Positions 1-64,000 of a stretch of DNA of 64,000 bases are shown here, one piece after another (positions within the stretch are counted from its first letter, which is position 1; each line of letters opens with the position of its first letter). Where the stretch lies: positions 1,856,001-1,920,000 of the forward strand of contig OY970178.1 in the NCBI GenBank assembly GCA_963707915.1, read 5' to 3'. The notes beneath the pieces were generated by a model. It was given only the letters and a program-made list of their open reading frames with translations. It was not told the origin of the DNA and made no database searches. The stretch comes from Candidatus Eiseniibacteriota bacterium (GTDB lineage: Bacteria > Eisenbacteria > RBG-16-71-46). Both the position numbers and the translations under genes were made by a program.

Positions 1-831
1 GATGCCCCGCCAGGCGCGGTCGCAGACCTCGAAGACCTCCTTCATCAGCGCCTGCGCCGGCCGGTTGCCCTCGCGCGTGACGGCGCGTGCGTACTGGTTC
101 TCCACGCCCGCGCGGCCCTCCTCGAGCGCCCGCACCGCGAGGTAGACGCCCTGCAGCAGGTCGACCGGTTCGAAGCCGGTCACCACGATCGGCACCCGGT
201 GGCGCGCGGCGATCGGCTCGTACTCGCGGGTGCCCATCACGGCGCAGACGTGCCCGGCGGCGAGGAAGCCCTGCACGCGGTTCGCCGGCGAGCCGAGGAT
301 GGCCTCCATCGCCGGCGGCACCAGCACGTGCGAACTGAGGATCGAGAAGTTCGCCAGGCCGAGCTTCGCCGCCTGCCAGACGGCCATGGCGTTGGCGGGC
401 GCGGTGGTCTCGAAGCCCACGGCGAAGAACACCACCTGGCGGTCGGGGTGCCGCTGCGCGAGCTTCACCGCGTCGAGCGGCGAGTAGACCATGCGCACGT
501 CGCCGCCGCGGGCCTTCACGCCCAGCAGGTCGCTGGTGCTGCCCGGCACGCGCAGCATGTCGCCGAACGACGTGAAGACGACCCCGGGGCGCCCGGCGAT
601 GGCGAGCGCGCGGTCGATCAGCTCGAGCGGGGTCACGCACACCGGGCAGCCGGGCCCGTGCACCAGCGTCAGGGACCCCGGCAGCAGGCGGTCCACGCCC
701 GACTTGACGAAGGTGTGGGTCTGCCCGCCGCAGATCTCCATCAGCGTCCACGGCCTCGTCACCGTGCGGCCGATCAGCGCGGCGTACCGGCCCGCGGCGT
801 CCGCGTCGCGGTACTCGTCGACGAACCGCAT
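1..831 (-). CDS. hypD: [NiFe]-hydrogenase maturation protein HypD (runs off the left edge)
   Basis: Manual translation: MRFVDEYRD...MEICGGQTH...GPGCPVC...FGDMLRVPG...GFETTAP...GHV, the HypD motifs; directly follows hypC. Confidence 0.95.
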
Positions 832-833
832 GC

Positions 834-1172
834 TCAGCCCCGGCCGGGCGGCCGGGGCGTCCCGTCCGGCCGCCCGTCCGTGGCCGCCGGGCCCGGGTCG
901 ACCTCGGCGCCGGGTGCGCCGTCGCCCGCTTCCGCCGGGTCCGCCAGCTCACCCATCTGGCGCAGCAACTCGAAGGTCTCCTCGGCCTCGCGCTCGTCCA
1001 CGATGCTGATGGCGAAGCCCGCGTGCACGATCACGTAGTCGCCGGGCTTCGCCTCCGGCACGTAGGCGAGGCAGATCTCCTTGTTCACGCCGCCGAAGCT
1101 CACGTTCCCCATGGCCATGCCCAGGGCGTTCCCTTCGACCGTGAGCACCTTGCCCGGCACGCCGAGACACAC
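834..1172 (-). CDS. hypC: Hydrogenase maturation chaperone HypC/HupF
   Basis: GTG start, MCLGVPGKV...[13 protein letters not shown]; Pro/Gly-rich C-terminal tail. Confidence 0.93.
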
Positions 1173-1174
1173 GT

Positions 1175-3520
1175 TCAGTCTCCTCCCTCGATCTCCAACT
1201 GCGCCGCGGCCACCACGGCCTGTCCCAGGCTCACGCCGCCGTCGTTCGGCGGCACGAGCGCGTGCAGCAGCACGGAGTGGCCCGCCCGCCCGAGCGCCGC
1301 GGCGAGCCGCTCGGTCAGCAGCCGGTTCTGGAAACACCCGCCCGAGAGCGCCACGCGCTGCTCGCCCACCGCCGCCGCGACCCCCACCGCCGCACGCACC
1401 AGGCCGTTGTGGAAGCGTGCCGCGATGGCGCCCCTCGGCACGCCGCGCCGCAGGTCCTCGAGCACGGCCTCCAGCATCGGCCTCCAGTCCAGCACGATGG
1501 GAGGACGCACCCCCGGGGAGGGCGCGCCGGGCGACGAGTCTACAGGATACGCGCCACGCTCCGCCGGGTCGGCCAGCCACTCGAGCGCCATGGCCGCCTC
1601 GCCCTCGAAAGTGGCCTTCGGATGCAGGCCCACGAGGGCCGCGACCCCGTCGAAGAGCCGGCCCATGCTGGTGGTGACCGGACAGTTGAGTCCGCGGTCC
1701 ATCATCCGGCCGATGACCTTGAGTTCGCCACCATCGAACATACCCGTGATTCCCGGACCGTGCTCGTCCAGCGCCACCCCCCCTCGGGCCTCCCACAGCA
1801 GGCCCAGGGCGGCCCTGCGCGGTTCCCTGACCGCCGCCTCGCCTCCGGGCAGCCGGAAGGGCCCCAGGTGGGCCACGCGCTCGAATCCGAAGGCATCGCC
1901 CAGCAGGAACTCCCCGCCCCAGACCGTCCCGTCGGTCCCGTAGCCGGTACCGTCCCAGGTCACCCCCAGGGCGCGGCCCTCGACACCGTTCTCGGCCAGG
2001 CACGAGGCGAGGTGGGCATGGTGGTGCTGGACCCCGATCCGGCGGGGCGCACCGGCGCCGGCGTCGGCCGCGCTCGACCGGGCCCAGCGGGTCGAGAGGT
2101 AGTCGGGATGCAGGTCGTGCGCGATGGCCACCGGCCGCACGTCGTAGAGCCGCTGGAAGTCGGCGATCACGCGCTCGAAGGCGCCCATGGCCTCCCCGGT
2201 CTCGAGGTCCCCGATGTGCTGGCTCAGGAACACCTGCCGGCCCACGGCCAGCGCCACAGTGTTCTTCAGGTGCGCCCCCACGGCGAGGATGACCGGCGAT
2301 TCGCGCCTCACCGTCACCGGCAGGGGGGCGAAACCGCGCGCCCGGCGCAGCAGCCGCATCCTCCCCGCCGCGATCCAGGCCACGCTGTCGTCCACGTGCC
2401 GCTCGATGGCGCGGTCGTGCACCAGGAACAGGTCGGCGATCGCGCCGAGCCTGCCCAGGGCCCGGTACTCGTTGGTGCAGATCGGCTCGTCGCTGAGGTT
2501 GCCGCTGGTGGCCACCACCGGGAAGCCGCAGGCGCGCAGCAGCAGGTGGTGGAGCGGCGTCGCCGGCAGCATCACGCCGAGGCACGGGTTGCCGGGCGCC
2601 ACCTCGTCGGCGACCGGCGCCGACGCCCGGCGCGGCAGCAGCAGGATGGGCGCCTCGACCGAGGCGAGGTGCCCGGCCGCGAGCTCCGAGACCTCGCACA
2701 GTTCGCGGGCCTGCTCGAGGTCGCGCACCATGAGGGCGAGCGGCTTGCCGAGACGCAGTTTCCGCTCGCGCAACCGCGCCACGGCGGTGCCGTCGCGCGC
2801 GTCGCACATGAGGTGGAACCCGCCCAGTCCCTTGACCGCCACGATGCGCCCCCGGGCCAGGGCCCGCGCGGCGGCGGCGATCGCCGTCTCGCGGCACGCG
2901 AGCGTGCGGCCGTCGCCGTCCCACAGCGCCAGGGCCGGGCCGCACGACGGGCAGGCGATGGGCTGCGCGTGGAAGCGGCGATCGCGCGGTTCCTGGTACT
3001 CGGCCCGGCACGCCGGGCAGAGGATGAAGCCGAGCATCGTGGTGTTGGGCCGGTCGTAGGGCAGTTCGCGCAGGATGGTGAAGCGCGGGCCGCAGTTCGT
3101 GCAGTTGGTGAACGCGTAGCCGTGGCGCCGTTCGGCCGGGTCGAGCACCTCGGCCAGGCAGTCCGGGCAGGTCGCCAGGTCCGGCAGCACGAGCGCGGTC
3201 TTCGCGCCGGTCTCGCTGCTGTGGCGGATCTCGAAGGCCGTGAACCCCGCCGGCGGCAGCCACGTCGCCTCGACCCCCTGCACCAGGGCGCGCGGCGGGC
3301 GCTCCGCGACGATCCGTTCGCGGAAGCGCTCCAGGGCCGCGCGTGGGCCGTCGACCTCGATGAAGACGCCGCGGGCGTCGTTCAGGACCCAGCCCGGCAG
3401 GGCCATCTCCCCGGCGAGGCGGAAGACGAAGGGACGGAACCCCACGCCCTGGACGGCCCCCCGGACCTCGAGCCGCAGGCGCTGTGGCGAAACCGGGTGC
3501 TGCTCGGGCGTGGCCTCCAC
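1175..3520 (-). CDS. hypF: Carbamoyltransferase HypF (start approximate)
   Basis: VQGVGFRPFV acylphosphatase domain, CxxC zinc fingers (CPDC, CTNCGPR, CPAC, CPSCGP), KGLGGFHL, QHHHAH, DGTGYG, PNDGG. Confidence 0.95.
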   Translation of the reverse strand: MEATPEQHPVSPQRLRLEVRGAVQGVGFRPFVFRLAGEMALPGWVLNDARGVFIEVDGPRAALERFRERIVAERPPRALVQGVEATWLPPAGFTAFEIRHSSETGAKTALVLPDLATCPDCLAEVLDPAERRHGYAFTNCTNCGPRFTILRELPYDRPNTTMLGFILCPACRAEYQEPRDRRFHAQPIACPSCGPALALWDGDGRTLACRETAIAAAARALARGRIVAVKGLGGFHLMCDARDGTAVARLRERKLRLGKPLALMVRDLEQARELCEVSELAAGHLASVEAPILLLPRRASAPVADEVAPGNPCLGVMLPATPLHHLLLRACGFPVVATSGNLSDEPICTNEYRALGRLGAIADLFLVHDRAIERHVDDSVAWIAAGRMRLLRRARGFAPLPVTVRRESPVILAVGAHLKNTVALAVGRQVFLSQHIGDLETGEAMGAFERVIADFQRLYDVRPVAIAHDLHPDYLSTRWARSSAADAGAGAPRRIGVQHHHAHLASCLAENGVEGRALGVTWDGTGYGTDGTVWGGEFLLGDAFGFERVAHLGPFRLPGGEAAVREPRRAALGLLWEARGGVALDEHGPGITGMFDGGELKVIGRMMDRGLNCPVTTSMGRLFDGVAALVGLHPKATFEGEAAMALEWLADPAERGAYPVDSSPGAPSPGVRPPIVLDWRPMLEAVLEDLRRGVPRGAIAARFHNGLVRAAVGVAAAVGEQRVALSGGCFQNRLLTERLAAALGRAGHSVLLHALVPPNDGGVSLGQAVVAAAQLEIEGGD

Positions 3521-3809
3521 CTCCTCTCGCGGGACCGCCCGGCGGACCGGGCGCGCATCCCCCGGACAGTAGACCACAGGGGCCGGGGGACACGCGAAAG
3601 TCCGTGCCAGGCGGGCACTGCCGCGAAGCGGCCGGGAGCCGGGCACGGGCCGGCGGCGGCGGGCTCTGCCGCCCGCTTGTGGGCCGCCGGAGCAGACGGT
3701 ACGTTTCCGGCGTCTTCGACCGCCGGTCACCGGCCGGCACGACATCCGAGACCCAGGGAACGATGGTCCGCCCGAACCCGGCCGGGCCCGCTCCACGACA
3801 GGAAGGCCC

Positions 3810-4967
3810 ATGCGCTACGGCATCTTCACCGGCGGCGGCGACGTCCCCGGGCTCAACTCCACGATCAAGGCAGCGGTCTACCGGGCGGCCGACGAGGGAC
3901 ACGAGGTCGTCGGCCTGCGGCGCGGCTGGGCGGGCCTGCTGAACCTGAACCCCGCCGATCCGCGGACCCAGGAGCAACTCGTCGTCCCGCTCAACCGGGC
4001 CAACACGCGCACCATCGACCGGAGCGGCGGCACGTTCCTGCACACTTCGCGCACCCACCCCGGCCGCGTGAGCCCCAAGGGCCTGCCCGACTTCCTCCGC
4101 GGCGACTACACCACGCCCGGCCCCGACGGCCTCTTCGACTGCACCCCCCACGTCCTGAAGGTGATCGAGCACCTCGGCCTCGACGGCCTGATCGCCATCG
4201 GCGGGGACGACACCCTCTCCTACGCCGTGCGGCTGCACCGCGAGGGCGTGCCCATCGTCTGCGTGCCCAAGACCATGGACAACGACGTCCACGGCACCGA
4301 CTACTGCATCGGGTTCTCGACCGCCGTCACGCGCAGCGTCGAGTTCATCCACTCGCTGCGCACCGCCGCCGGCTCGCACGAGCGCATCGCGGTGATCGAG
4401 CTGTTCGGGCGCTACTCGGGCGAGACCTCGCTCATCTCGGCCTACCTGGCCGGCGTGGACCGCGCGATCATCTCCGAGGTGGACTTCGACGTGGACAAGC
4501 TGGTGGAATTCCTGGTGGAGGACCGCCGGAACAACCCCAGCGCCTACGCCATCGTGACGATCTCCGAGGGCGCCAAGCCGATCGGCGGCGAGATGCACCT
4601 GAGCGGCGAGGCCGACGCCTACGGCCACAAGAAGCTCGGCGGCGTCGGGCTCTACCTCTCGGGCGAGATCGAGAAGCGCTCGGGCGTCAGCACGCTCTAC
4701 CAGCAGGTCGCCTACCTGATGCGCAGCGGCGAGCCCGACGCGCTCGACCGCATGGTCTCGACCACCTACGGCTACCTGGCCACCGACCTGCTCCTGAAGA
4801 AGCAGAGCGGACGGATGGTGGCGCTGCGCGACGGCAAGTACACGACCGTCTCGGCCAACGTCATCGCCGAGGGCCGCAAGCGCGTGGACGTGGACGAGCT
4901 CTACGACATCGAGCACTACCGGCCGAAGGTCGCGCACCTGCTCGGCAAGCCGATGTTCCTGTACTAG
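3810..4967 (+). CDS. pfkA: 6-phosphofructokinase, probably PPi-dependent
   Basis: [41 protein letters not shown]. Confidence 0.9.
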
Positions 4968-5070
4968 GCGGGCTCCCCGGGGGCCGCCGCGGGCACGGGC
5001 CGCGCGGCGGCCCGCATCGTGCACGGCGCCCCGCATCCTCCGGCGCGGTCGCCCGGCAAGGAGGCGAATC

Positions 5071-6777
5071 GTGGTCCGCTCCCTGGCGCTCGTCGCCCTG
5101 CTCGCCACCGGCCTCGCGCCGGCGCCGGGGGCACGCGCGGGCCCTGCCGCCGGGACCGGCGCCCCGGTCCTCGAGCGCGGCGTCGTCGCGGCCCCGGAAT
5201 CGGTGGCCTCCGAGGTGGGCGCGGCGGTCCTGCGCGCCGGGGGCAACGCCGTGGACGCGGCGGTCGCGGTCCATTTCGCGCTGGCCGTCACCTACCCGCG
5301 CGCCGGCAACCTGGGCGGCGGCGGGTTCATGCTGGTGCACACGGATTCGGGCGACGTCGCCATCGACTACCGCGAGACCGCGCCGGCCGCCGCCTCGCGC
5401 GACCTGTACCTCGACGCCTCCGGCGAGGTGGTCGCGCGACTGAGCCTCGACACGCACCGCGCGGCCGGTGTGCCCGGCTCGGTCGCCGGGATGTGGCTCG
5501 CCCACGCCCGCTTCGGCTCCCTGCCGTGGGCGCGGCTCCTGGCGCCCGCCATCCGGATCGCCGAACGGGGCTGGCGGATCGACGAACGGACCGCGGCGAC
5601 GTTCGCCGACCAGCGGCGCGATGGTTTCCGTGACTACTTCCACGGGACCGCGGGCGACCTCCTCGTCCAGCCCGAGCTCGCCGCCACGTTGCGCCGCATC
5701 GCGGCCCGCGGCCCCGACGGCTTCTACCGGGGCGAGACCGCCCGGCTCATCGTCGCGGAGATGGCGCGGGGCAACGGTCTCATCACGCTCGCGGACCTGG
5801 CCGCGTACCGGCCCGTGGTGCGCGCCCCCGTCGCCGGCACCTACCGCGGGCTGCGCGTGGTCTCGATGCCACCGCCCTCATCGGGTGGCGTGGCGCTGCT
5901 CGAGATGCTGAACCTGCTCGAGCGCTACGAGCCCGGGCGGCTGATGGCGGACCCGGACGGCACCGTGCACCCCCTCGCGCCCGGCTACGTGCATCTCGTC
6001 GCCGAGATCGAGAAGCGCGTCTTCGCGGACCGCGCCGAGTATCTCGGCGACCCGGACTTCGTCCCGGTGCCGGTCGAGTCGCTGATCTCGAAGGCCTACG
6101 CCGCGCGGCGGGCGACCGGGATCGCGCTCGAGCGCCGCACGGCCCCCGGCGCGGTCCGGCCGGGGCTCGCGGCGCACGAGAGCGAGCAGACCACCCACTT
6201 CTCGATCGTGGACCGGCACGGCAACGCGGTCGCGAACACCACCACGCTCAACGACTCGTACGGCTCGGGCATCGTGGTGCGCGGGGCGGGCTTCCTGCTC
6301 AACAACGAGATGGACGACTTCTCCGCCAGGCCCGGCGCGCCGAATCTCTACGGCGTGACCGGCGGCGAGGCCAACGCCATCGCCCCCGGCAAACGCATGC
6401 TCTCGTCGATGTGCCCCACGTTCGTGTACCGCGGCGACCGCCTCTGGCTGGTGCTCGGCACACCCGGTGGGCCCACGATCTTCACCACGGTCTTCCAGGT
6501 CATCGTGAACCGGGTGGACTTCGGCATGTCGCTGGAAGAGGCCGTCGCCGCCCCGCGCTTCCACCACCAGTGGCCACCGCGCGCGATGGACGCCGACCCC
6601 ATCGACTTCGAGCGCGGCAACGAACCGTACGCGGCGGCGCGGCGCACGCTCGAAGCGCTGGGCTACGTCATCCGGGCGCGGGGCCCGCTGGGCGACGTCC
6701 AGGCCATCGAGATCGCGGACGGCCGCGCCCGCGGCGCGAGCGACCCGCGGGGCACCGGGCGGGTGACCGCCGAATAG
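5071..6777 (+). CDS. ggt: Gamma-glutamyltransferase, exported
   Basis: Signal peptide, GGNAVDAAVA, IDYRE, TTHFSIVD autocleavage site, LNNEMDDF, KRMLSSM, DPRG; RBS AAGGAGG. Confidence 0.95.
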   Translation: MVRSLALVALLATGLAPAPGARAGPAAGTGAPVLERGVVAAPESVASEVGAAVLRAGGNAVDAAVAVHFALAVTYPRAGNLGGGGFMLVHTDSGDVAIDYRETAPAAASRDLYLDASGEVVARLSLDTHRAAGVPGSVAGMWLAHARFGSLPWARLLAPAIRIAERGWRIDERTAATFADQRRDGFRDYFHGTAGDLLVQPELAATLRRIAARGPDGFYRGETARLIVAEMARGNGLITLADLAAYRPVVRAPVAGTYRGLRVVSMPPPSSGGVALLEMLNLLERYEPGRLMADPDGTVHPLAPGYVHLVAEIEKRVFADRAEYLGDPDFVPVPVESLISKAYAARRATGIALERRTAPGAVRPGLAAHESEQTTHFSIVDRHGNAVANTTTLNDSYGSGIVVRGAGFLLNNEMDDFSARPGAPNLYGVTGGEANAIAPGKRMLSSMCPTFVYRGDRLWLVLGTPGGPTIFTTVFQVIVNRVDFGMSLEEAVAAPRFHHQWPPRAMDADPIDFERGNEPYAAARRTLEALGYVIRARGPLGDVQAIEIADGRARGASDPRGTGRVTAE

Positions 6778-6876
6778 CCGGGTCCCGGGAGCGCGAGGTT
6801 CACCTCGCCGACCCGCGGCGCCATGGCCGGGAGCCCGTCCGCTTCGCCGCCGGTCCACACGGGTGGCAGGACAGGC

Positions 6877-7512
6877 TCACGTTGCCTTCCTCCGGTCGGG
6901 GGCCTCGCGTTCGGTCCCGCGCAGCAGCGATTCCAGGGCCGACCAGACGCTGGTGGTCGTCCTCCGCGCGTCCGCCCGGCTCCCGCCCAGGTGGCCGAAG
7001 GCGAAGACGGCCCCCTGGACGAGCAGGGCCCCCTCGCGGGGTTCCAGGGGGCCCCGCAGCAGACCCCGCTCCCGGGCCTCCACCAGGCACGACTCGATGG
7101 TCTCCCGCGTCCGCCGCTTGAAGCCCCTCATCCGCTTCGCCCGGTCGGGCCCGCAAAGGTGGTCGAGCTGGTCCGAGAACAGCAATCGCGCCAGGTGGGG
7201 ATGCGCCGCGAGCACGGCCACCCTGTCCCGGAAGAAGGCGCCGAGCCGCCCGATGGGGTCCGCCTCGGCCGGCGGGACGACCGCGAAGAGCATCGCCTCC
7301 ATCCGCTCCACGACCGCGTCCGCGATGGCGTCCATGTTGGGGAAGTGCCGGAAGAGGGCACCGTCCGTGACGCCGACCTCGCGCGCCACGGCGAGGGCCG
7401 TGAAGCTCCGCGCACCCCGCCGGGCCATGACCCGCAGCGCCGCGTCGACGATCTCATCCCTGCGGACCGCGGTGGGCTTGCGGCGTCGTGGCGGCGGCGG
7501 GCTCGGTCCCAT
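6877..7512 (-). CDS. TetR/AcrR family transcriptional regulator
   Basis: N-terminal HTH RRDEIVDAA...VAREVGVTDGALFRHFPN. Confidence 0.88.
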   Translation of the reverse strand: MGPSPPPPRRRKPTAVRRDEIVDAALRVMARRGARSFTALAVAREVGVTDGALFRHFPNMDAIADAVVERMEAMLFAVVPPAEADPIGRLGAFFRDRVAVLAAHPHLARLLFSDQLDHLCGPDRAKRMRGFKRRTRETIESCLVEARERGLLRGPLEPREGALLVQGAVFAFGHLGGSRADARRTTTSVWSALESLLRGTEREAPDRRKAT

Positions 7513-7519
7513 GCCGCCC

Positions 7520-7548
7520 ACCCTACACAAGTAAGTGTTTACTTACAA
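7520..7548 (-). promoter_or_regulatory. Sigma70-like promoter of tetR overlapping palindromic operator GTAAGT-N4-ACTTAC (7531-7546)
   Basis: Minus strand TTGTAA-N17-TAGGGT, 7 nt before the ATG; AT-rich inverted repeat between divergent genes. Confidence 0.65.
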
Positions 7549-7632
7549 TCGCGCGCGTGGTATCCCTTCCGGACGCCGGCGGTGCGCTGGCCCCGGCACG
7601 CTCGGCCCGCACCCAACCCACAGGAGCCCCCG

Positions 7633-8580
7633 ATGAGCGAGACCTGGCAGAGCCTGCTGATGCGCGACCACGAGATCACCGAGAAGGTCTTCGCCGCCAT
7701 GGAGAAGCCCTTCGCCTCCGCCGCGGGGCCCCCACCCGGGCTGGTCGCCAGGTTCTTCGACTACGTCCACCACTACGTGGACCGCTGCCACAACCAGAAG
7801 GAGGAGCAGCACCTCTTCCCGCTCCTCGAGCAGCGCGGCATCTCACGCCAGAGCGGCCCGCTCGGCGTCATGCTGGCGGAGCACGAGGCGGCGCGCGGAC
7901 TGCTGGCCCGGCTCGAGCCGATGGTCCGGGCCTACGTGGCCGGCGACGCCACGGCACGCGAGGCCCTGTGCGCCACGTTCGGCGAGTACGTGGGGCTCTG
8001 CAAGGACCACTACTGGAAGGAGAACGACGTCCTCTTCCCGATGGCCGCGCGCGCGATGAGCGAGGCCGACGACGACGCGGTCGTGCGCGGCATCGGGCAG
8101 GTCGAGGCCGCGCTCGGCGCGAACACGCGGGCGGATTACTACCGGCTGGCGGAGGAGTTGATCCAGTCGGGCGGGTTGAAGGACCTCTCCTTCGGGATCG
8201 AGCGAGAGGTGCTCGCGGCCATCCTGAACACGCTGCCCGTCGAGCTATCCTTCGTGGACGCGGACGACACCGTTCGCTACTTCAGCCACGAGCAGGGCGA
8301 GAAGATCTTCCCGCGCACCCGCGGCGTGATCGGCGGGAAGGTACAGAACTGCCACCCGCAGAAGAGCGTGCACGTCGTGAACCAGATCCTGGCCGACTTC
8401 AAGGCCGGGAAGCGCGAGGTGGCGGAGTTCTGGCTGGAGCTGGGCCCGCGCTTCGTCCACATCCGCTACTGGCCGGTGCGCGACCCGGGCGGCCGCTACC
8501 TGGGCTGCCTCGAGACCGTGCAGGACGTCGCGTCCATCCGCGCTCTCACCGGGCGGAAGCTCCTGCTCGACCAGGGCTGA
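7633..8580 (+). CDS. Hemerythrin (HHE) + PAS domain protein (DUF438-like)
   Basis: H..HNQKEEQHLFP..EH..HYWKENDVLFP hemerythrin pattern; C-terminal ILNTLPVELSFVD...VQNCHP PAS; RBS CAGGAG. Confidence 0.85.
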   Translation: MSETWQSLLMRDHEITEKVFAAMEKPFASAAGPPPGLVARFFDYVHHYVDRCHNQKEEQHLFPLLEQRGISRQSGPLGVMLAEHEAARGLLARLEPMVRAYVAGDATAREALCATFGEYVGLCKDHYWKENDVLFPMAARAMSEADDDAVVRGIGQVEAALGANTRADYYRLAEELIQSGGLKDLSFGIEREVLAAILNTLPVELSFVDADDTVRYFSHEQGEKIFPRTRGVIGGKVQNCHPQKSVHVVNQILADFKAGKREVAEFWLELGPRFVHIRYWPVRDPGGRYLGCLETVQDVASIRALTGRKLLLDQG

Positions 8581-8610
8581 GGCGGGCGGGGTCCCGCGGG
8601 CTCGTCTCTC

Positions 8611-11031
<2,421 letters not shown>

Positions 11032-11161
11032 GTCGGGATCGGTCCGGTGCGGGACCCCGCGCCGGAGAAGGCGCGGCGGGAACGACGAGACCCCGGGGGG
11101 GCCATCCCACCCCCGGGGTCACGCGCGGGAAGCGAACCGCCGAAGCCGGCGGAGTGGATTC

Positions 11162-11236
11162 TGGCTCCTCGGGTAGGATTCGAACCTACAACCCTCCGGT
11201 TAACAGCCGGATGCTCTACCATTGAGCTACCGAGGA
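11162..11236 (-). tRNA. tRNA-Asn(GTT)
   Basis: Cloverleaf TCCTCGG...CCGGCTGTTAACCGG...GTTCGAATC...CCGAGGAGCCA. Confidence 0.97.
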
Positions 11237-11298
11237 ACGACATGGGCCCAGGGACCGGGAAGCCGCCCCGCGCCGCCTGAGTCGAAACGAGGCCAAGT

Positions 11299-11328
11299 AG
11301 TCTACTGAGCGGCGGCGTGCCGGGTCAA
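11299..11328 (-). promoter_or_regulatory. Sigma70 promoter of tRNA-Asn
   Basis: TTGACC-N18-TAGACT. Confidence 0.6.
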
Positions 11329-11413
11329 GCGGGCCCGCCGGACGGCCCGGACGGCCCCCGTCCGCCCGCCGTCCGCCTCTCCGTGCCGCCCTCACGGGGC
11401 GAGGCCCTCACCC

Positions 11414-12067
11414 TCAGGCACTCTTGCGCTTCTCCGGGCAGATGGCCGGGTAGTGTGCGACGCGGCAGTCGGGACAGATCCCGTGGGTGAAGTCCGCCTG
11501 GCTCATCCGGGCGACGTACTCCTCGAGGGTGTGCCAGCTCCCCTCCGCGTCCCGGACCTTGCGGCAGAAGGCGCAGATCGGCAGCAGCTCGTGGCTGAGG
11601 CGCTCGACCTCGCTGCGGGCGCTCTGCAGCTCTGCGTTCGCGACCCGCAGCTCCTCGACGGTGCCGCGCAGCTCCTGGGAGAGGAGCACGATGCGCAGGC
11701 CGGCGCGCACGCGCGCCATGAGCTCGCCCTGGTCGCAGGGCTTCACCAGGTAGTCGTCGGCCCCGGTGTCCAGCGCCAGCAGCTTGTTGCTGATCTCGCC
11801 CTTCGCGGTGAGCAGGATGAAGTAGGGCGCGGCCTCCCGGAGACCGGTCTTGACCGACTGGCACAGCTCGAGTCCGTCCACCTCGGGCATCATCCAGTCC
11901 GAGATGACGAGGTCGGGCTCGAAGGACACGATGGCCTTCATGCCCTCCCGCCCGTCGCCGGCGGCGTACACCTGGTAGCCCTCGGCCTGCAGGCGCTTGG
12001 TCAGCACCCGCTGGAAGAACGGGTCGTCCTCGCACACCAGGACCTTGATCTCCGCCGCGGCTTTCAC
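11414..12067 (-). CDS. Response regulator: receiver, coiled coil and Cys/His-rich C-terminal domain
   Basis: VLVCEDD...SDWMMP...DDYLVKP; tail ICAFCRKVRD...FTHGICPDC; GTGA overlap with upstream gene. Confidence 0.85.
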   Translation of the reverse strand: MKAAAEIKVLVCEDDPFFQRVLTKRLQAEGYQVYAAGDGREGMKAIVSFEPDLVISDWMMPEVDGLELCQSVKTGLREAAPYFILLTAKGEISNKLLALDTGADDYLVKPCDQGELMARVRAGLRIVLLSQELRGTVEELRVANAELQSARSEVERLSHELLPICAFCRKVRDAEGSWHTLEEYVARMSQADFTHGICPDCRVAHYPAICPEKRKSA

Positions 12068-12465
12068 GCGGCCTCCGGCAGGCAGGCCAGGACGCGCCGC
12101 ACGAACTCGGCGTGGTCCACGATCGGCTTCGCGACGTAGTCGTCGGCCCCGCTGTCGGCCATCAGCGACTCGGCGTCCCCGCGCATCGCGTGGGCGGTCG
12201 CCAGCACGACCGGGACGTGCGCCGTGACCGGGTCCCGCTTGAGCAGCTGGCAGATCTCCACGCCGGTGACGGCGCGGTTCTCCCAGCGCGAGTTGTTGAG
12301 GGAGACATCCATGATGACCAGGTCGACCGCGCCCGAGCGGCAGAGCCCGAGGATCTCCTCGACCGACTCGGTCAGCGTGACTTGGCAGCTGCAGCGCTTC
12401 TCGAGCAGCTTGCGGAAGAGCACCGCGCTGTGCGCATCGTCCTCGACCACCAGGACGCGCCTCAC
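12064..12465 (-). CDS. Single-domain response regulator (DivK/CheY-like)
   Basis: VLVVEDD...IMDVSL...TAHAMRGD...DDYVAKP; GTGA overlap. Confidence 0.85.
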   Translation of the reverse strand: MRRVLVVEDDAHSAVLFRKLLEKRCSCQVTLTESVEEILGLCRSGAVDLVIMDVSLNNSRWENRAVTGVEICQLLKRDPVTAHVPVVLATAHAMRGDAESLMADSGADDYVAKPIVDHAEFVRRVLACLPEAA

Positions 12466-15400
12466 GCGGCCTCCTGCTGCGGCTCGGCGTCCGCCGCCGG
12501 CCCATCCGGCCGCCCCGTCGACTCGGCGGACACCTGCAGGTGCCAGTCGATGATGTGCGGCAGCAGCTGCGGGTTCTCGTGCACCGAGGACTTCGGCAGC
12601 ACGTCGAGCACGAGCCCCTCGCCGAGCAGGCGGCGCTCGTCCTCGTTGCGTGCCTCGGGGAAGTTCGTGAGCACGAGCACCGGCAGGTCCGGGGCGAGCC
12701 CGGCGAGCGTCATCTCGCGCAGCACGTCGTAGCCGCTGACCTCCGGCATCATCAGGTCGAGCAGCAGCAGGTCGAAGCCGCGGGGCTGCGTGCGCAGCAC
12801 GTGCAGGCATTCCTCGCCGTTCGCGGCCATCTCGATGTGGTAGCGGCTCTCGGGCAGGACCTTGCGGATGTAGGCGCCCACGGCCGGATCGTCATCGGCC
12901 ATCAACAGCCGCACGACGCGTCCATCTGTCGCGCCGATCAGCTCCCCGATCCGCTCGACCAGCACGCTCCCCTCCACCGGCTTCATCAGGTGCGCGGGCT
13001 GCCGCGCGAAGGCGGTGGCCTTGAGCTTCTCGGTCAGCTCGCCCGCGAACCCGGTGACGAACACCAGCGGGATGTGCCGCGTCTTCGAGTCGGCGGTCAG
13101 GCGCTCGGCCAGGTCCCAGCCGGTGCGCAGGCTGGCGTTCTCGCCGCAGGTCAACGCGTAGTCCAGGATGATGACCGACGGCCTCAGCCGCCGCGCCAGC
13201 ACCCAGCCGACCTCGGCGTTACGGGCCTCGACCGAGCGGTAGCCGTGCTTGTGGAGGACCGCGCTGAGGAAGTTGCGGAACACCGCGTCGTCCTCGACCA
13301 CCAGCACGAGCGGGCCGCCGACCGGGCCTTCGATCCGGTCGTCGTGGTCGCCCTCGGAGGGCCGCTCCTCCTCCTCGTCGTTCCAGACCGGCAGCGAGAA
13401 GTACATGCGAGCCCCGTGGCCGGGGCCCTCGCTCTGCACGCCGATGATGCCGCCCATCAACTCGACCAGGCTGCGCGTGATCGCCAGCCCCAGGCCGGTG
13501 CCGCCGTACTTGCGGGTCGTGCTGCCGTCCGCCTGCGTGAACTTCTCGAAGATGGCCTTCTGGCGGTCGGCGGGGATGCCGATGCCGGTGTCCACGACCT
13601 CGAACATGCAGTGGCCGAGCTCCACGTGCGGCACGGCGCGCACCGTGACCGAGCCCTTGGGCGTGAACTTGAGGCTGTTCCCCACCAGGTTGATGAGGAT
13701 CTGCTTGATCTTCCCGAAGTCGCCGCGCGCGCGGAAGTCGTTCTCCTGCGGCGGCTCGAACGCCAGCCGGATGCCCTTCTGCGCGGCCTGGACGTGGGTC
13801 AGGGTGTAGACCTCGTCGAACACCGCGCTGACGTCCACCGGCGTGATCTCGAGGCTGAGCTTGCCGGCCTCGATCTTCGCGATGTCCAGCACGTCGTTGA
13901 TGAGCCCGAGCAGGTGCCGCGAGCACTCCAGCGCCTGGCGCTGGAAGTCGCGCTCCTCCTCGGGGGAATCGCACATGCCGTCCAGCACGAGCTGGAGGAA
14001 CCCGATCATCCCGTTGAGCGGGGTGCGCAGCTCGTGGGAGGTGTTCGCGAGGAACTCGCTCTTGAGCCGCGACGCTTCCTCGAGCTGGGCGTTCAGCTCC
14101 TCGAGCCGGCGGTTGCTGGTCTCGAGGCTCCGGGCGGCCTCCTCGATGCGCCGCTCGTCCTCGACCCGCCGGCTGATGTCCCGCACGATGGCGGAGTAGA
14201 GGAAGTCCTCGCCCTCGCCCGAGCTGCCCAGGGCGAACTCCACCGGGCAGGTGTCCCCGTCGATCCGCATCGCCTCGGCCCGGACCACCTCGCCGATGAC
14301 GGGCAGGCCGGTCGTCGGCCGTCCGTCCTCGCTCCACGACAGGAACCGGTGGAGGGGCCGCCCCTCCATCTCGGCGGCCGGCCGGCCGAACAGCGCCTCG
14401 GCCGCCCGGTTCACCGTGCGCACCAGGCCGCCGCGGTCGAAGGTGACGATGGTGTCGAAGGCGGTGTCGAACACCGCCCGCACGCGTTCGGCGTGGCGCT
14501 GCGTGACCTCCAGCTCGCGCCGCGCCAGCCCCGACTGGTACTGGCGGCGCCAGAACCATAGCGCGCCCGCGCTGAGGACCAGCAGGGCGAGGTCGAAGGC
14601 CAGCAGCCCGTAGAGCGTGACTCCCATGCCCTGCACGAGGTCGCTCCGGTCGACCTGCCCGACGATCCCCCAGCCCAGGTCGGGCATGAAGCGCGTGACC
14701 ACCGCCTTCGGACTCCCCTGCCGGTCGGGCAGGATGAGGGCGGACTCGACACCCTCCACCGCCATCGCGGCGGGGCGGACGAAACGGGCCGATTCCGCGA
14801 CCCGTTCGCCGGCCCGCAGGCCGTAGCTTTCCGGCGGCGCGGTCAGGAACTGCACCGCGCGGCCCTGCTTCCGCACGAGGTACGCGCCCGCGGTGGGGCC
14901 GAATCCCGGCCAGCGTTCCAGCACCGGCAGGAGCGCCTGGCTCGCGTTGAGCTCGAACGCCACGACGGCCACCACGTCGGCACCCGCGTCGCGGACCGGC
15001 AACGCGAGGGTCAGGGCCTGCTGTCCGGTGTCCTCCAGCCAGGCGTCGATGACGACGGGCTCGGTGGTCGCCACGATCTGCCGGGCGAGCCCGGCGAAGC
15101 GCTGGCCCCCTTCGCGGGCCTCCTCGCTGGGCAGGAGCCAGCGGCCGCGGGGATCGAGCACCTCGATGGCGTGGAACCCGAAGAGCGTCTCGGCGCGGTC
15201 GAGCTCCCGGCGCAACGCGGCCCGCTGGGCCGGCGACGCGCCGCGCGGCAGGGCGAGCAGTGCCGCCCGGTTCCCGGGCTGCTCCAGGACCGACCGCGCC
15301 TCGCTGGTGAAGCGCGCGACCAGGTCGTGGACCTGGTCACGCCGCATTTCGGTGTTGATGGTGAGCTGGTCCCAGCGCTGGCGGACCAGGTGCCCCTGCG

Positions 15401-15611
15401 CGCTCTGGTAGATGCCGACATTGAGCACGACCACGGCGAGCACCGCCAGGACCGCGAGCCCCGCGGCGATGCGACGGGAGTCGCGCCGGCCGCGGGGATC
15501 CCCGCCGGGCACCGGGGCGGAGGCGTCTCCAGCGGTGAGCGCGAAGTCGAGGGGTGGCGACGCAGGCCGGCCCTCGGCCCACCTCCTTGTGCTCCGTCTC
15601 TCAGGATCCAT
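12462..15611 (-). CDS. Membrane hybrid histidine kinase (TM-Cache-like-TM-PAS-HisKA-HATPase-REC-REC)
   Basis: Two hydrophobic helices, FLANTSHELRTPLNG, NSLKFT, GGTGLGL, two receivers. Confidence 0.9.
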   Translation of the reverse strand: MDPERRSTRRWAEGRPASPPLDFALTAGDASAPVPGGDPRGRRDSRRIAAGLAVLAVLAVVVLNVGIYQSAQGHLVRQRWDQLTINTEMRRDQVHDLVARFTSEARSVLEQPGNRAALLALPRGASPAQRAALRRELDRAETLFGFHAIEVLDPRGRWLLPSEEAREGGQRFAGLARQIVATTEPVVIDAWLEDTGQQALTLALPVRDAGADVVAVVAFELNASQALLPVLERWPGFGPTAGAYLVRKQGRAVQFLTAPPESYGLRAGERVAESARFVRPAAMAVEGVESALILPDRQGSPKAVVTRFMPDLGWGIVGQVDRSDLVQGMGVTLYGLLAFDLALLVLSAGALWFWRRQYQSGLARRELEVTQRHAERVRAVFDTAFDTIVTFDRGGLVRTVNRAAEALFGRPAAEMEGRPLHRFLSWSEDGRPTTGLPVIGEVVRAEAMRIDGDTCPVEFALGSSGEGEDFLYSAIVRDISRRVEDERRIEEAARSLETSNRRLEELNAQLEEASRLKSEFLANTSHELRTPLNGMIGFLQLVLDGMCDSPEEERDFQRQALECSRHLLGLINDVLDIAKIEAGKLSLEITPVDVSAVFDEVYTLTHVQAAQKGIRLAFEPPQENDFRARGDFGKIKQILINLVGNSLKFTPKGSVTVRAVPHVELGHCMFEVVDTGIGIPADRQKAIFEKFTQADGSTTRKYGGTGLGLAITRSLVELMGGIIGVQSEGPGHGARMYFSLPVWNDEEEERPSEGDHDDRIEGPVGGPLVLVVEDDAVFRNFLSAVLHKHGYRSVEARNAEVGWVLARRLRPSVIILDYALTCGENASLRTGWDLAERLTADSKTRHIPLVFVTGFAGELTEKLKATAFARQPAHLMKPVEGSVLVERIGELIGATDGRVVRLLMADDDPAVGAYIRKVLPESRYHIEMAANGEECLHVLRTQPRGFDLLLLDLMMPEVSGYDVLREMTLAGLAPDLPVLVLTNFPEARNEDERRLLGEGLVLDVLPKSSVHENPQLLPHIIDWHLQVSAESTGRPDGPAADAEPQQEAA

Positions 15612-15648
15612 GTCTCACCAGGGTAAGGGGTTGGAAACCTCCTTACCG

Positions 15649-15676
15649 TCATCGGCCCGGACCCCCGCGGGCTTGA
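15649..15676 (-). promoter_or_regulatory. Sigma28 (FliA/WhiG)-type promoter of the kinase/regulator operon
   Basis: TCAAG-N15-GCCGATGA about 40 nt upstream of the ATG. Confidence 0.55.
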
Positions 15677-15796
15677 GTCGGAATCGGGGCCCCGGGCCGA
15701 CGGCGAGCGCTGGGACCGGCGCGCGCCGGCCGGCGCACGGGGCGGCAACCGGCTGGCGGGCAGCCGCTTGCCGTCCCGGCCGGGTGGCGCCGCCGC

Positions 15797-17668
15797 CTAC
15801 CCCCGCTGCCAGTACTTGGGGCGGTGGACCGCCTGCAACACGCGCTTGCGCATCCTCAGGCTGGTCGGCGTGACCTCGAGCAGTTCGTCCTCGCGGACCC
15901 ACTCGAGCGCGTCCTCGAGCGACTTCCGGTGCACCGGGAAGAGGTGCACGCTCTCGTCGGCGGTGGAGGAGCGCATGTTGGTGAGCTTCTTCTCCTTCAC
16001 GATGTTGACGTCGATGTCCTCCTCGCGCGGGTTCTCGCCCACGATCATCCCCTCGTAGACGCGCTCGCCGGGCTCGACGAACATCTCGCCCCGGTCCTGC
16101 ACGTGCTCCAGTGCGTAGGCCGTGACCTTGCCGGCGCGGTCGGAGACCAGCGCGCCGGTCACCCGGTGCGGGATCTCCCCCGCCCACGGCTCGTAGCCGT
16201 CGAACAGGTGGTTGAGCAGGCCCGTCCCGCGCGTGTCGGTGAGGAACTGGTTGCGGAAGCCGATGAGCCCGCGCGAGGGGATGTGGAACTCCAGGCGGAC
16301 GCGCCCGGTGCCGTGATTGACCATGTTGGTCATGCGGCCGCGGCGCGTCCCCATCTTCTGGGTCACCACGCCGATGTACTCCTCCGGGCAGTCGATGACC
16401 AGCTTCTCGAAGGGCTCGTGGCGCGCGCCGTCGATCTCGCGCGTGATGACCTCGGGCTTGCTCGCCGCCAGCTCGAAGCCCTCCCGCCGCATCATCTCGA
16501 TGAGGATGGCCATCTGGAACTCGCCCCGCCCCGACACCTTGAAGGAGTCCGGCGTGTCGGTCGGCTCGATCCGCAGGCTCACGTTGGTCAGCAGCTCCCG
16601 CTCGAGGCGCTCCTTGAGGTTGCGCGAGGTGACGTAGCGGCCCTCCTGGCCCGCGAACGGCGAGGTGTTGACCTGGAACATCATGCTCACCGTGGGCTCG
16701 TCGATGACGACGTGCGGCAGCGGCCGCGGGTTCTCGGCGTCGGTGATGGTCTCGCCGATGTTGACCACGGAGAATCCCGCCAGCGCCACGATGTCCCCCG
16801 GCCCCGCCGTCTCGACCTCGGTCCGCTCGAGGCCCTCGTAGACATAGAGATTCGTCACCCGGGCCCGCTCGGCCTGCCCGTCCAGCCGCACCAGCGCCAC
16901 GTCCTGGCGCGCCGACACGGTCCCGTTCACGATGCGGCCGATGGCCAGGCGCCCGACGTAGTCGGAGTAGTCGAGGTTCAGCACGAGCATCTGCAACGGC
17001 GCCTCGGGCTCGTAGTTCGGCGCCGGGATGGTGCGCATGATCTCCTCGAACAGCGGCTTCAGCGGGAGGTCCTCGCCGTCCGGCTTGAGCCGGCAGATGC
17101 CGTCGCGGGCGATGGTGTAGAGCACCGGGAAGTCGAGCTGGTCCTCGGCGGCGTCGAGGTCGATGAACAGGTCGTAGACCTCGCTCAGCACCTCGTTCGG
17201 GCGCGCGTCCTTGCGGTCGATCTTGTTGATGACCACGATCGGCGGCAGCCCCAGCTCGAGGGCCTTGCGCAGCACGAAGCGCGTCTGCGGCAGCGGGCCC
17301 TCGCTGGCGTCCACCAGCAGCAGCACGCCGTCGACCATCTTGAGCGTGCGCTCCACCTCGCCGCCGAAGTCGGCGTGCCCCGGCGTGTCCACGATGTTGA
17401 TCTTGGTGGACCCGAAACGCACGGCGGTGTTCTTCGCCAGGATGGTGATGCCGCGTTCGCGCTCGAGGTCGTTCGAGTCCATCACCCGCTCCACGACCTC
17501 CTCGTTCTCGCGGAACACACCGCTCTGCCAGAGCATGGCGTCCACCAGCGTGGTCTTGCCGTGGTCCACGTGGGCGATGATGGCGATGTTGCGCAGGTCC
17601 TGGCGCACGGCGAGGCCGGCCACCGGGGTCTTGCCGCGCGCGTCGCGCGGCTTCACAGGCTTGGTCAT
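15797..17668 (-). CDS. typA: Translational GTPase TypA/BipA
   Basis: [52 protein letters not shown]. Confidence 0.97.
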
Positions 17669-18966
17669 CGTGACCCCTTGGAGGGGAGCGCCGCAGGCGG
17701 CCTCCCGAGGAAGCCGAAGAGCGCGTCCCAGTAGCCGGCGCGCCCGTCGAGGGAATCGTAGGAGTAGAGCGCGAGCGTGCGGTAACCGAGCTCGATCGCG
17801 CCCTTGATCTTCGCGGCGGTCGCCGCGGCGCTGGAATTGAAGACGGCGATCCCCGGCACGACGCGCTCCGTGCCGGGATCGGAGGAATAGGCCAGCATCT
17901 GCGCGAGCACGGTCTGCACCCCGGGCGCGTAGCACATCACGAACGCGCGATCGAGCAGGCCCTCGCGCACCCAGGCGCGCCAATCCTGGGCGTGTCCGCG
18001 CTCCGCCGAGACCGTGTCCGCCAGCACCGCGGCGCTGAGCGCGAGGCCCGGGCGGCTGCGCTCGAGCGAGTCGCGCACCCCGCGCACGACGGCCGTGATC
18101 TGCGCGCGCTGGAACGCCGTCCAGGCCGAGTCGAGCGCCGCGCGCCGGGCCGGCGCCTCCCGCCCGAAGCGCGCCGGGTCGGCACCCTGCTCGAGCGCGA
18201 AGATCGCGCGGGCGTTCGCGTCGAGCCCGGCGAAGGCGCCGGGCTCCCGGATGTAGTCGAGGTGGATCCCGTCCACGGCGTAGCGCGTGGCGATCTCACG
18301 CGCGATCGAGGCGATCCAGGCACGCACCGCAGGGCGCGTCGGGCTCAGGTAGACGCCCTCGACCCCCAGCCGGGCGCGCTCCCGCGCGCTCAGCCGGGTC
18401 ATCGGACGGCCGTCGGGCAGGTGCGCCACCCAGTCGGGGTGCGCGTTCAGCACGTGCCGCGGGTCGCGCGGCGGGGCGGGCGCCGACCATACCAGCACGC
18501 AGTTCATCCAGGCGTGGACCTCGAGGCCGGCCGCGTGCGCCCGCTCCAGCACGAGCGCGAGCGGATCGAAGTCCGACCGGTCCAGCGCCTCGGAGCGCGG
18601 CAGCAGGTCGGAGCGGTAGAAGGCGTCGCCGCGACCCACGACCTGCACCAGGAGCCCGCGCACGCCGGCCGCGCTGGCGCGCGTCACCAGGCGCCCGATG
18701 GCGGCGCTGTCGAGCAGCGCGGAGCGCGTGACCCAGAGGTAGTCCACCCACGGGGCGCGCCGGACGACGGAGTCGGCAGCGGCCACCGCGTCCCCCGGCG
18801 AGACCGGGTCGGCGCCGGGCGCGGAGGACGCCACCGTGTCGGGGGTGCTCGCGGCGCCGGTGCGCGGCGTCACGACCACCGCGCCGTCCCCCGGCGGGCC
18901 GGCGGCCGCGCCGGCGGTCACGCCGGCGAGGTCCAGGGCGAGGGCCAGGGCAAGGAGCGGGAACAT
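17665..18966 (-). CDS. Exported glycosyl hydrolase-like 10 family protein (YddW/DigH-like)
   Basis: Signal peptide, [32 protein letters not shown]; start approximate. Confidence 0.75.
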
Positions 18967-19066
18967 GGATCGCGGGGATCGCGGAGCGCCGTCGCGGCCG
19001 GCGCGCGAACGCGGGCGGATGGGAACTCCTCCGCCCGCGCGCTCCAGCCTCGGGATGCGGGCGGCG

Positions 19067-19642
19067 CTATCCGGTCTTGACCCCGGTGCGCGTGCGCTTC
19101 TTCGCCGGGGCCACGGGAGCGCCTTCTTCGCGACGCCGTCCGCCCCGCTTGGTCTTCTCCTCGGCACTCGCTTCCTCGTCCTTGTCCTCGGCCTTCTTCG
19201 TCTTCTTCTTCTCGCCGCCCTTGAGGGCCTTCTCCCGGGCCTCCGCCGCGGCGATGCGATCCTTGCGCTCCGTCTCCTTCTGCTCGGTGGTCTTCACCAG
19301 CTCGAGGTAGGCGGTCTCACCGGCGTCGCCCAGCCGACGGCCGATCCGCACGATGCGCGTGTAGCCGCCCTGGCGCTCCTCGTACCAGGGCGCGATCGTG
19401 GCGAACAGCTTCGCGGTGACCGCGGGCCGCATCACGAAACGCGCGACGTGACGGCGCGCCGCCAGGTCGCCGCGCTTGGCGAAGGTGATCAGGCGCTCGG
19501 CCAGCCGCCGCGATTCCTTGGCCTTCGCGACGGTGGTCTCGATGCGCTCGTACTGGAACAACGCCGTGACGAGGTTGCGCAGCACCGCGCGCCGGTGGGA
19601 CGCCGTGCGGCTCAGCTTGCGATGGTCTTTACGGTGTCGCAT
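19067..19642 (-). CDS. rplQ: 50S ribosomal protein L17 with charged C-terminal extension
   Basis: MRHRK...LSRTASHRRA...GGYTRI. Confidence 0.97.
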   Translation of the reverse strand: MRHRKDHRKLSRTASHRRAVLRNLVTALFQYERIETTVAKAKESRRLAERLITFAKRGDLAARRHVARFVMRPAVTAKLFATIAPWYEERQGGYTRIVRIGRRLGDAGETAYLELVKTTEQKETERKDRIAAAEAREKALKGGEKKKTKKAEDKDEEASAEEKTKRGGRRREEGAPVAPAKKRTRTGVKTG

Positions 19643-19698
19643 GTCAGTCCGATTCCCTTTCGACCGGCCGCGCCGGCCGCGTCATCCCGCAGGCCCGG

Positions 19699-20694
19699 TC
19701 AGCCCTCGACTGTCGTCGGCGTCTTGTGCTGATAGTACGGGGTCACGTCCATGCCGAAGGACAGCCCGCTCTCGGCCAGCAGGTCCTGGATCTCCTTCAG
19801 GGACTTGCGGCCGAAGTTGCGGTACTTGAGCATCTCCGATTCGGTCTTCTGGACCAGGTCCCCGATGGACTTGATCTCGGCAGCGCGCAAGCAGTTGCTC
19901 GAGCGCACCGACAACTCCAATTCCTCGACGTTCTTGTTCAGCTGGGTGAGCATGCGGGCGACCTGCGGATCGTCCGGCTCGTCACCCTCCATCTCGATCG
20001 GCTCCTCGAAGCGGATGAACATGTCGAAGTGGTCCCGCAGCAGCTTCGCCGCCCAGGCGACCGCGTCCGCCGGAAGGATGCCCTGGTCGGTCCACACCTC
20101 GAGGGTCAGCTTGTCGTAGTCGATACGCTGCCCGACGCGCGTGGCCTCGACCTGGTAGTTCACCTTGGTGACCGGCGAGAACAGCGAATCGATCGGGATC
20201 ACGCCGATGGGCCGGTCCGCCTGGGAGTGCGAATCGGCGGAAGCGTAGCCGCGGCCGCCGTTCAGGTCCACTTCCATGCGCAGATCGCCGTCCCGGTTCA
20301 GGGTGGCGATGTGGAGGTCGGGATTGAGGATCTCGACGTCCGCGTCCGCCTTCATGTCGGAGGCCTTCACGTCGCGCTTGCCGCTCACCTCGAAGATGCC
20401 CTTCTTCGGGCCGTCCCCGTGGAGCTTCAGGCGCACCTGCTTGAGGTTGAGGATGATCTCCGTCACGTCCTCGATCACGCCGGGCAGGGTCGAGAACTCG
20501 TGGAGCACGCCCTCGATGCGCACGGCGGTGATCGCCGCGCCCTGCAGGGACGAGAGCAGCACACGCCGGAGGGAATTGCCCAGCGTGATCCCGAACCCCC
20601 GCTCCAGCGGCTCGATGACGAACTTTCCGTACCCGGTAGTATTGCCGGGATCCGCGACCACCTGTTTCGGCATGGTCAGATTCTTCCACTTCAT
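19699..20694 (-). CDS. rpoA: RNA polymerase alpha subunit
   Basis: [38 protein letters not shown]. Confidence 0.98.
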
Positions 20695-20724
20695 CAGGGA
20701 GCCCCCCAGAGGAGAAGGCGTGGG

Positions 20725-21354
20725 CTACTTCGAGTAGAGCTCGACGATGAGCTGCTCGTTGACCGGCGCGGCGATGGCCCCGCGCGAAGGAACGTTGAGA
20801 ATACGGCCCGCCAGCCGCTCGGGGCTCAGCTCGAGCCACTCGGGCGCCGTCTGGCCCTTGCGCGCCTCGAGCGCGTTGACGATGACCGACAGCTTGCGGC
20901 TCTTCTCGCGCACCACGACCTCGTCGCCCGGCTTCACCAGGAACGAGGGGATGTCCACCTTGCGGCCGTTCACCGTCAGGTGGCCGTGACGCACGAGCTG
21001 CCGCGCCTGGCTGCGGTTGGACGCGAAACCGATGCGGTAGACGACGTTGTCGAGACGGCGCTCGAGCATCTGGAGCAGCACTTCGCCGGTGACGCCCTTG
21101 GACTCCGCCGCCTTCTCGAAGTAGTTGCGGAACTGGCGCTCGAGCACCCCGTACATGCGGCGCACCTTCTGCTTCTCGCGCAGCTGCACGCCGTAGTTCG
21201 TCTCCTTGATCCTGCGGGTCTTGCCGTGCTCGCCGGGCGCGTACGAGCGGCGTTCGATCGCACACTTGTCGGTGTAGCAGCGGGCGCCCTTGATGAAGAG
21301 CTTCATGCCCGCACGCCGGCACATGCGGCAGCGTGCACCTTGGTAGACTGCCAT
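20725..21354 (-). CDS. rpsD: 30S ribosomal protein S4
   Basis: [24 protein letters not shown]. Confidence 0.98.
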
Positions 21355-21363
21355 GTCGCTCTC

Positions 21364-21750
21364 CTAGACCCGGCGCCGCTTGGGCGGGCGGCAGCCGTTG
21401 TGCGGGATGGGGGTGACGTCCTTGATGGCCGAGATCTCGAGCCCCGCCGCCTGCAGCGAACGGACGGCCGCCTCGCGCCCCGCGCCGGGACCCTTCACCC
21501 AGACCTCGACGCGCTTCATGCCGAGATTGAGGGCTTCGCGCGCGCTGGCTTCCGCGGCCACCTGGGCCGCGAACGGGGTGCTCTTCCGCGAACCCTTGAA
21601 GCCGACCTTGCCCGCGCTGCCCCAGGTGACCACGGCACCATCCATGTCCGTGATGGTGATGATCGTGTTGTTGAAGCTCGCCTGCACGTGGGCCACCCCG
21701 TTGGTGCCCACCTTGCGGTCGCGCTTCTTCGTCTTCTTGACCTCAGCCAC
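21364..21750 (-). CDS. rpsK: 30S ribosomal protein S11
   Basis: [32 protein letters not shown]. Confidence 0.98.
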
Positions 21751-21768
21751 TCGGTACCTCCTGGACGG

Positions 21769-22164
21769 TTACTTCTTGGGCGCGGGCTTGGCGACGGTGC
21801 GCTTCATCACGCCGGCGGTCTTCTTCGGGCCCTTGCGGGTGCGCGCGTTGGTCTTGGTGCGCTGACCGCGCACCGGCAGTCCCCGGCGGTGTCGCAGGCC
21901 CCGGTAGGCCCCGATGTCCATCAGACGCTTGATGTTCATCGCCATCTCGCTGCGCAGCGCACCCTCGACCTTGTACTCGCGCTCGATGATGTTGCGCAGC
22001 TTACCGGTGTCCTCATCGGTCAGGTTCTTCACCCGGATGGAGCCCGAGACGCCGGCCGTGTCCAGGATCTTGCGCGCGGTCGCGCGACCGATGCCGTAGA
22101 CGTAGGTCAGCGCGATCTCGATCCGCTTGTCGTTCGGCAGATCAACGCCGGCAATGCGTGCCAC
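21769..22164 (-). CDS. rpsM: 30S ribosomal protein S13
   Basis: [24 protein letters not shown]. Confidence 0.98.
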
Positions 22165-22179
22165 GAAACGCCTCCTTCG

Positions 22180-22296
22180 CTACTTCTGACGCTGCTTGTG
22201 CCGCGGATTGCGCTTGCAGATCACGCGGATCACGCCCTCGCGACGCACCACTTTGCAGTGCTCGCAGATCTTCTTCACTGAAGTACGAACCTTCAT
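22180..22296 (-). CDS. rpmJ: 50S ribosomal protein L36
   Basis: Manual translation [38 protein letters not shown]. Confidence 0.97.
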
Positions 22297-22355
22297 CGCC
22301 ATGCCTCCGGCAGGCCACCCAGGGTGCAGGCGACCTGCGACCGGTGCCGCCCCGC

Positions 22356-22574
22356 CTACTTGTAGCGGTACACGATCCGGCCGCGCGTCAGATCGTACGG
22401 CGACAGCTCGATCGTGACCTTGTCGCCCGGCAGGATCTTGATGAAATGCATCCGCATCTTGCCCGAGATGTGGGCCAGCACCTTGTGACCGTTCTCCAGT
22501 TCCACCCGGAACATGGCGTTCGGCAGCGGCTCGATCACGGTGCCTTCGACCTGGATGCCTTCCTCTTTCGCCAA
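22356..22574 (-). CDS. infA: Translation initiation factor IF-1
   Basis: [14 protein letters not shown]...[10 protein letters not shown]. Confidence 0.98.
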
Positions 22575-22586
22575 GAGCTCCCCTCG

Positions 22587-23342
22587 CTACTCTCCTTCGG
22601 CCACCGAGAGGATCTCGGGGCCGTTCGGACCCAAAGCCACGGTGTGTTCGAAGTGGGCGCTGAGGCTGCCGTCCTTCGTCACCACCGTCCAGCCATCCGG
22701 CTGGGTGACCACTTCCGGTCCACCGACGTTCACCATCGGTTCGATGGCGAGCACCTGCCCGATCATCAGCCGAGGTCCACGGTCGGGCGGCCCGTAGTTC
22801 GGCACCTGCGGCTCCTCGTGCATCTCGCGTCCGATGCCGTGCCCCACCAGCGCGCGCACGATCGAGAAGCCGTGGTGCTCGACGTGCGTCTGGATCGCGT
22901 GGGAGATGTCCCCCACACGGTTCCCGCCCCGGGCCCGCGCGACCCCTTCCAGCAGGGCCTCGCGCGTCACCTGCATCAGGCGCTTCACCTCCGCGCTCGC
23001 CTCCCCCACCGCGAAGGTGCGGGCCGAGTCGCCGTAGTACCCGTTCATCTCCACGCCCACGTCCACCCCGATCATGTCGCCGTCTTCCAGGCGCCGCGGT
23101 CCGGGGATCGCGTGGACCACCTCTTCGTTCACCGACGGGCAGATGCTCGCCGGGAACCCGCGGTAGCCCTTGAACGCCGGCCGTCCGCCGTGGTCCCGGA
23201 TGAACGTCTCCGCCAGCCGGTCCAGCGCGGCGGTGGTCACGCCCGGCCGGATCTCCCGGCCCAGCATGTCGAGTGTCCGCGCCACGAGCTGGGCCGAAAC
23301 GCGGATGGCCTCGATCTCCCGCCGATCCCTCAGGTATACCAT
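22587..23342 (-). CDS. map: Methionine aminopeptidase type I
   Basis: [27 protein letters not shown]. Confidence 0.96.
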
Positions 23343-23343
23343 C

Positions 23344-24015
23344 TCAGCTCGGCTGGGGCGTCCGCGAGTCGCAGCCCGCTTCCCGCCGCAGCGTCTCGAA
23401 CACCTCGTCCACCGTGCCCATGCCGGCCACCGGGCGCAGCCGACCGCCGCCCGCGTAGTAGTCCGCCAGGGGCGCGGTCTTGGCCCGGAACTCCGCGAAC
23501 CGCCGCCGCACCGCCTCTTCGCTGTCGTCCGGCCGCTGCAGCAGCTCCGCGTCCGGATGGTCGTCGCAGTGACGTCCGTCCCGCGCCGGCGCACCCTCCG
23601 GGTTGTAGGCCCGCTTGCACACCGGGCACTCGCGCCGCCCCTGCAGCCGCCGGACCAGCTCGTCCTCGTTCACCGTGAGCGAGAGCACCGCGTCGATCCG
23701 CTGCCCCCGCTCCGCCAGCATCGCGTCCAGCGCCTCCGCCTGCGGCACGGTGCGCGGGAACCCGTCCAGCACGAATCCTTCGCGGGCGTCCGGCTCGGCC
23801 GTGCGATCGCGCACCAGGCCGATCATCACCTCGTCGTCCACCAGCCGCCCCGAGTCCATCTGCCGCCGCGCCTCGAGACCGAGCGTCGTGCCGCGCGCCA
23901 CCGCCTCGCGGAGGATCTCCCCCGTCGAGATCAGCGCACAGCCGCACGCGGCCGCCAACCGGCGTCCCTGCGTGCCCTTGCCGACGCCCGGAGCCCCGAG
24001 CATGACGAGGCGCAC
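23344..24015 (-). CDS. adk: Adenylate kinase
   Basis: GAPGVGKGTQ, LDGFPRT, QRPDD. Confidence 0.96.
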   Translation of the reverse strand: MRLVMLGAPGVGKGTQGRRLAAACGCALISTGEILREAVARGTTLGLEARRQMDSGRLVDDEVMIGLVRDRTAEPDAREGFVLDGFPRTVPQAEALDAMLAERGQRIDAVLSLTVNEDELVRRLQGRRECPVCKRAYNPEGAPARDGRHCDDHPDAELLQRPDDSEEAVRRRFAEFRAKTAPLADYYAGGGRLRPVAGMGTVDEVFETLRREAGCDSRTPQPS

Positions 24016-24016
24016 G

Positions 24017-25342
24017 CTACATCCTCTGGCGGCCGCGGATGCGACCGCCCTTCACGAAGCCCTCGTAGTGCCGCATCAGCAGGTGGGACTCGACCTGCTG
24101 AAGCGTGTCGAGCGCCACCCCCACCACGATGAGCACGCTGGTCCCGCCGAAGCCCATGAACGGCATGTTGGTCGCGCCGATGATGAGGTCCGGGAGCACG
24201 GCGATGAGCGCCAGGAAGATCGCACCCGGCAGCGTGATGCGCGACAGCACCTTGTCGATGTAGTCGGCGGTCTTCCGTCCCGGCCGGATGCCCGGCACGA
24301 AGCCGCCGTGCTTGCGCATGTTCTCCGCCAGGTCGTTCGGGTTCAGCACGACCGCGGTGTAGAAGTAGGTGAAGAACACGATGATCAGGCCGTAGAGGAC
24401 GTTGTAGATCCAGCCGGTGGGGCTGAAGACCTGCCCCAGCCCGGCGAGCGGGCTGTCCGCCTTGACGAACCCCGCGACGGTGGCCGGCAGGATCATCACG
24501 CTCGACGCGAAGATGATCGGGATGACGCCGGCCGTATTGACGCGCAGCGGGATGTGCGTGTTCGCCCCCCCGTACATGCGGCGGCCGACGATGCGCTTGG
24601 CGTACTGCACCGGGATCTTGCGCACCGCCTGGGTCATGAGGATCACGGCCGCGATCACCGCGACCATCATCGCCACGATGGCGACGAGGATCGGCCAGCT
24701 CAGCGACCCGCCGCGCAGGCTCTCGAACGCCGCCAGGATGGTGTTCGGCACCCGACCGACGATGTTGATGAAGATGATGAGCGAGATGCCGTTGCCGATG
24801 CCGTGCTCGGTGATCTTCTCGCCCAGCCACATCACCAGGATGGTGCCGGTCGTCTGCGTCACGATGGTCGAGAAGGTGAACAGGAAGCCGGGATCGGGCA
24901 CGATCGGGAGGCCCTGGGTCTGGCCCAGGTTCGTCAGGAACACGCTGTACGCGTAGGACTGGATGAACGAGATCAGCACCGTGCCGATGCGGGTGTGCTG
25001 GGTGATCTTCTTCTGCCCCTCCTCGCCCTCCTTGCGCAGCTTCTCGTAGTACGGGACCACCGCACCGAGCAACTGCAGGATGATCGAGGCGGAGATGTAC
25101 GGCATGATGCCCAGGGCGAAGATCGTGGCCCGGGAGAACGCCCCGCCCACGAACAGGTCGTAGAGCCCGAACAGCCCGCCCGCAGCGCCCGACGCGGCGA
25201 AGGCCCCGGCCAGCGCGCGCGCATTGACACCCGGCGTGGGCAGGTGCTCGCCCAGCCGGTAGATCACGATGAGCGCCATCGTGAAGAAGATGCGGCGCTT
25301 CAGCTCGGGGACCTGGAAGATGTTCCGGATCTTCTCGATCAT
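24017..25342 (-). CDS. secY: Preprotein translocase SecY
   Basis: IFALGIMPYISASII, GIGNGISLII, PGIRPG. Confidence 0.98.
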   Translation of the reverse strand: MIEKIRNIFQVPELKRRIFFTMALIVIYRLGEHLPTPGVNARALAGAFAASGAAGGLFGLYDLFVGGAFSRATIFALGIMPYISASIILQLLGAVVPYYEKLRKEGEEGQKKITQHTRIGTVLISFIQSYAYSVFLTNLGQTQGLPIVPDPGFLFTFSTIVTQTTGTILVMWLGEKITEHGIGNGISLIIFINIVGRVPNTILAAFESLRGGSLSWPILVAIVAMMVAVIAAVILMTQAVRKIPVQYAKRIVGRRMYGGANTHIPLRVNTAGVIPIIFASSVMILPATVAGFVKADSPLAGLGQVFSPTGWIYNVLYGLIIVFFTYFYTAVVLNPNDLAENMRKHGGFVPGIRPGRKTADYIDKVLSRITLPGAIFLALIAVLPDLIIGATNMPFMGFGGTSVLIVVGVALDTLQQVESHLLMRHYEGFVKGGRIRGRQRM

Positions 25343-25357
25343 GGCTCCTCGGCGCGC

Positions 25358-25822
25358 CTAGGCCCCGGCCTTCGGCCTGGGCGTCTCCACGGTGCCGCCG
25401 GCGGTCTCGACCGCGCGGCGAGCGGCTTCACTCGCGGCGTCCACACGAACCGTGAGCGCCACCTCGAGCTGTCCTCCGGCCAGCAGCTTCACCGGCAATC
25501 TGCCACGCACCAGCTTGCGCTTCGCGAGCCACGCGCGGTCCACCGTCGTGTTCGCCGCGGCCGCGGCCAGCCGGCCCACCGGCACGACCTGGTATTCGAC
25601 CCGGCCCGGGTTCTTGAACCCGCGCTTGGGCAGCCGACGCTGGATCGGCATCTGGCCGCCCTCGAACCAGGCGGGGATGCCTCCGCCGGCCCGCGCCTTG
25701 TGGCCCTTGTGTCCGCGTCCCGCCGTGCCACCCAGGCCGCTCGCGGCGCCCTTGCCGCGGCGCTTGCGGGTCTGCGTGGCTCCCGAGGCCGGACGAATCG
25801 TCCCCATGCGGATCATCGCCAT
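25358..25822 (-). CDS. rplO: 50S ribosomal protein L15
   Basis: GRGHKG, FEGGQMP, RLPKRGF. Confidence 0.97.
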   Translation of the reverse strand: MAMIRMGTIRPASGATQTRKRRGKGAASGLGGTAGRGHKGHKARAGGGIPAWFEGGQMPIQRRLPKRGFKNPGRVEYQVVPVGRLAAAAANTTVDRAWLAKRKLVRGRLPVKLLAGGQLEVALTVRVDAASEAARRAVETAGGTVETPRPKAGA

Positions 25823-25828
25823 CCCCCT

Positions 25829-26011
25829 CTAACCCTCCACCACTTCGACGAGGTGGCGGACCTTGAAGATCATGCCCCGGATCTGGGGCGTATCGTTCTG
25901 CTCGATCACCTGGTGCAGCCGGTGGATCCCGAGGGCCGTGATGGTCTGCTGCTGGTCCTTCGGGTGCCCGCTGGCGCCCTTGATCTGACGGATTCGGATC
26001 GTCTTAGGCAT
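25829..26011 (-). CDS. rpmD: 50S ribosomal protein L30
   Basis: [12 protein letters not shown]; position in spc operon. Confidence 0.95.
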
Positions 26012-26555
26012 GAGGCTCACTCCGGATCCCGAACAATTCGTCCAGGGTGATGCCGCGCATGGCGGCGATCTCGGAAGGCCGACGCAGGCGCTGCAACCCG
26101 TTCACGGTGGCCTTGACGAGGTTGTGGGGATTGCGGCTGCCCAGGCACTTGGTCAGCACGTTCTGCACCCCCGCCACCTCGAGCACGGCGCGCACGCCCG
26201 AGCCCGCGATCACGCCGGTACCGGGCGACGCGGGCTTCAGCAGCACCTCGCCCGCGCCGAACTTCCCGACGATGACGTGCGGGATCGAACTGCCGCGCGT
26301 GATCGGGACGCGGAACATGCTCTTCTTGGCGACCTCACCGGCCTTGCGGATCGCGTCCGCGACCTCGTTGGCCTTGCCCAGCCCCACACCCACGCGCCCC
26401 TTCTGGTCGCCCACCGCCACGATGGCGTTGAACGAGAACCGCCGCCCGCCCTTCACGACCTTGGCGCAGCGGTTGACGTTGATGACCCGCTCGACGAATT
26501 CGGACTTGGGGGCTTCCGACTGGCCGCCCCGGCCCCGGTTATCCTGGCCTCGCAC
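26004..26555 (-). CDS. rpsE: 30S ribosomal protein S5
   Basis: [19 protein letters not shown]. Confidence 0.97.
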
Positions 26556-26564
26556 GTCGTCCTC

Positions 26565-26924
26565 CTAGAATTCCAGGCCGCCGGCCCGCGCGCCGTCGGC
26601 GAGCGCCTTGACGCGCCCGTGGTACAGGTAACCGCCACGATCGAAGCTCACGCGCGCCACGCCCTTCTCCTTCGCGCGCGCAGCCAGGCGCTTGCCGACC
26701 TCGGCGCAGATGCCGAGCTTGCCCTTGCCCTCGAGCGCCATGTCCTCGCGGCTCGAAGCCGCCGCCAGCGTGACGCCATGAAGGTCATCGATGATCTGGG
26801 CGTAGATGTGCCTGGAGCTCCGGAACACCGAGAGTCGCGGACGCTCCACCGAGCCCGTGACCCGCTTGCGGATGCGATAGCGCCGGATCCGGCGCCGCTC
26901 GTACTTGTTGTGCTGACCACTCAT
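26565..26924 (-). CDS. rplR: 50S ribosomal protein L18
   Basis: [21 protein letters not shown]. Confidence 0.97.
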
Positions 26925-26925
26925 A

Positions 26926-27465
26926 TTATGCCGACCCCGCGGCCTTACCGGCCTTGCGACGGACGTATTCGCCCTCGTAGCGCACGCCCTTGCCCTTGTA
27001 GGGCTCGGGCGGGCGGAATCCACGGATGTTCGCGGCGGCCTGGCCGACCTGCGCCTTGTCCGCGCCGCTCACCTTGATCCGCGTAGGAGACTCGACCTTG
27101 ACGGTGATGCCCTGCGGCGCCTCGTACCGGATGGAGTGCGAGAAGCCGAGCTGCAGGACCAGCGTGCCACCTTCCATCGCGGCCCGGTACCCCGTGCCCT
27201 GGATCTCGAGGCTCCGGCTGAATCCGGTGGTCACGCCCAGCACCATGTTGTTGAGCTTGGCGCGCATCGTCCCGAAGGCCGGGTTGCGGACGATGCGTTC
27301 CGCCGACACGCGTGCCTCTGCGCCGTCGACCACCACCTTGGTGCCGGCCAGCACCGGATGCGTGAGCTCTCCATTCGGCCCCTTCACGCGGACCAGGCGG
27401 TCGTCTTCCACGACCACCTTGACGCCGCTCGGGATGGGGACCGGGAGCTTTCCGACTCTCGACAT
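26926..27465 (-). CDS. rplF: 50S ribosomal protein L6
   Basis: [16 protein letters not shown]. Confidence 0.97.
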
Positions 27466-27474
27466 TCCGACCCC

Positions 27475-27873
27475 CTACCAGACCTGGCAGACGAGCTCGC
27501 CGCCGAGACCCGCTTCGCGGGCCTCACGGTCGGTCATCAGCCCGCGTGACGTGGACAGGATCGAGGCTCCCAGGCCGCCCATCACCTTCGGCAGCCGGGC
27601 CTTCCCGAGGTACACGCGACGGCCGGGCGTGCTCACGCGGCGCAGGCCGGTGATGACAGGCACGTCGTCGGTCGCGTACTTGAGGTAGACGCGCAGGGTC
27701 CCCTGCTGGTCGTTCTCGATCACCTTGAAGTTGTTGATGTAGCGCTCGCGCAGCAGCACGCGGGCCAGCTCCGTCTTGAGCTTCGAGGCGGGCACGTCCA
27801 CCTTGCGATGCTTGGCGCGGATCGCGTTGCGCACGCAGGTCAGGAAGTCCGCCACCGGGTCACTGACCGACAT
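27475..27873 (-). CDS. rpsH: 30S ribosomal protein S8
   Basis: DPVADFLT, STSRGLMTD, GGE. Confidence 0.97.
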   Translation of the reverse strand: MSVSDPVADFLTCVRNAIRAKHRKVDVPASKLKTELARVLLRERYINNFKVIENDQQGTLRVYLKYATDDVPVITGLRRVSTPGRRVYLGKARLPKVMGGLGASILSTSRGLMTDREAREAGLGGELVCQVW

Positions 27874-27977
27874 TCACGTCCTCCCGGAACCACCGTTCAG
27901 CGCGCGGACCACCCGCGCCCTGCTGCCTGGTCCCGTCGTGCCCCGGCCCCGCGCCGCGCGCGGGTGCCCGGGCGGGT

Positions 27978-28163
27978 TCACCAGCTCGACTTCACGACAC
28001 CCGGGATCTGACCCGACAGCGCCAGCTCCCGGAAACAGATGCGGCACATCCCGAAGTCCCGCAGGAACGCGCGGGGCCGTCCGCAGCGATGACAGCGGGT
28101 GTAGGCGCGCACCTTGAACTTCGGCGTCCGCTTCCACTTCTCGATGATGGACTTCTTCGCCAC
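27978..28163 (-). CDS. rpsN: 30S ribosomal protein S14, short Zn-binding type
   Basis: RCHRCGRPR...CRICFRE. Confidence 0.97.
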
Positions 28164-28173
28164 GAGCGCCTCC

Positions 28174-28872
28174 CTATTGCGGCCGGAAGGGCATGTTCAT
28201 GAGCCGCAGCAGCTCACGCCCTTCCTCGTCCGTTCGCGCCGTCGTGACGATCGTCACGTCCAGGCCGCGGACCTTGCCCACCTTCTCGATGTTGATCTCC
28301 GGGAAGATCGTCTGCTCCTGGAGCCCCAGCGAGTAGTTCCCCCGGCCGTCGAACGACCGCGGCTTCACGCCGCGGAAGTCGCGGATGCGCGGCACCGCCA
28401 CGTTGACCATGCGGTCGTAGAATTCGAACATGCGCGCCCCGCGCAGGGTCACGGCGCAGCCGATGGGAACGCCCTCGCGCAGCTTGAAGTTCGAGATCGA
28501 CTTCTTCGCCCGCCGCACCGTCGGACGCTGGCCCGCGATGGCGCACAGCTCGTTCGCGGCGGCGTCCAGCAGCTTCGCGTCCACCAGCGCGTCGCCCACG
28601 CCCATGTTGAGCACGATCTTCACCAGGCGCGGCGCCTGCATGACGCTGGTGTACTTGAACTTCTCCATCAGCGCCGGGCGCACCTTCTCCTCGTAGAACA
28701 CCGCGAGCCGCGGCTTCTCGACCGGCCCCTTCGGGCGGCCCATCTCGACCGAGCCGCTCTTGGCGCCCTTCTCGCCCGCACCGCCCTTGCCGGCCTTGCC
28801 CGCCTTCGGCGCCTTCTCCTGCTTGGGCGCCTTCTCCTGCTTCGCCGCCTTGGGCTTCTTCTCGTCCGCCAT
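28174..28872 (-). CDS. rplE: 50S ribosomal protein L5 with Lys/Ala-rich N-terminal extension
   Basis: [25 protein letters not shown]. Confidence 0.96.
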
Positions 28873-28969
28873 GCTTCATTCTCTCCAGGGTCCAGTTCGC
28901 ACGGCCCATCTGACCCTGGTCAACCAGGACCGTGCCCGGGAGCGTTCCGCTCCCACGTCTCGATTCTGC

Positions 28970-29296
28970 CTAGTCCGACTTCGACAGCGTCTCGCCGCTC
29001 GAGCGCGAGACCCGCTCCCGCCGTCCGTTCGGCAGGACCCGGACGCCGACGCGCGTGCCGCGACCGGCCTTCGCGTCGTAGATCAGCACGTTCGACAGGT
29101 GGAGCGGGGCCTCCTTCTCGATGATCCCGCTCTGCACTCCCTGCTTCCGTGCCTTGGTGTGGCGCTTGACGAAGTTCACCTTCTCGACCACGACGCGCTG
29201 CTTCTCGGCGTCCACCGCGAGCACGCGCCCGGTCTTCCCCTTGTCGTCGCCGGCGATCACCATCACGACGTCGCCCTTGCGGATCTTCATGGCCAT
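28970..29296 (-). CDS. rplX: 50S ribosomal protein L24
   Basis: KGDVVMVIAGDDKGKTG, EAPLHLSNV. Confidence 0.96.
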   Translation of the reverse strand: MAMKIRKGDVVMVIAGDDKGKTGRVLAVDAEKQRVVVEKVNFVKRHTKARKQGVQSGIIEKEAPLHLSNVLIYDAKAGRGTRVGVRVLPNGRRERVSRSSGETLSKSD

Positions 29297-29664
29297 CAGA
29301 TCACCTCCGGAGCCAGCGAGATGATCTTCATGAACTGCTTCTCGCGAAGCTCGCGCGCCACCGGGCCGAAGATGCGGGTCCCGCGCGGCTCCTTGTCGTC
29401 GTTGATGAGCACCACTGCGTTCTCGTCGAAACGGATGTAGGAACCGTCCTTGCGGCGGCCCTCCTTCACGACGCGCACCACCACCGCCTTCGCGACGTCG
29501 CCCTTCTTGACCGCCGCGCCGGGGATGGCGTCCCTCACCGACACGACGACGATGTCGCCGAGCCGGCCATAGCGCCGGTGATGGCCGCCCAGCACCTTGA
29601 TGCACTGGGCGCGCTTCGCGCCCGAGTTGTCGGCGACGGTCACCATCGTTCTCAACTGGATCAT
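29296..29664 (-). CDS. rplN: 50S ribosomal protein L14
   Basis: [23 protein letters not shown]. Confidence 0.98.
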
Positions 29665-29682
29665 GGCTCGACTCCCGGAGCG

Positions 29683-29949
29683 CTACTTCGCGCGCTCGAC
29701 GAACTCCACGAAACGCCAGCGCTTCTCCTTCGAGAGCGGCCGCGTCTCCATGAAGCGGATCACGTCCCCGATGTGACACTCGTTCTTCTCGTCATGGACC
29801 TTGAAGGTCGCACGCCGCCGCACGTAGCGGCCGACGGTGGGGTGCTTGACCAGGCGCTCGATGGAGACCACGACCGTCTTGTCCATCCGGTCGCTCACCA
29901 CCTTGCCGACCCGGGCCTTCCTGCGATTGCGCTCGGCTTCTTCGTTCAT
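29683..29949 (-). CDS. rpsQ: 30S ribosomal protein S17
   Basis: GKVVSDRMDKTVVV, ETRPLSK. Confidence 0.97.
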   Translation of the reverse strand: MNEEAERNRRKARVGKVVSDRMDKTVVVSIERLVKHPTVGRYVRRRATFKVHDEKNECHIGDVIRFMETRPLSKEKRWRFVEFVERAK

Positions 29950-30152
29950 TTGGCGACCTGCTCCTTCTCGCGCAGCACGGTCAGCAGGCGCGCCATCTCG
30001 CGCCGGCTCTCCCGGATCTTGAGCGGGTTGTCGAGCTGCTTCATGGCGTTGCGGAAGCGCAGGTTGAACAACTCCTCGCGCAACTCCTGGAGCCGCGTCC
30101 GGATCTCGTCCGGGGACATGTCCCGCATGGCCTTGGCCTTGACGTGTGGCAC
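29946..30152 (-). CDS. rpmC: 50S ribosomal protein L29
   Basis: ELFNLRF, ARLLTV; operon position. Confidence 0.95.
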   Translation of the reverse strand: MPHVKAKAMRDMSPDEIRTRLQELREELFNLRFRNAMKQLDNPLKIRESRREMARLLTVLREKEQVAK

Positions 30153-30155
30153 GGC

Positions 30156-30578
30156 TCACTCCCTCCCGAGCTCGTGGCGCTCGACGAAGCGCGTACGGAC
30201 CGACAGCTTCGAGGCGCCCAGCTTCATCGCTTCCTGCGCCGCCGCCCGCGAGATGCCTTCGAGTTCGAACATGATGCGGCCCGGCTTGACGACTGCGACC
30301 CAGAACTCCGGGGCGCCCTTGCCCTTGCCCATGCGGGTCTCGGCGGGCTTCTTGGTCACGGGCTTGTCGGGGAACACGCGGATCCACATCTTCCCGCCGC
30401 GCTTGATCGAGCGGGTGATGGCGACACGGGCGGCCTCGATCTGCCGGTTCGTGACCCACGCCGGATCGAGGGACATCAGCCCGTACTCGCCGAACGTGAC
30501 CGACGAGCCGCGGTAGGCCTTGCCGTTCATGCGGCCGCGCTGCTGCTTGCGGTACTTGACGCGCTTCGGCATCAGCAT
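30156..30578 (-). CDS. rplP: 50S ribosomal protein L16
   Basis: [18 protein letters not shown]. Confidence 0.98.
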
Positions 30579-30590
30579 GACGGATCCCCC

Positions 30591-31250
30591 CTACCTGGCG
30601 GCCGGCGGAACGACGGCCGCGGGCTTGTCCAGGACCTCGCCGTGGAACATCCACACCTTCACCCCGCAGGTACCGTAGGCGGTGTTGGCGGTGGCACGGG
30701 CAAAATCGATGTCGGCGCGGAGCGTGTGCAGAGGCACCCGCCCCTCGCGGTAGGTCTCGTAGCGCGCCATCTCGGAACCGCCCAGGCGGCCCGAGGCCGC
30801 CACGCGGATGCCCTGCGCGCCGGCGCGCATCGAGGAGGCGATCGCCTTCTTCATGGCGCGGCGGAACGAGACGCGCTGCTCCAGCTGCTTGGCGATGTGC
30901 TCGGCCACGAGCTGGGCGTCGAGGTCGGCCCGCTTGATCTCCTCGATGTTCAGCTGGACGTGCTTCTTCGTGAGCGCCTTCATCTCCTCGGAGAGCTTGT
31001 CCACCTGCTCGCCCTTGCGGCCGATGACCAGGCCCGGGCGCGCGGTCTTGATGCCGACCGTGATCTTGTCGCCCTTGCGCTCGATCGTGATCTTGGCGAT
31101 GCCGGCCTGGTAGAGGCGCTTCTTGAGGTACCGCTTGATGAGCAGGTCCTCCTTCAGCAGCTCCGCATACCCGCGCTTGGCGAACCAGCGCGAGTCCCAG
31201 GTCTTGACGATGCCCAGGCGCAGGCCGATGGGATGTGTCTTCTGACCCAT
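30591..31250 (-). CDS. rpsC: 30S ribosomal protein S3
   Basis: [23 protein letters not shown]. Confidence 0.98.
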
Positions 31251-31252
31251 GA

Positions 31253-31588
31253 CTACTCCCTCGTGGCCACGGTCACCGACACGTGGCTCGTGCGCTTCAG
31301 CATGGGGGTGGCGCGCCCCTGGGCGCGGGGCAACCAGCGCTTGAGCGTGGGTCCCGCCCCGACGATCGCTTCCTTGATGTACAGGTCCTCGAGCCGCACC
31401 TTGCCCTCGTGGAGCGCGTTCGCGACCGCCGACTTGAGCACCTTCTGAACGATGCGGGCTCCCGCCTTGGGCGTGAACTGCAGCGTGGTCTGGGCGCTCT
31501 CCACGGCCTCGCCGCGGATGAGTTCGAGCACCTGGTTGCACTTGCGCGGGGTGATCCGCACGTACCGCTGGATGGCTTTCGCTTGCAT
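31253..31588 (-). CDS. rplV: 50S ribosomal protein L22
   Basis: SAVANA, PRAQGRA, KRTSH. Confidence 0.97.
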
Positions 31589-31592
31589 GGCT

Positions 31593-31883
31593 CTACTTTC
31601 CGGGCACCGGGGTCTTCTCGGCCACGTGCTGACCGTGACCGCGGAAGACCCGGGTCGGCACGAACTCGCCGAGCTTGTGACCGACCATGTTCTCGGTGAT
31701 GTAGATCGGGATGAACTTGTTGCCGTTGTGGACCGCGAGCGTGTGGCCGACGAACTCGGGCAGCACCGTCGAGCGCCGCGCCCAGGTCTTGAGCACGCGC
31801 TTCGCGCCGCTGCGATTCAGCGTTTCGATCTTCCGTACGAGGGACTCGACGACGTACGGTCCCTTCTTGATTGAACGCGCCAT
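31593..31883 (-). CDS. rpsS: 30S ribosomal protein S19
   Basis: [16 protein letters not shown]. Confidence 0.98.
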
Positions 31884-31898
31884 GGAGTCCTCTCCCCG

Positions 31899-32723
31899 CT
31901 ACTTCGTCCGGCGGCGCACGATGAGCGCGTCGCTCAACTTGCGCTTCCGCGTCTTGAGACCCTTGGACTTCTTGCCCCACGGCGAGCACGGATGCCGCCC
32001 GCCCGAGGACTTGCCTTCACCGCCGCCCATCGGGTGATCCACCGGGTTCATGACGACGCCCCGGACGCTGGGCGCACGACCCCGCCAGCGGTTCCGACCG
32101 GCCTTGCCGAGCGAGACGTTCTCGTGGTCCAGGTTGCCCACCTGGCCCACGACCGCCCGGCAGTTGACGTGGAACTTGCGCACCTCGCCCGACGGCAGCC
32201 GCAGCTGCGCGTAGTCCCCGTCCCTCGCCATCAGCTGGCAGTAGGTGCCGGCCGAGCGGGCGATCCGGGAACGGCGGCCCGGGAACAGCTCCACGTTGTG
32301 GATGTTGGTGCCGAGCGGGATGTTCTTCAGCGGCAGGCAGTTCCCCGGGCTGATCTCCGAGTCGCCGCCCGACTGCACCTTCATCCCGACCTTGAGGCCG
32401 TCCGGCGCCACGATGTAGCGGCGCTCGCCGTCGGCGTAGTTGAGCAGCGCGATGCGGGCCGAGCGGTTCGGATCGTACTCGATGCTGGCGACCCGGGCCG
32501 GGATCCCGTCCTTGGTGCGGCCGAAGTCGATGATCCGGTAGCGCCGCTTGTGCCCGCCGCTGATCCAGCGCTGCGAGACGTGGCCCTGGTTGTCGCGGCC
32601 GCCGGTCTTGTAGAGCCGCTCGGTGAGCGACTTCACGGGACGGCTCCGCGTCAACTCCGAGAAGTCCGGCAGGACCGTGTGCCGGAGCGTCGGGGTGGTC
32701 GGACGGAATTTCTTGAGACCCAT
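31899..32723 (-). CDS. rplB: 50S ribosomal protein L2
   Basis: [21 protein letters not shown]. Confidence 0.98.
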
Positions 32724-32733
32724 GGCCGTTCCT

Positions 32734-33024
32734 TTAGATCTGCTCGAACAGCTCGATCTTCTGATCGGGCTTGAGCGTGACGATGGCCTTCTTCCAGTCA
32801 CTGCGACGGCCGGACGCCCGGCCCTGCCGCTTGACCTTGCCGCGCAGTTGCTGCGTGCGGACCGAGCCCACCTTCACGGAGAAGATGACCTCGATCGCGC
32901 GCTTGATCTCGATCTTGTTGGCGTCCCGCGCCACCTCGAAGTGGTACTGGTTCTGCGTCTCGCGCAGCGTCGTACCCTTCTCGGTGATGAGCGCCCGGCG
33001 CACGATGGATCGGGGATCGTTCAT
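32734..33024 (-). CDS. rplW: 50S ribosomal protein L23
   Basis: [19 protein letters not shown]. Confidence 0.97.
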
Positions 33025-33656
33025 TTGACGAAGACCTCCTTCATGCGCTCGAGCCCGTCGGCGGTCACCAGCAGCGCGTCGCTGTTCACCAGCTCGTACG
33101 CGTTCACCTGGTGCGCCAGCGTCATGTTCAGGTTGCGCAGGTTGCGGCAGGACTTGAGCAGGTTCTCGTCCGCCCGTCCCACGACCAGCAGCGTGCGCTT
33201 GTCCGCCAGGCCCAGGCGCTCGAGCACCTCGACCATCTGGCGCGTCTTCGGCTCCGCGAACGTCAGCGACTCGAGCACCGTCACCGCGTTCGCCGCGGCC
33301 ATCTGCGAGAGCGCGGCCGCCAGCGCCGCGCGGCGCTGCTGCTTCGGCAGTTCCGTGCGGTAGTCACGCGGCTTCGGACCGAAGGCGCGGCCGCCGCCGG
33401 GCATCAGCGGCGTGTTGTTCGCACCCTGGCGCGCGCGGCCGGTGCCCTTCTGGCGGAACGGCTTGCGCGTGCCGCCCGACACGTCGCCGCGGCTCTTGAC
33501 CTTGGCCGTGCCCTGCCGCTGGTTGCCCAGGTGACGCTTGATCGAGAGGTACAACAGGTGCTCGTGCACCTGCTGCCCGAACAGCGCCTCCGGCAGGCTC
33601 GTCGTGCCCTTGTCGGCCCCGTCGAGGCCACGGATCCTGGCGTTGATCTCGCTCAT
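33021..33656 (-). CDS. rplD: 50S ribosomal protein L4
   Basis: [17 protein letters not shown]. Confidence 0.97.
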
Positions 33657-33657
33657 G

Positions 33658-34281
33658 TCAGCCTTCCCGCTTCTTCACGACCACCAAGCCGTTGGTCGGC
33701 CCCGGAACCGCGCCGCGCACCATGAGCATGTTCTGCTCGGGGTCGATCGCGACGACCTCCAGGTTCTTGATGGTCAGATTGACGTTGCCCATGTGCCCGG
33801 GCAGCCGCTTGCCCTTGATGACGCGCGAGGGGTACGCGGAGGCGCCGATCGAACCGGGCTGCTTGCCGGCCGTCGGGCCGTGCGAAGCGTGCCCGGCGAT
33901 GAAGCCGTAGCGCTTGACCACGCCCGCGAACCCGCGGCCCTTGGTCACCCCCTGGATGTCGACGTGCCGGCCCTTCTCGAAGATCGAGACGTCCAGGCTC
34001 TGGCCGACCGCCAGCCCCTCGATGCTCTCCACGCGGAACTCGCGCAGGTGGCGCTGCGGAGGAAGGTTGCGCTTCTTGAACTGTCCGAGCGCAGGCCGGG
34101 TGAAACGGGACTCCTTGTTCGTCCCGAAGCCGAGCTGCACCGCCGTGTACCCGTCGCGCTGCGTGCTGCGCAGCTCGGTGACGGTGCACGGCCCCGCCTC
34201 GATGATGGTCACGGGAATGGCCTCGCCCCTCTCGTCGAAGAACTGAGTCATGCCCACTTTTCTGCCCAGCAAACCGATCAT
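33658..34281 (-). CDS. rplC: 50S ribosomal protein L3
   Basis: KVGMTQ, DGYTAVQ, KGRGFAG, GAVPG. Confidence 0.97.
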
Positions 34282-34301
34282 GGTTGGTCCCACTTGCCCG
34301 C

Positions 34302-34613
<312 letters not shown>

Positions 34614-34617
34614 CCCC

Positions 34618-35817
<1,200 letters not shown>

Positions 35818-35870
35818 GAACCTTTCCTCCGTCGTCCGGGACGACGCAAAAGGCCGGGTGCGACCCGGGC

Positions 35871-37949
35871 CTAACCTCTCGCCTTCGCGACGATCTCGTC
35901 CGCCACCGACTGGGGCAGCGTGTCGTAACGGGAGAACTGCATGGAGTACACGGCGCGCCCCTGGGAGATCGAGCGCATCCGCGTCGCATATCCGAACATC
36001 TCCGCCAGGGGCACCGACGCCGCGATGACGCGGGCTTCCGAGCGGATGAACATGCCGCCGATGCGGCCCCGGCGCGCCGACAGGTCGCCGATGATGTCGC
36101 CCATGTACTCCTCGGGCACCACGACCTCGACGTCGAAGATGGGCTCGAGCAGCTTGGGCTGTGCCTTCGCGCAGGCCTCCTTGAACGCCATCGAGGCCGC
36201 GATCTTGAACGCCATCTCGGACGAGTCCACCTCGTGGAATCCGCCGTCCAGGAGGGAGACCTTCACGTCCACCATCGGGTAGCCCGCCAGCACGCCGCCC
36301 CGCATGGCCTCCTCGACGCCCCGCTCGACCGCGGGGATGTACTCGCGCGGGATCGACCCGCCGGTGATCCGGCTCTCGAACTCGAAGCCCTTGCCGGCCA
36401 CCTGGGGTTCGACCCGCAGCGTGACGTCGGCGAACATGCCGTGGCCGCCGGTCTGGCGCACGAAGCGGTGACGCACCTCGGCCGCCACGGAGACCGTCTC
36501 CTTGTACGAGACCTGGGGCTTGCCCACGTTCGCGTCCACGCTGAACTCGCGCTTCATGCGGTCCACCAGGATCTCGAGGTGCAGCTCGCCCATGCCCGAG
36601 ATGACGGTCTGGCCCGAGTCCTCGTCGGTGCGCACGCGGAAGGTCGGGTCCTCCTCGGAGAGGCGCTGCAGGGCGTTCGCGAGCTTCTCCTCGTCGACCT
36701 TGGACCGCGGCTCGATGGCCACGTCCACGACCGGCTCGGGGAAGATCATGGCCTCGAGCGCGAGCGGGTGGTCCGGGTCGCACAGCGTGTGGCCCGTGCT
36801 CACCTTCTTGAACCCGATGCCCGCCGCGATGTCGCCCACGAAGACCTCGCTGACCTCTTCCCGCTTGTTCGCGTGCATCTGCACCAGGCGGCCGACGCGC
36901 TCGTTGCGCCCGGTGAATGCGTTCAGCACCTGGTCGCCGGTGCGGACCGAGCCGGAGTAGACCCGGAAGAACGTCAGCTTGCCGACGTACGGGTCGGTCG
37001 CGATCTTGAAGGCCAGGGCCGCGAACGGCTGGTCGTCGCTGGGCTCGCGCGTCACGCGCTCCCAGGTGTCGGTGGTGTGGCCCTGCACGGCCGGCATGTC
37101 GAGCGGCGACGGCAGGTAGTCCACCACGGCGTCCAGCAGCCGCTGCACGCCCTTGTTGCGGTAGGCCGAGCCGCACAGCACGGGGTGGATGGCGCCCAGC
37201 AGCGTGCCCTTGCGCAGCGCGCGGCGGACGTCGTCCACGGTGAAGGGCTGCTCGTGCAGGTAGCGGTCGAGCAGCAGCTCGTCGTGCTCGGCGACCGCCT
37301 CGAGCAGGGCGATGCGCGCCTCGTCGGCGCGGGCCCGCAGGTCGCGCGGGATCTCCTGGACCTCGAAGGTCGCGCCCTGGTCGGCCTCGTCGTAGGCGAG
37401 GGCCTTCATCTCCACCAGGTCGATCAGGCCGGTGAACTGCTCGCCCAGGAACATCGGGACGTGGATGGGCACGGGCTTCGCGCCGAGCCGGTCGCGCATC
37501 ATCCGGACGACGTTGTCGAAGTCGGCGCCCACGCGGTCCATCTTGTTGACGAAGGCGATGCGCGGGACGTTGTACTTGTCGGCCTGGCGCCACACGGTCT
37601 CGGACTGGGGCTCGACGCCGCCCACCGCGCAGAACACGGCGACCGCGCCGTCGAGGATGCGCAGGGAGCGCTCCACCTCCACGGTGAAGTCGACGTGACC
37701 GGGGGTATCGATGACGTTGATGCGGTGTTCGCGCCAGAAGCAGGTGGTGGCGGCGGAGGTGATGGTGATGCCGCGCTCCCGTTCCTGCTCCATCCAGTCC
37801 ATCGTGGCGACGCCGTCGTGCACCTCGCCCAGCTGGTGGATCCGGCCCGTATAGAAGAGGACGCGCTCGGTCAAGGTCGTCTTGCCGGCGTCGATGTGGG
37901 CCATGATACCGATGTTCCGGTAGTGCTGGAGCGTGGTCTGCCGAGACAT
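35871..37949 (-). CDS. fusA: Elongation factor G
   Basis: [33 protein letters not shown]. Confidence 0.98.
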
Positions 37950-38169
37950 GTGCAGCGACTTCCTATCCGGACGAAGATGACAGCTAGTTCACCACCTGCC
38001 TTTCCGTCGTCGAAAGCGCGGTGATGGGATGCGTTACCATCCGCAGTGTTCAGACCCGGCCCGGCACCTTTTCCGGGATCCGGGACCAGGCCGGCCTGAC
38101 GCCGACCTTCACCCGTCGATGGTGTCTTGAGCGACTCCGGCGCGGCCCGGTTCGCCCGGGCCCCGCTTC

Positions 38170-38640
38170 CTACCAGCGATAGTGCGCGAAGGCCTTGTTG
38201 GCCTCCGCCATCTTGTGCGTGTCCTCGCGCTTCTTCACGGCGCCGCCCTCGTTCTTGGCGGCGGCCATGATCTCGGCGGCGAACTTCTCGGCGAACGTGT
38301 GGTCGGGCCGCTGGAGCGCGTAGCCGATGATCCAGCGCGTCGCCAGGGCGTTCCGCCGGTCCGGGCGGACCTCGACCGGGACCTGGTAGTTGGCACCGCC
38401 GACCCGGCGCGACTTGACCTCGAGCATGGGCTTGACGTTGGTCATCGCCATCTTGAGGACCGTCATCGCCTCCTGACCGGTCTTCTGCTCGACCATCGTC
38501 ATGGCGCCGTAGAAGTGACGCTCGGCGATCGAACGCTTACCGGTCTCCATCAGGCCGTTGATGAACCGGGTCACCAGGACACTGTCGTATTTCGGGTCCG
38601 CCGCGGGCTCCCGGCGTCTCACGAAACCCTTGCGAGGCAT
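38170..38640 (-). CDS. rpsG: 30S ribosomal protein S7
   Basis: RRVGGANYQVP, AEANKAFAH. Confidence 0.98.
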   Translation of the reverse strand: MPRKGFVRRREPAADPKYDSVLVTRFINGLMETGKRSIAERHFYGAMTMVEQKTGQEAMTVLKMAMTNVKPMLEVKSRRVGGANYQVPVEVRPDRRNALATRWIIGYALQRPDHTFAEKFAAEIMAAAKNEGGAVKKREDTHKMAEANKAFAHYRW

Positions 38641-38744
38641 GCGCCTTTCCTCTCCTCATTCGAGCGAGCGCCCGCTGGAGACTCGCTCCGTGGGCGGTCC
38701 GGTGACGCGGCTGCGCGGCCCGGGGGCCCGCGCCGTTCGCGCCG

Positions 38745-39113
38745 CTACTTCGACTTGGTTCCGTACTTCGATCGGCTCTGCTTGCGCCCGCTCACCCCGC
38801 TCGCGTCCAGCGTGCCGCGGATGATGTGGTAGCGCACTCCCGGCAGGTCCTTCACGCGGCCCCCGCGGATGAGCACGATCGAGTGCTCCTGCAGGTTGTG
38901 GCCCTCGCCCGGGATGTAGCAGGTGACTTCCATGCCGTTGACCAGCCGCACGCGCGCCACCTTCCGCAGCGCCGAGTTCGGCTTCTTCGGCGTCGTCGTG
39001 TACACGCGAGTGCACACGCCGCGCTTCTGGGGGCTGCCCTTCAGCGCGGGCGCGCCGGTCTTCATCTTGATGGGCCGCCGACCATGGCGGATCAACTGGT
39101 TCAGCGTGGGCAC
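38745..39113 (-). CDS. rpsL: 30S ribosomal protein S12
   Basis: GTG start, [24 protein letters not shown]. Confidence 0.98.
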
Positions 39114-39212
39114 GGAGTTCCTCCAACCACTTGTCGATAATGGGATTGCACGGTATGTATGGCCACGGCACCCGCGAGGGAAGGACACGCGCCGTTTCCG
39201 CGCAGACCGGGG

Positions 39213-39241
39213 AATCTAGGGACTTGGCCTTCGCTTGTCAA
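39213..39241 (-). promoter_or_regulatory. Sigma70 promoter of the str operon
   Basis: TTGACA-N17-TAGATT just after the rpoC stop. Confidence 0.75.
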
Positions 39242-39245
39242 GCTG

Positions 39246-43457
<4,212 letters not shown>

Positions 43458-43537
43458 TCCACTCTCCTCGAACGGGCCCGGTCGGCGTTGCGGTCACTCC
43501 GCGCCGCGGACCGGGTCCGGATGCTGTCAGGACGGGC

Positions 43538-47407
<3,870 letters not shown>

Positions 47408-47563
47408 GGCCTTCCCGCCTTTCTCAATGGGGAAGCATGTCGCACCCGGCGCCGATAGCCCGGAGCCGAGGCCCCCCTGGCGCACCCTGGAACGGTGCGA
47501 CCGATGCCGGGCCGGTGCCGAGCACGACGCTGGCGCTCCACTTCTGGAGAGAGCGGTCCGTGG

Positions 47564-47941
47564 CTACTTGATCTCGACGGTCGCGCCCTGCTCCTCGAGC
47601 TTCGCCTTGACCTCCTGAGCCTCTGCCTTCGCGATCTTCTCCTTCACCGGCTTCGGCGCGCCGTCCACCAGGTCCTTCGCTTCCTTCAGCCCCAGCCCGG
47701 TCAGTTCGCGCACGACCTTGATGACCTGGATCTTCTTCTCGCCGGCGCCCGTGAGGATCACGTCGAACTCGGTCTGCTCCTCGGCCACGGCCGCGGCGCC
47801 GGCACCCGGCATGGCCGCCATCATCATGGGGGCGGCCGCCGTGACGCCGAACTTCTCCTCGTAGGCCTTCTTCAGCTCGGAGAGCTCCATCACGGACATG
47901 TTGGCAATCAGGTCGAGCACCTGGTCAATGGTGGTGGACAT
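47564..47941 (-). CDS. rplL: 50S ribosomal protein L7/L12
   Basis: [19 protein letters not shown]. Confidence 0.98.
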
Positions 47942-48034
47942 GGGTTGGATCTCCTTCTGCGGTTGCGTGGGTTTCGTTTTGAAAACCTGGTCGGGGGCCC
48001 GCCCGCCTGAGGCGGGTGCCCGGCGAATCGTTCG

Positions 48035-48559
48035 TCAGGATGCCTTGCTCTTCTCGCGTTCGAGCACGTCGGCCATGACCGCGGGCAGACGCAGCGTCGC
48101 ATCGATCGCGGAGAGGAAGGACGTCATCGGGGCGATGATCGTGCCCAGCAGCTGGGACAACATCACCTCGTAACTGGGCAGCGTGGCCAGCACGGCGATC
48201 GCCTTCGGCTCGTACAGCCGGCCGTCCACCACCGCCGCCTTGATCCGCGGCCTCTCCTTGTCCTTGGCGAAGTCCGTCAGGATCTTCGCCGGGCTCACCT
48301 CGCTGACCTGGCTGAACACCACGCCGGTCGGGCCCTCGAGGAACGGGTCCAGCGCGGTGATCCCGCGCTCGTGGAACGCGCGCTTCAGCAGCGTGTTCTT
48401 GACGACCCGGAACTGCACCTTCTGTTCGCGGCACTTCGCGCGCAGCTGGGAGAGCGAAGCGACGTCCATGCCGCTGAAGTCGGCGAGGAAGACGCCGCGC
48501 ACGCCTTCGAGCCGCGCGCTCGTCTCCTGGAGGATCTTGGCTTTCTGGGGAGTCGGCAT
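48035..48559 (-). CDS. rplJ: 50S ribosomal protein L10
   Basis: VVKNTL, GPT, LATLPS. Confidence 0.96.
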   Translation of the reverse strand: MPTPQKAKILQETSARLEGVRGVFLADFSGMDVASLSQLRAKCREQKVQFRVVKNTLLKRAFHERGITALDPFLEGPTGVVFSQVSEVSPAKILTDFAKDKERPRIKAAVVDGRLYEPKAIAVLATLPSYEVMLSQLLGTIIAPMTSFLSAIDATLRLPAVMADVLEREKSKAS

Positions 48560-48571
48560 CGGTCGGTCCTC

Positions 48572-49282
48572 CTAGTGCCCGAGGTCGGCCGTGACGGTCG
48601 CCGGGTCCAGCACGATGCCGGGTCCCATCGTGGCGCTGATGGTGAGTGTCTTGACGTAGGCGCCCTTCGCGGCCGCGGGCCGGGCCCGCATCAGCTCGCG
48701 CAGGAAGGTCAGGGCGTTCTCGAGCAACTGGGCCTCGCTGAACGACGCCTTGCCCACGGGTGCGTGCACGTTGGAGCCCTTGTCCACGCGGAACTCGATC
48801 TTGCCCGCCTTGAGCTCCTTCACGGCCTTGGCGACGTCGAAGGTCACCGTGCCGCTCTTGGGGTTCGGCATCAGCCCGCGCGGCCCGAGCACGCGACCGA
48901 GCTTGCCGACCTCGCCCATCATGTCCGGCGTGGCGACGATGGCGTCGATCTCCAGCCAGCCCTGCTGGATCTTCTGGACGTAGTCCTCGGCGCCGACGAA
49001 GTCCGCGCCGGCCTCCTCGGCCTCGCGCACCTTGTCGCCCTTGGCCATCACGAGCACACGCAGGCTCTTGCCGGTGCCGTGCGGCAGGACCACCGTGCCA
49101 CGAACCAGCTGGTCCGAGTGGCGGGGGTCCACGCCCAGGTGGGATGAGACCACGATGGTCTCGTCGAACTTCGCGCGCGCGGTCTGCTTGACGAGCCGCA
49201 CGGCCTCGGCCAGGTCACGGATCTGACCCGCCTGCCGTGCCACGTCCGCCGCGGCGCGATAACGCTTGCCGTGTCGTTTCAT
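48572..49282 (-). CDS. rplA: 50S ribosomal protein L1
   Basis: [28 protein letters not shown]. Confidence 0.98.
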
Positions 49283-49292
49283 GGATCCTCCC

Positions 49293-49328
49293 GTGGTGCC
49301 GGCGTGGCGGGCTTTCCGCCACTCCCAC
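49293..49328 (-). promoter_or_regulatory. Probable L1-binding autoregulatory RNA site
   Basis: GUGG-GAG-UGGCGG-AAAGC-CCGCCA-CGCCGGCA-CCAC directly before the rplA RBS (GGGAGG). Confidence 0.6.
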
Positions 49329-49527
49329 GCGGTGCTGCTCGACGGTGTCGGTGCTGTCCCGCCCCGGGACACCTGCGGCCCGGCGCGGGCTCGAATCCCC
49401 ACCCTGCGTGCGCCCCGGAACCGGGCGGCAACCCGCAGCGCGGAATCTCCCCTGACCTCCTGGGCCGCGCGGGCACCCGCCGAAGGCGGGTCCGGCGCGC
49501 CCGGGACCGCGGGCAGGGCCCCGCGGC

Positions 49528-49728
49528 CTAGCTGGTGAACTCCTCCTCGACCGCGTCCAGCTCGGCCTCGGTGGCGTAGCCTTCCTTCACCACCCAGTCG
49601 AGCGTCTCGTTCAGATCCTTGATGGCATGCTCGCCGTTCGCCACCCGGTTCCGGACGATCTCGTAGATCTCGCGCGGGGTCTTGCCCTTGAGGAGCTGCT
49701 CAGCCTCTTCCTTGGTCAGCGTCACCAT
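49528..49728 (-). CDS. Hypothetical 66-aa acidic protein between rplK and rplA
   Basis: ATG 16 nt after the rplK stop with GAAGGGA RBS, GC3-rich codons, globular-looking composition. Confidence 0.75.
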
Positions 49729-49744
49729 CCGGTCTCATCCCTTC

Positions 49745-50170
49745 TCAGTCTTCGAGCTCGATGCCCATGCTGCGGGCGGTTCCCAGAACCATTCGCTCGG
49801 CGGCCTCGACGGTCGCGGAATTCAGGTCGGGCGCCTTGAGCTCGGCAATCTCGCGGACCTGAACGCGAGACACCTTGCCGACCTTGGTCCGGTTCGGAAC
49901 ACCGGAGCCCTTGGCCAGCCCGGCCGCCCGCTTCAGCAGGATGGCCGCCGGAGGCGTCTTCATCTCGAACGTGAAGGAGCGGTCCTTGTAGACCGTGATC
50001 ACGACCGGGATCACGAGTCCCGACTGGTGCTGGGTCTTGGAGTTGAACTGCTTGCAGAACTCCATGATGTTGATGCCGTGCTGCCCGAGCGCCGGCCCGA
50101 CCGGCGGCGCAGGCGTGGCGCTGCCGGCATTGCACTGCAGCTTCACCACGGCCTGGATCGGTTTCGCCAT
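49745..50170 (-). CDS. rplK: 50S ribosomal protein L11
   Basis: [20 protein letters not shown]. Confidence 0.98.
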
Positions 50171-50227
50171 TCTGTTCCTCCCGGGCCGCGAACGCCGCCC
50201 GTCTGCTCCCCCACCGGTCGCGCGACG

Positions 50228-50758
50228 CTAGACCGGCTGCACCTGCAGGAAGTCGAGCTCGACGGGCGTCTGGCGCCCGAAGATGCTCACCATCACCTTG
50301 ATCTTGCCGCGCTCGTTGTTGACCTCGTCCACCACGCCGTTGAACCCGCTGAACGGGCCGTCCCCGACGCGCACATGGTCACCCGTACGGAACTGCACGT
50401 TCGGCGCGGGCTTCGACTTCGTCTGCTCCATCTGCCCGAGCACCCGCCGCACCTCGTTCTCCTTGAGGGGCACGGGTGTCTTGTTCGGGCCGATGAAGCC
50501 CGTCACCCCGGGGACGTTCTGCACCAGGTGGCGCGTCTCGTCGCTGAGGTCCATCTCGATGATGACGTAGGAGGGGAAGGTCTTGCGCTTGGACGTCTTG
50601 CGCTTCCCGTCCTTCATCTCGACGTACTCCTCCTTCGCCACCAGGACCTCGCCGAACTGATCGACCAGCGCGGCGGCCTGGATGGCCTTGCGGAGGTTCT
50701 CCTTCACCTTGTCCTCGTGGCCCGAGTAGGTGTGGACCACGAACCACTTCTTGCTCAT
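50228..50758 (-). CDS. nusG: Transcription termination/antitermination factor NusG
   Basis: WFVVHTYSGHE, FPSY, KOW GPFSGF, IFGRQTPVEL. Confidence 0.97.
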   Translation of the reverse strand: MSKKWFVVHTYSGHEDKVKENLRKAIQAAALVDQFGEVLVAKEEYVEMKDGKRKTSKRKTFPSYVIIEMDLSDETRHLVQNVPGVTGFIGPNKTPVPLKENEVRRVLGQMEQTKSKPAPNVQFRTGDHVRVGDGPFSGFNGVVDEVNNERGKIKVMVSIFGRQTPVELDFLQVQPV

Positions 50759-50837
50759 GTGCCTTCCCGATTCCCGGGGGCCGCCCACCGTCCGCCTCGA
50801 TCGGCGGACCGGTCGCGCACCGCTCCGGGCCAGCGCC

Positions 50838-51029
50838 CTAGCGGAACAGCAGCCTCACCCCGAGCTGGAGGACGTAGTCCACCATCCCGACGAACACGGA
50901 GATCAAGAGCACCGCGACGATCACGACGATCGTCGAGGCGCGCAGCTCCTGGCGGGTCGGCCAGCTGACCTTGGTGGACTCCACCTTCACTTCCTTGACG
51001 AACTCACGGACCTGCATGGTCCACGCCAT
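50838..51029 (-). CDS. secE: Preprotein translocase SecE
   Basis: KVSWPTR plus a single TM helix. Confidence 0.95.
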   Translation of the reverse strand: MAWTMQVREFVKEVKVESTKVSWPTRQELRASTIVVIVAVLLISVFVGMVDYVLQLGVRLLFR

Positions 51030-51117
51030 CTGTGCGCCCTCTCGAGGAGGTCTCGTTCACGTGCGGCCGAAGCCGCATGACTCCACACCCGACCCGCTCC
51101 CGTGCGGGCACCCCGGC

Positions 51118-51194
51118 TGGCAGGCCTGGAGGGATTCGAACCCCCGACACCCGGTTTTGGAGACCGGTGCTCTAGCCAGCTGAGCTACAGGCCT
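51118..51194 (-). tRNA. tRNA-Trp(CCA)
   Basis: AGGCCTG...CCGGTCTCCAAAACCGG...GTTCGAATC...CAGGCCTGCCA. Confidence 0.97.
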
Positions 51195-51260
51195 AAGTCG
51201 TATCCGGGCCGACTCGCGGCGGCCCCCATCGCCATCGCACGACCCACAGCCCGACGCGCG

Positions 51261-51410
51261 CTAGCGCGTCTCCTTGTGGGCGGTGTGCTTCCGGCAGGCC
51301 GGGCAGTACTTCTTCTGCTCGACCCGGTCCGGATGCAGGCGCTTGTTCTTCTTGGTGATGTAGTTGCGATGCTTGCAGTCGTTGCAGGCGAGGATGACCT
51401 GGTCTCTCAT
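51261..51410 (-). CDS. rpmG: 50S ribosomal protein L33 (Zn-ribbon type)
   Basis: Manual translation [49 protein letters not shown]. Confidence 0.96.
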
Positions 51411-51446
51411 GTCGTGTCCCGTCTCCGCTGCCGGACGATCGGCCCG

Positions 51447-52647
<1,201 letters not shown>

Positions 52648-52865
52648 TCCAGGGCTCCTGTTCTGCGGTGTGGCGGTGTTGAGGTCCTCGTTCGGCGGGC
52701 GCCGCGGCGGGAGTCACCGGCCGCCGCGATCCATCCGGTACGACCCTGCCGGCCGGATCAACCCCGCGCGGTGCCCGGCACCGCTCGATCTGCCTGCTGC
52801 TACATCACCCCGACCGGCCGCGCGACAGGCGCGCCAACCGGGAGCCAAGTCCATCCTGCGACAAC

Positions 52866-52941
52866 TGGAGCCCACGATCGGAATCGAACCGATGACCTTT
52901 TGCTTACCATGCAAATGCTCTACCGACTGAGCTACGTGGGC
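52866..52941 (-). tRNA. tRNA-Thr(GGT)
   Basis: GCCCACG...TTTGCATGGTAAGCAAA...GTTCGATTC...CGTGGGCTCCA. Confidence 0.96.
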
Positions 52942-53108
52942 TTAAGACATCAAGACGCGCGAAGGCGAGCCAGAAGCGGACCTTCTCGAAGCGATGGAGC
53001 AAGGCGACCCGACCCCGGAGAACCTGCTCCGCGTCCGGATGCAGAAAGACGCACTTCCCCAAGCCGGCTTCTCAAGTTTCAAAGCCGTCGGGGAATAGCG
53101 GGCACGCA

Positions 53109-53137
53109 AATCTAAGCCCCGGCCACTCCGATGTCAA
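53109..53137 (-). promoter_or_regulatory. Internal sigma70 promoter for tRNA-Thr(GGT)-tuf
   Basis: TTGACA-N17-TAGATT. Confidence 0.72.
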
Positions 53138-53241
53138 TGCAAGAAGCAGGGAAGAAGCGAAATCCGTCCTTCCCCGCAGGGGACCGCCACGGCGCTCGGG
53201 GGGCTTCCGGAGGGCCCTGCAGGCACTGCCGCCAAGGAGGA

Positions 53242-53317
53242 TGGAGCGGGAAACGGGATTCGAACCCGCGACCCTCAGCTTGGAAGGCTGACGCTCTAGC
53301 CGCTGAGCTATTCCCGC
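53242..53317 (-). tRNA. tRNA-Gly(TCC)
   Basis: GCGGGAA...TCAGCCTTCCAAGCTGA...TTCCCGCTCCA. Confidence 0.97.
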
Positions 53318-53341
53318 TCAAGCCGTTGTTCAGGAAGGAGA

Positions 53342-53426
53342 TGGTGGAGGGGGGAGGATTCGAACCTCCGAAGGCTTCGCCGACAGATTTACAGTCTGTT
53401 CCCTTTGACCGCTCGGGAACCCCTCC
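53342..53426 (-). tRNA. tRNA-Tyr(GTA)
   Basis: GGAGGGG...ACAGACTGTAAATCTGT, long variable arm, CCA end. Confidence 0.97.
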
Positions 53427-53539
53427 ACACCTGCGAGAGCAAGGCTTCACCCTGACGCGCAGCCTTGGGTCCGCTCGGATCGCTGCATCCCGGCTCCGGC
53501 AGGCCCCTGCCCATCCCGAAGGGGGATGGACCACTGCTG

Positions 53540-53612
53540 AGCTGGCGAAGGGACTTGAACCCCCAACCACCTCATTACAAATGAGATGCTCTACCAATTG
53601 AGCTACGCCAGC
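53540..53612 (-). tRNA. tRNA-Thr(TGT), CCA not encoded
   Basis: GCTGGCG...CTCATTTGTAATGAG...GTTCAAGTC...CGCCAGCT. Confidence 0.95.
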
Positions 53613-53645
53613 GGACCCAAAGGCTCGCGCAAGAAGAGCGAGGTA

Positions 53646-53674
53646 AAGATAGTCAGCGCGCCCGGGACTGTCAA
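53646..53674 (-). promoter_or_regulatory. Sigma70 promoter of the tRNA cluster
   Basis: TTGACA-N17-TATCTT. Confidence 0.75.
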
Positions 53675-53723
53675 GACGCGGATGCGCGCCGCTCGCCAGG
53701 GCCCCGAAGCCCGGCCACATGCG

Positions 53724-53770
53724 AAAAGGCAGCCAAGTCGAGCGAACCTGAGTCCACTCTGTGGCTGCCT
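53724..53770 (-). terminator. Long intrinsic-terminator-like hairpin ending the putative sRNA
   Basis: AGGCAGCCA-CA-GAGUGGAC-UCAG-GUUCGCUC-GACU-UGGCUGCCU-UUU. Confidence 0.65.
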
Positions 53771-54034
53771 CTTCCCGAGAGAACAGGGGGTGACCGGGAA
53801 GAACCCCGTTGTCCTCCCGGCTTCGTTGACCGGGCGTATTTGGTTTTTTTGCAGAATGAACAGCGAACCACTACTCAACTAGACACCGACCAAGTCGAGG
53901 CTTCTCTCTCACCCCTTTCTCGTTCGGCCCCATCGTCGAGGCCAACCTGCCAACCAGGGTACGAGCCCTGCCCTGCAGCCATTACGCCGCAGGATGTTCC
54001 GGGTGATCGACTACGCTCGCTCTCCGTATCCGTG
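53724..54034 (-). ncRNA. Putative sigma54-dependent structured small RNA (about 310 nt), family unknown
   Basis: Bounded by a -24/-12 promoter and a terminator; six stem-loops, most with G.U pairs on the minus strand; no convincing ORF. Confidence 0.55.
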
Positions 54035-54044
54035 CATCGTGCAT

Positions 54045-54060
54045 TGCAGGGCGCGTGCCA
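54045..54060 (-). promoter_or_regulatory. Sigma54 (-24/-12) promoter
   Basis: TGGCAC-GCGCC-CTGCA versus consensus TGGCAC-N5-TTGCW, downstream of a sigma54 activator gene. Confidence 0.72.
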
Positions 54061-54178
54061 TCACCCGGGCCACCACGCGACACGACGAAGATCCGCCGTG
54101 AAAACCATATGATGCAATGGATTGCGCTCGTCGTCCCGGTCCGGCATCGGGGCCTCGGCGGACCGGCAGTTCAAGGAA

Positions 54179-54270
54179 GTGTTACGTCCAGAGGTAACAC
54201 GTTCCGCGACGCATTGTCCGCCAACTCCCATGGGCGCAACCACTTCGCGACTGTTACCCGCGAGGTGACA
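54179..54270. promoter_or_regulatory. Two related palindromes, probable enhancer (UAS) sites
   Basis: GTGTTAC-N8-GTAACAC (54179-54200) and TGTTAC-N7-GTGACA (54252-54270), about 155 and 225 bp upstream of the predicted +1. Confidence 0.55.
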
Positions 54271-54301
54271 CTGTTCCCCGATGGCGCGGCCCGAAACAGG
54301 A

Positions 54302-54332
54302 ATCGGGGCGGGGGATGAATCCCCGCCCCGAT
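54302..54332 (-). terminator. GC-rich hairpin after the activator gene
   Basis: ATCGGGGCGGGG...CCCCGCCCCGAT followed by TCCTGTTT on the minus strand. Confidence 0.55.
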
Positions 54333-54349
54333 CTCCGCCCGCGACCCGG

Positions 54350-56774
54350 TCAGGGCAGCGTGATGCTCAGGCGCTTGAGTCTCGCGTAGAGCGTCTTGCG
54401 GCTGACGCCCAGCAATTCGGCCACGCGACTCTTGTTCCGGCCCGCCCGCTGGTAGGCGGCCATGATGGCGGCCCGCTCCTGCTCCGCGGTGTCGTGGGCC
54501 GGGCGGACTGGCGAGGACTGCAGCAGGAAGGGCAACAGCGCGCCCGCGTCCAGGCGCTCGCTGCCGACGTGGAGCGCGCCCACCCGCTTCATCACGTTCT
54601 CCAGCTCGCGGACGTTGCCCGGCCAGGGGTGCGAGAGCAGCACCGCCTCGGCGTCGGCGCTCAGTCGCGGGCCCTGGAAACCGCCGTAGAAGGCCAGGAA
54701 GTGCCGGGCCAGCGGGACGATGTCGTCCGAGCCGCTCGCGCAGCGGCGGCACGCGGATCTCGATCTCGTTCAGGCGGAACAACAGGTCGCGCCGGAACAA
54801 CCGCTCCCCCTCGCTGCCCCGCAGTTCCCGGTTGGTGGAGGCGATGATGCGCACCTCCGCCCGACGCACCCGGGTCTCGCCCAGCCGCATGTACTCGCCG
54901 CTCTCGAGGAAGCGCAGCAGGGTGACCTGCACGTCCTGCGGCAGGTCGCCGACCTCGTCCAGGCACAGCGTGCCGCCGTCGGCCGCCTCGACCAGCCCGG
55001 CCGCGTCGGCGTGCGCGCCCGTGAAGGCGCCCTTGCGGTGGCCGAAGAGCTGCGAGAGGGCCAGTTCGGCGCGCAACGCACCGCAGTTGACCGCCAGGAA
55101 CGGCCGGTCCGCCCGCGCGGAGAGCACGTGGATGGTCCGCGCGATGAGCTCCTTGCCGGTGCCGGTCTCTCCCGTGATCAGCACCGACAGGTCGGTGCCC
55201 GCCGCGCGCCGCGCCATGGCCTCGACCCGCTGCATGGCGTGGGAATAGGCGACCAGCGTGGGCGCCCGGTGCTTGCGACCCGGCGGGACCACGCGGGCGG
55301 CGGTCGCCGCGGCCCCGGCGGCGCCCAGCAGGCGCTGCAGCTCGAGATCGGTGCGTTCGAGCCACTCCTGCGCCGAGAGCTCGGCGAACAGCGCGCCGGC
55401 ACGGTAGAGGTGGTGCCGACCCTCGCGCGGTTCGCTCACCACCCGGCCCAGCTCGAACAGCGTGCGGGCCAGCTCGTAGCGCTCGCGCAGCCCGGTCAGC
55501 ATGCGCACCGTGTCGGTCCAGCCGCGCAGGGCGTCCTCGTGCCGGCCCCGGGCCCAGGCGATCGCCGCTGCCGCGCGGTGCCCCAGCGCCAGCTCGAGCC
55601 GGTCCTCGATGCGTTCCGCCAGCCGCAGGGCCCGATCGCAGGCGAGCTGCGCCTCGTCCAGCCGGCCCAGGCGGGTCAGCGCATCGGCCCGGCGCCGTTC
55701 CAGCTCGACCACCAGGTCGCCCTCGGGGGCCAGGACGGCGGCCAGCAGGCTGGCCTGGTCGTAGCGCGCCAGCGCCTCGGCGTGCCGGTCGCGGTCGGCG
55801 TCCAGCTCGCCGAGGAACTCGATCGCCAGGACCTCCTCGCGGGGCGCGCCGTGCTCCCGGGCGCGCTTCAGGGCGTCGGCGAACAGGGCCTCGGCGTCGG
55901 CGAAGCGGCGCTGCAGGCGGGCGATGTTGCCGCGCGCGATCCGCACCGTCGCCAGGCGCAGCGGGTTGGCGAGCTGCTCGTAGACCTGCTCGGCCTGGAC
56001 GTAGCACTCCTCGGCCTGCTCCCATTCCCCGCTCTTCTGGTGGACGATGCCCAGGTTGAGGAGGGCATCGGCCGTCGAGGGGAACCGGCCCAGGCGCCGG
56101 AACACGTCGAGCGCGGTGCGCAGGCAGGCCACCGCCGCGTCCCACTCGCACAGGTTCTTGAGGATCAGGCCCAGGTCGCTGCGGGCGCGGGCGGAGCGCC
56201 AGTCGTCGCCGAGGCGCCGGTACAGCCCGAGCGCCTGCTCGTAGAAGTCCCGGGCCTCGTGGAGGTCCCCCTCGCGGTACGCGATCCGGCCCAGGTGGTG
56301 GAGCGCGCGCGCCGCGAGGTCGTGATCGCCCGAGGCGTCCGCCAGGGCGAGGGCCGCGGAGGAGTCCACGCGGGCGTCGTCGAGACGGCCCAGCCGGAAG
56401 AGCGCCTCGGCGCACTGCAGGTGAATCCCGGCCCGGCCCGGGACGGCGTCGACGCCCCCCTCGGTCGCCAGCAGCTCGCGACAGTGCGCCAGCGCGCCCA
56501 GCGTGTCGCCCTGGGCCAGCCTGCACGCCACCGCCCGGCTCTCGAGCGCCACCCGGCGGGCCGGCGAGAGCGTCCGCGCTGCAGGCAGCGCGAGCAGGCG
56601 CTCGATCGTCTCCAGCGCGGGCACGGAACTGTCCGCCTGCAGGTACAGGTCGGCCAGCATCTCGAGGTCGGCCACCGCGTCCTGCGGGGTGCCCCCGACG
56701 GGCAACCCCGATCCGCAGGTCAGCGCAAGCTTCCCTTCCAGCTCGGCAATCCGATTCCGGTCATCGATCGGCAC
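54350..56774 (-). CDS. TPR-repeat sigma54-dependent enhancer-binding protein (TPR-AAA+-Fis HTH); +1 frameshift at about 54729, probably an error
   Basis: About 480 aa of TPR-like repeats, GETGTGKE, GAFTGA, LDEVGDL, RRDLLFRL, then in the shifted frame WPGNVRELEN and NKSRVAELLGVSRKTLY. Confidence 0.9.
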
Positions 56775-56813
56775 GCCGGTACTCCGGTCAATTCGGCCCT
56801 AGCCAGCTGGGTG

Positions 56814-57170
56814 TCAGAAACGCAGGAAGATGGCCCTGAGGCCCAGCAGGAACAGTTGTACAGGGTTCGTCGCGACGCTGATGGGAGCCATCTCCTCACC
56901 CACGAGGACAGCCCCTCTCTGCGGCACCACCTGGCTCGTGCTGTTGCGAACCACGGTCAGCTTGCCGGCCTTGCCGTCTCCGGGCCCCATCGGCACATCC
57001 GGGTCACCGAGTGACGGTAGGGGATCGCCCCCGTCCGGCGAAATGACGAAGCTGCCGGAGCCGCTGTCCGCGAAGGACGTCGAGGGCGCGGCGAAGGAGA
57101 GGAAGCAGGTGGTGAGGAGACACAGCGTCAGGACGAACGCCCACGAGCGATTCATCGCGAATCGGAACAT
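56814..57170 (-). CDS. Small exported protein, candidate signalling propeptide (118 aa)
   Basis: RBS GGAAAGG; signal peptide ending SFA; Ser/Gly/Asp/Pro-rich core with GDPLP and GDPDVP; hydrophobic C-terminus. Confidence 0.7.
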
Positions 57171-57323
57171 GAGAACCTTTCCTGTGTCATGAAACGATGA
57201 ACCAAAGCGCCCGGCCTGCTATGACTTCTCCCGCCAGAGGGGTCGCCGTCACGGAGTGAGGTCGGGATACGGGGTGACCCCTCTCTCCGCAGACGTCGTT
57301 TGCGGGCAGCCCGGTACGGAAGG

Positions 57324-57353
57324 ATTGTAGTCCCGTTGCTCCCGGCGCGGCAA
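57324..57353 (-). promoter_or_regulatory. Sigma70 promoter of the small protein-activator operon
   Basis: TTGCCG-N18-TACAAT. Confidence 0.55.
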
Positions 57354-57480
57354 GGGGATGTTGCGCCCGAACGTCGGGCCCGGGGCGCCCCGGGGAGCGC
57401 CCACCGCCCGGCTCCCGGCCGGCGCCGGCACGGCGCGGCCCCGGGTAGGGAGATCCCCGGGGCCGCCGTGCGGGCCGCGA

Positions 57481-58902
57481 CTAGCGCCGCTTGAGCCTGG
57501 GCGGCTGTCCCTTCACGTCTTCGAGCACCACGCCGAATTCGTCCAGGAGCCGCTGCCGCAGGGCGTCCGCCCGGGCCCAGTCGCGGTCCTTGCGGGCCTG
57601 CTCGCGCTCCCCGGCCAGCGCCAGGACCTCGGTTGGCCAGGACTCCCCGGCGGGCTTTCTCCAGAAGAGGCCGAGCACGCCGCCCAGGCCGAGCAGGACC
57701 CGGCCCGCCGCGGGGCCCTCGGGCGAGCCCTCGTCCAGCGCCCGGTTCACCTCGCGCGACAGGTCGAACAGGTGCCCGATGGCCTTGGCGCTGTTGAAGT
57801 CGTCCTCCATCGCCTCGTGGAACGAGCCGCTCGCACTCCGCCACCGCCCGGCCCAGGTCCCCGGTCGGGGCCGTCCCGGCGGGCAGGTCCCAGGCCCGCG
57901 CCCGGGCGAGCACGCCGATCAGGCGCTGGTGGGCCACCGCGGCCTCGGCCAGGCGCTCCTCGTTGAACTCGAGCGGGCTGCGGTAGTGGGTCGAGAGCAG
58001 GTAGTAGCGCACCACCTCGGGGTCCGTGCGGCCGGCGATCTCGTCCACGTAGAACAGGCTGCCGGTCCCGGTGCTCTTCGAGATCTTGTCGCCGCCGGTC
58101 GTCACCATGCCGTTCTCGGTCCAGAAGTTCGCGAACGGCTTGCCGGTGGCGGCCTCGCTCTGGGCGATCTCGTTCTCGTGGTGCGGGAAGATCAGGTCCT
58201 GCCCGCCGCCGTGGATGTCGAGGGTCTCGCCCAGGTACTTCATGCTCATGGCCGAGCACTCGATGTGCCAGCCGGGCCGGCCGGGCCCCCAGGGGCTCTC
58301 CCAGGCCGGCTCGCCCGGCTTGGCGCCCTTCCACAGCGCGAAGTCGAGCGGGTCGCGCTTCTCCTCGCCCACGTTGGCCTTGTCGCCGGCCTTCTCGCGC
58401 TCGCTCGCGCGCACCTCGTCCAGGCTGCGGCCCGAGAGCTTCCCGTAGTCGGCCTTCGAGCGCACGTCGAAGTAGACGTCGCCGCCCGCCGCGTAGGCGT
58501 GGCCCTTCTCGATCAGGCGGCGCGATCAGTTCGAACATCTCGGCGATGTGCTGGGTGGCGCGCGGGTAGTGCGTGGCCGGCAGGATGTTGTGCAGCGCCG
58601 CGCCCTCGAGGTAGGCGGCGATGTTGCGCTCGCTGACCGAGGTGTAGTCCACGCCCTCGCTGCGTCGCCCGGTCGATGATCTTGTCGTCCACGTCGGTGA
58701 AGTTGTAGACGTAGGTCACGTCGTAACCGAGGTGCAGCAGGTAGCGGCGCATCAGGTCGCCCGAGAGCGAGGCGCGGATGTGCCCGACGTGGGGCTTGTC
58801 CTGCACCGTCATGCCGCACACGTACATGCCCACGCGGCCGGGGTGGACGGGGACGAACTCGCGCTTCTCGCGCGTCAGCGTGTCGTAGATGCGCAGCGTC
58901 AC
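57481..58902 (-). CDS. cysS: Cysteine--tRNA ligase (three apparent +1 frameshifts)
   Basis: [51 protein letters not shown] spread across frames. Confidence 0.93.
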
Positions 58903-59813
58903 GGGTTCTCCAGGGGGATGGCGGTGGCAGCCGCCGGGCCGGGCCCGGCGGACAGCGGTCGGATGGCGATCTCGCGGTTCGTCCCGGTGCGGATGTCCCC
59001 GGCGACCAGCGCCTCGTGGGCGCGCAGCCGCAGCTCGCGCGCCACCTGGAAGGCGTCGGCCCCGGGCCGGGACCGTACCACCATGCGCAATTGGACCTCG
59101 GCGCCGGCGAGCGCCTCGACGCCCCACAACTCGGCGGGCTCGATCAGCCGCTCGCGCCAGCACCGGCTCGGCATTCAGTCCGTCCACGACCCCGCGGCAC
59201 AGCTCGAGCGCCCGCCCGAGGTCCTCGTTGGCCCCGACCGGCACGTCCACGGTGAGGCGGTTCCAGTCGCGGCTGCGGTTGGTGACCGTCTTGAACTCGC
59301 CGTTCGGCACGTAGTGGACGAAGCCGTTGAAGCCGCGCAGCCGCGTGCAGCGCAGGCGTCACCTCCTCGACCAGCGCGGGCTGGCCCGCGACCTCGACCA
59401 GCTCGCCCACGGCGAACTGGTTCTCGACCAGGATGAAGTAGCCGGCGATCAGGTCGCGCACCAGCGTCTGCGCGCCGAAGCCCAGCGCGACGCCGAGGAT
59501 GCCGGCCCCCGCCAGCAGGGGCTTCACGTCCCAGCCGAAGATCGCCAGCGCGTGGATGAACGCCCCCGCCCAGATGACCGCGGTCGCCAGGCTGCGCAGG
59601 GTCTGGGCGACGCGTCTGCGCGCGCTGCGCGCTGCCCGGCCGGTCCTGGCCCGCGCGGACCATCCAGTGCCGCAGGCGGCCCACCAGCAGCCGCGCGACC
59701 TGCTGCAGCAGGAACGCACCGCCCAGGGTCAGCGCCAGGCGGATCCCCATCTCGGCGAGCTTCTCGGACTCCGGGATGAGGTGCAGGACCAGCAGGTACG
59801 CGGGCAGGTTCAT
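58899..59813 (-). CDS. MscS-family mechanosensitive channel (frameshifted)
   Basis: LLAGAGILGVALGFGAQTLVRDLIAG, ENQFAVGE, VPNG, VTNRSR. Confidence 0.88.
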
Positions 59814-59876
59814 GTCGTCCCTCGCGGCGGCGGCGGCCCGGGCGCCGGCGGACCGGCGCCCGCGGGACCGGTCCGG

Positions 59877-60962
59877 TCAGACCAGGCCCTCGATCGTCCT
59901 GCGGTCGAGTCGCTTCACCAGCGCCACCAGCAGCTTCACCGCCTGCTCGAAGTCCTTCCGGCTGATGATGCTGACGTGGCTGTGGATGTAGCGCGCGGGA
60001 ACACCCATCGAGAGCGTGGGCACGCCCTGGCCGTTGAGGTGGATGCGGCCCGCGTCGGTGCCGCCGCGCTCCACCGCCTCGAACTGCAGCGGGATCCGCA
60101 GCTTCTTCGCGGTGTCCACCACCAGGTCGAGCAGCCCGCGGCTGGGGATCGCGCTGGCGTCGTAGACCACGATCAGCGGTCCGCCGCCCAGCTTCTCCTC
60201 GCCGTCGGCGCCCGGCGTGTCGTGCGCGATGCCCACGTCGAGCGCCAGGCCCACGTCGGGCTGGATCTTGAACGCCGAGGTCTGCGCGCCCCGCATGCCG
60301 ACCTCCTCCTGCACCGTGCCCACCGCGTAGAGCGTGTTCGGGTGCGCCACGCCGCGCAGCCGCAGCGCGACCTCGGCCGCGATGGCGCAGCCGATGCGGT
60401 TGTCCCACGCCTTGGCGAGCAGCAGGTCGGGGTTCGCCATCACCGTGAAGGGCGACTCGGGCACGATCGCGTCACCCGGGCGGATGTCGAGCTTCTTGCG
60501 CACGTCCCAGCCGGACGAGGCGCCGACGTCGATGTACAGGTCCTTGATCTCGAGGACCTTGCGGCGGTCCTCGTCGCGGATCTCGTGCGGGGGCTTCGAG
60601 CCCACCACGCCCGTCACGTCGCCCTTGCGGGTCTTGATGACGAGCCGCTGCGCCAGCACCACGTGGCCCCACCAGCCGCCGAGCGGCAGGAACTTGACGA
60701 AGCCCTCCTTGGTGACCGACTTCACCATGAAGCCGACCTCGTCGAGGTGGCCCGCCAGCATGACGCGCGGCGGCTCCGGCGCGCGCGCGCTGCGCGTGCG
60801 GGGCATGCCGCGCTTCTCGCAGATGAAGCTGCCGAGCCGGTCGTGGCTGATGGTCCCGACGCCCTTGAGGTGGCGCTCCAGCACGCGGACCACCGGGCTC
60901 TCGGCGCCGGGCGTGCCGTGCGCCTCGACCAGGTCCTTCAGGAATTGCAGCGTCTTGTCCAT
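59877..60962 (-). CDS. M42 family (TET) aminopeptidase
   Basis: [41 protein letters not shown]. Confidence 0.92.
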
Positions 60963-60979
60963 GGGGCCTCCGGGAGGGT

Positions 60980-61984
60980 TCAGCTGCGCGGTGCGGTCAC
61001 GGACGCCAGCTCGAGCGTGCGCGCGACGACGTCTTCGTAGGACATGCCCCGCCGCCCGCGCCGCCATCGGCACGAGGCTGGTCGGGGTCATCCCCGGGAT
61101 GGTGTTCACTTCGAGGCACGAGGGCTCGCCCCGCGGGGGCAGGCGGAAGTCCACCCGCGACACGCCGGTGCAGCCCAGCGACCGCGCGGCGCGCAGTCCC
61201 AGCGTCGCGGACGCTCGCGGCCAGCGGCTCCGGCAGGTCCGCCGGGCAGAAGTAGTCGGTGCGGCCCTTCGTGTACTTGTTCTCGTAGTCGTAGAAGCCT
61301 TGCTTGGGGCAGATCTCGACGATCGGCAGGGCCTCGTCGCCCAGCACGGTGACCGTCAGCTCGCGGCCCGGGATGTACTCCTCGATCAGGACGACCTCGC
61401 CGTGGAGCGCCGCCTCCATGAAGGCCGGCTCGAGGTCGGCCTCGCGCCGCACGATGGTGAGCGCGACGCTCGAGCCCTCCGCGCTGGGCTTGACCACGAC
61501 CGGCAGCCCGCCGCAGGCCTCGAGGTCCCGGGCGTCGGGCCGCTCGCCGGCGCGCCGCGCGGTCCACCGCGGGGTCGGCACGCCGTCGTGCACGAACACG
61601 CGCTTCGACATCACCTTGTCCATGGCGAGCGCGCTCGCGAGCACGCCGGAGCCGGTGTAGCGCTTGCCCGCCAGCTCGAGCAGGGCCTGGATGCGGCCGT
61701 CCTCGCCGAAGGTGCCGTGCAGCGCGATGTACACGACGTCCGCCTCGCGCACCGCCGGGACCTCCACCACGCCGACCTGCGCCCGCAACGGCAGGCGCGC
61801 CACTTCGGCCGCGCGTCCGCGCCGCGGCCTCCTCGCCGCCGGCGGGGAGCAGCGCGCCGTCGGCGGCGTCCACCGAGGTCACCTCGTGGCCCAGGGTGCG
61901 CAGCGCCCGCGCCACGCCCTGGCCGGTCTTGAGCGAGATCTCGCGTTCCGCGGAACGCCCTCCCATCAGCACCGCCACCTTCAT
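60980..61984 (-). CDS. ddl: D-alanine--D-alanine ligase (frameshifted)
   Basis: [44 protein letters not shown]. Confidence 0.93.
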
Positions 61985-62038
61985 CCAGGTCCTCCTGCCC
62001 GGGCATCCCTGCCGGGCGTCACCCTCGTGTGCTCTTCC

Positions 62039-64000
<1,962 letters not shown>

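Follow-up and report, generated by a model that had tools for sequence, protein, structure and literature searches.

In a window of 64,000 nucleotides (the whole stretch of DNA analyzed here), we identified a control circuit of Candidatus Eisenbacteria, an uncultured soil/sediment lineage, which is real and largely undescribed and which is probably a sigma54 circuit complete in itself, with feedback by an RNA. The elements occur in the order cysS, a sigma70 promoter, the gene of an exported protein of ~118 aa, a TPR-AAA+-HTH activator gene, two palindromes, a sigma54 promoter, a structured RNA and a tRNA cluster, and their positions are summarized in Table 1. In the proposed mechanism, the sigma70 promoter would drive an operon for two proteins, one small, exported and largely disordered and the other a cytoplasmic activator of the TPR-AAA+-HTH type, and the activator would bind the two palindromes and open the sigma54 promoter downstream of its own gene, yielding the structured RNA. 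The first ~10 nt of this RNA would pair with the apical loop of the leader hairpin of its own operon, and the RNA would adjust the levels of the activator and the exported protein after transcription start; by analogy with the Qrr sRNAs acting on luxO mRNA, the feedback is most likely negative. The TPR array would be the sensor, and its best ligand candidate is the small protein encoded with it, whole or in part. The original prediction had described a one-orientation array between cysS and the tRNA cluster, and all of its listed elements were found to be present and conserved far beyond chance.

Table 1. Features of the sigma54 cassette in window coordinates; every element lies on the minus strand
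Feature	Position	Strand	Basis
sigma70-type promoter TTGCCG-18-TACAAT	57353..57324	-	promoter scan
Leader hairpin, upper part (long 5'-terminal hairpin)	57248..57294	-	MFE fold
Leader hairpin apical loop CCCCGUAUCC, putative target of RNA 5' end	57274..57265	-	
118-aa ORF, signal-peptide-like N terminus	57170..56814	-	ORF list
TPR-AAA+-HTH sigma54 activator (bEBP)	56774..54350	-	domain search; one-base frameshift
GC-rich hairpin, terminator-like, 17 nt past activator stop	54333..54302	-	sequence
Distal palindrome TGTCACC-N5-GGTAACA (TGTCAC-N7-GTAACA), putative enhancer	54270..54252	-	pattern search
Proximal palindrome TGTTACC-N6-CGTAACA (TGTTAC-N8-GTAACA), putative enhancer	54199..54180	-	pattern search
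sigma54 -24/-12 promoter TGGCACGCGCCCTGCA	54060..54045	-	strict pattern match
Non-coding RNA	53720..54034	-	5' end inferred from promoter geometry
RNA 5' seed GGAUACGG	54031..54024	-	
RNA conserved blocks, paired	53968..53957 and 53915..53906	-	
RNA A-rich and invariant motif	53851..53821	-	
RNA hairpin H2	53820..53775 (loop 53803..53791)	-	
RNA terminal hairpin H3	53774..53723	-	
sigma70 promoter of tRNA-Thr-Tyr-Gly-Thr-tuf cluster	53674..53646	-	scan, 10/12 matches

The cassette order recurs in two families of the lineage (f1 and f3). Activator orthologues of at least 53% identity were found in 33 of 36 f1 genomes, and orthologues of 39 to 42% identity in 10 of 10 f3 genomes, the latter count taking in the unpublished genome G038; synteny with cysS was kept at 39 of 41 loci. 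The features that the original prediction had named for inspection in homologues, namely an adjacent signal-peptide ORF, the GDPD motif and a downstream TGGCAC-N5-YTGC promoter, were all retained. The small ORF adjoined the activator homologues, GDPD was invariant in its 35 aligned sequences, and a TGGCAC-N5-xTGC promoter lay downstream of the activator in 40 of the 41 fetched loci, the sigma54 promoter being present at every one of the 61 named loci with sufficient downstream DNA. Because the small ORF, GDPD and the downstream promoter are kept in homologues, the small exported protein, the TPR activator and the RNA are, as judged by genome comparison, one conserved cassette.

The activator combines TPR repeats, a Sigma54_activat domain (PF00158, E = 9e-60), an AAA lid and an HTH_8 domain (E = 1e-10 for the C-terminal piece), with a Walker A motif (GETGTGKE) at residue 535 and GAFTGA at residue 582. 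As in bEBPs, an AAA+ domain with Walker A and the GAFTGA loop is followed by a C-terminal Fis-type HTH, and the structural model predicted no membrane segment. The host encodes sigma54, with rpoN in single copy (819-aa open frame; Sigma54_DBD match, E = 6e-63). While the predicted domain order and GAFTGA were confirmed, the reading frame of the activator is broken in the window by one extra base near 54742-54726, as compared with the intact 807-aa ORF of L061; open activator frames in relatives span about 800 to 930 aa.

This frameshift could be taken to mean that the module is decaying in this genome, and so could the RNA of the window, which is shorter than in every genus-mate, being without about 120 nt found in these relatives, the CACCUCC loop included. 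Contigs from three sequencing runs, which are dominated by AAA+ domains of other organisms and are usable only for this one difference, contain one base fewer at 54726-54730 than the window, and this too may be counted for decay. However, cysS, an essential gene, is split into four frame pieces and tuf into two within the same window. Since these essential genes are frameshifted as well, the assembly carries indel errors; moreover, the promoter, the palindromes, the seed core, the 3' domain of the RNA and the small ORF are all intact. We therefore regard decay as very unlikely.

The -24/-12 promoter and its upstream palindromes sit between the activator gene and the non-coding RNA. In the 3.62-Mb genome, the strict -24/-12 pattern matched 10 places on both strands, and the palindrome pattern matched two, both of them at the cassette. 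With the strict pattern, the palindromes were found at fixed distances from the promoter, -139 for the proximal and -210 for the distal one, in 24 of 40 loci. Since the palindromes are unique in the genome, the link from activator to RNA is strongly supported at the sequence level, and the palindromes are the sites to which the activator would bind.

The RNA is about 310 nt long in the window and 420 to 490 nt in relatives, which does not fit the typical small sRNA that had been expected. Its 3' domain was present in 38 of 41 loci and contains two covarying hairpins. In the RNA helices, 97.3% of cells were paired, versus 46 to 58% with slid partners, and 15 pairs showed double changes, versus 2 to 6 in the slid controls; none of 500 shuffles reached 15. 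H3 forms a 12-pair helix that was 100% paired in 30 sequences, including 4 pairs with double changes. The predicted terminator is present as a GC-rich hairpin, but its U run, within CUUUUC, belongs to the 3' arm of the stem and is followed by GCA, GAU or AAU with no free tail, and the putative 3' end of the transcript would lie there. A covariance model matched 36 of 39 f1 and 4 of 4 f3 genomes, and none of 107 genomes from 16 other families, and each genome holds a single RNA gene. That the RNA is non-coding follows from its conserved bases, which are read in each of the three frames, and small ORFs inside it showed no conservation of frame. An Rfam scan of the window region and 8 relatives (E <= 1) returned tRNAs only, with no match to Pxr, Qrr or CrcZ. 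By these comparisons, the RNA is a new family.

Within this RNA lies an invariant 19-mer, for which 21 of 26 genomes had just one exact copy, that in the RNA gene. No second recurring site complementary to it was found at up to 3 mismatches, blastn-short of the motif against its own genome gave only chance-level matches of at most 14 nt, and RNAduplex placed the motif at scattered positions of the operon mRNA. The 19-mer is thus unaccounted for by the feedback model. A small hairpin, CCCGG/CCGGG around UCAACGAAG, was also considered and was rejected, as its 3' half drifts into mismatches and the hairpin is absent in f3.

We considered whether the RNA might be a mere cis-acting leader of a downstream gene, i.e., cytochrome c in some relatives and the tRNA cluster here, since ~1 kb separates the promoter from tRNA-Thr in about 17 of 41 loci and several of these carry a cytochrome c-like ORF past the RNA. 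Yet the RNA and its terminal hairpin are kept where no such gene follows, as in the window, and the 5' seed matches the upstream operon rather than the downstream gene. In addition, tRNA-Thr lies past the strong sigma70 promoter of its own cluster, which is the boundary of the module and outside it. A cis-acting leader is thus scarcely plausible.

The original prediction of a sigma54 activator with a neighboring RNA was supported by the cassette, but it had missed the main functional clue: the first ~10 nt of the RNA (GGAUACGGGG) match, as complementary sequence, the apical loop of the long hairpin with which the leader of the operon begins. In 53 of 56 loci with a recognizable seed, an unbroken run of at least 7 pairs was found at a single anchored position of the leader, while the seed or the site was unclear in 8 of 61 loci. 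In most loci, the target precedes the start of the activator by 480 to 540 nt, and in 44 of 48 loci a TTG...TAnnnT promoter (TTGACC-N17-TAGCCT in relatives) was located 69 to 79 nt upstream of it. Among 50 distinct seed/site combinations, compensatory changes, which were seen in several lineages, occurred at three positions, from A-U to G-C in 6, from U-A to C-G in 2 and from G-C to U-A in 7 combinations. Overall, 94.2% of seed-site cells were paired, versus 90.6 +/- 0.6% when re-dealt (0/2,000). In the window, the duplex is limited to 8 bp by the ~120-nt deletion, which begins directly after GGAUACGG. The 10-mer target is not rare, with 4 occurrences in the genome, and the case for pairing therefore rests on conservation and covariation, both of them scored among related genomes, which are not independent.

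The predicted structure of the leader agrees with a loop target. In the MFE fold of the window, all 10 bases of the site are unpaired and enclosed by 15 pairs, and 35 of 49 loci placed the site in a loop, versus 17% with shuffled flanks. A long hairpin surrounds the site in 48 of 48 loci. Its stem sequences differ widely between loci, and RNAalifold detected no structure on the ungapped leader alignment, in which the stems are out of register; the leader structure was accordingly taken from single-sequence folds. Binding of the loop by 10 nt need not alter a leader hairpin of -19 to -57 kcal/mol. These data indicated that the leader of its own operon is a well-supported candidate target of the RNA, and the RNA appears to merit attention as a new family with solid covariation, an invariant 19-nt motif and a target of this kind.

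The small protein consists of a signal-peptide-like N terminus, a disordered middle part with GDPDVP and a C-terminal amphipathic helix with LRF at its end. The call of a signal peptide was made by eye, from a basic and hydrophobic N-terminal stretch and from AxA-like sites, present in all 35 aligned sequences, and the model predicted helices at 2-26 and 102-115 and disorder elsewhere. No Pfam or NCBIfam family matched the protein; its own family comprises 342 representatives at E <= 1e-3, whose sole name is 'hypothetical protein'. The TPR domain was modelled with a pLDDT of 92.6 and resembled generic peptide-binding superhelices, namely LGN/Pins, OGT and kinesin light chain.

The original prediction had explained this arrangement by RRNPP-like quorum sensing, in which the small protein is exported and cut and a peptide is re-imported, binds the TPR groove and switches the activator. 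Indeed, a predicted cytoplasmic TPR receptor always adjoins a small ORF with a predicted secretion signal, and the two are likewise paired in a paralogous module that is found across the class; the exported part is predicted to be disordered in the fashion of a pro-peptide, and the top fold matches of the TPR domain, those of LGN/Pins, were solved with bound partner proteins. RRNPP peptides diversify together with their receptors, whereas GDPD is invariant although TPR domains of different lineages are only 40% identical. Moreover, the precursor, at ~118 aa, has double the length that is usual and is encoded upstream of the receptor, no peptide permease or processing protease was seen among the cassette genes, and re-import would have to cross two membranes. 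The anticipated kinship with RRNPP receptors was not seen either, as none of them was among the 41 Foldseek matches listed, and a profile search gave NprR at E = 1e-7 versus 1e-22 for Pins/LGN, a generic TPR likeness only. We hold this quorum-sensing scheme to be quite unlikely.

Instead of a returning peptide, the TPR domain could bind the precursor before its export, while still in the cytoplasm, by way of the conserved N-terminal MxRFxxNRWW or the C-terminal helix of the small protein, so that the output would report on export. Such logic is akin to that of PspA-PspF, FlgM export and the type III secretion TPR chaperones that double as co-activators. It is consistent with an unusually conserved n-region of the signal peptide (M1 and L14 nearly invariant; consensus MxRFxxNR), with the aromatic residue that ends the conserved C-terminal helix and with an activator model in which no membrane segment is predicted, so that any contact would have to be cytoplasmic; the invariant GDPD, in a part that would be extracellular, speaks against it. 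On balance we consider sensing of the secretion or envelope state unlikely.

An equally unlikely reading is that the small protein is cargo, i.e., an envelope or surface protein dosed by the circuit, while the TPR domain senses another protein or a metabolite. The target leader precedes the small ORF, and the small protein itself would thus come under the feedback, which favors this reading. Against it, small protein and TPR activator have stayed paired in two paralogous modules across the class though the rest of the protein diverges, which is hard to explain by co-regulation alone. The second small-protein/TPR-activator/sigma54 module, found elsewhere in the genome and across the class, carries a seed of another sequence, GGGGGACCUC, which fits the leader of that module, GAGGUCCCCC, and this match recurs in 12 of 19 loci; the module supports a functional pairing of small protein and activator.

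Returning to the sigma54 circuit with its RNA feedback arm, the fixed pairing of the activator with an exported protein that is predicted to be disordered, kept in two paralogous versions across a class, suggests that signals reach sigma54 from outside or by way of the export pathway. More tentatively, we suggest a new circuit class, possible though doubtful at present, in which a GDPD-type exported protein is the signal or secretion reporter of the TPR activator, the leader-looping RNA is the sole direct output and each genome holds two insulated copies. With their differing seeds, the two modules would offer a natural case of RNA feedback loops insulated from each other, and the circuit is compact enough (two promoters, two proteins, one RNA and two RNA-RNA contact elements) to be rebuilt in Escherichia coli without culturing the host.

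To our knowledge, TPR domains do not figure among the sensor domains that have been well studied in sigma54 activators, and searches of the openly accessible literature listed no paper on a TPR-sigma54 activator with an sRNA, on the Eisenbacteria module or on a link between RRNPP and sigma54. Like the RRNPP receptors (Rap, NprR, PlcR, PrgX and AimR), the cassette sets a cytoplasmic TPR sensor beside a gene for a small secreted precursor; it differs in its output, an AAA+ sigma54 activator and an RNA, in its long precursor with an invariant motif and in its host, an uncultured phylum outside Firmicutes, and no specific kinship in fold or sequence was found. PspF is a sigma54 activator under a partner protein that reports the envelope state, and control of a sigma54 activator by a partner is what the secretion-state reading shares with PspA-PspF; unlike the Eisenbacteria proteins, PspF lacks a sensor domain, and its partner PspA is not exported. 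In Myxococcus xanthus, the gene of a multi-stem-loop sRNA, pxr, lies just downstream of the sigma54-dependent regulator gene nla19 and apparently has a sigma54 promoter (PMC5568312). As far as the accessible part of that report goes, the two arrangements share an RNA gene with its own sigma54 promoter downstream of a sigma54 regulator, while Nla19 is a response regulator rather than a TPR protein, Pxr is 108 nt long, and that part describes neither an exported small-protein partner nor any pairing of the RNA with the leader of its regulator. In CbrB-CrcZ of Pseudomonas, a sigma54 activator gene is likewise followed directly by a non-coding RNA that is long (~400 nt) and has A-rich motifs. The Eisenbacteria cassette also has a long A-rich non-coding RNA directly after the activator gene, but CrcZ serves as a protein sponge and has multiple repeats of A-rich motifs, whereas the Eisenbacteria RNA has one A-rich run and a 5' seed for base pairing, and CbrB is a response regulator, unlike the TPR activator. 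In Vibrio, qrr1 adjoins luxO, and the Qrr RNAs are about 100 nt long and depend on Hfq, for which no gene was found in the Eisenbacteria host. LuxO is switched by phosphorylation of a receiver domain in place of a TPR array, the RNA families are unrelated (Rfam), and the putative Eisenbacteria target, unlike that in LuxO-Qrr, is the loop atop a long 5' leader hairpin. According to the available portion of the Vibrio report, LuxO drives Qrr sRNAs that pair with luxO mRNA as well as with other targets (PMC3262071), and the Eisenbacteria activator would likewise drive an RNA that matches its own mRNA.

The cassette lies entirely on the minus strand, flanked by cysS and the tRNA-Thr-Tyr-Gly-Thr-tuf cluster, and every element named in the original prediction was found there on that one strand and assigned coordinates. 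The activator had been said to keep GAFTGA, and both this motif and Walker A are intact. The tRNA-tuf cluster has its own predicted sigma70 promoter before tRNA-Thr(tgt), indicating that its transcription is independent of the sigma54-dependent RNA. The host genome is a single contig of 3.62 Mb (G+C, 72%), which holds 10 matches to the strict -24/-12 pattern and two to the palindrome pattern, both of the latter inside the cassette. It encodes one rpoN and 17 strong Sigma54_activat matches, and a search of it for Hfq gave no match.

Features of the cassette and of the adjoining tRNA cluster promoter
Feature	Position	Strand	Remark
Sigma70-like promoter	57353..57324	minus	
118-aa ORF	57170..56814	minus	
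TPR-AAA+-HTH activator	56774..54350	minus	40 nt past the 118-aa ORF
GC hairpin	54333..54302	minus	
First palindrome	54270..54252	minus	TGTYAC-N7-8-GTAACA
Second palindrome	54199..54180	minus	TGTYAC-N7-8-GTAACA
Sigma54 -24/-12 promoter	54060..54045	minus	TGGCACGCGCCCTGCA
RNA	end at 53723	minus	~310 nt, closes with a long hairpin
Sigma70 promoter of tRNA cluster	53674..53646	minus	near-consensus TTGACA-17-TATCTT, ~35 nt before tRNA-Thr(tgt)

The reading frame of the activator shifts a single time, near 54742-54726, and the ORF of the closest relative is intact (807 aa). Frame changes were also seen in cysS (57481-59310, four pieces; comparison ORF intact at 546 aa) and tuf (51193-52647, two pieces); as these genes are essential, the changes point to frequent indel errors in this assembly, and single frameshifts here should not be taken for pseudogenes. 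Furthermore, contigs of three public DNA runs have one base fewer than the window at 54726-54730. We therefore infer that the activator frameshift is an assembly indel, gene decay being the disfavoured reading. The window's RNA is also shortened, lacking ~120 nt that were found in all genus-mates and that include a hairpin displaying the anti-Shine-Dalgarno-like GCACCUCCAUC; the junction lies at ~54023, directly past GGAUACGG. This gap may be genuine strain variation or an assembly fault. The RNAs of relatives, which carry this hairpin, measure 420 to 490 nt.

With the TPR part as the query, activator orthologues of at least 53% identity and with open frames of ~800 to 930 aa were detected in 33/36 genomes of the window's own family (f1), and orthologues of 39 to 42% identity in 10/10 genomes, including the unpublished G038, of a second family of Candidatus Eisenbacteria (f3). 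The company of a small ORF and a downstream sigma54 promoter, on which the original prediction was built, was borne out among these homologues. A matching small ORF precedes the activator in 39/40 loci with upstream DNA (in one of the 39, L059, which comes from another family, the motif differs), and the promoter is present in all 61 loci with at least 450 nt downstream, out of 76 named loci. Within a set of 40 fetched loci plus the window, cysS is upstream of the activator in 39/41, and the promoter is 210 to 420 nt past the activator stop in 39/41, being farther off in L052, while the remaining locus ends early. When palindromes are called by a strict pattern, 24/40 loci have them at the constant promoter-relative positions -139 and/or -210. 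About 17 of the 41 loci have ~1 kb separating the sigma54 promoter and tRNA-Thr (L030-L034, L036, L038, L039, L041, L042, L044, L049-L051, L055, L057, and L058); several of these, none from the window's genus, carry a lipoprotein-like cytochrome c ORF (CxxCH) past the RNA.

The small protein has no family in Pfam or NCBIfam. In an alignment of 35 sequences, the GDPD motif picked out in the original prediction was invariant (G55-D56-P57-D58), with P60 close to invariant. The N terminus has the sequence MxRFxxNRWW, then a stretch of hydrophobic residues and AxA-like sites, and the amphipathic C terminus has the form W.WRL..VL..LR.FYLRF. The structure model contains helices at 2-26 and 102-115 with disorder in between (pLDDT, 64.9). 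When 1.84 billion representatives were searched with a profile of the family, 342 matched at an E value of ≤1e-3, 249 of them at ≤1e-10. Among the 150 matches listed, nearly all are full-length proteins of ~101 to 126 aa, and a few, of 134 to 159 aa, are matched at their C-terminal end; the relatives are annotated in their sources solely as "hypothetical protein."

The activator comprises TPR_12 (E, 5e-36), Sigma54_activat (E, 9e-60), AAA lid, and HTH_8 domains. Its residues 1-490 were modelled with high confidence as ~12 helix pairs (pLDDT, 92.6). It had been proposed that an exported peptide is reimported and binds this TPR domain in the manner of the RRNPP receptors (Rap, NprR, PlcR, and AimR type), thereby switching the RNA. 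No specific kinship with these receptors was found: no RRNPP receptor is among the 41 Foldseek matches listed for the TPR model, the solved structures nearest to it being LGN/Pins, OGT, and consensus TPR superhelices, and in profile comparison NprR (E, 1e-7) ranks far below Pins/LGN (1e-22). Thus, the TPR array is of the peptide- or protein-binding kind, with no specific tie to RRNPP.

Scanning the RNAs of the window and eight relatives against Rfam returned no family. Conserved bases fall in all three frames across genomes, and the RNA is therefore considered noncoding. Its 3′ 150 nt were detected in 38/41 loci and consist of a single-stranded stretch rich in A and then AUACGCCCGGUCAACGAAG, invariant in 30/30 sequences, a 14-pair hairpin (H2) with a second invariant CCCGGUC in its loop, and a terminal hairpin of 12 pairs. 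In the two helices, 97.3% of cells are paired versus 46 to 58% with slid partners, and double changes occur at 15 pairs versus 2 to 6 in the slid controls, which 0/500 shuffles matched. A covariance model located the RNA, mostly as a single copy, in 36/39 genomes of f1 and 4/4 of f3 (G038 included), and found none in 107 genomes from 16 other families of the class; the invariant 19-mer of the RNA occurs exactly once in 21/26 genomes searched. One relative, G019, has two copies of the 3′ domain (G019:C3:1227151-1227276 and G019:C6:891226-891348), the second adjoining a second activator copy that is seemingly split into two pieces.

By promoter geometry, the RNA should start ~3 nt before GGAUACGGGG, and the seed, its first ~10 nt, begins 27 to 31 nt past the T of TGGCAC. 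The reverse complement of GGAUACGGGG, CCCCGUAUCC, is located at 57274..57265. A TTGACC-N17-TAGCCT promoter lies 69 to 79 nt upstream of this site in 44/48 loci, placing the site within the 5′ leader of the operon. In a scan of the whole cysS-activator interval, the stretch most complementary to the seed of the same locus fell, in most loci, 480 to 540 nt before the activator start, and an anchored scan gave at least 7 contiguous pairs at that place in 53 of the 56 loci with a seed (61 loci in all). Among 50 distinct seed/site combinations, compensatory changes were identified at three positions, namely A-U to G-C (6), U-A to C-G (2), and G-C to U-A (7), as exemplified by GGGUACGGGGUG with CACCCCGUACCC (L070), GGGGCACGGGG with CCCCGUGCCC (L100), and GGGUACGGGU with ACCCGUACCC (four f3 loci); since the genomes are related, these count as about five or six independent events rather than fifteen. 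Seed and site pair at 94.2%, versus 90.6 ± 0.6% after re-dealing sites among loci (0/2000).

In single-sequence folds, the 10-nt site sits in a stem-closed loop in 35/49 loci, versus 17% with shuffled flanks, and the sequences of the enclosing stems differ widely from locus to locus. When folding begins at its predicted 5′ end, the leader adopts a single long hairpin of -19 to -57 kcal/mol in 48/48 loci, in which 18 to 34 pairs enclose the site; the hairpin begins at nt 1 to 4 in most loci and is followed by a U-rich, intrinsic-terminator-like tail in 16/48. The 5′ end of the RNA would thus meet the tip of a 5′-terminal hairpin, a structure that may serve for attenuation, for stabilisation, or for both. 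We favour repression of the operon by this contact, on the model of the Qrr sRNAs and their pairing to the luxO mRNA (PMC3262071).

Two further complementarities were observed. RNAalifold pairs the seed (GAU-A-CGGG, 54031-54024) with an invariant CCCGGUC close to the 3′ domain (53832-53826) through 7 pairs with one bulge, which would mask the seed; this motif, also present in the H2 loop, never varies, and the pairing shows no covariation. The translation start region of the activator (UUGACCGGAG-N7-GUG, 56791-56772), highly conserved in f1, is complementary to CCGGUCAA of the invariant motif over 8 nt in the window and up to 12 nt in L082 (UUCGUUGACCGG). It may provide a second RNA contact, over the Shine-Dalgarno sequence; this complementarity is absent in f3.

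A second such module resides outside the window in the same genome (G000:C1, ~1989500-1997500, minus strand), with a TPR-sigma54 activator of 1,029 aa and sigma54-type promoters 298 and 808 nt past its stop. Its upstream 118-aa ORF begins like a signal peptide, carries SGEPDV and a C-terminal helix rich in Trp, and matches the profile of the first small-protein family (E, 6e-10). Counting this copy and 20 loci fetched from several families of the class (L136-L155), such an ORF is present in 20/21 and a promoter ~200 to 320 nt past the stop in 19/21. The predicted 5′ end of its RNA, GGGGGACCUC, is complementary to GAGGUCCCCC in its own leader, ~100 nt before the start codon, and this match or a close variant occurs in 12/19 loci; owing to the low complexity of the sequence, shuffles lend individual loci weak support (0.01 to 0.3). 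That two paralogous cassettes each have their own seed argues for own-leader pairing as a central role of these RNAs and for a functional pairing of the small protein with the TPR activator.

Taken together, the cassette is best explained as a self-contained sigma54 circuit with RNA feedback on the leader of its own operon. A literature search at the listing level returned no description of such a module. Among the arrangements described, the nearest are nla19-pxr (PMC5568312) and LuxO-Qrr.

Follow-up and report, generated by a model that had tools for sequence, protein, structure and literature searches.

Targets of small RNAs (sRNAs) are hard to find in bacteria without Hfq or ProQ. CrcZ of Pseudomonas, an sRNA similar in length to the RNA analyzed here, lies behind its sigma54 activator CbrB, and the CsrB/Rsm RNAs carry many GGA motifs in hairpin loops. 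Among other described circuits, LuxO/Qrr1-5 couples a sigma54 activator to sRNAs that have distinct pairing regions for their targets and repress translation of their own activator as negative feedback, with qrr1 adjoining luxO (PMC3262071, PMC8043402). The Qrr RNAs are bound by a second RNA, the LysR-driven QrrX (PMC9732341). In Myxococcus, which lacks hfq, the activator gene pxrR is followed in tandem by an enhancer, a sigma54 promoter, and the sRNA Pxr; Pxr follows a two-component pair and has three stem-loops, and pxrR is reported not to figure among its predicted targets (PMC5684412). OrzO and IstR-1 repress by upstream pairing, in the OrzO-zorO case over an 18-nt region (PMC3919570). Finally, the RRNPP(A) systems of Firmicutes place a small exported-type precursor gene beside a TPR regulator (PMC10075063, PMC9765709).

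Each ingredient of the locus described here has a precedent, and what is gained is the wiring rather than a new class. The window, that is, the entire 64,000-nt stretch of contig OY970178.1 (Candidatus Eiseniibacteriota) that was analyzed, carries a non-coding RNA gene with a sigma54 promoter (Table 1), likely driven by the adjacent TPR activator, and comparative sequence analysis suggests that its RNA probably acts as a negative-feedback brake through Hfq-independent base pairing. The general layout of a sigma54-dependent sRNA beside its activator is present in full: a promoter at fixed distance, an enhancer, a linked GAFTGA activator, and rpoN. As at qrr1, the RNA gene adjoins that of the activator, and repression of the activator's own translation, distinct pairing regions for each target, and binding by a second RNA are predicted here as well. 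Unlike Qrr, the RNA has no sequence or Rfam similarity to that family, ranges from 310 to 540 nt among its members, and occurs in an order without Hfq, and its partner RNA is sigma54-driven by a paralogous unit, not LysR-driven as is QrrX. The activator has a TPR input domain in place of the phosphorylated receiver of LuxO; a LuxO model scores it at 171 bits against a cut-off of 800, and its N-terminus is TPR, with no LuxO-type receiver. Complementarity to the ribosome-binding region of the RNA's own activator, a feature of Qrr, was seen only in the bacterial family to which the window belongs (the main family) and not in the second family that carries the RNA. A repeat of the LuxO-Qrr-QrrX logic with unrelated parts would constitute convergent evolution of a feedback circuit.

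The gene order is also that of PxrR/Pxr. Unlike pxrR, the activator operon carries co-varying complementary sites; the gene upstream encodes a small GDPD protein rather than a kinase-regulator pair, and the RNA had no Rfam match to Pxr. With CrcZ the RNA shares an A-rich single-stranded stretch, but CrcZ antagonizes Hfq and Crc (PMC5113210), whereas Hfq was detected in 0/102 genomes of the order (the search control was positive in 5/14), which leaves none for an RNA of the CrcZ/CrcY type to titrate. No ProQ was found in the window's own genome. CsrA is present, and GGA, the motif of CsrB/Rsm RNAs, is not enriched in this RNA (10.4 versus 10.1 in shuffled sequences), with none in a hairpin loop in 44/78 homologues. 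The predicted seed helix, at 8-13 bp, is shorter than the OrzO-zorO region, and, unlike in the targets of OrzO and IstR-1, the gene for the RNA's activator comes after that of a small protein, which has 100-120 aa and a signal-like N-terminus. Unlike the RRNPP(A) regulators, the TPR protein here is an AAA+ activator of sigma54 whose output is an RNA, and the motif of the small protein lies mid-protein.

Table 1. Positions of the RNA gene, its control elements, and its predicted pairing partners (window coordinates unless a contig is named; a dot marks elements without strand)
Feature	Position	Strand	Remarks
Non-coding RNA gene	53723..54034	-	~312 nt; +1 predicted from sigma54 promoter, 3' end from closing stem; ends inferred
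3' closing stem-loop	53723..53774	-	7/12 pairs change on both sides; 99.2% of cells paired; terminator-like or end-protecting
Long covarying hairpin	53775..53820	-	12/17 pairs change on both sides; 93.6% of cells paired
Loop of long hairpin	53792-53803	-	contains second CCCGGUC
Near-invariant 20-nt core	53821..53840	-	after A-run; halves complement leader 5' end and activator ribosome-binding region
Shine-Dalgarno-like G-rich segment	53909..53919	-	no start codon; complements UCACCCC beside leader site
Hairpin GGG-CUCGUA-CCC	53957..53968	-	complementary (13 bp in own genome) to second sigma54 RNA at G000:C1:1991228-1991239
5' seed GGAUACGG	54024..54031	-	complementary to operon leader site; ninth base A here, G in most relatives
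sigma54 (-24/-12) promoter TGGCACG-N4-CTGCA	54045..54060	-	in 77/78 loci; the sole miss is a chance coding-region match
Enhancer palindrome, TGTYAC-N-GTRACA type	54180..54199	.	about -139 from promoter
Second enhancer palindrome	54252..54270	.	about -210
TPR-AAA(sigma54 activator)-Fis HTH gene	54350..56774	-	two frames in this assembly; one frame of 800-850 codons in most relatives
Predicted target UUGACCGG	56784..56791	-	overlaps GGAG Shine-Dalgarno of activator
Small protein gene, first of activator operon	56814..57170	-	signal-peptide-like N-terminus; invariant GDPD motif
Predicted target, leader site UCACCCCGUAUCC	57265..57277	-	~103 nt before start of small gene
Predicted target ACCGGGC at leader 5' end	57309..57315	-	complementary to core
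sigma70-type promoter of peptide-activator operon	57324..57353	-	consensus match only
Sister sigma54 RNA (L274)	G000:C1, about 1991325-1991000	-	complementary segment 1991228-1991239

A first-pass annotation, made from the letters of the window alone, had proposed a structured non-coding RNA of about 310 nt on the minus strand. Folding agrees with that strand: the minus strand reaches -135.6 kcal/mol (z -3.41, with 1/100 shuffles as good), the plus strand a z of only -1.36, and all of the helices that had been named exist in the minus-strand sequence. In an alignment of 66 main-family members, 95.4% of cells pair and 20/38 pairs change on both sides, a level reached by 0/500 shuffles, while slid controls pair in 45-55% of cells. 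This signal comes from the long hairpin and the 3' stem. Ends near 54034 and 53724 had been expected, and they fit both the +1 near 54034 that we infer from the sigma54 promoter at 54060-54045 with standard spacing and the 3' stem ending at 53723. The stem described as a long terminator is present and covaries, but it is no classical U-tract terminator: it pairs its own U/C tail with GAAGA, often ends in CUCUUC, and was not called by a terminator scan.

Two finer claims held in part. The repeat of CTCGACTTGG at 53733-53742 and 53890-53899 is there, but duplications of CTCGACTTGG and of GGTTCGCT each occur in only 1/78 homologues; the conserved repeat is CCCGGTC (CCCGGUC in the RNA), found twice in 75/78. 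The suggested pairing of the Shine-Dalgarno-like segment with UCACCCCCUGUUCUC is at most an alternative fold (at least seven Watson-Crick pairs in 14/78), as UCACCCCCUGUUCUC forms the 3' arm of a covarying local hairpin. Against UCACCCC next to the leader site, the same segment makes at least seven Watson-Crick pairs in 27/61. No reading frame is conserved on the RNA strand, with each frame stopped in 65-68/78 homologues, and a start codon follows the Shine-Dalgarno-like segment in only 2/76; readings as a coding, small-protein, or dual-function RNA were rejected on these grounds. A Shine-Dalgarno-plus-ATG signal on the opposite strand was likewise rejected, given AAG at that place in the window and its genus and an A-run of varying length. 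Within the RNA, a helix between the 5' seed and the CUCGUA loop is unsupported, with no pair changing on both sides.

Within its family, the window copy is the one with the shortest 5' part, a feature that had escaped the first-pass annotation together with the sigma54 promoter, the enhancer, the adjacent activator, and the targets. It lacks ~130 nt kept by most relatives, comprising a G-loop hairpin and a CACCUCC-loop hairpin; the CACCUCC motif is found in 67/78 members. The loss is probably natural, since a few other members also lack those hairpins. In homologues such as L123 and L063, this optional domain presents a G-rich loop and an anti-Shine-Dalgarno-like CACCUCC loop, and the latter could pair with the Shine-Dalgarno of the second peptide or with the G loop.

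The family is uncatalogued, as had been surmised. Rfam 15 gave no family at gathering threshold for the RNA (the best permissive match, 19.2 bits, was far below thresholds), and six homologous loci returned tRNAs only. The genome's 6S RNA and tmRNA lie elsewhere, at C1:810963 and C1:2978832, and the RNA matched neither family. An exact 19-mer search of genome_contigs retrieved 73 stretches, most of the titled records being Candidatus Eisenbacteria. Across 206 genomes of the phylum, the 20-nt core was present in 69/88 genomes of the main family (one of them, G031, a chance match), in 9/10 of the second family (counts for which take in the unpublished genome G038), and in 0 elsewhere; both families belong to one Eisenbacteria order. 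With two mismatches permitted, the core was exact in 77/80 matches. L090 is a chance coding-region match and not a member. A covariance model run on 80 chosen genomes matched only the own genome and 0/79 others, and the core 20-mer was absent from the viral contigs searched. In one genome (G019; L050, L051), the whole peptide-activator-RNA unit occurs in two copies. In RNA libraries, contigs of relatives span the core in 7/8 runs examined, among at least 24 matching runs; the runs were chosen by this stretch and may hold DNA, and their contigs give no strand, ends, or level, such that they are a weak hint of expression. Among the top-ranked papers of full-text literature searches there was no description of this RNA, and nothing turned up on Eisenbacteria together with non-coding RNA; supplements of motif screens and of bioRxiv papers, outside the scope of these searches, could hold the motif. 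Taken together, a fold above shuffles, the lack of an Rfam match, covarying 3' stems, the absence of a conserved frame, and a promoter of its own support a stand-alone structured RNA, and this comparative evidence marks it as a genuine sigma54 RNA family, so far uncatalogued, whose predicted partners are unusually well defined.

In 75/78 loci, 27-31 nt separate the promoter from the 5' seed that follows it. An enhancer palindrome accompanies the promoter in 76/78 loci, compared with 3.2% of shuffles, and since two of only three exact palindromes in the own genome fall at this locus, the RNA looks like the main output of the activator. The activator, with GAFTGA in 74/78 loci, is upstream of the RNA in 77/77 mapped loci. 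The small GDPD protein encoded first in its operon belongs to no NCBIfam or Pfam family and matched only unnamed Eisenbacteria clusters. On the other side, the tRNA-tuf operon has its own sigma70-type promoter at 53674, as had been stated; a reading of the RNA as the leader of that operon was rejected on this ground and because at least eight loci with >3 kb downstream hold no tRNA. In homologous loci, a gene of ~500-600 nt that is absent in the window often stands between the RNA and tRNA-Thr. Within the window, tuf (51193-52647), the activator (54350-56774), and cysS (57152-58652) are each split between frames, which suggests indel errors of this assembly.

We predict that the RNA base-pairs with three sites of its own peptide-activator operon, namely one within the leader, one at the leader's 5' end, and the ribosome-binding site (RBS) of the activator. 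The leader site, the complement of the RNA 5' end, was recovered within one mismatch in 57/63 leaders in reach. Cognate seed-leader helices had at least eight Watson-Crick pairs in 54/60 cases, after three mis-started rows were dropped, compared with 6 and 10 of 653 control leaders. Covariation between seed and site was examined in 57 pairs, eight rows lacking a site having been left out. These held 491 standard cells, ten cells in which both partners had switched and formed a new Watson-Crick pair, six leader-only changes that all gave G.U, and six mismatches, of which five were at the terminal base, the window copy among them. The double changes were A3G (second family, G014, and G011), U4C (G011), and G1A (G120 and G134). 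On a quick tree they involve three positions on separate branches, with starred support forcing no more than one origin each, and the six-of-six wobble outcome has a ~9% chance under transitions alone. In two loci that have lost the 5' seed, the leader contains GACCGGGA instead, to which the loop seed is complementary. The first-pass idea of a base-pairing regulator thus finds support in intermolecular covariation. Natural compensatory changes of this kind point to the RNA's partners in a lineage that is uncultured and show exactly which mutations to test.

The leader site occupies an apical loop in many folded leaders. Blocking it left RBS accessibility almost unchanged in most leaders and opened the RBS in only 2/17 folded leaders, so this pairing provides no ready explanation for how the first gene would be repressed. 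The activator RBS reads GACCGGAG and complements CCGGUC of both the core and the loop. Here GACC precedes GGAG in 36/58 sites versus 5/680 controls, and the first 32 nt after the operon promoter make at least seven pairs with the core in 40/54 leaders (six had no promoter call) versus 13/180 control promoter windows, both counts being inflated by kinship. Because the core is invariant, these two targets rest on conservation and not covariation. The second family retains the 20-nt core with neither an RBS site nor a leader 5'-end site (0/6), and the invariance of the core is hence not fully explained. Energy by itself does not pick out these targets. Duplex energies rank the leader 358th and the activator RBS 337th of 2769 crude gene calls for the window copy; with the usual seed, the leader ranks 6th. 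Co-folding with the leader gained -13.4 kcal/mol, while the median of the controls was -8.5 and 6/60 of them did better; in several homologues the gain was no better than in controls. As for further targets of the core, 40 non-self TCGTTGACCGGR matches, sampled among 150 of a total of 264 matches, had no gene in common.

The own genome also holds a paralogous unit, with a GEPD peptide, a 1029-aa TPR activator, a sigma54 promoter, and a sister RNA without an Rfam match. The sister RNA was found in 85/88 main-family genomes and in 0/10 of the second family. Its GGGUACGAGCCC complements GGGCUCGUACCC of the RNA described here, with at least ten pairs in 43/47 genome pairs and a helix of 12-15 bp in 39/47, the longest among the predicted partners; at least 13 contiguous pairs arose in 7/5000 random windows. 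A matched extra base is present in both RNAs of G015 and G153, and in G020 the pairing includes wobbles; the three form one clade, and the matched insertion is one evolutionary event. Pairing was weak or absent in four genome pairs (G018, G034, G011, and G012), and the second family has neither the GGG-CUCGUA-CCC hairpin nor a sister-RNA match (0/10). In the minimum-energy co-fold of the two RNAs the hairpin-hairpin duplex is absent, and the sister segment is engaged in pairs of its own fold in 49/49. If two activator-driven RNAs of paralogous circuits do pair, this would represent a type of cross-talk of which we found no example in the literature searched.

In the circuit that we favor, a putatively exported GDPD protein would pass the input signal to the TPR domain, and the activator would bind both palindromes and drive the RNA. 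On the operon leader, the 5' seed would pair with the loop and the core with the 5' end, and either the core or the CCCGGUC loop would cover the activator's Shine-Dalgarno, lowering the output of peptide and activator. The GGG-CUCGUA-CCC hairpin would pair with the second sigma54 RNA, leading to mutual titration and coupling the two paralogous peptide-TPR-activator units. With several seeds acting on each message, a chaperone might be dispensable. Considerably more tentative is an extension in which each of the two units brakes its own operon by a multi-seed, Hfq-independent RNA and the RNAs neutralize each other, producing a toggle between cell-cell signaling channels, with the ~130-nt domain lost here among the modules that tune the wiring.

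A negative sign is favored because one site covers the activator's Shine-Dalgarno, because OrzO and IstR-1 repress through upstream pairing (PMC3919570), and because Qrr represses luxO (PMC3262071). The same pairing might instead have a positive effect: at the leader's loop and 5' end it would stabilize the mRNA or keep it from terminating prematurely, giving autoinduction. The first start codon and its RBS are indeed distant from two of the three operon sites, which are placed 100-145 nt upstream of that codon, and Qrr RNAs activate aphA via its 5' UTR with a separate pairing region (PMC3262071). We think this rather unlikely, given how seldom blocking the leader site opens the RBS, the normally repressive position of the third site, and the OrzO and IstR-1 precedent (PMC3919570). 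Sponging between this RNA and its sister, in either direction, is improbable as the main role with the operon sites secondary: the sister helix is the longest, has the matched insertion, and has a precedent in QrrX (PMC9732341), but the second family keeps the RNA and its leader pairing with neither the hairpin nor a sister match.

Titration or scaffolding of a protein through the A-run and the repeated CCCGGUC, in the manner of CrcZ or CsrB, would accommodate a core identical in 77/80 matches, including those of a family in which no matching core target was found, and CsrA is present. Such protein-sponge readings, one of which the first-pass annotation had entertained, are lowered by the lack of Hfq in the order, of ProQ in the own genome, and of GGA enrichment or consistent loop placement, and they leave the intermolecular covariation unexplained; we give them a small chance. 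Smaller still is the chance that the matching 9-10-mers are DNA sites, bound by a repressor at both promoters in inverted orientation while the RNA does something else. On DNA, seed and leader site are indeed inverted repeats of each other, and a promoter lies immediately upstream of each, but coordinated changes at three positions on separate branches fit RNA pairing better, as do leader-only changes that all keep G.U and the loop presentation of the site in many leader folds. Feedback by base pairing with the operon thus stays our preferred reading.

Several related elements were seen beside these. The leader of the sister RNA's own operon has a AGGUCCCC site complementary to the 5' G-rich hairpin of that RNA, behind which lie a second sigma54 promoter and then a lipoprotein-like gene; as a target of the core, this gene matched in only 7/45. 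In the first codons of the second activator (L305-L324), a conserved GCGATCCCCCCC complements the Shine-Dalgarno-like segment over 8-11 pairs in some genera, which makes the stretch a possible cross-circuit target of the RNA. A third peptide-TPR-sigma54 unit of the own genome (G000:C1, about 1093150-1088800, minus strand) is interrupted by an insertion element, and no downstream sigma54 promoter was found there. In family f11 (L254, L259, L263, and L265), a different conserved sigma54-driven structured RNA stands behind a related peptide-TPR activator pair, whose peptide has a PDETL motif; the unit has GTGACATC repeats upstream and gave no Rfam match in L254. A G-rich stretch of the f11 RNA complements a CUCCAU segment beside the Shine-Dalgarno of the peptide.
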